A stretch of DNA of 32,000 nt from Dickeya dadantii NCPPB 898. GTDB lineage: Bacteria; Pseudomonadota; Gammaproteobacteria; Enterobacterales; Enterobacteriaceae. Positions 1-32,000 of this stretch are shown in pieces (position 1 is the first letter of the stretch; every line of letters starts with the position of its first letter). The DNA is taken from assembly GCF_000406145.1 (NCBI RefSeq), contig NZ_CM001976.1:567260-599259 (forward strand). The letters are read 5' to 3'. Below the pieces are notes generated by a model. The model searched no databases. It was not told the origin of the DNA and saw only the letters and a list, made by a program, of their open reading frames with translations. Both the position numbers and the translations under genes were made by a program.

Positions 1-156
1 ACCGGGATACTTACAGATCAAGCGTGTTCTGCGTAAGGAACTCCAGACACGCGGTATTGAACCAAAAGGCTGAACAGTGGTTTTAGCCAGTGATATAGCA
101 AATCCTAACGTAGCAAAAGACGTTTGGCAGAATGCCCGGATGGTTTTAAGACAACG

Positions 157-197
157 CTCCTGACGGGTTTTCTATCACATAGAAAGCCCGTCAGGAG
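157..197. terminator. Long perfect hairpin just 3' of the integrase gene (possible terminator)
   Basis: The sequence ctcctgacggg-t-tttctat-cac-atagaaa-g-cccgtcaggag gives a 19-bp stem (one G.U pair) with a 3-nt loop. It lies 28 nt beyond the int stop. There is no clear U-tract. Confidence 0.35.
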
Positions 198-224
198 CCA
201 ACAAGCGCAGCGCGTTAGCCGCAA

Positions 225-1508
225 TCAATCTTCTCTTCTGTAACTTCTCGCATAAATATACGGTGCGACATATCCTTCGCGGTTTACGTCCAGATAATCC
301 GACCACCACTGCATCATTTCGATTCTGGCTTCCAGATGCTCCGCTTTATGCACGTAGGCAGCCCGTACGCCGTTGCGCTCTTTGTGACTCATCTGCCGCT
401 CAATGGCATCCTTTGACCAGCGCCCGGACTCGTTCAGGGCGCTACAGGCCATGGTTCTGAAACCGTGGCCGCACACCTCGCTTTTGGTGTCATAGCCAAT
501 TACGCGCAGCGCCTTGTTGATGGTGTTTTCACTCATAGGTTTGTTCAGGGTATGTGCGCCGGGAAAAACGAAGACTGATTCGCCAGAAATCGCCTGAATC
601 TGTTTCAGCAGGGCGACCGCTTGCCGTGACAGCGGCACCAGATGCTCATCCTTCATTTTTGCGCCACGCTCTGAGAACCGCACGCCGTTTACCGCCTCGC
701 GCTGGGCGGGCACGCTCCAGATATGCGCCTTGAGATTGAATTCATCCCAACGCGCAAAACGTAGCTCACTGGAGCGCAGGAAAACATGTAGATTCAGCTC
801 CAGCGCCAGACGGGTCAGCATCCGGCCTTTGTAGTTCTCCATCTTCTCCAGTAGTTCAGGCAGGTGTTTTAGCGGTAGGGCGGGATGATGTTGGGTCGCG
901 ACCGGGGTCACGACGCCGTCCAAATCGTAAGCCGGATTGTATTTGATTACGCCCTGCTGGACGGCGTGGCGCATGATTTTGGTCAGATGCTGGCGCACCC
1001 GTCCGGCGACGTCATGCACGCCTTTATCGTCAATCGCCTTAACCAACTGCGCCAGATGGCGGGTTTCAACCTGTGCGATATCCATCGCGCCAATCGCAGG
1101 GAAAACGTAGCGTTTCAGGCAGGTGAGGATTTTATCGGCGTGCGCGTCCGACCAGAGCTTGAGGCTGCTGGTGTGCCACGCCTGAGCGACATACTGAAAG
1201 GTGCGGGATTCCTCAACGGTGGGGGTGTTCGCCTTGCGAAGCTGAGAGGGACTGATGCCGGATGCCAGCAATTTACGCGCCGCATCGCGTTTTTCGCGGG
1301 CTTCTGCCAGTGTGGTTTGGGGGTAGGGACCAAAGGCCAGACGGCTTTCTTTACCGCCGAAGCGATAGCGGAAATACCATAGCTTAGCGCCGCTGGGTGA
1401 TACCGTGAGGTACAGGCCTTGCGAGTCAGTGAGCTTGTAAGATTTTGCGAGAGGTTTCGCGGATCGGACTTTGCTGTCAGTTAACATATGAGGGTCACTC
1501 CCGTTCAT
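225..1508 (-). CDS. int: P4/CP4-57-type tyrosine recombinase (genomic island integrase)
   Basis: The N-terminus LTDSKVRSAKP...YKLTDSQGLYLTVSPSGAKLWYFRYRFGGKE is the typical P4-integrase arm-binding domain. The C-terminus has the HGFR box and RAAYVHKAEHLEAR. It lies directly 3' of tRNA-Phe on the same strand. The real start may be the second Met (MLTDSK). Confidence 0.93.
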   Translation of the reverse strand: MNGSDPHMLTDSKVRSAKPLAKSYKLTDSQGLYLTVSPSGAKLWYFRYRFGGKESRLAFGPYPQTTLAEAREKRDAARKLLASGISPSQLRKANTPTVEESRTFQYVAQAWHTSSLKLWSDAHADKILTCLKRYVFPAIGAMDIAQVETRHLAQLVKAIDDKGVHDVAGRVRQHLTKIMRHAVQQGVIKYNPAYDLDGVVTPVATQHHPALPLKHLPELLEKMENYKGRMLTRLALELNLHVFLRSSELRFARWDEFNLKAHIWSVPAQREAVNGVRFSERGAKMKDEHLVPLSRQAVALLKQIQAISGESVFVFPGAHTLNKPMSENTINKALRVIGYDTKSEVCGHGFRTMACSALNESGRWSKDAIERQMSHKERNGVRAAYVHKAEHLEARIEMMQWWSDYLDVNREGYVAPYIYARSYRRED

Positions 1509-1648
1509 CGAACTGAATGACCCGCAATCTGACCCACAAATTCCCCGATACGAAGGGATAAATCAAAACGCATCGGAAAAGATTTTCACGCCAACTTATT
1601 GAATCGCAACAATATAGGGATTGATAAGGAAGCATGAAAAAGGAAAGG

Positions 1649-1724
1649 TGGTGCCCGGACTCGGAATCGAACCAAGGACACGGGGATTTTCAATCCCCTG
1701 CTCTACCGACTGAGCTATCCGGGC
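1649..1724 (-). tRNA. pheU: tRNA-Phe (anticodon GAA)
   Basis: The reverse complement reads GCCCGGATAGCTCAGTCGGTAGAGCAGGGGATTGAAAATCCCCGTGTCCTTGGTTCGATTCCGAGTCCGGGCACCA. As I recall it, this is identical to E. coli tRNA-Phe. It lies next to yjdC, as pheU does in E. coli. Confidence 0.97.
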
Positions 1725-1886
1725 AACGGGGCGCATTAAACCGGATTCAGGCGGCTTCGTCAACGTGAATTCACCCACTTTTTGACGGTTTGACTGCTTT
1801 TTCGGCGTTTATGCGCTTTTTGCGTAAATAAGCAACAACCTATGGCTGATGGGGTTGTCGGGCGCGATTCGCCGGGCGTGAAAGCG

Positions 1887-2462
1887 TTACGCCAGCGCGC
1901 CGTGTTTCCGGCACATTGCCACGCGCAGGACGTCTTCCGCCAGCCGTTTCGCCACGGTCACGTCGGACAACTGGCGTTTTACCAGCAACTTGCTCAGGCA
2001 GCCTTCCAGAATCAGCTCCAGCTGTAATGCCACCATGTCCGTGTCGTCGGTTTCCAGTTCTTCCAGCAACGCTTTGGTATATTGGTATGAGGCCTGTTTC
2101 TGTTGTTCCGCAATCTGGTGAATAGGGTGGAGTGGGTCCGGAAACGCGCTGCAGGCGGCAATGAACAGGCAGCCGGGAAAACGATGCTGGCTGACGGCGT
2201 CCTGTAGCCGTTGGTAGCGCACCAGCAATTTCTGTTCCGGCCCGAGTTGTTCATCCAGTTGCACCTGCTTACGCCAGGTATTCACCTGCTGGCTGTGGTA
2301 ACGCAGGCTGTCGTACAGCAGGGCTTCACGGTCGGGCCAGAAGGGCAGCAGTTCGGCCGGAGAGACGCCCAACTGGTCGGCCAGCATTTCCAGCGTTGTG
2401 TCGGCGAATCCGCGCCGTTCCAGCAAGGCCAGCGCCTGCTCCAGAACTTCTTCCCGTTGCAT
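1887..2462 (-). CDS. yjdC: TetR-family transcriptional regulator, YjdC homolog
   Basis: [28 protein letters not shown]... aligns with E. coli YjdC from its first Met. AGGAGG lies 6 nt upstream of the ATG at 2462. The gene is syntenic with dsbD. Confidence 0.88.
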
Positions 2463-2554
2463 CATGTTCCTCCTGCTTATCAACCATCACTAACCAGTGT
2501 GGTGTATCCCCGTTATCTTTCAAGTTTATGAACGACTGCCTCGATAGGGCGATA

Positions 2555-4273
2555 TTAGCGCGCCAGCGTCTGTAAGTGCGCGGTAAACGCGGCGGCGTCC
2601 ATGAAGCCGGTCACCCGCGAGCCTGGAATTTCCCGGCCGCTGGCGTCGAAAAACAGAATAGTCGGTAGCCCCAGCACCTGTAGGTGCTGCAATAGCGCTC
2701 GCTGAGTCTCGTTGTTGGCGGTGACATCCGCCTGCAGCCGTTGCATGGCGGACAACGACTGCTGCACCGCCGCATCGCGGAAGGTGTATTTTTCGAACTC
2801 TTTGCAGGCCACGCACCAGTCGGCGTACAGGTCGAGCATGGTGATGCGGTTGTCGCTGCGGTTCAGCGCCGTGGTCAACTGATCCAGCGTGTTGGTCGGC
2901 GTGAAGTGCAACTGGCTGCCGCTGGTCGGTTCCGCCTGTACCGGTGCGAACACCCAGTCCTGTAGCGGTCGGGCCGCCAGCAACGCGCCCAAAAACAGCA
3001 GAATCTGCACGGCTCGCATGCCGCCGGCATGACTGCGCAGACTGAGGGCAAACGCCCAGCCGAAAAACGCCACGCCGAGCAGCCCCCATAAGCGCCACTC
3101 CCAGGTGTCGCCCAGCACCCTGCCCAGCAGAAATACCGGCAGTGCCAGAATCACAAAGCCGAAACCTTCCTTGACGTGAGTCATCCAGGGGCCGCGTTTG
3201 GGCAGCAGCCGATTACCGAACAGGGTAATCGCCATCAGCGGCAGCCCCATGCCCAGCGCATACAAGTACAGTGAGCCGCCGCCGGCCAGCAGGTTGCCGC
3301 TCTGGGCGATGTACAACAGCAACGCGCTGAGCGGCGCGGTGGTGCAGGGCGAGCAAATCAGCCCGGCCAGCGCGCCCATCGCAAATACCCCGGCAGCGGA
3401 GCCGCTCTGCTGGCGATTGCTCCACAGAGTTAGACGCGTTTGCAGGGATGACGGCAACTGCAGGCTATAAACGCCGAACATCGACAGCGCCAGCGCGACA
3501 AACATCACCGACAGCCCGATCAGAACGTAAGGGTGTTGCAGCGCCGCCTGAAAACGCAGACCCGCCGCCGCCACTACCAGGCCGAGCAGGGTGTAGGTCA
3601 GCGCCATCCCCTGCACATACACCAGCGTCAGCAGCAGAGTGCAGCCGGCGGACAGGCGTTGCTGGCGGCCGAGAATCAGCCCGGAAATCAGCGGGTACAT
3701 CGGCAGTACGCAGGGGGTGAAGGCAACGCCAATACCGATGAGCAGCGCCCATAGCGGCGAGAACGGCAACTGCGGGGTATACGCGCGGTCCGGCTGCGGC
3801 GTGACGGCGGCCGGCACCTTGGGTGTCCCGCTACTGATGGCGCTGAGCGGCACCGAACGGGTTTCCGGCGGGTAGCAGAAACCGGCGTCGGCACAGCCCT
3901 GATAGGTGATGCTGAGCGAGGCGCCGGGCGGCACGTCGCGCAAGGGGACATTGAGCGTCAGCGACTGGCGGTAGATTGCCACCTCGCCGAAAAATTCATC
4001 CCGATGTTGTTCTCCGGGCGGCAACGTCAGGCCCGGCGGCGCGATGAGCGCGCTATCCAGCTTGATTTGCTGGCGATACAGGTAATAACCGGGGTGAATT
4101 TGCCAGTTTAACATCAGCCGATCGCCGCGCTGTTGAAAATCGAAGGCAAAAGCCTGATCTACCGGCAGGAACTGAGGCTGTGCGCTGCGACCGAAAGGGT
4201 TTTGCGCCGGCACCAGGGTACTGAAAAACAGGCTGAGGCACAGAACCGTCAGCGTAAAGATGCGTTGAGCCAT
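2555..4273 (-). CDS. dsbD: Thiol:disulfide interchange protein DsbD
   Basis: The protein is full length (572 aa) and similar to E. coli DsbD. Matching motifs include MAQRIFTL..., [25 protein letters not shown] and the C-terminal thioredoxin motif [14 protein letters not shown]. Confidence 0.96.
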
Positions 4274-4650
4274 GAGAGATAATCGCTGTCGCCACCCTCG
4301 ACCGGCAGCACCAGCAGTTCTGGTGTCTGGTAAGGATGCTGTTGTTTCAGGTGAGTCAGCAGTGCGGACTGATGTTCCCTGTCGCTTTTAAGCAGCAGTT
4401 GAATTTCCGTCTGCTGTTCCAGTTTGCCTTCCCAGTGATACAGGGAAGTTGCGCCCGGCAATAAGGTGACGCAGGCGGCCAGACGCGCATCCAGCGCAGA
4501 TTGGGCCAACTGTCGGGCGCAGTTTTCATCGGGCGCGGTGCACAGTATTACTACCGCGGCGTTGTTTAATAACGCATTACTGTTTAATAACGCATTATCG
4601 ATTGATAACGGATTATCGTTTGATAACGCACAGTCGTTGGAGTCTGACAT
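4249..4650 (-). CDS. cutA: Divalent-cation tolerance protein CutA with an N-terminal repeat extension
   Basis: The core [10 protein letters not shown]...[12 protein letters not shown]...[24 protein letters not shown] matches E. coli CutA. The ATG at 4650 is preceded by GAGG, so it is preferred over the upstream GTG at 4680. The 3' end overlaps the dsbD start. Confidence 0.9.
4564..4635. repeat. Four imperfect tandem 18-bp units inside the cutA 5' coding region
   Basis: The units are gtttaataacgcattact / gtttaataacgcattatc / gattgataacggattatc / gtttgataacgcacagtc. They are in frame and encode hexapeptide repeats ([18 protein letters not shown]). Confidence 0.8.
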
Positions 4651-4764
4651 CGTGACCTCGATAGCGGTAACGGTTGACACACTATACCGTGCGGGGTCGG
4701 CAATCGTAAGGCCGGATCGGCGCCGGAACGCCGATCCGAAAAAACTTTACGATTCGGCGGTGCG

Positions 4765-6066
4765 TTACAGCACCAGATGACCAATGACGAAGCCGAAGGT
4801 CACCGACAGCGAAATCGCCACCACGCCGGGGATCAGGAACGCGTGGTTGAACACGTACTTGCCGATGCGGGTCGAGCCGGTGTCATCCATTTCCACCGCC
4901 GCCAGCAGCGTGGGGTAGGTGGGCAGCACGAACAGCGCCGATACCGCGGCAAACGAGGCGATCGCCGTCACCGGGCTGACGCCCAGCAGCAGCGCAGCAG
5001 GCATCAGCGCTTTCGCGGTGGCGGCCTGCGAATAGAGTAACGTTGCGGCGAAGAACAGCACCACCGCCAGCATCCACGGATGGCTCTGCAATAGCGAGCC
5101 CGCTGTACTCTGGATATCGGCAAGGTGCGCTTTGACGAAGGTATCGCCCAGCCAGGCGACGCCCATCACGCACACGCAGGCGCTCATGCCGGACTTGAAG
5201 GTGCTGGCGCTAAGGATGTGGGAGGTATCGACCTGACAAGTCAGGCAGATCAGCGTGGCGATGGTCAGCATGAATACCACGATCGCTTCGTTGCGCGGCA
5301 GCACCGGGTTCTGAATCAGCCCGACGGTGTCGCTGATGGCGGTGGCGTACAGCACCACGGCGATGATGCCGACCAGAAACAGCCCGACCGACCGTTTGGC
5401 GCCCGGTTTCAGCATCAGTTGACCGTGTCCGCGCAGGGCGACTTCGCCTTTGCGCAGGCGCTCCTGATAGACCTCGTCATCTTTCAGTTCTTTGCCGAGA
5501 AAGTTGGTGAGCACGGCGGTCAGCAGGATGGCGATCAGCGTACTGGGGATGCAGATGCCGAGCAGCGCCAGATAGCTCACGCCTTTCGGTTCCAGCAGAC
5601 CGGCGACGAAGACCACGGCGGCGGAGATCGGCGAGGCGGTAATGGCGATCTGCGAGGCGACCACCGCGATCGACAGCGGGCGGGACGGGCGGATGCCCTG
5701 TTCCTTCGCCACCTCGGCGATAACCGGCAGGGTGGAGAACGCGGTGTGGCCGGTGCCTGCCAGCAGCGTCATGAAGTAGGTCACCAGCGGGGCGAGAAAG
5801 GTGACGTAACGCGGCTGACGGCGCAGCAGCTTTTCCGCCAGACTGACCAGATAATCCATGCCGCCCGCTACCTGCATGGCGGCGATGGCGGCGATGACCG
5901 CCATGATGATTTCAATTACGTCAAACGGGATCGCGCCCGGTTTGATGTGAAACCCCAGCGTCAGAACCAGTACGCCCAGCCCGCCGGCGAAACCGATGCC
6001 GATGCCGCCGAGTCTGGCGCCCAGATAAATAGCGAGGAGTACGATAAACAGTTCCAGAATAACCAT
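4765..6066 (-). CDS. dcuA: Anaerobic C4-dicarboxylate transporter DcuA
   Basis: MVILELFIVLLAIYLGARLGGIGIGFAGGLGV... aligns with E. coli DcuA (433 aa) from residue 1. The 52 extra N-terminal codons in the ORF track are not part of the gene. Confidence 0.95.
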   Translation of the reverse strand: MVILELFIVLLAIYLGARLGGIGIGFAGGLGVLVLTLGFHIKPGAIPFDVIEIIMAVIAAIAAMQVAGGMDYLVSLAEKLLRRQPRYVTFLAPLVTYFMTLLAGTGHTAFSTLPVIAEVAKEQGIRPSRPLSIAVVASQIAITASPISAAVVFVAGLLEPKGVSYLALLGICIPSTLIAILLTAVLTNFLGKELKDDEVYQERLRKGEVALRGHGQLMLKPGAKRSVGLFLVGIIAVVLYATAISDTVGLIQNPVLPRNEAIVVFMLTIATLICLTCQVDTSHILSASTFKSGMSACVCVMGVAWLGDTFVKAHLADIQSTAGSLLQSHPWMLAVVLFFAATLLYSQAATAKALMPAALLLGVSPVTAIASFAAVSALFVLPTYPTLLAAVEMDDTGSTRIGKYVFNHAFLIPGVVAISLSVTFGFVIGHLVL

Positions 6067-6187
6067 GTTGATGTTCCTTCTGATTTTGTTGTCCGTGACA
6101 TTGCAAAACGTCTTTCCATATCTTTTTCTTATGATTATGGCGAAAGCCTGGCCTTTTGCGGCGCGGATAAAATAGCGGATAGAATAA

Positions 6188-6219
6188 AGGCACGCAGCCC
6201 GGACAGGACTGACGTGCCT
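6188..6219 (-). terminator. Probable aspA intrinsic terminator
   Basis: On the minus strand the stem is aggcacg...cgtgcct, followed by ttattctat. It lies 22 nt downstream of the aspA stop. Confidence 0.45.
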
Positions 6220-6240
6220 CACAGAGAAGACAGCGCGGAA

Positions 6241-7680
6241 TTACGACGCGTCTTGATCTTCGGTGTAGCGTTTGGCTTTGTAAGCCGGATGCATCAGGTT
6301 TTGCACCGAGAAGATGTCGTCCAGTTCGGCTTCGGTCAGCAGACCGCGTTCCAGCACCACTTCACGCACGCTCTTGCCGGTTTCGGCGCAGATCTTGCCG
6401 ACGATGTCGCCGTTGTGGTGACCGATGAACGGGTTCAGGTACGTGACGATGCCGATGGAGTTAAACACGTAGGATTCGCAAACGTCTTTGTTAGCGGTGA
6501 TGCCTTCGACGCATTTCTCCAGCAGGTTGTAGCAAGCGTTGGTCAGAATCTGGGTGGATTCGAACATTGCCTGGCCGATGACCGGTTCCATCACGTTCAA
6601 CTGCAACTGGCCGGCTTCAGCCGCCATGGTGACGCAGGTGTCGTTGCCGATGACTTTGAAGCACACCTGGTTGACCACCTCCGGCACCACCGGGTTGACC
6701 TTGGCGGGCATGATGGAGGAACCGGCCTGCAACTCCGGCAGGTTGATTTCGTTCAGACCGGCGCGCGGGCCGGAAGAGAGCAGGCGCAGGTCGTTACAGA
6801 TCTTGGACAGTTTGACCGCCAGACGTTTCAGCGTGCTGTGCACCATCACGTAGGCGCCGCAGTCGGAGGTGGCTTCGATCAGGTCTTCCGCCGGCACGCA
6901 CGCCAGTTTGCTGACTTCCGCCAGTTTTTGTACCGCCAGCGGTTGATAGCCTTCCGGCGTGTTCAGACGGGTGCCGATAGCGGTGGCGCCGAGGTTCACT
7001 TCCAGCAGCAGTTCCGCGGTGCGCAGCAGGTTTTTGTTCTCTTCTTTCAGCAGGACGTTGAAAGCGTGGAACTCCTGGCCCAGCGACATCGGTACGGCAT
7101 CCTGCAACTGGGTACGGCCCATTTTCAGGATGTTTTCGAATGCTTTCGCCTTCTGCTCAAAGCCATCGCCCAGTACGGTTACGGCTTCGACCAGTTTCAG
7201 AATGCAGTTGTACACCGCGATGCGGAAACCGGTGGGGTAGGCATCGTTGGTGGACTGGCATTTGTTGACGTGATCATTGGGGTTAAGGTACTGATATTCG
7301 CCTTTTTTATGGCCCATCAGTTCCAGACCAATGTTGGCCAGCACTTCGTTGGTGTTCATGTTGACGGACGTGCCCGCGCCTCCCTGAAACACGTCGACCG
7401 GAAACTGGTCCAGGCATTTGCCGTTGACCAGTACTTCATCGCAGGCTTTGATGATGGTGTCGGCAATCTTGCGCGGTATGGTCTGAAGTTCACGGTTAGC
7501 CATGGCCGCGGCTTTTTTGACCATTACCATGCCGCGTACGAATTCCGGAATGTCGCTGATTTTCTGGTTGCTGATATAGAAGTTTTCTATCGCGCGCAGG
7601 GTGTGGACGCCGTAATAGGCATCAGCAGGAACTTCTCTGGTACCTAACAGATCTTCTTCAATACGAATGTTATCTGACAT
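6241..7680 (-). CDS. aspA: Aspartate ammonia-lyase
   Basis: The 479-aa protein is nearly collinear with E. coli AspA. Matches include [34 protein letters not shown]... and the signature [11 protein letters not shown]. Confidence 0.97.
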
Positions 7681-8122
7681 GAGAGCCTTCTCTTACTTCT
7701 GTCGATTAGAATTTATAGGATGTATCGTCTTACCGTGGAGGACAGCAGCAGAATGTTTAACCATCATGCTGGCTGTTGTTGTTATGATATTCTGTTGTTA
7801 CGCGGGATTTCCGTTGCCCCGATCACATATGGGCGGTCATCTCTCTCCTACTGTGTGAACTGTGATGAGGGTCATGACCGTGGTGCGGGAATAAACGGAT
7901 ACATCCCCATCATGGTTGAAAAATGGCATTTGCACTACCATCTCCTGATTAGCGTCCGCCGGTATGGGTAAATGGCGTGTTCAAGTATAAGGTACTGTAC
8001 CACGCTAACTGGTCGTATCTTCATACCTGATCGTGATGACAACGCGAGGTAAGGAGTATTACCGCGTGTTGCCGGGTAAACATTTTTATCAACGGGTTAC
8101 ATATCAACCACAGGAGCTTTGG

Positions 8123-8650
8123 GTGCGCTGGTTACCGCTTTTGCTGATTTTTCTGTTCGTTTACATCGAAGTCTCCATTTTCGTTCGGGTGGCCGAAGTG
8201 CTGGGCGTGGCGCCTACCCTGCTGTTGGTGGTGCTGACGTCCTGTATCGGGATCTCCATGGTGCGTAATCAGGGTGTGAAAAACATCATGCTGATGCAGC
8301 AGCGCCTGCAAGCGGGGGAAAGCCCGGCGGCCGAGCTGGTTAAAAGCGTATCTTTGATTCTGGCCGGTTTCCTGCTGGTGGTGCCGGGATTTTTCACCGA
8401 CTTTCTCGGCTTGTTATTGCTGCTGCCGCCAGTGCAGAAGCACCTGACGCTCAAGCTGATGCCGCACCTGCAAATCTGGCGCGGCCGTCCGGGGCCGGGC
8501 GGTCACGGCGGGCAGGGCAATGTGTTTGAAGGCGAGTTTCAGCGCAAAGACGACCATGAGCGGCTGGACCAATCCAAATCCGATGACGACCATCATCACG
8601 ACGGCAACTCTCACAACGGCAATCCGCCCAGCGGTTCTTCACCGCGTTGA
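8123..8650 (+). CDS. fxsA: FxsA family membrane protein with a His/Asp-rich C-terminal tail
   Basis: From the GTG at 8123 (AGGAG 6 nt upstream) the product (V)RWLPLLLIFLFVYIEVSIFVRVAEVLGV... aligns with E. coli FxsA residue 1. The tail KSDDDHHHDGNSHNGNPPSGSSPR is additional. Confidence 0.88.
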   Translation: MRWLPLLLIFLFVYIEVSIFVRVAEVLGVAPTLLLVVLTSCIGISMVRNQGVKNIMLMQQRLQAGESPAAELVKSVSLILAGFLLVVPGFFTDFLGLLLLLPPVQKHLTLKLMPHLQIWRGRPGPGGHGGQGNVFEGEFQRKDDHERLDQSKSDDDHHHDGNSHNGNPPSGSSPR

Positions 8651-8732
8651 CTCCGGTCGGAAGGGGCGCGGAACGGCGCCGGGCGCAGGCCGGCGGAAAA
8701 ATTTCACTTAACGCAAAAAAAATTTCTTTTTT

Positions 8733-8763
8733 CCCTTGAAGCGTCGTGAAACGTCCCCACTTA
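8733..8763 (+). promoter_or_regulatory. Sigma32 heat-shock promoter of groESL
   Basis: CCCTTGAA (8733-8740), a 14-nt spacer, then CCCCACTTA (8755-8763). This matches the sigma32 consensus CTTGAA-N13-15-CCCCATnT and the E. coli groE promoter layout. It lies about 80 nt upstream of groES. Confidence 0.8.
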
Positions 8764-8810
8764 GTTCACCACAAGGCCGGATGCCAGAGCGCATCCGGCG
8801 TTTAACCTAA

Positions 8811-9137
<327 letters not shown>

Positions 9138-9160
9138 TCTCACGTAATCATCTGAACTGA

Positions 9161-10834
<1,674 letters not shown>

Positions 10835-11498
10835 TGCGACGAGAGTCGTGTAGGTAGCTAGCCGAGCGGACTACTTCCGTAGTGAACGTATGCGACTGTA
10901 TACGTTCACTATTTCCCGCTAAATTAGCATGAATGTGATAAATGTCCGATGTTCCGGACTTTAAATTCATCCGGAACATTGGCCCTTCGCAAAGCGAAGG
11001 CTAATCTCTGGATGCGACTTTAAAGTCAGTATCCGTTCTAATCTGTTTAAATATTTTATCTTTTTAAATTGTTTGATTTTCAAACAAATACTTAAACTGT
11101 TTAAAACTATTTAACGTCAAGAAAGGTGCACGCCGAAGCAAGCCGCTATCGATTGGTTTGTGATGCAGCGGGGCTAACATCGCCTTTATCTAAATTATGC
11201 GCACTAGCACCTACCGGTGTGAAGCTGTGCTGATGATTGTCTGACTGTATCTATGTTTGGTGCAGAGACAGACCTGTTATGCAACTAACAGTAGCCTAGG
11301 AGCAGCGCGTCACCAGCAATGGTGGGGTGTGAGAGCGCTCTGACAACGTACTCCCTGTTTTTCGGGTGTTGTTTCACCGTGAGGTGAGCAATGGATTTCG
11401 CCAGTAGTAGGTGAATGAGAGGCAAGGCTGGATCATAGGGTTAACGTTAAGTGAACTGCCATAAGCACCGTCAGCCGCAAGCAGCAAAAGCTACTGAT

Positions 11499-11542
11499 AT
11501 GCTGCGACCAAAAGGTACAAGGTCGGCTATTCCTTTTACATC
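11499..11542 (+). other. EBS2 (11499-11505, AUGCUGC) and EBS1 (11537-11542, UACAUC) of intron domain I
   Basis: Pairing to the contiguous exon 13-mer 10821-10833 gives 7 bp (one G.U) and 6 bp. The two sites are about 30 nt apart, as expected for the EBS loops. Confidence 0.7.
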
Positions 11543-11944
11543 TGGGAATACGTTGCCATTAGATCTTCGGTGTATAGGCAGAACCTCAGTGATTCGTGTC
11601 ATTAGTATGGAGCTCGGTAAGCCCGTATTTTTGCCCTCGTGGCAGGTGAGTCGTAAGACGAGCTGTTGAAAATGCGGGTAAAGGAGGTTGGAGAAAGCGA
11701 ATGCCATTCTGTAATGGAATGGATAGGGGGTTAAAGGTTCCTCCACCGGAAACGGGGCAGACTTCCGACTGGTCTTTAATTGCGTGCAGTAATGTAAAGC
11801 AATCTAACGTGACAGAAAGAGATTAAGGGCGGTAGTCAACGCCTCTATTTTTACCCCTGCGGGAGCCGATGACACTCCCGCAGGGGGCTGTCTATCTGTT
11901 ACCACACCGGGCTTTCTGAACAAAGCACAGTGGAGGGTAGCAAG

Positions 11945-13648
11945 ATGAGTACGTTAGTTAGCGTATCTGCGTCCTCCGGCAAGGCGGAGAACTGGCACCG
12001 TATCAATTGGAGTCAGGTTCACCGCCATGTCAGAGGGCTACAGATACGAATCGCAAAGGCAACGGAGCAGAAGCGCTGGCGCAGAGTGAAAGCTCTGCAA
12101 AGGATGCTGATGCGCTCGTTTGCAGCCAAGGCACTGGCTGTCAGGCGGGTTACCGAAAATCGAGGCAAAAAGACAGCCGGAGTGGATCGCCAGTTGTGGA
12201 ACACTCCCGGAAGTAAGTGGCAGGCGATAGGTCAGCTAAAACGGACAGGTTATAAGCCGTCTCCGTTAAGGAGTGTTTACATACCCAAGAGCAACGGCAA
12301 ACGCCGTCCCCTGGGCATACCGACGATGAAAGACAGAGCGATGCAGGCGTTATACCTGTTAGCACTTGACCCCGTCTCGGAAACTAGGGCAGATCGCAAC
12401 AGTTATGGCTTCCGTCCGGCGCGTTCAGCGGCAGATGCGATTGAGCAATGTTTTGTTAATCTCAGTCGTAAAAGCTCTGCTGAATGGGTACTGGAAGGCG
12501 ATATAAAAGAGTGTGTTGACAATATCAGCCATGACTGGTTACTTGCCAACATTCCGTTGGATAAACAGGTACTCGGGAAATGGCTTAAAGCGGGATTCAT
12601 GGAGTCCGGTCGGTTATACCCAACGGAGGCTGGTACACCACAGGGAGGCATTATTTCTCCCGTACTGGCTAATATGGCACTGGATGGACTGGAAGCGGTG
12701 TTAGAAACCCATTTTGGGAAGAAAAACACCAAAGCCAGTTATAAAACCAAGACCAATTTTGTGCGTTATGCAGATGATTTCATCATTACGGGTATCTCGA
12801 TAGAGTTGCTTGTAAATGAAGTCAAACCCCTTGTTGAGGCCTTTATGGCGGAACGAGGGCTGCAATTATCACCCGAAAAAACTGTGATAACGCATATTTC
12901 CGATGGGTTTGATTTTCTGGGGCAGAATGTGCGCAAGTACCACGGCAAAATGCTGATAAAGCCTGCTGCCAAGGGACTGCGTAATCATCTTCAGAAAGTC
13001 CGGCAAATAGTGAAACGTAATGCGGCGTCAAAACAGGGTGACCTGATAAGACAACTTAATCCGGTACTACGGGGTTGGGCTAATTATCATCGTCACATTG
13101 TGGCCAAAGAAACGTTTAGCTATATCGACTATCGCGTCTGGAAATTACTCTGGCGCTGGTCATGCCGACGGCACGGGAATCGCAACAAATACTGGGTGAA
13201 GCAGAGATATTTTCACTCTGTCGGGAGCGATAACTGGGTATTTCAGAGTGTCGATGCGGAAAACGGCCTGCAAAGGTTGGTGTCTTGCAAAGATATCCCG
13301 ATTAAACGTCACATTAAAATCAGGTCTGAGGCTAATCCATACGATCCAGTTGACGAGTTGTACTTCGAGCAGCGGCAAGTTAAGCGCTGGAAAGAAGGTA
13401 AAATGCAGCGAGGAAAACTGAGATTAATTTGGGAGCGACAGGGCCATCGATGTCCGATCTGCCACCAGATATTCAGAGATAATGATGATTGGGATGTCCA
13501 TCACATTATCAGACGAGTAGATGGAGGTGGAGATGAGGCCGATAATTTAATGATGCTGCATCCTAACTGCCACAGATTAATTCATCATGGTGGTAAGGGT
13601 GAGTTGGGGGGGCCAATCCCCCTCCTCGGACTTACCGGATTAGCATAA
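11945..13648 (+). CDS. Group II intron-encoded protein: reverse transcriptase / maturase / HNH endonuclease
   Basis: RT motifs are [30 protein letters not shown] and [12 protein letters not shown]. The maturase X motif is [14 protein letters not shown]. The C-terminal HNH region is CPICHQ...[33 protein letters not shown]. The ATG at 11945 is preceded by GGAGGG at 7 nt, whereas the track ORF starts 5 codons earlier at a GTG. Confidence 0.95.
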
Positions 13649-14059
13649 AGACGATTTTCATCGCCAGTATGATAACCACGGGGTCGATTTCGACTTTTAA
13701 CGTGATAGTCATAGGTGCTCCTTAGGTTGGTGGGTAAAGTAAGAAAATAAAAACGGAAAACCGTTTTATTTTTCAGTTCGTTAGCATGTGTTCAAAAGTG
13801 AGACTTTTTAGTCGAACCTTTAAATCACAAACGCTAGGGGAACTAAGTGCTAGGCAGATATGGCCTGATAACACTACTTTTTCCAACCGCACATGAGAGC
13901 GTCGAAACTGGAGGGATTTTAAATTAACTGATGCTGATGTCAATCCATATAATGGTTTGATTACATGATGATTTTATCTACTTTAAGTGAAGTTATTGCT
14001 TTCATGTTTTTTTACGATGAAAGTAATCTGAGTAGATGACTAGCTATCCGGAGGTAATA

Positions 14060-14302
14060 ATGGGGTTCGTATACGGAAAAGACTATACCGTTTATGATCA
14101 TAGCGGCGATTTACTTGGAACTATCATCGGTGATGAGTTTATCCGTTCAAAAGCTAATAAATTGTTGTGCAGGATAGATGGTGAAGAGATCTATTCTCTT
14201 GATATACCTTGTAAATTACTTGGTTTTATGGATGGTTTACACGGTAAGTCGATTGATGGCTCGATCCTATTCACTCTTGAAAGCGAATCTTCATCTAAAT
14301 AG
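14060..14302 (+). CDS. Hypothetical 80-aa protein with internal ~17-aa repeats, carried inside intron domain IV
   Basis: The start context is GGAGG-taata-ATG. Three clear repeats have an LLGxIxG-type core (DLLGTIIGDE / KLLCRIDGEE / KLLGFMDGLH), plus a weaker fourth (GKSIDGSILF). The ORF sits in an AT-rich insert. No function can be assigned from the sequence alone. Confidence 0.55.
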   Translation: MGFVYGKDYTVYDHSGDLLGTIIGDEFIRSKANKLLCRIDGEEIYSLDIPCKLLGFMDGLHGKSIDGSILFTLESESSSK

Positions 14303-14349
14303 TAATTAACGTTGCCGGCCCAAACAGTAGTGCGGGCTTATAAAGGCTT

Positions 14350-14425
14350 GAGCCGTATGCGGGGAAACTTGCATGTACGGTTCTTAGGGGGGCGGCGGCG
14401 CAGTAATGCGCTGCTGCTACCCGAC
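14350..14425 (+). ncRNA. Group II intron domains V and VI (catalytic core and branch site)
   Basis: Domain V is GAGCCGUAUGCGGGGAAACUUGCAUGUACGGUUC, with the AGC triad, a GAAA loop and a 2-nt bulge. Domain VI has an 11-bp upper stem capped by GUAA, a bulged A at 14419 and 3 G-C pairs below it. The intron ends 6 nt after the branch A. Confidence 0.92.
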
Positions 14426-14476
14426 ATCTGCCGCGCGACCACAGCGATATCCTCGTTGTGGTGCCTGTCGCACTGT

Positions 14477-14511
14477 AAAAACTACCCGGCTTCGGCCGGG
14501 TAGTTTTTTTT
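14477..14511 (+). terminator. Rho-independent terminator of the groESL(-intron) transcription unit
   Basis: aaaaa-CTACCCGGC-ttcg-GCCGGGTAG-tttttttt gives a 9-bp GC-rich stem, a UUCG loop and a run of 8 T. It lies 51 nt downstream of the 3' splice site. The A-run upstream makes it potentially bidirectional. Confidence 0.88.
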
Positions 14512-14749
14512 AAGGACCGCAGGAAGCATGGTTAACCGCAAGAACGTACACCATGTGTGATAAGGCTTGTCTATCCACTCGTTTGCAACAGGGTGTGAGC
14601 CTCGCTGATAGGTTGTGTAAAAATCGCTCAAGTCGTTAACACGCGGTTCGGAACCTGTTACCAGCGTACGATTCTTCGCTACAATGAGCATCTGCGCTAC
14701 AATAAGCGCGTTTTATTTTATTTATTAAACACCGGGTGGAATGGGATAC

Positions 14750-15265
14750 ATGTCTGATGAGGCGTTGGCTAGACTGCACTCGGTTGAGTGGTGCACGCCT
14801 GAAAATTTACCCGCGTCAGTAGTGGACTGGCTGCTTTACCGCGATTCTATGACGCGCCGTCTGGAACGGCATTGCCTGCGGCTGACCGTACAGGTCAGCG
14901 AAGAGCTGTTTGTGTCGTCGCTGGATGTGGCTGGCGAATCGGCGCTGCTGCCGCTGAGTGAGCGCTATTGGCTGCGTGAGGTGACGCTGCTGGGTGATGG
15001 CAAACCTTGGTTATTTGGTCGCACAGTGATACCGGAGCAGACGCTGGAAGAGGCTGATATTGACCTGACGCAGGTCGGCAATACGCCGTTGGGGCGCTAT
15101 CTGTTTCTGCAGGGACCGCCGCCGCGTGACGTTATTCAGACCGGCCGAAGCGGGGCGCTGTGGGTGCGGCGTTCACGTTTGCTTTTGTCGGGCAATCCGT
15201 TGCTGATCACCGAGCTATTTTTGCCGGATGCCCCCATTTATTACCCCGACGCCCATCAGGGCTGA
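14750..15265 (+). CDS. ubiC: Chorismate pyruvate-lyase
   Basis: VVDWLLYRDSMTRRLE..., ERYWLREVTLLGDGKPWLFGRTVIP and NTPLGRYLF...LLITELFLP match E. coli UbiC. The start could also be the ATG at 14741. Confidence 0.9.
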   Translation: MSDEALARLHSVEWCTPENLPASVVDWLLYRDSMTRRLERHCLRLTVQVSEELFVSSLDVAGESALLPLSERYWLREVTLLGDGKPWLFGRTVIPEQTLEEADIDLTQVGNTPLGRYLFLQGPPPRDVIQTGRSGALWVRRSRLLLSGNPLLITELFLPDAPIYYPDAHQG

Positions 15266-15286
15266 GTGCAGAAGGAGAACCAGGCG

Positions 15287-16150
15287 TTGGAAAGACTGTT
15301 AACGTCAGAACGCTGGGGCGCGTATTGTCGCCTGATGCGTATCAATAACCCGATTGGCACCCTGTTGTTGTTATGGCCGACACTGTGGGCATTGTGGCTG
15401 GCAGGGCGTGGAACGCCGGCGCCCTGGACGCTGTTGGTGTTCGTGGCGGGCGTGTTCCTGATGCGTGCGGCAGGGTGTGTGATCAATGATTATGCCGACC
15501 GCCATTTTGACGGTCATGTCAAACGTACCGCCGCGCGTCCGCTGCCGGCGGGTTTAGTGAGCGAACAAGCTGCCAAAGTGCTGTTTGTGGTGCTGGTGCT
15601 GCTGGCGTTCGGTCTGGTGCTGACCATGAATCCGTTGACCATCTGGTTATCGGTCGCCGCGCTGGCGCTGGCTTGGGTGTACCCGTTCATGAAGCGCGTC
15701 AGCCACCTGCCGCAACTGGTGCTGGGCGCGGCGTTTGGCTGGTCGATCCCGATGGCTTATGCCGCTGTCAGCGAATCATTGCCTGCCACCTGCTGGCTGA
15801 TGTTTTTTGCTTATATCTGCTGGACCGTCGCTTACGACACCGAATACGCCATGGTGGATCGCGACGACGACCTCAAGATCGGGATAAAGTCCACCGCTAT
15901 CCTGTTTGGTCGTCACGACACGTTGATTGTCGGCGTACTGCAACTGGTGACGCTGGTGGCGATGCTGGCGCTGGGGCGGATGATGGGGCTGAGTCAGATT
16001 TTTTACTGGTCGGTGCTGGCGGCTGCCGCGTTGTTCGCTTATCAGCAGAAACTGATTGCCGGGCGTGAGCGCGATGACTGTTTTCGGGCATTCAACAATA
16101 ACAATTATGTCGGGATGGTGCTGTTTTTCGGCATCCTGTTCGGTTTGTAG
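15287..16150 (+). CDS. ubiA: 4-hydroxybenzoate octaprenyltransferase
   Basis: From the TTG at 15287 (AGGAG 9 nt upstream) the product (M)[36 protein letters not shown] aligns residue for residue with the E. coli UbiA N-terminus. The track ORF starts at a GTG 7 codons earlier. Confidence 0.92.
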
Positions 16151-16194
16151 CTGTTCTCTTTGTCATAAATGTAGCTGTTTTCTTCGTAATAAAT

Positions 16195-16223
16195 GCAGCC
16201 CTGCGGAGCGGCTCCGCAGGGCT
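16195..16223. terminator. Bidirectional hairpin terminator between convergent ubiA and plsB
   Basis: cagccctgcggag-cgg-ctccgcagggctg gives a perfect 13-bp stem. Confidence 0.6.
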
Positions 16224-16228
16224 GAACG

Positions 16229-18724
16229 TTACTCTACTTCTTCTTTTTCTTTCTCGACATCGACATCGACGACAACGGATTCGCTGTCGCCATCGCCGCT
16301 CTCCTGCGCCAGACTGGCGCTTTCAATCGTCAGCTTCACTTCCGGACTCAGTAGTTCTCCCAGAATAGCGTAAATCGCCTGGACGTGTTCCAGCACCGCT
16401 TCGCCGCTGTCGCTGACATACCCTTCGTTACGCAATGTGTTGACCAGCGTTGAGAACACCGCCTTGTCGAAAAACTCCGGCGCGTTGATGCCGTGCAACA
16501 CCGAGAGACGTTGCGCCATGCTGCGGCTTTCTTTTTCCAGCGCGCCGCGGCTGATGGTCGGGTTGGCGTTCAGCAACGCCAGGGTAATGGCATAACGTTG
16601 CAGCGTTTCGCGGACACCGGCGGCCAGCAGTTGCAGGGCGCGGATACGCGCGGGGTTCAGTTCCAGCCCGTCATCCTTGATCAGAATCAGTTGCTGGCGC
16701 GCCAGCTCGGCCACCAGCGCGTCCAGCACGTCAGACAGCTCGGACTGCTTGTAGTGCAGGAATAATTCGGCCTGCAGCAGCGGATAAATCAGCGTTATCT
16801 GGCGCAGCAATTCCCCGGCGGAGATCCGGCGGTAATGCATCACGATGCTTGCAACCAGCGACGGCAGCACCAGCATATGATGGATATTATTGCGGTAGTA
16901 CGTCATCAGCACCGCCTGCTCGCGCGGCAGGATGATAATGTCGCCGACGTTGTCCTTCTCCACCTCGAACTTGTCCATACCGAGCGCGTGTTCCAGCAAC
17001 TCGGCGGCGGTTTTTTTCGGCACGGTGATATCGCTGCTGTAAGGGACGTTACGCAGCAGTTGCAGATAACACTCCAACTGCTCTTCCATCTGCTCACGCG
17101 TCAACGCCCGCTGGCGGGAAGCCAGCAGCGCGGTACAGCACAGGTTCATGGCGTTGGCCGCCGCCGCGTTGTTGATGCGCACCATGATGTCGTCGGCGAT
17201 ATCCTGCACGGTAGGCGTCAGCCAGGCCGGGCGTTGCGGATCGATAGGATCGATAGCGTCGCGCCACTGCGGCACACGGTTGTTGAGGTAGGTGGTCAGC
17301 GACAGCGGCTCACCGATATTAACGTACCCCTGACCGAGATTACGCAGCTTGCGCAGTCCGCGCACCATCTGCAGGAAGCCTTCTTTTTCCTTGGTGGCGC
17401 CGCGCAGCTCTTTAGCGTAGGTGCCGACTTCCATCACGTGTTCGTAGCCAATGTAAATCGGCACCAGCGTGATCTGGCGGGTACCGCCGCGCAGCATCGC
17501 CTGAATGGTCATCGCCAGCGTGCCGGTCTTCGGCTCCAGCAAACGGCCGGTGCGGGAACGGCCGCCTTCGACGAAGTACTCCACCGAATAGCCGCGGGTA
17601 AACAGCTCGCCCAGATACTCGCGGAACAGAGTGGAATAGAGCTTGTTGCCTTTGAAGGTCCGGCGGATGAAAAAGGCGCCGAGACGACGGAAGATCGGGC
17701 CGGCCGGCCAGAAGTTAAGGTTAATGCCGGCGGCGATGTGCGGCGGCACCAAGCCCTGATGGTAGAGCACGTAGGAGAGCAGCAGATAGTCCATGTGGCT
17801 GCGATGGCAGGGAACATAGACGATTTCATGCCCGTCCTGCGCCAACTGGCGTACCCGTTCGGCATTATGCACGTTGATGCCCTGGTACAGACGATTCCAG
17901 GTCCAGCTCAGCACCCGGTCGGATAGCCTGACGGCTTCATAGGAGAAGTCGGCGGCGATCTCTTCCAGCAGCGTGATGGCGTTCTGCTGTGCCTTGTCGT
18001 GGGAAATCTTTTTGACCCGTGCTTCATCATCAATCGCTTTGGCGATGGCGCGGGAAGACAGCAGCTTGTTGAACAACTCCTGACGAACCGGCAAACGCGG
18101 TCCGACGGCCGCCAGCCGCAAACGGGAGAAGTGCATACGTGCTACGCGCGCCAGCTTGTGGGCGATGGTTTTGTCGGTGCCGTGTTCGGTCGCCATGTAA
18201 CGCAGCGAGACGGGAACGGAAAAGCGCACAAAACTGTCGCGACCGAGCCACAGAACGGCGAAGAATTTCTCTATGCCGTTGAGCAACCGCAGATGCGGCG
18301 TGTCCTGATTCTGCCCCTCGCGGCCGGGGGAGCGGCCGAACATGACCGACACCGGCACCATCTGTATATCGAGTTCCGGATTGTTGCGATGCAGATCCAG
18401 ATAGTCGTGAAACAGCTTTATCGACTGCTGTTTGGGCACGTAATAACGGAACAGGCGTGGGCCGTCATTGACAAATACGTAACTCGGCAGAATTTTGCCG
18501 TCGATCTGCAGCGGCTGCAACGGATCGGGCAGACTGAGCTCCAGACATTTGGTGCGCAGCGTCAGCAGGTCTGCCTTGGAGTTGTAGGGCAGCACATAGA
18601 AGATCGGTCGCGCCGGATCCAGACGTTGTTCGTTAACGGGATCCTGTGGGATAACTTTACTCTTTACCAAGAGTTTTAGTGGGAAATTCAGTAGTTTATA
18701 GTAGATTCTACGCCAACCTGACAT
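16229..18724 (-). CDS. plsB: Glycerol-3-phosphate acyltransferase PlsB
   Basis: [24 protein letters not shown]... aligns with the E. coli PlsB start, and the HX4D motif [13 protein letters not shown] is present. The 12 upstream codons in the track are not part of the gene. The C-terminal acidic tail [22 protein letters not shown] is extra relative to E. coli. Confidence 0.96.
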
Positions 18725-18852
18725 AACAACCAGAAGCCTCTTGTTAGCAATGCGGGCCAAGGATACCAGAAACCCGGCAGGATATCTGTGGTGATGAGAC
18801 CATGACGACGCGTTAAAATTGCGGCCAATGACAAATTAAAGGTGGAGTAAGC

Positions 18853-19218
18853 ATGAACAAAACAACCGGGATAACCCGCATCATCAAAGCGGCGGGTTAT
18901 TCGCTGCAAGGGTTGCAACAGGCATGGCGGCATGAGGCCGCATTTCGCCAGGAATCACTACTCACGCTTGCCGCCATTATTATTGCCTGCTGGCTGCCGG
19001 TTGCAATGGTGGAGCGGCTGTTGTTGATCGGTTCCGTGGTGCTGATCGTGCTGTTTGAGCTGGTCAATAGCGCTATTGAAGCGGTGGTGGATCGAATCGG
19101 CATGGATTACCACGAATTGTCCGGCCGGGCGAAGGACATTGGCTCGGCGGCGGTATTTGTCGCCTGTTTGCTGGCGGCGGGAGTATGGGGAGCGATACTG
19201 TGGAACCGTTTTGCGTGA
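18853..19218 (+). CDS. dgkA: Diacylglycerol kinase
   Basis: [30 protein letters not shown]...[28 protein letters not shown], 121 aa. The gene is divergent from plsB, as in E. coli. Confidence 0.96.
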
Positions 19219-19282
19219 CGCTTTGCATAATCGCAGAAAAATCCGCGCAATAGCGATATCGCGGTTCCCATCGGCACTTTCC

Positions 19283-19298
19283 CTGTATATACTCACAG
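19283..19298 (+). promoter_or_regulatory. LexA (SOS) box 1 in the lexA promoter
   Basis: CTGTATATACTCACAG fits CTGT-N8-ACAG and, as I recall it, is identical to E. coli lexA box 1. Confidence 0.9.
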
Positions 19299-19303
19299 CG
19301 AAA

Positions 19304-19319
19304 CTGTATAAACAACCAG
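19304..19319 (+). promoter_or_regulatory. LexA (SOS) box 2 in the lexA promoter
   Basis: CTGTATAAACAACCAG has a CTGTAT left half and a degenerate CCAG right half, as in E. coli box 2. It lies 5 nt after box 1. Confidence 0.8.
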
Positions 19320-19327
19320 GGGGCGGA

Positions 19328-19939
19328 ATGAAAGCGCTAACTACCAGACAACAGCAGGTTTATGATCTGATTCGCGATCATATTTCACAAACCGGTATGC
19401 CGCCCACCCGGGCCGAAATCGCCAGTCAGCTTGGCTTCCGTTCGCCGAATGCGGCTGAGGAACACCTCAAGGCGCTGGCGCGCAAAGGCGTCATTGAGAT
19501 CGTTACCGGCGCTTCCCGCGGTATTCGCCTGTTGATGGAAGAAGAAGATCAGGGATTGCCGCTGATTGGCCGCGTCGCCGCCGGCGAACCGTTGCTGGCT
19601 CAGCAGCACATCGAATGCCACTATCAGGTCGACCCGGCGATGTTCAAGCCTAGCGCCGATTTCCTGCTGCGGGTCAGCGGAATGTCGATGAAGGATATCG
19701 GTATTCTGGACGGCGACCTGCTGGCGGTGCATAAAACGCAGGATGTGCGCAACGGCCAGGTGGTGGTGGCGCGTATTGAAGATGAAGTAACGGTCAAACG
19801 ATTGAAAAAGCAGGGCAATGTTGTGCAACTGCTGGCGGAAAACAAAGAATTCGCGCCGATCGTTGTCGATCTGCGCGAGCAAAATTTCTCCATTGAAGGA
19901 TTGGCGGTTGGCGTGATCCGCAACAGCGACTGGAGCTAA
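19328..19939 (+). CDS. lexA: LexA repressor
   Basis: [58 protein letters not shown]..., with the cleavage site VAAGEP and the catalytic region GMSMKDIGI. The track ORF 19055.. is an upstream read-in. Confidence 0.97.
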
Positions 19940-19986
19940 CGCCCCTGCTTTAGTCCGCTTTTGATGGATGTAGGCTTCCGCCCATG

Positions 19987-20030
19987 CAGGTGTTCAGCTT
20001 GTCTGGATGAACACCTGTACCGTCCGGTAC
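19987..20030 (+). terminator. Tandem hairpins downstream of lexA (probable terminator)
   Basis: The first hairpin is caggtgttca-N11-tgaacacctg (10 bp). It is followed by gtaccg-tc-cggtac and then ttt. Confidence 0.4.
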
Positions 20031-20083
20031 TTTGATGGTCCGGGCCGAACGTAGTGCATAAGTGGTGTATGAATTGAGGGAAG

Positions 20084-20208
20084 CGTGACGTATTCAGGAC
20101 GAATAACGTATTCAGAAAGAATATGTGTTTAGAAAGCGTCACGTATTTTGAAAGAGTACGTATTTCGAAATAGTACGTATTTTAAACGAGTACGTATTTC
20201 GACAGAGT
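20084..20208. repeat. Array of seven 17-18-bp direct repeats with an ACGTATT core
   Basis: ACGTATT cores start at 20088, 20106, 20141, 20158, 20175 and 20192, with a degenerate copy (ATGTGTT) near 20123. The last four units are exactly 17 bp apart, with consensus gagtACGTATTTyGAAA. Confidence 0.85.
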
Positions 20209-20231
20209 AGTGTGAAGCAACGGCTTCACAC

Positions 20232-20741
20232 TCAGCGTTTCTTCACCAGTATGCTGTGATCATGATTACAGCTGTCCCGATGCTCGCAGGACTCCACCTT
20301 CTGGCATTCGCCACACAAACCGTGGGCTTCTACCACACTATGACGCAGGGCGAAACCTGACTGTTTCGCCAACTGGTGCAGCGTTTCCTCAACGCCTTCC
20401 GTCTGGCGTTCCGTCACCAGCCCGCAGCGGTCGCAGATAAACAATGCCGAAGTATGGCTATGCTCTTCGAAATGATGGCACAGCACATAGCTGTTGGTGG
20501 ACTCTACCTTGTGGATAAAACCTTGTTCCAGTAGAAAATCCAGCGCGCGATAAACGGTGGGCGGCTTGGCCTGAGGCTCGGAAACGCGAAGCAAATCCAG
20601 CAGATCATACGCGCTGATCGCACCGGGTTGCTGGGCCATTAAGCGCAATACTTCCTGACGCTGGGGCGTCAGACGCACATTGCGTTGCTGGCAAAGCTGT
20701 TCAGCCTGGGCAACAAGTTTGTCCGGATTGGTTGAATCCAT
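20232..20741 (-). CDS. zur: Zinc uptake regulator Zur
   Basis: NVRLTPQRQEVLRLMAQQPGAISAYDLLDLLRVSEPQAKPPTVYRALDFLLEQGFIHKVESTNSYVLCHHF... is nearly collinear with E. coli Zur. A 9-bp hairpin (20210-20231) abuts the stop codon. Confidence 0.95.
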   Translation of the reverse strand: MDSTNPDKLVAQAEQLCQQRNVRLTPQRQEVLRLMAQQPGAISAYDLLDLLRVSEPQAKPPTVYRALDFLLEQGFIHKVESTNSYVLCHHFEEHSHTSALFICDRCGLVTERQTEGVEETLHQLAKQSGFALRHSVVEAHGLCGECQKVESCEHRDSCNHDHSILVKKR

Positions 20742-20987
20742 TGCAGTAACCCTGAAGCGAGTGTGAAATCATGGCGGCATCTTACCATGACTGAATAAAA
20801 ACGCCGAGATGGCTGCCGCAAGGTTGCGCTGGGCCTGCTCTCGTTACACCGCATGGCTGACAATTGATTTTCTTTATAGCGAATTCCCGGCCGCGCCTGG
20901 CCTGATTCGTGGCGCTGGCTCTGCCCTGAAAGGTGGCTATCAGGGCGTAAGGAAATAGACGTGGCGGGTCCTGGCGTGAGCGCCAGC

Positions 20988-21692
20988 CTAGACAACCAGG
21001 TCGATCAGCAATGCCCGTGTGGCGGTTTCCGCCCGAATGATAAGGCTGTTTTCCTGCTGGACAAACGCACCGTCACCGCAGCGCAATACGTTGTGAATCG
21101 CAGCGCTATTGCCGTTGATGCTGCTGGTGCCGTGAATCGATTGCAGGTAGGCGCGGTTGCCGTTTAGCGTCAGGTTGTGCTGCTCGCCAGCCGCCAGATC
21201 CAGATGGTGAATCCAAACCTGCTGGCGCAAATGGAAGGCGTCGGCCGACTCATCCGGCGATGCCAGCAACTGGTAAGGCTGGTCTTTCAGCGTTAACCGC
21301 TGCAAACACTGGTTTTCCCGCGTTGGACAGGCGTCCAGCCACAGTTGCAGCCGGGTCAGCGGCGTGTTGTCGCCGATATTGTGTTCGCTGTAGCTGACGT
21401 TGGGCTGGGCGGCCAGCAGCAAGGCTTCACCCGCTCTGGCGCGAGTATGGTTGCCGTTGCTGTCGCGATATTCCGCTTCGCCCTGCAACAGGATGTTCAG
21501 AATATCGACGCGCGGATAGGTTCGTGGCTGAAAAGAGGCACCCGGGGCCAGTACTTCCTGATTGAGCACCCGCAGCGAGGCGAAACCCAGTAGATCAGGA
21601 TCAAAGTAATGACCGAAAGAAAAGGTGTAACGTGCCTGCAACCAGCCATAGTCAGCCTGGCCGCACTGTTCTGCTGCTCTGCTAATGATCAT
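20988..21692 (-). CDS. yhaK: Pirin-like protein YhaK
   Basis: QCGQADYGWLQARYTFSFGHYFDPDLLGFASLRVLNQEVLAPGASFQPRTYPRVDILN... matches E. coli YhaK, including loss of the canonical pirin metal-binding His residues. It is divergent from yhaJ. Confidence 0.9.
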   Translation of the reverse strand: MIISRAAEQCGQADYGWLQARYTFSFGHYFDPDLLGFASLRVLNQEVLAPGASFQPRTYPRVDILNILLQGEAEYRDSNGNHTRARAGEALLLAAQPNVSYSEHNIGDNTPLTRLQLWLDACPTRENQCLQRLTLKDQPYQLLASPDESADAFHLRQQVWIHHLDLAAGEQHNLTLNGNRAYLQSIHGTSSINGNSAAIHNVLRCGDGAFVQQENSLIIRAETATRALLIDLVV

Positions 21693-21709
21693 GGTATTCG
21701 ACCCTGAGA

Positions 21710-21732
21710 ATTATTGATAAAGCGATAGTAAT
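21710..21732. promoter_or_regulatory. Candidate LysR-type (YhaJ) operator dyad in the yhaK-yhaJ divergent promoter region
   Basis: ATTATT-N11-ATAGTAAT is an imperfect dyad (ATTAnT...AnTAAT) with T-N11-A geometry. The call rests on position only. Confidence 0.25.
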
Positions 21733-21789
21733 TGTCTGGACGATGGATTGTTAGCCAGTTAATCTGGTCGGTACGTTCAAAAATCCTGA

Positions 21790-22698
21790 ATGAGTGAAGA
21801 AATGGCAAAAGAACGGGCATTAACACTAGAAGCTTTACGGGTCATGGACGCCATCGATCGCCGGGGAAGTTTTGCTGCCGCTGCAGATGAACTGGGGCGG
21901 GTTCCGTCCGCTCTGAGTTATACCATGCAGAAACTGGAAGATGAACTGGATGTGGTGCTGTTCGACCGTTCAGGCCATCGCACCAAATTCACCAATGTTG
22001 GGCGAATGCTGCTGGAGCGCGGGCGAATTCTGCTGGAAGCTGCCGACAAGCTGACTACGGATGCCGAAGCGCTGGCGCGAGGATGGGAAACCCACCTGAC
22101 CATCGTGGTGGAAGCGCTGGTGCCGACCGAGCGCTTTTTTCCGCTGCTGGACAAGCTATCGCTCAAGGCCAATACCCAGGTGTCGTTATTGACCGAAGTG
22201 CTGGCCGGGGCGTGGGAACGGCTGGAGCAGGGGCGGGCGGATATCGTTGTCGCGCCGGACATGCACTTCCGCTCATCTTCGGAAATCAATACCCGTAAAC
22301 TTTATTCAATGAAGAACGTATACGTGGCCAGCCCGGACCATCCGATTCACGACGAACCGGAGCCGCTGTCTGAGGTTACGCGTATCAAATATCGCGGCAT
22401 CGCGATTGCCGATACCGCCCGCGAGCGCCCGGTGCTGACGGTACAGCTACTGGATAAACAGCCGCGTTTGACCGTGAGTTCGATGGATGACAAACGTCGG
22501 GCGTTGCTGGCCGGCTTGGGGGTGGCGACCATGCCGTATGAACGGGTGGCTCAGGATGTCGCCGAAGGCCGTCTGCGGGTAGTAAGCCCGGAAAATAGTA
22601 TGGAAGGCCAAATCATCATGGCATGGCGGCGCGACAGTATGGGCGAAGCCAAAGCGTGGTTTTTACGGGAAATTCCGCGCATATTCAACGCGTTTTGA
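21790..22698 (+). CDS. yhaJ: LysR-family transcriptional regulator YhaJ
   Basis: MAKERALTLEALRVMDAIDRRGSFAAAADELGRVPSALSYTMQKLE... matches E. coli YhaJ. The real start may be the ATG at 21802, which corresponds to the E. coli start. Confidence 0.93.
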   Translation: MSEEMAKERALTLEALRVMDAIDRRGSFAAAADELGRVPSALSYTMQKLEDELDVVLFDRSGHRTKFTNVGRMLLERGRILLEAADKLTTDAEALARGWETHLTIVVEALVPTERFFPLLDKLSLKANTQVSLLTEVLAGAWERLEQGRADIVVAPDMHFRSSSEINTRKLYSMKNVYVASPDHPIHDEPEPLSEVTRIKYRGIAIADTARERPVLTVQLLDKQPRLTVSSMDDKRRALLAGLGVATMPYERVAQDVAEGRLRVVSPENSMEGQIIMAWRRDSMGEAKAWFLREIPRIFNAF

Positions 22699-22716
22699 TG
22701 GTGGTATGAAATAGAC

Positions 22717-22752
22717 AACGCCGCCGGTTGGCTGACATCAACCGGCGGCGTT
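22717..22752. terminator. Bidirectional hairpin terminator between convergent yhaJ and yqjG
   Basis: aacgccgccggtt-N10-aaccggcggcgtt gives a perfect 13-bp stem, followed by gttatat. Confidence 0.65.
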
Positions 22753-22804
22753 GTTATATCTGGAGTGTGCTGGTAAATCGTCCGCGGCGTTCGCCGCGGA
22801 TAGA

Positions 22805-23791
22805 TTACGGGTAGCGTTTATCCCGGCCGTGTGGCGCGTTCAGGTCCATCTCCGGCCCTACGGATATGATGCCGTGAGGGTTGATGGTGCTATGACTGCG
22901 ATAGTAGTGGTGGCGGATATGCGCCATGTCCACGGTGTCGGATATACCCGGCAACTGGTAGATTTCACGCAGATAACCATACAGGTTCGGGTAATCGCTT
23001 ATCCGGCGTTTGTCGCATTTGAAATGGGTGTGATAGACCGGATCAAAACGGATCAACGTCGTCCACAAACGAATATCCGCTTCAGTGAGGCGATCGCCAG
23101 CCAAATAACGTTGCCGAGCGAGGATCGTTTCCAGTTTGTCCAACGCGGTAAAGACCAGCCCGACCGATTCGTCGTAAGCGGTTTGTGTTGTAGCGAAACC
23201 GGCTTTGTACACGCCGTTGTTAACCTGGTGGTAAATCCACTCGTTCAGCTCGTCGATTTGTCCTCGCAGCGCCTGCGGATAGTAATCACCGGTTGCGGCG
23301 CCGCAACCGTCGAACGCGCTGTTGAGCATACGGATGATATCCGCGGATTCATTGCTGACGATAGTGTGCTGCTGAGTGTCCCACAGCACGGGAACGGTGA
23401 CGCGCCCGCTGTAGTCGGCTTTGGCGTGCAGATAAAGCTGATAGAGAAATTCGTGCTGATAAAGCGTGTCGCCGGTGGCCTGTGGAAAGTCGGTATCGAA
23501 GGTCCAGCCGTGGTCCAGCATTAGCGGGTGCACCACCGAGACATCAATGTGTTGTTCCAGACCTTTGAGTTTTCGCAGTAACAACGTGCGATGGGCCCAG
23601 GGGCAGGCCAGCGATACGTACAGATGGTAGCGACTGGCTTCCGCTTTGAAACCGCCCGTACCTGTCGGGCCGGCTTCGCCGTCGGCGGTGACCCAGTTGC
23701 GGAAAAATGTCTGCGGCCGCTTGAAATGCCCGCCGGATGACTGGGTTTCATACCAGGTGTCGTGCCATACGCCGTCAACCAATAATCCCAT
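22805..23791 (-). CDS. yqjG: Glutathionyl-hydroquinone reductase (Xi-class GST) YqjG
   Basis: DGVWHDTWY..., RYHLYVSLACPWAHRTLL..., GRVTVPVLWD and NNGVYKAGFAT are collinear with E. coli YqjG (328 aa). Confidence 0.95.
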   Translation of the reverse strand: MGLLVDGVWHDTWYETQSSGGHFKRPQTFFRNWVTADGEAGPTGTGGFKAEASRYHLYVSLACPWAHRTLLLRKLKGLEQHIDVSVVHPLMLDHGWTFDTDFPQATGDTLYQHEFLYQLYLHAKADYSGRVTVPVLWDTQQHTIVSNESADIIRMLNSAFDGCGAATGDYYPQALRGQIDELNEWIYHQVNNGVYKAGFATTQTAYDESVGLVFTALDKLETILARQRYLAGDRLTEADIRLWTTLIRFDPVYHTHFKCDKRRISDYPNLYGYLREIYQLPGISDTVDMAHIRHHYYRSHSTINPHGIISVGPEMDLNAPHGRDKRYP

Positions 23792-23818
23792 AGCCGCGTC
23801 CTCCCAGAAATAATGACA

Positions 23819-23849
23819 ATGGCGGTCACAGCATGCTGTCGACCGCCAT
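23819..23849 (-). terminator. Probable yqjF terminator
   Basis: atggcggtc...gaccgccat has 9-bp arms enclosing the palindrome acagcatgctgt. On the minus strand it is followed by a T-rich run (ttgtcattatttct). Confidence 0.5.
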
Positions 23850-23896
23850 CAAATAAGAGTCAGGCTGTGCTGCTCAACTGATTATTCAGACTGCCA

Positions 23897-24292
23897 TTAC
23901 CATTTTTTGTTCAGCAGACGGTCGATGCTGAATGCGCCCGGACCGGTGACGAACAACAGTACATAGCCGCCGGCGATAGACAGGTTTTTCATGAACATCA
24001 ACTGGTTGGCGCCCTGAGCGAAATCAGTATGGAAAATGAATGCGGTCAGCAGCGTGAAGATCGCCGTGGCAATCGCGGCGGTGCGGGTCATGAAGCCAAA
24101 CAGAACCGCCAGACCGCCGCCCAGTTCCAGCAGAATGGTCAATGGCAGCAGCGCACCTGGAACGCCCATCGCCTGCATATACTGTTGGGTTGCGGCGTAA
24201 GATGCGCCCAGTTTGCCGTAACCGGCAACGATAAACAGAATCGGCAGCAGAATACGGGCAACCATCAGCAATGCATTCTCAAAATTTTTCAT
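23897..24292 (-). CDS. yqjF: DoxX-family inner membrane protein YqjF
   Basis: MKNFENALLMVARILLPILFIVAGYGKLG...FMKNLSIAGGYVLLFVTGPGAFSIDRLLNKKW aligns with E. coli YqjF (130 aa). GGAGA lies 6 nt upstream of the ATG at 24292. The track ORF is extended by 28 codons. Confidence 0.92.
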   Translation of the reverse strand: MKNFENALLMVARILLPILFIVAGYGKLGASYAATQQYMQAMGVPGALLPLTILLELGGGLAVLFGFMTRTAAIATAIFTLLTAFIFHTDFAQGANQLMFMKNLSIAGGYVLLFVTGPGAFSIDRLLNKKW

Positions 24293-24592
24293 CGATATTC
24301 TCCAGTAGTGTGTTTGCTGCCGGAGCAAAATCGACAGGGGCGCGTCCGGCGTGGCTTGTTTAAAACGTTTGTGCAACAGATGGGAAGAATACTAGAGGCG
24401 AAAGCGTGTCGGTGCCAGCGAGTAAAATTGTTGTTTTATGTCAGAAAAATTGACCATGCCGGCTACTGATGAACGAAAAAACCGGGAAACGGTAGGTGTG
24501 CCAACGGTAGGTGTGCCGACCACGGTGACGATAAAACGTGAAAAGGGTGCATGGTGGACGAACCGTGCGGCGAAAAGATGGGAAACCGTGCT

Positions 24593-24898
24593 TCAACGCC
24601 GCGGCGGGCGTGGCGGTGATGGTACTGCGGAGCGTATCAGTTTCAACACGCTCCAGATGCTGGCCGCCTTACGCACAAAGCCCATCAGCCGCCGCGGGTG
24701 GCGTATCCCCAGTATGGCGACGACTGGCGGGATCACGACCAGGTAACGGCGTATCCGCGCCAACTTCTGCCAGCAGTCATCGCAGGGCGCGGTGATCTCC
24801 AGCCAGCGGTTTTTGTTCGCCGCCAGATCCAGTCGCTGCTGTTGGATCTGGCGCAGCAGTTGCTGTTTTTCGGCAGCCAGACGCTGGTGACGATTCAT
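24593..24898 (-). CDS. yqjK: YqjK-like protein
   Basis: QLLRQIQQQRLDLAANKNRWLEIT...IRHPRRL resembles E. coli YqjK. Its ATGA overlaps the yqjE stop. Confidence 0.85.
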   Translation of the reverse strand: MNRHQRLAAEKQQLLRQIQQQRLDLAANKNRWLEITAPCDDCWQKLARIRRYLVVIPPVVAILGIRHPRRLMGFVRKAASIWSVLKLIRSAVPSPPRPPRR

Positions 24899-25293
24899 TT
24901 TGACTCGTCCTCCAGCAGCGAGCGATCTGTCGCCAGCTCTTTACGGGTGTCCCGCAACAGCGTGGAACGGCGCAGGCGTTTTAGCGTCCAGAGCGCGCCG
25001 AACAACGCCAGCCCAAACAGGGCAGCCGTGATCCAGCACAATGCCGTCAGGCGTAAGGCCGGATCAAGGCTCCAGATGATCAGCACAATCAGGCTCATCA
25101 GGCCAAACGCCGTGAACAACAGGGTCAACCCCACCATCAGCAACAGTTGAATCAGCAGGGTTTTTTCCTGTTCCAGTTCTACCACCGCCAGCCTGAGTCG
25201 TGTTTCCGCCATACCGACCAGAATGGCGAGAATACGCTGCACGGTGGAAACGGCGGAGCGGCCGGGGCCCTGGCGTTGCGGTTCTGTCTCCAT
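24895..25293 (-). CDS. yqjE: Inner membrane protein YqjE
   Basis: VGMAETRLRLAVVELEQEKTLLIQLLLMVGLTLLFTAFGLMSLIVLIIW... matches E. coli YqjE. Confidence 0.9.
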   Translation of the reverse strand: METEPQRQGPGRSAVSTVQRILAILVGMAETRLRLAVVELEQEKTLLIQLLLMVGLTLLFTAFGLMSLIVLIIWSLDPALRLTALCWITAALFGLALFGALWTLKRLRRSTLLRDTRKELATDRSLLEDESK

Positions 25294-25296
25294 GAG

Positions 25297-25602
25297 TTAA
25301 CGACGAGCCAGCAACAGGCCCAGCACCATACCGACGGCGGCGCCGATGCCAACCCCGGTCCAGGGGTTTTTATGTACGAAATCATCGGCGCACTGGGTCG
25401 CTTCGCGGGCTTGTGCCGTAATCCGTTCACCGGTGTCATTCAAGCGTTCGCGCGACTCTTTGAGCACGGTTTCAGCCTTATCGCGCAGTTTTTCCAGTTC
25501 GGCTTTGGATTTATCGCTGGAGGAGCGTAACACCTCTTCCAGTGTGTCTCCCAGAGAACGCAGCTCTGCTCGCAACTGTTCTGTATTGGGTTCTTGTGCC
25601 AT
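25297..25602 (-). CDS. yqjD: Ribosome-associated membrane-anchored protein YqjD (ElaB family)
   Basis: EQLRAELRSLGDTLEEVLRSS...NPWTGVGIGAAVGMVLGLLLARR matches E. coli YqjD. Confidence 0.92.
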   Translation of the reverse strand: MAQEPNTEQLRAELRSLGDTLEEVLRSSSDKSKAELEKLRDKAETVLKESRERLNDTGERITAQAREATQCADDFVHKNPWTGVGIGAAVGMVLGLLLARR

Positions 25603-25800
25603 GTGAACACTCCTTTATTTGATGAATCATAGTGTTAACCACTTTCAGTGTTAACTATAGTGCAGATTTTCATCTTTGCTGAAGGAATGACTACGGATAA
25701 TTCTGATAACCCGCTGTAAAACTGGCGAAATTATTTCGAAAAGACGGGAATGGCGTAGCTGGCGGTGAAAAAACGGAAACGGGGCGTGCCCGCATGGGAA

Positions 25801-26154
25801 TCAGCTTCTGGTGACCGGCGAGGTGCCGTTGCTACGTTGGGCGATGACGATGGCATACGGCAGCGCGGTGCTCAGTATTTCTCTGGCCGCGCCGCTTTGT
25901 TCCGGCGAGGACAGCCGCACGATGATGCTGTCGTTTTCCGGAGTAATGCTCTTGATGGCGATACCCCGCTCGTTAAGCCGCTGGTAAATGTAGAAGCCGT
26001 CCGGCAAGGGCGCACCCTGATGCAGCGGGGTAATGTGCAGCATCACCTCGTCCGGCAGGCGCCGTGACGACATGGACAGCAGCACGACCAGCGGCAACAG
26101 CAGCAGCAACAGACGCCAGGCGGAGGGCTTCCTGAACCTGCGGTTGGTCATCAA
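25801..26154 (-). CDS. mzrA: Small membrane protein, probable EnvZ/OmpR modulator MzrA
   Basis: The protein has a single N-terminal TM segment (WRLLLLLLPLVVLL). It lies immediately downstream of yqjA, as in E. coli, and is of similar size. The DGFYIYQRLNERGIAIKSITPENDSIIVRLSSPEQSGAAREIL region resembles MzrA as far as I remember it. Confidence 0.72.
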   Translation of the reverse strand: MMTNRRFRKPSAWRLLLLLLPLVVLLSMSSRRLPDEVMLHITPLHQGAPLPDGFYIYQRLNERGIAIKSITPENDSIIVRLSSPEQSGAAREILSTALPYAIVIAQRSNGTSPVTRS

Positions 26155-26829
26155 TCAGTTCCTTTTTTCACGTGCCATCATGCGTTTTTTACGCCACAGC
26201 ACTAACAGTGACCCTGCCAGCCCGATGAACAGCAAAACCAGCGGCAGCAGCATCAGACAGAACATCAACTGATCTTCGTATTTGCGAAATACCGAGGTTT
26301 TACCCAGCGCAAAACCGAGAGAAACCAGAATGATGACCCACAAAAAACCACTCATCCAGTTGAAGAACTGGAAACGGGCACTGTTCAGCCCGGACAGCCC
26401 GGCGATGGTCGGCAGCAGGGTTCGCACAAAGGCCAGGAAACGGCCGACCAACAGCGCCGATAACCCATGACGGTGAAACAACTGATGCGCCCGCTGGTGA
26501 TAATGTGATGGAAGATGCGACAACCATCCTTGAACCACTCGCGTATTTCCGAGCCATTTCCCCTGCAGATAACTGACCCAGCAGCCAAGACTGGCGGCGG
26601 TGGTGAGCAGTGCGATGGTAAACGGGTAATTCATGGTGCCTTTGGCTACCAGCACCCCCACCAGAATCAGCAGGCTGTCGCCCGGCAGGAAGGCAGCCGG
26701 CAGCAAACCGTTTTCCAGGAACAAAATCAAAAACAACAGCAGGTAAATCGTCCAAACCAGCTTGGGATTGGCCAGGACGTCGAAATTCTGGTGCCAGAGC
26801 GCATACAACAGTTCTTTAACTATATCCAT
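26155..26829 (-). CDS. yqjA: DedA-family inner membrane protein YqjA
   Basis: FLENGLLPAAFLPGDSLLILVGVL... and GRFLAFVRTLLPTIAGLSGLNSARFQFFNWMSG are collinear with E. coli YqjA. Confidence 0.95.
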   Translation of the reverse strand: MDIVKELLYALWHQNFDVLANPKLVWTIYLLLFLILFLENGLLPAAFLPGDSLLILVGVLVAKGTMNYPFTIALLTTAASLGCWVSYLQGKWLGNTRVVQGWLSHLPSHYHQRAHQLFHRHGLSALLVGRFLAFVRTLLPTIAGLSGLNSARFQFFNWMSGFLWVIILVSLGFALGKTSVFRKYEDQLMFCLMLLPLVLLFIGLAGSLLVLWRKKRMMAREKRN

Positions 26830-27007
26830 CTGGTGTTCCTGTACTGCGGCGTTGAAGAAACCACGCTGAGAACCTGTGACCCGTCAGCGGCGCCGCCGTT
26901 GACATGGCCCAATGTTCGAAACCATGAACCGGCGCGCTGATGAGTCGGGTATGCAGAGCGGTCATTGCTGTACATCGGACGGCGTGTTCCTTCACGTGCC
27001 TGCACAT

Positions 27008-27175
27008 ATTACCCTTCATGCTTCTACCCTACATGCTTCAAGTTGCAGGCATGTTAGCGGCGTTACTCGGACCATTTCATGTTCCTCCCCCTTCGGGGCC
27101 GCTGCCAACCTGGTTGCCCTGAAGGGCCCGCGCTTTGCCTGGTTCAAATATCCTGCAACTCGAATTTCTGGGTAC
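27008..27175. repeat. ERIC-like intergenic repeat with a non-consensus core
   Basis: The ends (acccttcatgcttc..aagttgcagg and cctgcaactcgaatttctgggta) match the ends of the ERIC copy at 28435-28563. The left end is locally duplicated (acccttcatgcttct / accctacatgcttca). The roughly 90-nt core differs from the ERIC core. Confidence 0.65.
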
Positions 27176-27572
27176 AGAATGATGTCATTATCCATGTGTG
27201 GCCGATGGCATGTCCTGCTTACGCTGATAAACGTTTTACGCTGACAAACGTTGCAATACGGGCAGTTGGCCGGCTTGCCGGGGTATACTGGCGCTTTTCC
27301 GCACATTTCCCCACTCACCATGTTCCTTTCCGGTTATTTTGCCTTTCAGGTCGTTCTGCCAGTAATTAAGCGTAAAAAAAGTATCCTAACTGTAACAAAA
27401 GCGGTGCAGGTGAGATAGGAAAATATCACGTTCTGAAAACGTATAACGACCTGTTTATAGGGAAAAGGTTGTGATTGCCGTCATATTTTACACTTGCTGA
27501 CAGAACTCGACGCTGGATGACTTTTTTGCCCCCGAATGGTGGGGGCAAAATGCAGGAAAGGTGTGGAGAAAT

Positions 27573-28352
27573 TCAGGATTTGCCGTTGGTGATGTGATCG
27601 AGATGGACGACCGGATTTTCGGCGAACATGTAGCGATCGACGTTGAATTCGAAATCATCGGTGGTGGCGCGGAACAGCATTTGCTTGGTGTTTTCCAGGT
27701 GTTGCCACATCGCCAGCTTGGCGGCGTAAGGATCTTTGCGGATCAGCGCCTTGAGAATCTGATCATGCTCTTCGCACCAGCTTTCGATCGATTTATCGTC
27801 GATATGTTCATGCAGCTTGCGCCAGTAAGGGTTGTGGATACGCTGACTCCACATCTTTTCCACGATGGTGGCCATCGCCGAGTTCTGGGTAGCCAGCGCG
27901 ACCTGGACGTGAAATTTCAGATCCCACTCCGAATCGCGGAAACGATCTTCCTGACGGGCGTTTTCCTGAATTTCCATCAGTTGGATGATGTCCTGCCGGG
28001 TGACCTGAGTGGCGGCGAACTCCGCGATATTGCTCTCTATCAATTGGCGCGCCTGCAGCAGTTCGAACGGCCCGGCGGTGAGAAAATCGGCGTCGCTACC
28101 GTTGGCGGCCAGCAGATGGCGCTGTTGACTGGACATGACGTGGATGCCGGAGCCTTTACGGACTTCCACGTAACCTTCCACTTCCAGCATGATGATGGCT
28201 TCGCGTACCACGGTACGGCTGACGTTCATCTCTTCGGAAATATTGCGCTCGGCCGGTAGCTTGTCACCCACCGGATACACGCCGTTCTCAATGCGTTGTT
28301 TCAATTCTGCGGCCAACTGCTGGTAGAGCCGTCTGGATTCTGTCAGTGCCAT
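27573..28352 (-). CDS. exuR: GntR-family hexuronate regulon repressor ExuR
   Basis: [72 protein letters not shown]... aligns with E. coli ExuR from residue 1. The track ORF has 13 extra codons. Confidence 0.95.
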
Positions 28353-28434
28353 GATGCCTACTCTTAAGATAGAGGACGCTCCCTGAGGCAACGTGCGTCA
28401 TTGCGTCTATCTCGTTATGATGATTTCGTTAATG

Positions 28435-28563
<129 letters not shown>

Positions 28564-28659
28564 GACTGATATTCAGAATAGATTTGTTATACCACTTACA
28601 GCGGACGGCGACCAACACCCACGTCACAGTTAGCTGTCGTGATAAACCCAGAGGAAAGG

Positions 28660-28691
28660 ATTCATCCGGTATCCCATGATACCGGATGAAT
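28660..28691 (-). terminator. Probable exuT terminator
   Basis: attcatccggtat-N6-ataccggatgaat has 13-bp arms and lies 30 nt downstream of the exuT stop. On the minus strand it is followed by cctttcct. Confidence 0.55.
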
Positions 28692-28720
28692 GGCGTGAAG
28701 CAGAAATTTGTCTGTCAGTG

Positions 28721-30019
28721 TTAGTGTTGCTGCGCGGCTTTCAGTTCGGCGTCATTACTTCCTTCTGAAGCCGGATTGTTTTTCAGTACCGTCCAGATAA
28801 CGACCGCGCCCAACAGGTCGAATATAGCCAGTACGGCGAACAGCGGGCTAAAGCCGATGGTATCGGCCAGCGCGCCCACGACCAGGGCGAACAGTGTACT
28901 GGCGGTCCAGGCGGCCATCCCGGTCAGGCCGTTGGCGGTGGCGACTTCGTTACGACCGAACACGTCGGAAGACAGGGTAATCAGCGCACCAGACAAGGAT
29001 TGATGGGCAAAGCCGCCGACGCACAGCAGAGCGATAGCGATATACGGGCTGGTGAACAGGCCGATGGTGCCGGGGCCGATCATCAGCAGCGCGCCCAGGG
29101 TAACGACCAGTTTGCGGGAAACGATCAGGTTCACCTTGAAGTATTTCTGGAACATCATCGGCATGTAACCGCCGAGAATACAGCCCAGATCGGCAAACAG
29201 CATCGGCATCCAGGCGAACATGGCGATCTCTTTCAGGTTAAAGCCGTAGACTTTGAACATGAACAGCGGGATCCAGGCATTGAAGGTACCCCAGGCCGGT
29301 TCTGCCAGAAAACGCGGCAGCGCGATGCCCCAGAACTGGCGGTTGCGCAGAATCTGCCAGGCGGACATTTTCTTAGCGTTGCCAGCCTGATGCTGTGCTT
29401 CCTGGCCGCCCAGGATGTAGTCGCGTTCTTCTGAGCTGAGTTTTTTCTGATCTTTCGGGTGTTTATAAAAATAGAGCCAGCACAGCGCCCACACCATACT
29501 CAATGCGCCGGTGACCAGAAACGCCATCTGCCAGCTGTGCGCCATGATAGCCCACACCACCAGCGGCGGAGCCAGCATGCCACCAATTGAAGAACCTACG
29601 TTGAAGTAGCCGACCGCGACTGAGCGCTCCTTGGCCGGGAACCATTCGCTGCTGGCTTTCAGGCCGGCGGGAATCATTGCCGCTTCCGCCGCGCCGACCG
29701 CGCCGCGCGCGATAGCCAGGCCGCCCCAGCTGCTGGCCAGCGCGGTGCCCGCGCAGAACAGCGCCCACAGGACGGCGAACATGGCATAACCCACTTTGGT
29801 GCCCAGCAGGTCCAGCACATAGCCGGCGACAGGCTGCATAATGGTGTAGCAGGCTGAATAGGCCGCAATGATATAGGAGTATTGTTGGGTGCTGATATGA
29901 AGCTGTTCCTGCAGTGTTGGCGCCGCTGCGGCAATTGCGTTACGCGTCAGGTAGCCCAGAACGGTACCGATGGTCACCAGCCCGATCATGTACCAGCGCA
30001 AGCCTTTGATCTTGAACAT
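28721..30019 (-). CDS. exuT: Hexuronate (galacturonate/glucuronate) MFS transporter ExuT
   Basis: MFKIKGLRWYMIGLVTIGTVLGYLTRNAIAAAAPTL... aligns with E. coli ExuT (432 aa). GGAGAG lies 9 nt upstream of the ATG at 30019. The track ORF has 36 extra codons. Confidence 0.95.
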   Translation of the reverse strand: MFKIKGLRWYMIGLVTIGTVLGYLTRNAIAAAAPTLQEQLHISTQQYSYIIAAYSACYTIMQPVAGYVLDLLGTKVGYAMFAVLWALFCAGTALASSWGGLAIARGAVGAAEAAMIPAGLKASSEWFPAKERSVAVGYFNVGSSIGGMLAPPLVVWAIMAHSWQMAFLVTGALSMVWALCWLYFYKHPKDQKKLSSEERDYILGGQEAQHQAGNAKKMSAWQILRNRQFWGIALPRFLAEPAWGTFNAWIPLFMFKVYGFNLKEIAMFAWMPMLFADLGCILGGYMPMMFQKYFKVNLIVSRKLVVTLGALLMIGPGTIGLFTSPYIAIALLCVGGFAHQSLSGALITLSSDVFGRNEVATANGLTGMAAWTASTLFALVVGALADTIGFSPLFAVLAIFDLLGAVVIWTVLKNNPASEGSNDAELKAAQQH

Positions 30020-30283
30020 GTTAAATATCTCTCCGAGTTTAATTACCACAGCGGAACCTGTCATCGGTCTGCCGCGATAGGTGTAGACCACGCCGAAAGT
30101 GACGGGGCGCTGCTGCGCCCCGGTCAAAGCCTGCGGGAGTTGCCGCCTGACCGGTTGCCCTGCCGCCGCAGGGCTGGCGGGCTGCGGCGGCGATCCCGCC
30201 GCGCGCGTTATTGTTTTCCGGTGGAAATATCAACCTTGTTGACGTTATTGAGATTGAATCCCCTCATCAGGCAGCGCTACAAT

Positions 30284-30301
30284 AATTTGTCATACCAATT
30301 T
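30284..30301. promoter_or_regulatory. Candidate ExuR/UxuR operator in the exuT-uxaC divergent control region
   Basis: AATTTGTCATACCAATTT is an imperfect dyad. It resembles the AAATTGGTATACCAATTT-type hexuronate repressor box as I remember it. A second half-match, ATAATTGGTGTGATATC, lies at about 30466-30482. Confidence 0.4.
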
Positions 30302-30533
30302 AAAAGTTGAGTGATATCACAAAACCATTATTTTGATAGGGAATAAAATAAACAGGTCCACAAGAAGGGCTGTATGACGAGGTGAAAGCGTAAAAATGGT
30401 GTGATGGGAAGCGATTTATGCCATTTTTGCGATCATGACCTCACTAATGATGTCAGTTATCGCGGATAATTGGTGTGATATCTTTGTAAGCGTGACCGCA
30501 TTTGGTTGGCAAATGTAGTGTGAGGAAGCGAAC

Positions 30534-31952
30534 ATGCCCCAGTTTTTAAGTGAAGATTTTTTGTTGGATACCGAGTTTGCCCGTCGGCTGTACCATGAAT
30601 TTGCAGCGGATCAGCCAATTTTTGATTACCACTGCCATTTACCGCCTGCGCAGATTGCCGAAAATTACCGCTTTAAAAACCTGTATGACATCTGGCTGAA
30701 AGGCGACCATTACAAATGGCGTGCCATGCGCACCAACGGCGTACCGGAGCGTTTGTGTACCGGCGACGCCAGCGACTGGGAGAAATTCGAAGCCTGGGCC
30801 GCCACCGTACCGCATACCATCGGCAACCCGCTGTATCATTGGACGCACCTGGAACTGCGCCGTCCGTTCGGCGTCACCGGTACCCTGCTGTCGCCGTCTA
30901 CCGCTAAAGACATCTGGAACCGCACCAACGCCCTGCTGGAGCGTGACGAATTCACGGCGCGCGGCATCATGCAGCAGATGAACGTGAAAATGGTCGGCAC
31001 CACCGACGATCCGATCGACGACCTGCTGCATCACAAAGCGGTTGCCCAGGATAAAACCTTCTCTATCAAGGTGCTGCCGAGCTGGCGTCCTGACAAGGCA
31101 TTCAATATCGAACTGGCGACCTTTAACGACTACATGGCGAAGCTCGGCGAAGTGTCCGATACCGACATCCGTCGTTTCAGCGACCTGCAGGCGGCGCTGA
31201 CCAAGCGTCTGGACCACTTCGCCGCGCACGGCTGTAAAGTGTCCGACCACGCGCTGGACGTCGTGTTGTACGCCGATGCGGATGAAGCCACGCTGGATGG
31301 CATTCTGGCCCGTCGCCTGTCCGGCGCCACCCTGAACGAACACGAAGTGGCGCAGTTCAAAACCGCGGTGCTGGTATGGCTGGGCGCCGAATACGCGCGT
31401 CGCGGCTGGGTGCAGCAGTACCACATCGGCGCGCTGCGCAACAACAACCTGCGTCAGTTCAATCTGCTGGGGCCGGACGTGGGCTTCGATTCCATCAACG
31501 ACCGCCCGATGGCGCAGGAACTGTCCCGTCTGCTCAGCAAACAGAATGAAGAAAACCTGCTGCCGAAAACCATCCTGTACTGCCTGAACCCGCGTGATAA
31601 CGAAGTGCTGGGCACCATGATCGGTAACTTCCAGGGCGAAGGCATGCCGGGCAAGATGCAGTTCGGTTCCGGCTGGTGGTTTAACGACCAGAAAGACGGC
31701 ATGCAGCGTCAGATGACGCAGCTGGCGCAACTGGGCCTGCTGAGCCGTTTCGTCGGCATGCTGACCGACAGCCGCAGTTTCCTGTCCTACACCCGTCATG
31801 AGTACTTCCGCCGCATTCTGTGCCAGATGATCGGCCGCTGGGTGGAAGATGGCGAAGCGCCGGGCGACCTGCCGTTGCTGGGCGAGATGGTGAAAAATAT
31901 CTGTTTCGATAACGCCAAAAACTATTTCGGCATCGAGTTATACCAAAAATAA
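30534..31952 (+). CDS. uxaC: Uronate (glucuronate) isomerase
   Basis: [32 protein letters not shown]...[17 protein letters not shown]... is collinear with E. coli UxaC. The last three codons and the stop lie inside an ERIC end. Confidence 0.97.
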
Positions 31953-32000
31953 TTCGAGTTGCAGGAAGGCGGCAACCGAGGGAATCCCCGGGAGCTTACA
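31939..32000. repeat. ERIC element (inverted orientation), truncated by the window end
   Basis: tataccaaaaataattcgagttgcaggaaggcggcaaccgagggaatccccgggagcttaca is the reverse complement of the right half of the 28435-28563 copy. It contains the ERIC1R-type motif tgtaagctcccggggattcc. Confidence 0.8.

Follow-up and report, generated by a model that had tools for sequence, protein, structure and literature searches.

A groEL-lineage group II intron in the groEL stop codon of Dickeya dadantii and the probable passenger cassette in its domain IV

In Dickeya dadantii NCPPB 898, a 3.6 kb insertion with internal promoter-like and terminator-like sites separates groEL from its terminator. What is this element, and what does it carry? 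The stretch analysed here (the window) is 32,000 nucleotides long (contig NZ_CM001976.1, positions 567,260 to 599,259); features are given in window coordinates and lie on the plus strand unless stated otherwise. An initial annotation had read the insertion as a IIB-type group II intron lodged between the second and third bases of the groEL stop codon, which reads TAG when unspliced and TAA when spliced, and our analysis bears out this core reading. We consider it highly probable that positions 10834–14425 are a full-length group II intron of bacterial subgroup IIB1, groEL lineage. The intron is of a known type, and Dickeya dadantii is a new host for a published family.

The insertion point is defined on both sides. 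The groEL reading frame (9188–10834) ends in ATG ATG TAG, and the 5′ exon, recognised from this frame and a Cpn60 Pfam match, extends from 9188 to the TA of the stop at 10833. GTGCG occupies 10834–10838, and the G of the groEL TAG is intron nucleotide 1, exactly where the initial annotation had placed it. The 3′ exon (14426–14512) opens with A14426, which gives back TAA once spliced, and contains the groESL intrinsic terminator, a hairpin with a T-run (approximately 14482–14511); intron-less relatives have the same 3′ exon sequence. Ten intron-less contigs encode a GroEL identical to that of the window, and all ten have the empty site ...GGCATGATGTA|ATCTGCCGCG, that is, window position 10833 joined to 14426 (...GATGTA|ATCTGCC around the junction). 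The empty site that had been predicted, ...GGCATGATGTAATCTGCC..., occurs verbatim in each of them. The nucleotides on either side differ, which leaves a single possible insertion point; the ligated-exon junction expected in spliced RNA is ATGATGTA|ATCTGCCGCG. The insertion between stop-codon positions 2 and 3, turning TAA into TAG, has the same junction in 26 related loci.

The covariance-model check that the initial annotation had proposed gave matches above the Rfam gathering scores for both parts of the ribozyme. RF02012 (group II D1-D4) matches 11273–11422 at 97.4 bits over the full length of the model (gathering score 34), and RF00029 (domains V/VI) matches 14348–14425 at 60.6 bits (gathering score 40). 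The 5′ end (10834–10849; sequence and consensus fold) consists of GUGCG and a first small hairpin, GCGAC GAGA GUCGU, whose pairs within intron nucleotides 3–16 appear in the consensus fold and which is also present in non-groEL relatives. Both termini fit the group II consensus, GUGCG matching 5′ GUGYG and ...GAC (14423–14425) matching 3′ AY. Domains I–III and the start of domain IV occupy 11215–11929 (RF02012 and the EBS alignment), and homology with all groEL introns resumes in the conserved 3′ part of domain IV and its linker to domain V (14307–14349). Domain V (14350–14383; RF00029 and fold) has its AGC triad at 14351–14353, a GAAA loop and a 2-nt bulge, and falls inside the RF00029 match at the position first assigned to it. 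Domain VI (14387–14425; RF00029 and fold) has a GUAA loop and ends in ...CCCGAC; its minimum free energy fold leaves A14419, the candidate branch point, unpaired seven nucleotides from the 3′ end, in agreement with the bulged A originally proposed. The domain V/VI fold has a z-score of −6.1.

How does the intron recognise its exon? IBS2 (10821–10827) and IBS1 (10828–10833) lie within the groEL 5′ exon. The candidate EBS2, ATGCTGC (11499–11505), and EBS1, TACATC (11537–11542), can pair with GCGGCAT|GATGTA (10821–10833) through seven pairs, one of them G·U, and six Watson–Crick pairs, respectively. Across 31 aligned groEL introns, the EBS1 hexamer occupies one and the same hairpin loop, reading UACAUC in 29 of them and UGCAUC in L007; in L025 a C instead of U faces an exon that ends in G instead of A, a compensatory change. 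The pairing in the initial annotation stands at its stated coordinates. A wobble-tolerant EBS2...EBS1 motif pair by itself is no rarer in the window than chance predicts (4 hits, 2.4 expected), so that support for the complementarity comes from position and homology, not from independent statistics; and the 7-bp EBS2 register is kept in the window's own sub-clade, whereas distant members retain only some 5 of its 7 pairs, which leaves the exact register unproven. A hallmark of the groEL clade is pairing of EBS3 (U) with IBS3 (+1 A) and of EBS2a with position −14 (PMC12584367); in the window, IBS3 is A14426, the first base of the 3′ exon, and position −14 is G10820.

The span 10834–14425 had been described as ribozyme plus intron-encoded protein (IEP). 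Both are present, but this description overlooked two further parts, a subdomain Ia of about 365 nt and a domain IV cassette of about 720 nt. Subdomain Ia is a large 5′-subterminal insertion (approximate boundaries ~10850 and 11214) recognised from consensus fold, composition and repeats. It has a low GC content (~35%), is closed by a 12-bp helix (GUAGGU-AGCUAGC / GCUAGCACCUAC) and contains three AT-rich 17-nt direct repeats (11041–11111). The consensus fold of seven homologues supports it with 147 pairs, 17 of them with compensatory changes. Its limits were taken from this fold of close homologues; global pairwise alignment to relatives without Ia was rejected, its blocks being scattered and in part spurious. 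The distance from the intron 5′ end to the IEP start is 1111 nt in the window versus about 630–647 nt in most non-groEL relatives examined, L033 (859 nt) being an exception. [quoted passage not shown]

The IEP is encoded at 11945–13648, preceded by a Shine–Dalgarno (SD) sequence, GGAGGG (11932–11937). Its 567 codons are uninterrupted, as the initial annotation had it for the RT, maturase X and HNH frame: all domains are matched in Pfam (RVT_N, RVT_1, GIIM, HNH), the YADD motif is present and TIGR04416 is matched at 369.6 bits (cutoff 300). The protein is identical to RefSeq WP_050570173.1 of Dickeya dadantii. The last ~20 codons fall in the cargo cassette, after a G7 run (13606–13612) of variable length among relatives, and alignment with these relatives indicates that the C-terminal tail beyond the HNH motif is not the ancestral one.

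Where do close relatives of this IEP reside? Among the best 80 loci by identity, the ranking splits cleanly into 26 groEL-associated loci at 62% identity or more and 54 others at 60% or less. In 24 of the 26, the IEP gene lies 1.0–1.25 kb downstream of a groEL stop, the other two contigs ending sooner, and the junctions of the groEL-associated relatives read TA|GTGCGAC or TG|ATGCGAC; groEL adjoins 0 of the 54. Intron and cassette together are 86–99% identical in Serratia, Morganella and further Enterobacterales and sit in groEL every time, which implies that the unit has recently spread horizontally. In Salmonella salamae, a copy of this variant is decayed and has lost about 860 nt of the IEP.

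Group II introns in groEL have been called widespread among gammaproteobacteria (PMC12584367), and the Dickeya case confirms this. The founding member of the family is Avi.groEL of Azotobacter vinelandii (Ferat et al. 2003; Adamidi et al. 2003; PMC12584367), the precedent that the initial annotation had named. Avi.groEL also lies between groEL stop positions 2 and 3, has a 5′-subterminal insertion and self-splices in vitro (PMC12584367); in contrast to the Dickeya intron, it belongs to a distant host (Pseudomonadales) and is absent from our best 80 loci. The accompanying suggestion that such an intron was new to enterics does not hold, since groEL stop-codon introns are published for Citrobacter rodentium (Michel et al. 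2007, as cited in PMC12584367) and for E. coli KTE56, whose retrohoming has been demonstrated (Gomes et al. 2025; PMC12584367).

The E. coli intron, EcKTE56.groEL (PMC12584367), is especially similar: it interrupts the groEL stop at the same place (TA|A, turned into TAG) and shares the 5′ GUGCGAC, an RT with an HNH domain and a cassette in the same domain IV slot. It differs in length (3228 nt versus 3592 nt in Dickeya), in its downstream gene (yjeI versus ubiC) and in its cassette, which holds a DUF2188 ORF instead of an 80-aa beta-flower-like ORF with an antisense small ORF. In our survey, the E. coli intron L081 is alignable at ~75% in subdomain Ia and ~85% in the ribozyme, and its IEP is 90.8% identical to that of the window; from length alone (both 3228 nt), we infer that it is EcKTE56.groEL. 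EcI5 and other non-groEL IIB1/CL1 introns (e.g., L027–L080) have the same ribozyme subclass, RT/X/HNH protein (IEP 52–60% identical), 5′ hairpin, domain V and domain VI. Unlike the groEL introns, most of those examined lack subdomain Ia (except L033), and none has a domain IV cassette (49 of 49).

What is the ~720-nt cassette (13586–14306, ~38% GC, no strand assigned)? It was delimited by a homology break with other groEL introns: homology to those of E. coli and Phaseolibacter ends at 13572–13585 and restarts at 14307–14311, and in these two the same limits enclose different cassettes. Neither direct nor inverted terminal repeats flank the Dickeya cassette, making it unlike an IS or MITE insertion. 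Its main ORF (14060–14302, WP_038910187.1; SD GGAGG at 14050–14054) encodes an 80-aa all-beta protein with a below-threshold relation to the Pfam beta-flower families; its AF2 model has a pLDDT of 91.9, and a Foldseek search of this model against the PDB returned nothing significant. Neither the cassette DNA nor the protein had a match in plasmid or phage collections. On the minus strand, a putative gene of 26 codons (13632–13712), with the SD AAGGAG 5 nt upstream, overlaps the IEP stop region. This ORF and its SD are kept in the Serratia, Morganella and Salmonella copies; its substitutions are hydrophobic-conservative except for one D-to-G (L102), yet most nucleotide changes are non-synonymous. 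The peptide matched no Pfam or NCBIfam family, type I toxins included, and a role in a type I toxin–antitoxin pair would be speculation. Consensus scans further picked out (i) an AT-rich hairpin with T-runs on both strands (13750–13767), terminator-like in both directions, which is kept in Serratia and Morganella and diverged in Salmonella; and (ii) divergent, overlapping sigma-70-like promoter matches (13916–13953), TTGACA-16-TAAAAT on the minus strand (11/12) and TTAACT-18-TATAAT on the plus strand (10/12) upstream of the 80-aa ORF. The hexamers are largely kept across four copies, but the total count of such matches in the region is not above that of shuffled sequences, and we treat them as leads only.

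How might the intron be expressed and move? The course we infer follows that of the homologous E. coli KTE56 intron. The Dickeya element lacks an upstream promoter of its own and is placed after the groEL stop and before the groESL terminator, so that the heat-shock groESL mRNA would include it as its tail. GroEL translation would end at UAG in unspliced RNA or at UAA in spliced RNA, the protein being identical either way. The IEP, made from the intron, would assist excision of the ribozyme as a lariat branched at A14419, and the lariat–IEP particle could then reverse-splice into an intron-less groEL at TA|A, the target being chosen by pairing of EBS1, EBS2 and EBS3 with GCGGCAU-GAUGUA|A. The HNH domain would nick the bottom strand, and the RT would copy the intron by target-primed reverse transcription. 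The cassette is most likely a passenger gene module in the insert-tolerant loop of domain IV. Its terminator-like hairpin and promoter-like sites could hinder full-length transcription. The absence of a fitness cost, proposed in the initial annotation, is conjecture.

We weighed two rival readings of the element. One is that there is no intron at all, just chance motifs or an unrelated retroelement with a retron- or DRT-type reverse transcriptase downstream of groEL. The RT domain does give weak secondary NCBIfam matches to retron and Drt models, and the EBS/IBS motifs by themselves are not above chance. However, those matches lie far below their cutoffs while the TIGR04416 equivalog is above its own and maturase X is present; two independent covariance models match well over their curated thresholds, and the absence in relatives is exact to the nucleotide. 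The Rfam matches and the exact empty site refute this reading, to which we assign almost no probability. A second reading accepts a groEL intron but takes this copy for a dead or crippled relic: the cassette or the altered IEP tail would impair its splicing or mobility, and it would be tolerated because GroEL is unaffected. The terminator-like and promoter-like sites in domain IV, the tail swapped after the HNH motif beyond the length-variable G run and the truncated Salmonella salamae copy all point that way. Yet the IEP frame is uninterrupted with its YADD and HNH motifs, the ribozyme landmarks and exon pairings are all intact, the intron-plus-cassette unit sits in groEL of several genera, and the published E. 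coli intron, of like architecture with a different cassette, retrohomes at ~100% (PMC12584367). We therefore regard a relic as improbable, and the Dickeya copy as one that probably still splices and moves.

Is the passenger module itself under selection? The cassette could be an accessory module, a small phage-type or defence-related gene with an antisense small ORF or RNA, that is carried and exchanged while exploiting groESL transcription; we give this a little under an even chance. The distance from IEP stop to domain V is at least 199 nt in 23 of the 27 groEL introns with a mapped domain V, against at most 65 nt in all 49 non-groEL relatives, which have no cassette. Cassettes vary among groEL introns (DUF2188, DUF1508, lambda ea8.5-like and others), and the three named families, the 80-aa family and a ~141-aa family (160-codon ORF) recur in introns whose IEPs diverge by 30–40%. 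The cassettes of Dickeya and Serratia are 98.6% identical, the remainder of their introns 77–92%. The 80-aa ORF is intact even in the decayed Salmonella copy, with a dN/dS of 0.27–0.52 that is, however, based on few substitutions. Distant homologues occur at the end of a prophage and, in a BREX locus, between brxC and pglX, and the DUF2188 cargo is also the PADLOC candidate PDC-S16 (E = 2e-38). Against selection, the promoter matches are not enriched over shuffles, and the antisense ORF changes mostly non-synonymously. Moreover, an E. coli delta-ORF construct, cassette-less by arithmetic, is fully mobile, so the intron does not need its cargo.

A broader proposal, which we advance tentatively and hold to be somewhat less probable still, is that groEL introns, unlike their close IIB1 relatives, are natural gene vehicles: beyond the RT gene, the domain IV loop would serve as a cassette slot for small phage-type or defence-associated genes, which would pass between intron lineages and reach other genera through retrohoming into the universally conserved groEL stop. 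The cargo would comprise DUF2188/PDC-S16, DUF1508, lambda ea8.5-like, beta-flower-like and small membrane proteins, and its expression may depend on the heat-shock groESL transcript or on promoters of its own; in Dickeya, the cassette would further specify a small hydrophobic peptide, or an RNA, in antisense. The domain IV cassettes are possibly the sole new angle here: in the searchable literature, we found no account of such cassettes, nor anything relevant on additional ORFs occurring naturally in group II introns or on DUF2188 there, although Michel 2007 or Ferat 2003 might contain one.

Natural domain IV cargo cassettes confined to the groEL-intron lineage are the more useful comparative lead. 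In engineered targetrons, foreign genes inserted in the loop of domain IV, where the Dickeya cassette also sits, are co-mobilised by retrohoming (reviewed in PMC3898094); targetrons are laboratory constructs, whereas the groEL-intron cassettes are natural, diverse and restricted to one intron lineage. If functional, the cassettes would be a natural precedent for group II intron cargo delivery, the principle behind targetrons, and a route, not listed before, that takes small accessory genes from one bacterial genus to another and into an operon that is essential and highly expressed. With Dickeya dadantii, a soft-rot pathogen joins the hosts of a family that has a published E. coli model system. 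Presence of the groEL intron is polymorphic within Dickeya dadantii, and the carrier together with same-species empty sites makes a clean, fully delimited natural example.

The groES (8844–9137) and groEL (9188–10834) genes are followed in the window by an insert of 3592 nt, which lies between the groEL stop codon and the groESL terminator (~14482–14511) and ubiC (start 14741). The groEL 3′ end reads ATG ATG TAG, and the stop-codon G is base 1 of GTGCGAC, an overlap that bears out the initial annotation, where this G was taken as the first base of a group II intron (10834–14425). We found the intron to be absent from all ten public contigs that encode an exactly identical 548-aa GroEL, ubiC lying ~320 nt 3′ of groEL in each. 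The empty site in these ten contigs, ...GGCGGCATGATGTA|ATCTGCCGCG..., equals window 10833 joined to 14426 and matches the predicted one to the nucleotide. Because the flanking bases differ at each junction, the insertion point is fixed and has no alternative placement. Intron presence is polymorphic among close relatives. Splicing would generate the ligated-exon junction ATGATGTA|ATCTGCCGCG. The remainder of the window is ordinary (dsbD, cutA, dcuA, aspA, fxsA, groESL, ubiCA, plsB, dgkA, lexA), as is a tRNA-Phe (GAA) at 1649–1724 on the minus strand.

Above the curated thresholds, an Rfam scan of the whole window returned Group-II-D1D4-7 at 11273–11422 (97.4 bits, full-length model) and Intron_gpII, which spans domains V and VI, at 14348–14425 (60.6 bits), and nothing else except one tRNA. 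Both intron models pass their thresholds, in agreement with the initial annotation, which had proposed covariance models as a check. When 14345–14425 was folded alone, domain V formed a 34-nt element (14350–14383) that has a 2-nt bulge and is capped by a GAAA loop, and domain VI formed a hairpin with a GUAA loop and an unpaired A14419, 7 nt from the 3′ end (z = −6.1). The canonical domain V and the bulged adenosine of domain VI had both been read from the sequence, and both hold, the former by the Rfam match and the fold and the latter by the fold. The intron-encoded protein (IEP) ORF (ATG, 11945–13648) carries RVT_N, RVT_1 (YADD), a group II maturase domain and an HNH nuclease; these matches and a score of 370 bits (cutoff 300) on the NCBIfam group II RT/maturase equivalog model confirm that the ORF is intact, as had been claimed. 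The IEP matches RefSeq WP_050570173.1 (Dickeya dadantii) without a single difference, and its 90%-identity cluster also includes Citrobacter, Klebsiella, Salmonella, Kluyvera and Phytobacter proteins.

The proposed exon-binding sites were likewise located: ATGCTGC (EBS2, 11499–11505) and TACATC (EBS1, 11537–11542) are complementary to the final 13 exon nucleotides, with which they can form 7 pairs (one G.U) and 6 pairs. Since a wobble-tolerant EBS motif pair is not rarer in the window than expected by chance (4 found versus 2.4 expected), the evidence for these sites is positional. When 31 groEL introns are aligned, EBS1 falls in one and the same hairpin loop, and its hexamer reads UACAUC in 29. 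In this alignment, one intron (L007) has UGCAUC and keeps pairing through wobbles, and another (L025) has CACAUC with an exon end of ...GAUGUG, a compensatory change; the remaining introns with a G-ending exon retain a U.G wobble at EBS1. The 7-bp register of EBS2 is kept in the window's own sub-clade, with only ~5 of 7 pairs in distant members; the EBS2 assignment is plausible and its exact register tentative.

The boundaries, the Rfam matches, the domain fold and the IEP domains all support a group II intron in the groEL stop codon, and we assign it with high confidence, as a full-length member, to the known groEL lineage of IIB1 introns. Exactly such an arrangement has been described (Gomes et al. 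2025, PMC12584367). As cited there, the family was first reported in Azotobacter vinelandii (Ferat 2003; Adamidi 2003) and a groEL intron was reported in Citrobacter rodentium (Michel 2007). The suggestion that the arrangement was undescribed in enterics therefore fails, being contradicted by the published C. rodentium and E. coli KTE56 introns, and the Dickeya copy extends a known family to a new host. The KTE56 intron (3228 nt) is expressed from its chromosomal site and retrohomes into groEL with ~100% efficiency (PMC12584367). The intron of E. coli LST200A is also 3228 nt long, and its IEP is 90.8% identical to that of the window. By analogy with the E. coli member, the Dickeya intron most likely splices and retrohomes.

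How widespread is the lineage? We scanned one genome per species for IEP relatives. Among the best 80 loci, 26 have an IEP at least 62% identical; the groEL end lies 1.0–1.25 kb upstream of the IEP in 24 of these, and in the other two the contig ends before that distance is reached. None of the 54 loci with an IEP at most 60% identical adjoins groEL. The groEL-intron junctions read TA|GTGCGAC, with TG|ATGCGAC or TA|ATGCGAC at a few loci, and the hosts include Tolumonas, Zobellella, Phaseolibacter, Shewanella, Alteromonas, Oceanobacter, Photobacterium and Vibrio. Two of 5426 complete E. coli genomes contain a close relative (86% identity, 78% query coverage). In at least three others the match is confined to the domain V/VI region of the window intron; strain A37, the sole one of the latter checked, has a more distant groEL intron. 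In Zobellella iuensis (L002, 3950–9598), two tandem introns lie 3′ of groEL (...CUACCCGAC|AUGCGAC..., second domain V at 9515–9598), a natural counterpart of the tandem integration that Gomes et al. observed in their experiments. Two Tolumonas groEL introns (L001 and L003) have a 5′ end that is unusual among group II introns, starting with GCGCG in place of GUGCG.

The groEL intron family is defined partly by a 300–700 nt insertion near the 5′ end (PMC12584367). The distance from the intron 5′ end to the IEP start is 1111 nt in the window, versus ~630–647 nt in most non-groEL relatives examined. By folding seven close homologues (~75–77% identical in this segment) to a consensus, we delimited subdomain Ia, absent from the account of the initial annotation, to ~10850–11214, with the closing helix GUAGGU-AGCUAGC / GCUAGCACCUAC. 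The fold predicts 147 pairs, 17 of which keep pairing through two-sided changes. The region has ~35% GC and contains three AT-rich 17-nt direct repeats (ATCTGTTTAAATATTTT and variants) at 11041–11111, which could form a host-factor binding site; this repeat segment is poorly conserved between genera. One non-groEL intron, from an uncultured gammaproteobacterium (L033, IEP 58% identical), starts with GTGCGACGTGAGTCGCTTGGGGTAGCTAGCC, 859 nt 5′ of its IEP. A shorter Ia-like insertion seems to be present, and this intron may be a member of the wider start/stop-codon clade at another gene.

The part of these elements that merits further study is the variable cassette in domain IV. In the window, homology with the E. 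coli and Phaseolibacter introns ends at 13572–13585, directly 3′ of the HNH motif, and restarts at 14307–14311, ~40 nt 5′ of domain V; the intervening cassette (13586–14306) is ~720 nt long with ~38% GC. It supplies the non-ancestral final ~20 IEP codons, 3′ of a G7 run (13606–13612) directly past the HNH motif. In Serratia the run has six G and in Morganella even fewer, which alters the reading frame of the IEP tail and its length (567, 565 and 553 aa). On the minus strand, a hydrophobic 26-codon ORF (13632–13712, SD AAGGAG) lies antisense to the IEP gene end and is kept in the Serratia, Morganella and Salmonella copies; its product matched no known family, and it may encode a small toxin-like peptide or have arisen by chance. 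A terminator-like, AT-rich hairpin (13750–13767, both strands) is followed by overlapping divergent sigma-70-like promoter matches (13916–13953, both strands; 11/12 and 10/12 versus consensus), the total of such matches in the region being not above shuffles. The cassette may have transcription of its own, apart from that of groESL and on both strands.

A further cassette ORF, orf80 (14060–14302, 80 codons, SD GGAGG), encodes a product identical to WP_038910187.1 (Dickeya dadantii). Its family is small, with 33 representatives at E < 0.001 among 1.84 billion proteins, and shows a below-threshold relation to Pfam beta-flower families (9 of 26 members at E < 0.01). The predicted structure is eight-stranded and all-beta with high confidence (pLDDT 91.9), and a PDB search with it gave no significant match. 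Proteins at least 86% identical occur at the same groEL-intron position in Serratia, Morganella and Salmonella enterica subsp. salamae, as does a 65%-identical protein in other Enterobacterales; pairwise dN/dS is 0.27–0.52, with few substitutions. Two distant homologues lie directly 3′ of HNH-ending ORFs on short contigs. Others (39–41% identity; L108 1253–1477, L113 and L114 4001–4222) are found in prophage and BREX contexts, one at a prophage integrase end beside lysis genes and one between brxC and a pglX-like methyltransferase.

Measured from IEP stop to domain V in the 27 groEL introns with a mappable domain V, the slot spans 199–822 nt in 23, versus −3 to 65 nt (median 7) in all 49 non-groEL IIB1 relatives. 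The cassette slot characterizes the groEL-intron lineage. Its contents are low in GC and vary, with different small ORFs per intron (L001–L026, L081, L082 and the window), and the same cargo families recur on backbones whose IEPs are 30–40% different. A DUF2188 protein, also a match to the PADLOC defence candidate PDC-S16 (E = 2e-38), is carried in E. coli (L081), Vibrio penaeicida (L016) and Reinekea (L023). DUF1508 occurs in L014 and, by eye, L023; a lambda ea8.5-like protein in L012 and, by similarity, L017 and L026; the 80-aa family in the window and L016; a ~141-aa membrane-anchored family (160-codon ORFs) in L004 and L013; and several small membrane proteins at other loci. Gomes et al. 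2025 (PMC12584367) do not mention extra ORFs, and the literature searched, with the 2003 and 2007 family papers outside its scope, yielded no account of bacterial group II introns with natural cargo.

Is the cargo needed for mobility? The E. coli ΔORF construct, which keeps 127 nt of the ORF and lacks 1867 nt, is fully mobile with RT in trans (PMC12584367). The deletion exceeds the 1659-nt RT gene and so must have removed the DUF2188 cassette too, KTE56 being equated with L081 by length only; the cargo is therefore dispensable for mobility. Between the window and Serratia (L093), identity is 98.6% in the cassette, 92% in the IEP, 87% in D1–D3, 77.5% in Ia and 88% in groEL. These unequal values make the element a mosaic, and the pattern is suggestive of recombination, or of cassette exchange, among intron variants. 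The Salmonella salamae copy (L101–L103) is a decayed form of the same variant: ~860 nt of the IEP are gone and Ia is different, with orf80, the antisense ORF and domains V/VI still intact.

Follow-up and report, generated by a model that had tools for sequence, protein, structure and literature searches.

The stretch of DNA analysed here (the window) comprises 32,000 nucleotides from Dickeya dadantii NCPPB 898 and includes a groESL operon in which the stop codon of groEL is interrupted by a complete group II intron. Between the gene for the intron-encoded protein (IEP) and ribozyme domain V, this intron carries additional DNA with small genes on both strands. The features, with their coordinates in the window, are as follows:

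10834-14425, plus strand: complete group II intron of subgroup IIB1 with a CL1-type IEP, between positions 2 and 3 of the groEL stop codon
11945-13648, plus strand: IEP (reverse transcriptase, maturase, HNH endonuclease), recognised by TIGR04416 and Pfam domains
13585-14310, no strand assigned: variable cargo segment in the domain IV terminal loop, from the HNH end to the 3' closing strand of domain IV
13592-13636, no strand assigned: G+C-rich imperfect hairpin (GGTAAG...GGGGG-CCAAT-CCCCC...CTTACC), conserved in all lineages and forming helix 11 of the consensus fold
13632-13712, minus strand: ORF26, a gene of 26 codons for a hydrophobic peptide, with AAGGAG (13723-13718) five nt before the ATG
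13713-13909, minus strand: structured 5' leader of a predicted transcript, from fold statistics and a consensus fold
13743-13774, no strand assigned: AT-rich hairpin AAAACGG-loop-CCGTTTT in the ORF26 leader, terminator- or attenuator-like, with T-runs on both strands
13916-13943, minus strand: sigma-70-like promoter TTGACA-16 nt-TAAAAT facing ORF26, predicted start ~13909
14060-14302, plus strand: ORF80, 80 aa, a four-hairpin beta-flower-like protein, with Shine-Dalgarno sequence GGAGG at 14050-14054
14311-14349, plus strand: domain IV 3' closing strand GTTGCCGG, a small hairpin and the CTTATAAAGGCTTG linker, kept in cargo-bearing and empty introns
14350-14425, plus strand: ribozyme domains V and VI, 93-98% identical between copies (Rfam RF00029 Intron_gpII over 14348-14425, 60.6 bits against a gathering score of 40)

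The first letters of the intron are GTGCGAC, the initial G being that of the groEL TAG, and its last letters, CTACCCGAC, immediately precede A14426; the stop codon is split as TA/G...intron.../A, and the junctions read GGMGGMM-TA/GTGCGAC...CTACCCGAC/A. The Rfam model RF02012 (D1D4-7) matches 11273-11422 with 97.4 bits against a gathering score of 34, the IEP matches TIGR04416 (E=1.6e-110; 369.6 bits, cut-off 300), and its RVT_N, RVT_1, GIIM and HNH domains each exceed the Pfam threshold. About 1110 nt precede the IEP start and include an AT-rich stretch of low conservation (~10860-11160; G+C 0.37; 58-72% identity between copies) at the place expected for subdomain Ia, a 5'-subterminal insertion of 300-700 nt at the base of domain I. 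On sequence grounds, the intron falls into a known clade of IIB1 introns that target the groEL stop codon, among them EcKTE56.groEL and Avi.groEL (Gomes et al. 2025, PMC12584367, citing Michel et al. 2007). The intron in Dickeya resembles EcKTE56.groEL in its insertion between stop-codon positions 2 and 3, which turns TAA into TAG, and resembles the class in its CL1-type IEP with an endonuclease domain; its AT-rich 5' stretch sits where their large subdomain Ia would be expected. Its shared backbone is 88% identical in nucleotides to that of an E. coli representative of the class. The published description (PMC12584367), so far as consulted, gives domain IV a reverse-transcriptase ORF only, whereas extra small genes occupy domain IV here and in most of the relatives that we surveyed, and one of those found here is antisense to the intron.

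A preliminary description of this DNA had noted some 700 nt between the IEP stop and domain V, and this spacing stands, as the ORF ends at 13648 and domain V begins at 14350. The limits it gave to the segment (13649-14349) are roughly right, but comparison of copies places the left boundary of the ~720 nt cargo at ~13585-13605, within the last IEP codons, and the right boundary at 14310; homology to the E. coli sister intron is lost at ~13585 and regained at ~14308. The last ~15-21 codons of the IEP come from cargo DNA, their number varying with the left cargo boundary, and the frame and length of the C-terminal tail differ from copy to copy because the length of a G-run varies. On the other side, the 3' closing strand of domain IV begins right after the stop codon of the cargo or of the IEP, and in relatives with an empty slot the IEP stop leads directly into GTYGCTGG-hairpin-CTTATAAAGGCTTG-domain V. 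The low G+C content reported for 13921-14040 was borne out at 0.283; it is 0.379 for 13649-14349 and 0.38-0.40 for the cargo segment, compared with 0.485 for the IEP, 0.563 for groEL and 0.55 for the whole window. Searched by blastn against 5,426 genomes of E. coli and 72,556 plasmids, the whole segment (13585-14310) gave no match, nor did its left module (13585-13945) against 50,697 phage records. Only domain V of the same intron reaches the Rfam threshold over the segment, in which neither a transposase nor significant terminal repeats were found. Repeat finding in the segment gave short AT-rich matches at chance level, and two plus-strand long-range inverted repeats, I1 and I2, are AT-rich and mutually crossing. 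The earlier view of a secondary segment within domain IV was correct as regards cargo but overlooked a minus-strand, toxin-like module in the left half. The conserved features of the two strands make the segment a composite cassette, with ORF80 on the sense strand and a promoter-like site, a predicted structured leader and ORF26 on the minus strand.

How unusual such a cassette is can be judged from about 90 related loci, 26 of which (L010-L035) are of the groEL type. The distance from the IEP stop to domain V is 210-833 nt in 20 of these 26 and 22-74 nt, an empty slot, in four (two were unmeasured), and the right cargo junction is the same across the groEL-type introns compared. In the distant relatives (IEP identity <=60%) for which the distance was measurable it is 0-46 nt, with the exception of two frameshifted IEP ORFs (150 and 458 nt). 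The intron of E. coli 23AR1101, at the same groEL stop-codon site and likewise 88% identical in nucleotides over the shared backbone, has a DUF2188 gene in the slot, which matches the candidate family PDC-S16 of PADLOC-DB v2 (E=2e-38). Elsewhere the slot holds mutually unrelated genes, namely DUF2188, DUF1508, a lambda Ea8.5-related domain and small membrane peptides, which are typical accessory genes of mobile elements. With one sister intron carrying DUF2188 and others an empty slot of 22-74 nt, the proposal that a mobile intron in the groESL operon carries a passenger gene is upheld. The statement that bacterial group II introns carry only the IEP holds in general but not in the groEL clade, in which cargo is the rule. 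Two findings that had been named as weakening the passenger idea did not emerge: far from being homologous non-coding sequence with an ORF that is not conserved, the segment encodes an ORF80 protein kept down to 30-50% identity, and no match to IS, MITE, plasmid or phage DNA was obtained. Different small genes thus occupy one slot of related introns, and the groEL introns therefore appear to ferry cargo. Our literature searches returned no report of a natural extra ORF or cargo in bacterial group II introns, and nothing relevant on DUF2188 with group II introns or on PDC-S16.

The ORF at 14060-14302 has the start context described for it, GGAGG at 14050-14054 followed by TAATA and ATG, and the internal repeats of ~17 aa that had been noticed number four (DYTVYDHSGDLLGTIIGD, EFIRSKANKLLCRIDGE, EIYSLDIPCKLLGFMDGL and HGKSIDGSILFTLESES), corresponding to four beta-hairpins in an AlphaFold2 model with eight strands (pLDDT 89.8, pTM 0.75). 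An identical protein, WP_038910187.1 of Dickeya dadantii, is annotated as hypothetical. Clustering of the family at 50% leaves 28 representatives, and clustering at 90% gives at least 144 clusters; homologues of 30-65% identity keep the length and the motifs, and dN/dS among close copies is ~0.5, which, with few substitutions, indicates moderate constraint only. From this conservation and the modelled fold we take ORF80 to be a real gene. The suggestion that its repeats recall the beta-flower proteins survives in part, in that there is a sub-threshold likeness to Pfam PF21785 and PF21784 and a four-hairpin model, but no NCBIfam match. The NCBIfam name "4-fold beta flower" was accordingly set aside, neither ORF80 nor 26 relatives having matched an NCBIfam model. 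In comparisons with the beta-flower families PF21784, PF21785 and PF21786 of clan CL0395 (Durairaj et al. 2023, PMC10584680), ORF80 scored 16.7 bits against PF21785 (cut-off 38) and its best-scoring relative (P0017) 24.5 bits against PF21784 (cut-off 25). At E<0.01, PF21785 was matched by 10 and PF21784 by 9 of 26 family members, and precomputed Pfam data record a PF21785 match for six homologues, with no statement of significance against the threshold.

Beta-flowers are shallow barrels of 8, 10 or 12 short antiparallel strands, that is, 4, 5 or 6 hairpin petals, many of which wrap round a hydrophobic helix (PMC10584680). ORF80 is like them in being short, in its repeated hairpin "petals" and in its modelled eight strands in four hairpins, and many members of its family match the 4-fold and 5-fold models, albeit weakly. 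Its DHSG (residues 13-16) fits the semi-conserved [DNEQ]xxG motif of beta-flower hairpin tips, whereas its remaining turns show D-G or G-D/E in its place (IIGDE, RIDGEE, FMDGL, SIDGS). It is unlike them in falling below the gathering thresholds, in that its alignment to the PF21784 model extends over roughly the first half only, and in having neither a C-terminal hydrophobic helix nor a lipoprotein signal. The family aligns to positions 3-64 only of the 116 in PF21784 and therefore is without the C-terminal part. ORF80 itself has no match in PADLOC (PADLOC-DB v2), PHROGs or NCBIfam, the family none among the PADLOC-DB v2 models, and tblastn of ORF80 found nothing in the phage and plasmid collections; the PHROGs search gave three weak matches, nothing more.

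A private promoter for ORF80, which the preliminary description had proposed, found little favour. TTGATT (13957-13962), 16 nt and TACTTT (13979-13984) are literally present, but they agree with the consensus at 4/6 and 3/6 positions, no better than chance, are absent from the promoter-scan output, and are not conserved in the Salmonella or L090 copies. The scan made two predictions in the cargo region against a shuffled mean of 2.8, hence no excess. An alternative on the plus strand, TTAACT-18-TATAAT (13924-13953), has 10/12 consensus positions and was rejected as poorly conserved. The region upstream of ORF80 is only 62-65% identical between lineages, and homologues of ORF80 in two other introns start 27 nt (L105) and 3 nt (L025) after the preceding gene. 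ORF80 would thus be translated from its own strong ribosome-binding site on a heat-shock-driven transcript.

Homologues of ORF80 are found as cargo in groEL introns of at least four lineages (L025, L090, L105 and that of the window). Outside introns, homologues are flanked by brxC and pglX in a BREX operon (L104), neighbour DNA methylases (L096), and occur in a prophage (L114) and a P4-like island (L115). The favoured role of ORF80, which we hold tentatively and at a little less than an even balance, would be that of a moron-like accessory gene in conflicts between phages and hosts or among mobile elements; this reading draws on five non-intron contexts, and the PDC-S16 of the sister intron is itself merely a candidate family.

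The minus-strand module has a different character. ORF26 is intact at 26 codons in four of four lineages (Dickeya/L103, Morganella, Salmonella salamae and L090-L093), with substitutions that are mostly conservative (V/I, M/L, V/A, F/I, I/M), a mean Kyte-Doolittle hydropathy of 1.66 and a dN/dS of 0.3-0.8. It has no match in Pfam or NCBIfam and none by tblastn in plasmids, and a degenerate DNA scan of metagenomes gave one near-identical intron copy and one chance match. The promoter-like site facing it agrees with the consensus at 11/12 positions; in all lineages ATTGACA is invariant and the -10 element is TAAAAT or TAATAT, while identity in the flanks falls to ~70%. The leader has a minimum-free-energy z-score of -5.56 and a consensus fold of 82 pairs, with 96.1% of cells paired and eight pairs showing compensatory changes; none of 500 shuffles was as good, and slid controls were 33-43% paired. 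These figures come from six sequences in four lineages and are inflated because the structure was predicted on the same alignment. There are ~48 G.U against ~8 A.C cells, which favours the minus strand as the one that folds. The 5' end of the leader (13908-13896) is predicted to pair with the Shine-Dalgarno sequence GGAGC (13721-13717) and with codons 7-9 (13694-13687), and this sequestering of the ribosome-binding site includes one compensatory pair, GC to UA. On the minus strand the G+C-rich hairpin at 13592-13636 lies downstream in the ORF26 unit and holds the ORF26 stop codon; it is not a canonical terminator, because no U-tract follows. The AT-rich hairpin at 13743-13774 recurs in the Salmonella and L090 copies, where its loops differ. 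An Rfam match to ohsC over this hairpin was dismissed as noise (19.3 bits, gathering score 50, E=4.1).

Among chromosomal type I toxin-antitoxin systems, loci like shoB-ohsC, zorO-orzO and tisB-istR encode hydrophobic peptides of roughly 19-35 aa, have 5' leaders of ~200 nt, and make primary transcripts in which the 5' end pairs with the ribosome-binding site and so closes them. The minus-strand unit resembles these loci in its hydrophobic peptide, its leader and its predicted 5'-end closure, and ORF26 is thus a candidate type I-like toxin. It differs from shoB-ohsC in sharing neither sequence nor covariance-model membership, the module matching no described type I toxin or antitoxin family at threshold in Pfam, NCBIfam or Rfam. 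It differs from all three in lying antisense within an intron whose transcript is the sole evident antisense RNA. No dedicated antitoxin sRNA with its own promoter and terminator was identified, and the groESL-intron transcript is by geometry fully complementary to the minus-strand RNA. A membrane peptide like a type I toxin is the most likely product of this unit, although our confidence in that assignment is evenly divided. The 5' end of its mRNA would pair with the ribosome-binding site and so shut off translation, and the complementary groESL-intron RNA would act as its antisense repressor.

Copies with at least 90% identity occur in Serratia, Dickeya, Klebsiella, Raoultella and Yersinia, others in Salmonella (90%) and Morganella (86%), and a 65% allele is found in Klebsiella, Proteus, Providencia and Lonsdalea. 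Compared with L103 the IEP is 92% and the cargo 98-100% identical; compared with L090 the IEP is 91% and the cargo 64-74% identical. Cargo and intron backbone have, in these comparisons, diverged discordantly, although constraint instead of recombination could account for cargo that is more identical than its backbone. What remains of the intron in Salmonella salamae is a fossil: domains I-III and the N-terminus of the IEP are gone, and ORF80, ORF26 and domains V-VI are all intact.

The probable explanation of this locus is a composite cargo cassette in the domain IV terminal loop of a groEL-stop-codon IIB1 intron, although we infer each functional step of this model from sequence. Because domain IV points away from the catalytic core, the extra ~720 nt would be tolerated; the cargo would share the transcript of groESL and the intron and, in retrohoming, be copied as part of the intron RNA, so that the intron would be its vehicle. 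Cassettes may be swapped by homologous recombination in the flanks, that is, the 3' end of the IEP on one side and the domain IV stem and domain V on the other. Cargo engineered into domain IV can be mobilised, and foreign genes in the domain IV loop of Ll.LtrB targetrons reach their target by retrohoming (PMC2518211). The position in the loop and the logic of ribozyme tolerance are the same here. Those targetrons are laboratory constructs of a IIA intron, unlike this natural cargo, which appears to be evolutionarily maintained and exchanged in an intron of subgroup IIB1 with its IEP still encoded in cis. The slot also invites comparison with phage morons, integron cassettes and the defence hotspots of satellites. 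These share with it small, AT-rich, promoter-poor genes in a fixed position, conserved flanks around accessory genes that differ between close relatives, and, by analogy, unknown or conflict-related functions expressed from an upstream promoter. Unlike in all of these, the vehicle here is a retroelement copied via RNA; no integrase or attC-like site takes part, and exchange between introns would proceed by homologous recombination. A point against the cargo model is that synthesis of full-length intron RNA might be expected to suffer from a strong convergent promoter and from the terminator-like hairpin within the intron.

A reading that overlaps with the cargo model, and that we consider rather unlikely, makes the cassette mainly a stabiliser of the intron: ORF26 would be a toxin made from a stable mRNA, and a cell in which the intron was lost or silenced would die. 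The antidote would be the intron or groESL transcript, or else the ORF80 protein binding the hydrophobic peptide. Such an addiction module fits the type I-toxin-like architecture of the minus-strand unit, the joint occurrence of ORF26 and ORF80 in four of four enterobacterial lineages and the persistence of both in the fossil Salmonella intron. ORF26 could in principle also supply the ORF80 family in trans with the helix that many beta-flowers enclose (PMC10584680), but a four-fold barrel is perhaps too narrow for it. Homologues of ORF80 are carried without ORF26 (L025, L105) and outside introns, most groEL introns have other cargo and some have none, and survival in a dead intron speaks against a role limited to intron maintenance. 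Some of the same observations weigh on the notion that ORF80 is an accessory factor of the intron, aiding splicing, ribonucleoprotein stability or retrohoming. ORF80 does lie directly 3' of the IEP on the same strand, where it would be co-transcribed, and beta-flower cargo recurs in several groEL introns; however, the slot of sister introns is empty or holds unrelated genes, family members stand in BREX, prophage and island contexts without an intron, and ORF80 is kept in an intron unable to splice or move. An E. coli groEL intron lacking most of its domain IV content is, moreover, reported to be still highly mobile when reverse transcriptase is supplied (PMC12584367), and we regard such a role as highly improbable.

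It is also improbable that the segment is foreign DNA caught by accident, with silent or useless ORFs that domain IV tolerates, even if its AT-rich, foreign composition, the dN/dS values of ~0.5 (ORF80) and 0.3-0.8 (ORF26) and the absence of a known function for any of the families involved would suit a neutral hitchhiker. Both ORFs are intact in four of four lineages, the degraded intron included; the ORF80 family has at least 144 clusters, conserved motifs and a confident fold; the leader shows compensatory changes; the promoter-like site is invariant amid flanks of ~70% identity; and the slot is filled in ~20 of 26 groEL introns. That the ~700 nt are an IS fragment, a MITE or a nested intron transposed into domain IV is scarcely credible. 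A composition unlike the surroundings and some short inverted repeats are what such an element might leave, but the segment is without a transposase or significant terminal repeats and had no blastn match (E. coli genomes and plasmids; for the left module, phages), ORF80 had no tblastn match in phages or plasmids, Rfam shows only the intron's own domain V, and the metagenome scan gave just a near-identical intron copy.

To our knowledge, bacterial group II introns have been treated as minimal selfish retroelements that encode only a reverse transcriptase, and we know of cargo in domain IV only as an engineering device, the targetron. A clade in which most members hold diverse and exchangeable natural cargo would alter this picture, the more so as the cargo under the groESL promoter would include a phage-defence candidate family, a beta-flower protein and toxin-like peptides. 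The boldest reading, possible but doubtful, is that groEL introns are natural gene-delivery vehicles whose exchangeable domain IV slot spreads small conflict genes among gammaproteobacteria and has them expressed from the heat-shock promoter, here together with an antisense type I toxin to which the intron RNA would be the antidote. The conflict genes would serve in defence or anti-defence or as toxins, under the promoter of an essential operon, and if the intron RNA is indeed the antidote, the survival of the cell would be tied to continued transcription of a retroelement. The uncharacterised beta-flower fold and DUF2188 would gain a setting in which their genetics is tractable. For a sister intron, an efficient retrohoming assay in E. 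coli has been described (PMC12584367), and these ideas are therefore directly testable. If true, such introns would be a previously unrecognised route for the horizontal spread of accessory genes, which may hint at how they pay for their place in an essential operon.

The window carries groES and groEL, followed by ubiC, ubiA and plsB, with a group II intron placed at the very end of groEL, as listed here by position.

8844-9137, groES
9188-10834, groEL
10834-14425, group II intron, starting TA|GTGCGAC at the final base of the groEL stop codon and ending ...CTACCCGAC|A
11273-11422, domain I-IV element (Rfam match)
11945-13648, intron-encoded protein (IEP) with RT, maturase and HNH domains
13712-13632, minus strand, ORF26, 26 codons
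14060-14302, plus strand, ORF80, 80 aa
14348-14425, domains V-VI (Rfam match)

Gomes et al. 2025 (PMC12584367) place the model intron EcKTE56.groEL in a specialised IIB1 clade whose insertion site lies between bases two and three of the groEL stop codon and whose members have a large 5' subdomain Ia; they show that the E. coli groEL intron is an efficient retrotransposon driven by the groESL promoter and report many variants in gammaproteobacteria, and the parts of the text consulted mention no domain IV ORFs besides the reverse transcriptase. The subdomain, as described there, probably accounts for an AT-rich, weakly conserved stretch near the 5' end of the present intron (10860-11160; ~37% G+C, 58-72% identity among copies), which is nearly as variable between copies as the cargo slot. 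Searches of an incomplete literature collection turned up no account of natural cargo in bacterial group II introns; more work on the groEL introns has been announced by the Costa laboratory. Just 3' of the intron, a strong hairpin followed by TAG and eight T (14481-14512, CCCGGCTTCGGCCGGG) is presumably groESL's own terminator, displaced by 3.6 kb from groEL. Elsewhere in the window there is a tRNA gene (1652-1724, minus strand; Rfam 68.3 bits), probably tRNA-Phe, with GAA in the anticodon loop and no relation to the intron cargo.

The DNA separating the IEP from domain V is a cassette of exchangeable cargo, housed in domain IV of an intron from this clade. The preliminary description had correctly placed the IEP stop at 13648 and the start of domain V at 14350 and had described the intervening DNA as low in G+C, which it is (0.283 at 13921-14040 and 0.379 over the whole gap, versus 0.485 in the IEP and 0.56 in groEL). 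Two complete E. coli genomes, out of 5,426, have a related intron at this site, with a shared backbone that is 88% identical; in strain 23AR1101, homology to the window is lost at ~13585 and returns at ~14308, and a DUF2188 gene, not ORF80, lies between the IEP and domain V. Across 80 loci encoding IEP relatives, the distance from IEP stop to domain V is 0-46 nt in measurable relatives with IEP identity of 60% or less, the exceptions (150 and 458 nt) both being frameshifted IEP ORFs. In the closer clade (loci L010-L035), for which the groEL stop codon is the insertion site in every member checked, the corresponding spacing spans 210-833 nt at 20 loci, falls to 22-74 nt in four (Tolumonas, Zobellella, Vibrio metschnikovii and Motilimonas) and is unmeasured in two. 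The earlier proposal of a passenger gene riding on the intron is supported by the DUF2188 gene in the E. coli sister intron, by the empty slots of four groEL-type loci and by the short spacing in distant relatives. The right junction is constant: the cargo stop codon is followed by the closing strand of domain IV (GTYGCYGG), then by a short hairpin, CTTATAAAGGCTTG and domain V. Introns with an empty slot have an IEP ORF that continues into this closing stem. Both features place the cargo in the domain IV terminal loop, the same position that is occupied by engineered targetron cargo (PMC2518211). At the left edge, a G-run (13604-13612) has 5-7 G depending on the copy, and the resulting frame shifts make the last ~15-21 IEP residues wholly different between lineages; these residues are probably expendable, the product of the ORF running on into the cargo.

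Cargo ORFs of other groEL introns are almost all on the plus strand.

Genes carried in the domain IV slot of other groEL introns
DUF2188: E. coli, Vibrio penaeicida, Reinekea
DUF1508: Vibrio mimicus, Reinekea
lambda Ea8.5-related protein: three loci
157-160-aa membrane protein: Phaseolibacter, Glaciecola
113-116-aa proteins, membrane-anchored at the C-terminus
37-67-aa hydrophobic peptides: several introns

The DUF2188 protein of E. coli 23AR1101 (NZ_CM132250, locus L001 6605-6829; 74 aa, WP_001556379.1) hits PDC-S16, a candidate phage-defence family in PADLOC, along its entire length (E=2e-38). EcKTE56.groEL probably resembles the 23AR1101 intron, so its assays may already contain the DUF2188 passenger. 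Two-gene cassettes, namely DUF2188 and then an ORF80 homologue of 75 aa in V. penaeicida (L025 5729-6184) and DUF1508 with DUF2188 in Reinekea blandensis (L032 5807-6251), suggest that the same small genes are shuffled modularly among groEL introns. On marine contig L105 an ORF80 homologue starts 27 nt past the IEP stop. Other marine groEL introns (L019 2827-2949, L027 6266-6397, L018 5721-5924 and 5964-6077) have plus-strand ORFs for hydrophobic peptides, the 37-67-aa marine forms of which have basic C-terminal tails (e.g., MDQIQLLVVGLLALSFIILFGGIYWVIDNHEKQKRGNKIH); small membrane peptides thus seem to be recurrent cargo, not limited to the antisense ORF26.

ORF80 (WP_038910187.1 in Dickeya dadantii) is a genuine member of a beta-flower-like family and a recurrent intron cargo. 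Its start context (GGAGG at 14050-14054, five nt ahead of the ATG at 14060) and internal repeats (four units of ~17 aa) are as first described. Copies of at least 90% identity occur in Serratia, Klebsiella, Raoultella and Yersinia, with others in Salmonella salamae (90%) and Morganella (86%), and a 65% allele in Klebsiella, Proteus, Providencia and Lonsdalea. All copies with an examined locus (Salmonella, Morganella and the 65%-allele contigs) lie inside groEL introns; those of the remaining genera come from cluster annotation. The family, mostly 67-85 aa and annotated "hypothetical" throughout, has 28 representatives at 50% clustering in an exhaustive profile search and at least 144 clusters in an indexed search, with the motif G-x-I-D-G-D-E-F-[IV]-R ... 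L-Y-R-I-D-G-x-E-[IV]-Y ... L-G-x-[IMLF]-[DE]-G ... L-F. The beta-flower resemblance first noted for ORF80 holds at a sub-threshold level: an AlphaFold2 model has four hairpins and eight strands (pLDDT 89.8, pTM 0.75), and many family members fall just under the thresholds of Pfam beta-flower models, the best of them on the 4-fold model (24.5 bits, threshold 25) and over positions 3-64 of 116 only. NCBIfam, PADLOC and the PDB gave no match to ORF80. The fold has no known function (PMC10584680). Relatives outside introns include P0012 (L104 1253-1477; 74 aa), an accessory gene embedded in a BREX system between brxC and pglX with gaps of just 13 and 6 nt, as well as genes adjoining C5 and N4/N6 DNA methylases (L096), in a prophage (L114) and in a P4-like Pseudomonas integrative island (L115); all four kinds of context are parts of mobile elements given over to accessory or conflict functions. 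As for an own promoter, the proposed hexamers are present, but agree poorly with the consensus and are unconserved; ORF80 may be expressed by groESL read-through.

The left half of the cargo has a minus-strand organisation that the preliminary description lacked. TTGACA-16-TAAAAT (13943-13916, minus strand) agrees with 11 of 12 consensus positions and is kept in all four lineages compared (Dickeya/L103, Morganella, Salmonella salamae and L090-L093) despite ~70% identity in neighbouring DNA; ~195 nt downstream, AAGGAG-N5-ATG begins ORF26, which is intact in every lineage, with chiefly conservative substitutions. The minus-strand RNA (~13909-13585) folds far better than its shuffles (z = -5.56), and in a consensus fold of six sequences its 5' end is predicted to pair with the Shine-Dalgarno GGAGC and codons 7-9. 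Compensatory pairs number one in that helix (GC-to-UA) and five in an internal hairpin. Paired cells make up 96%, versus 33-43% with the partners slid, and the excess of G.U cells (~48) over A.C cells (~8) favours a structure on the minus strand. A conserved, structured minus-strand unit encodes a hydrophobic peptide, in a layout typical of type I toxin mRNAs, with no match to a known family in Pfam, NCBIfam or Rfam. The sole evident RNA antisense to ORF26 is the groESL-intron transcript, and ORF26 may be toxic and held in check by this antisense intron RNA.

Backbone and cargo have had separate histories, as seen from their discordant identities to L103 (IEP 92%, cargo 98-100%) and to L090 (IEP 91%, cargo 64-74%), a pattern that points to recombination between conserved flanks as the putative source. 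The intron of Salmonella enterica subsp. salamae (L004/L005 3645-6365) is a fossil, with A rather than G as its first base, ~25 nt of 5' end left, an unrelated ~440-nt stretch (3660-4100) in place of the lost domains I-III and IEP N-terminus, and a stop codon inside the IEP remnant; four independent assemblies nevertheless retain ORF80 (94% nucleotide identity), ORF26 and domains V-VI in intact form. Values of dN/dS (~0.5 for ORF80, 0.3-0.8 for ORF26) are each based on few changes. Retrohoming would co-mobilise the cargo, and the contexts of ORF80's relatives suggest that it may have a conflict-related role.
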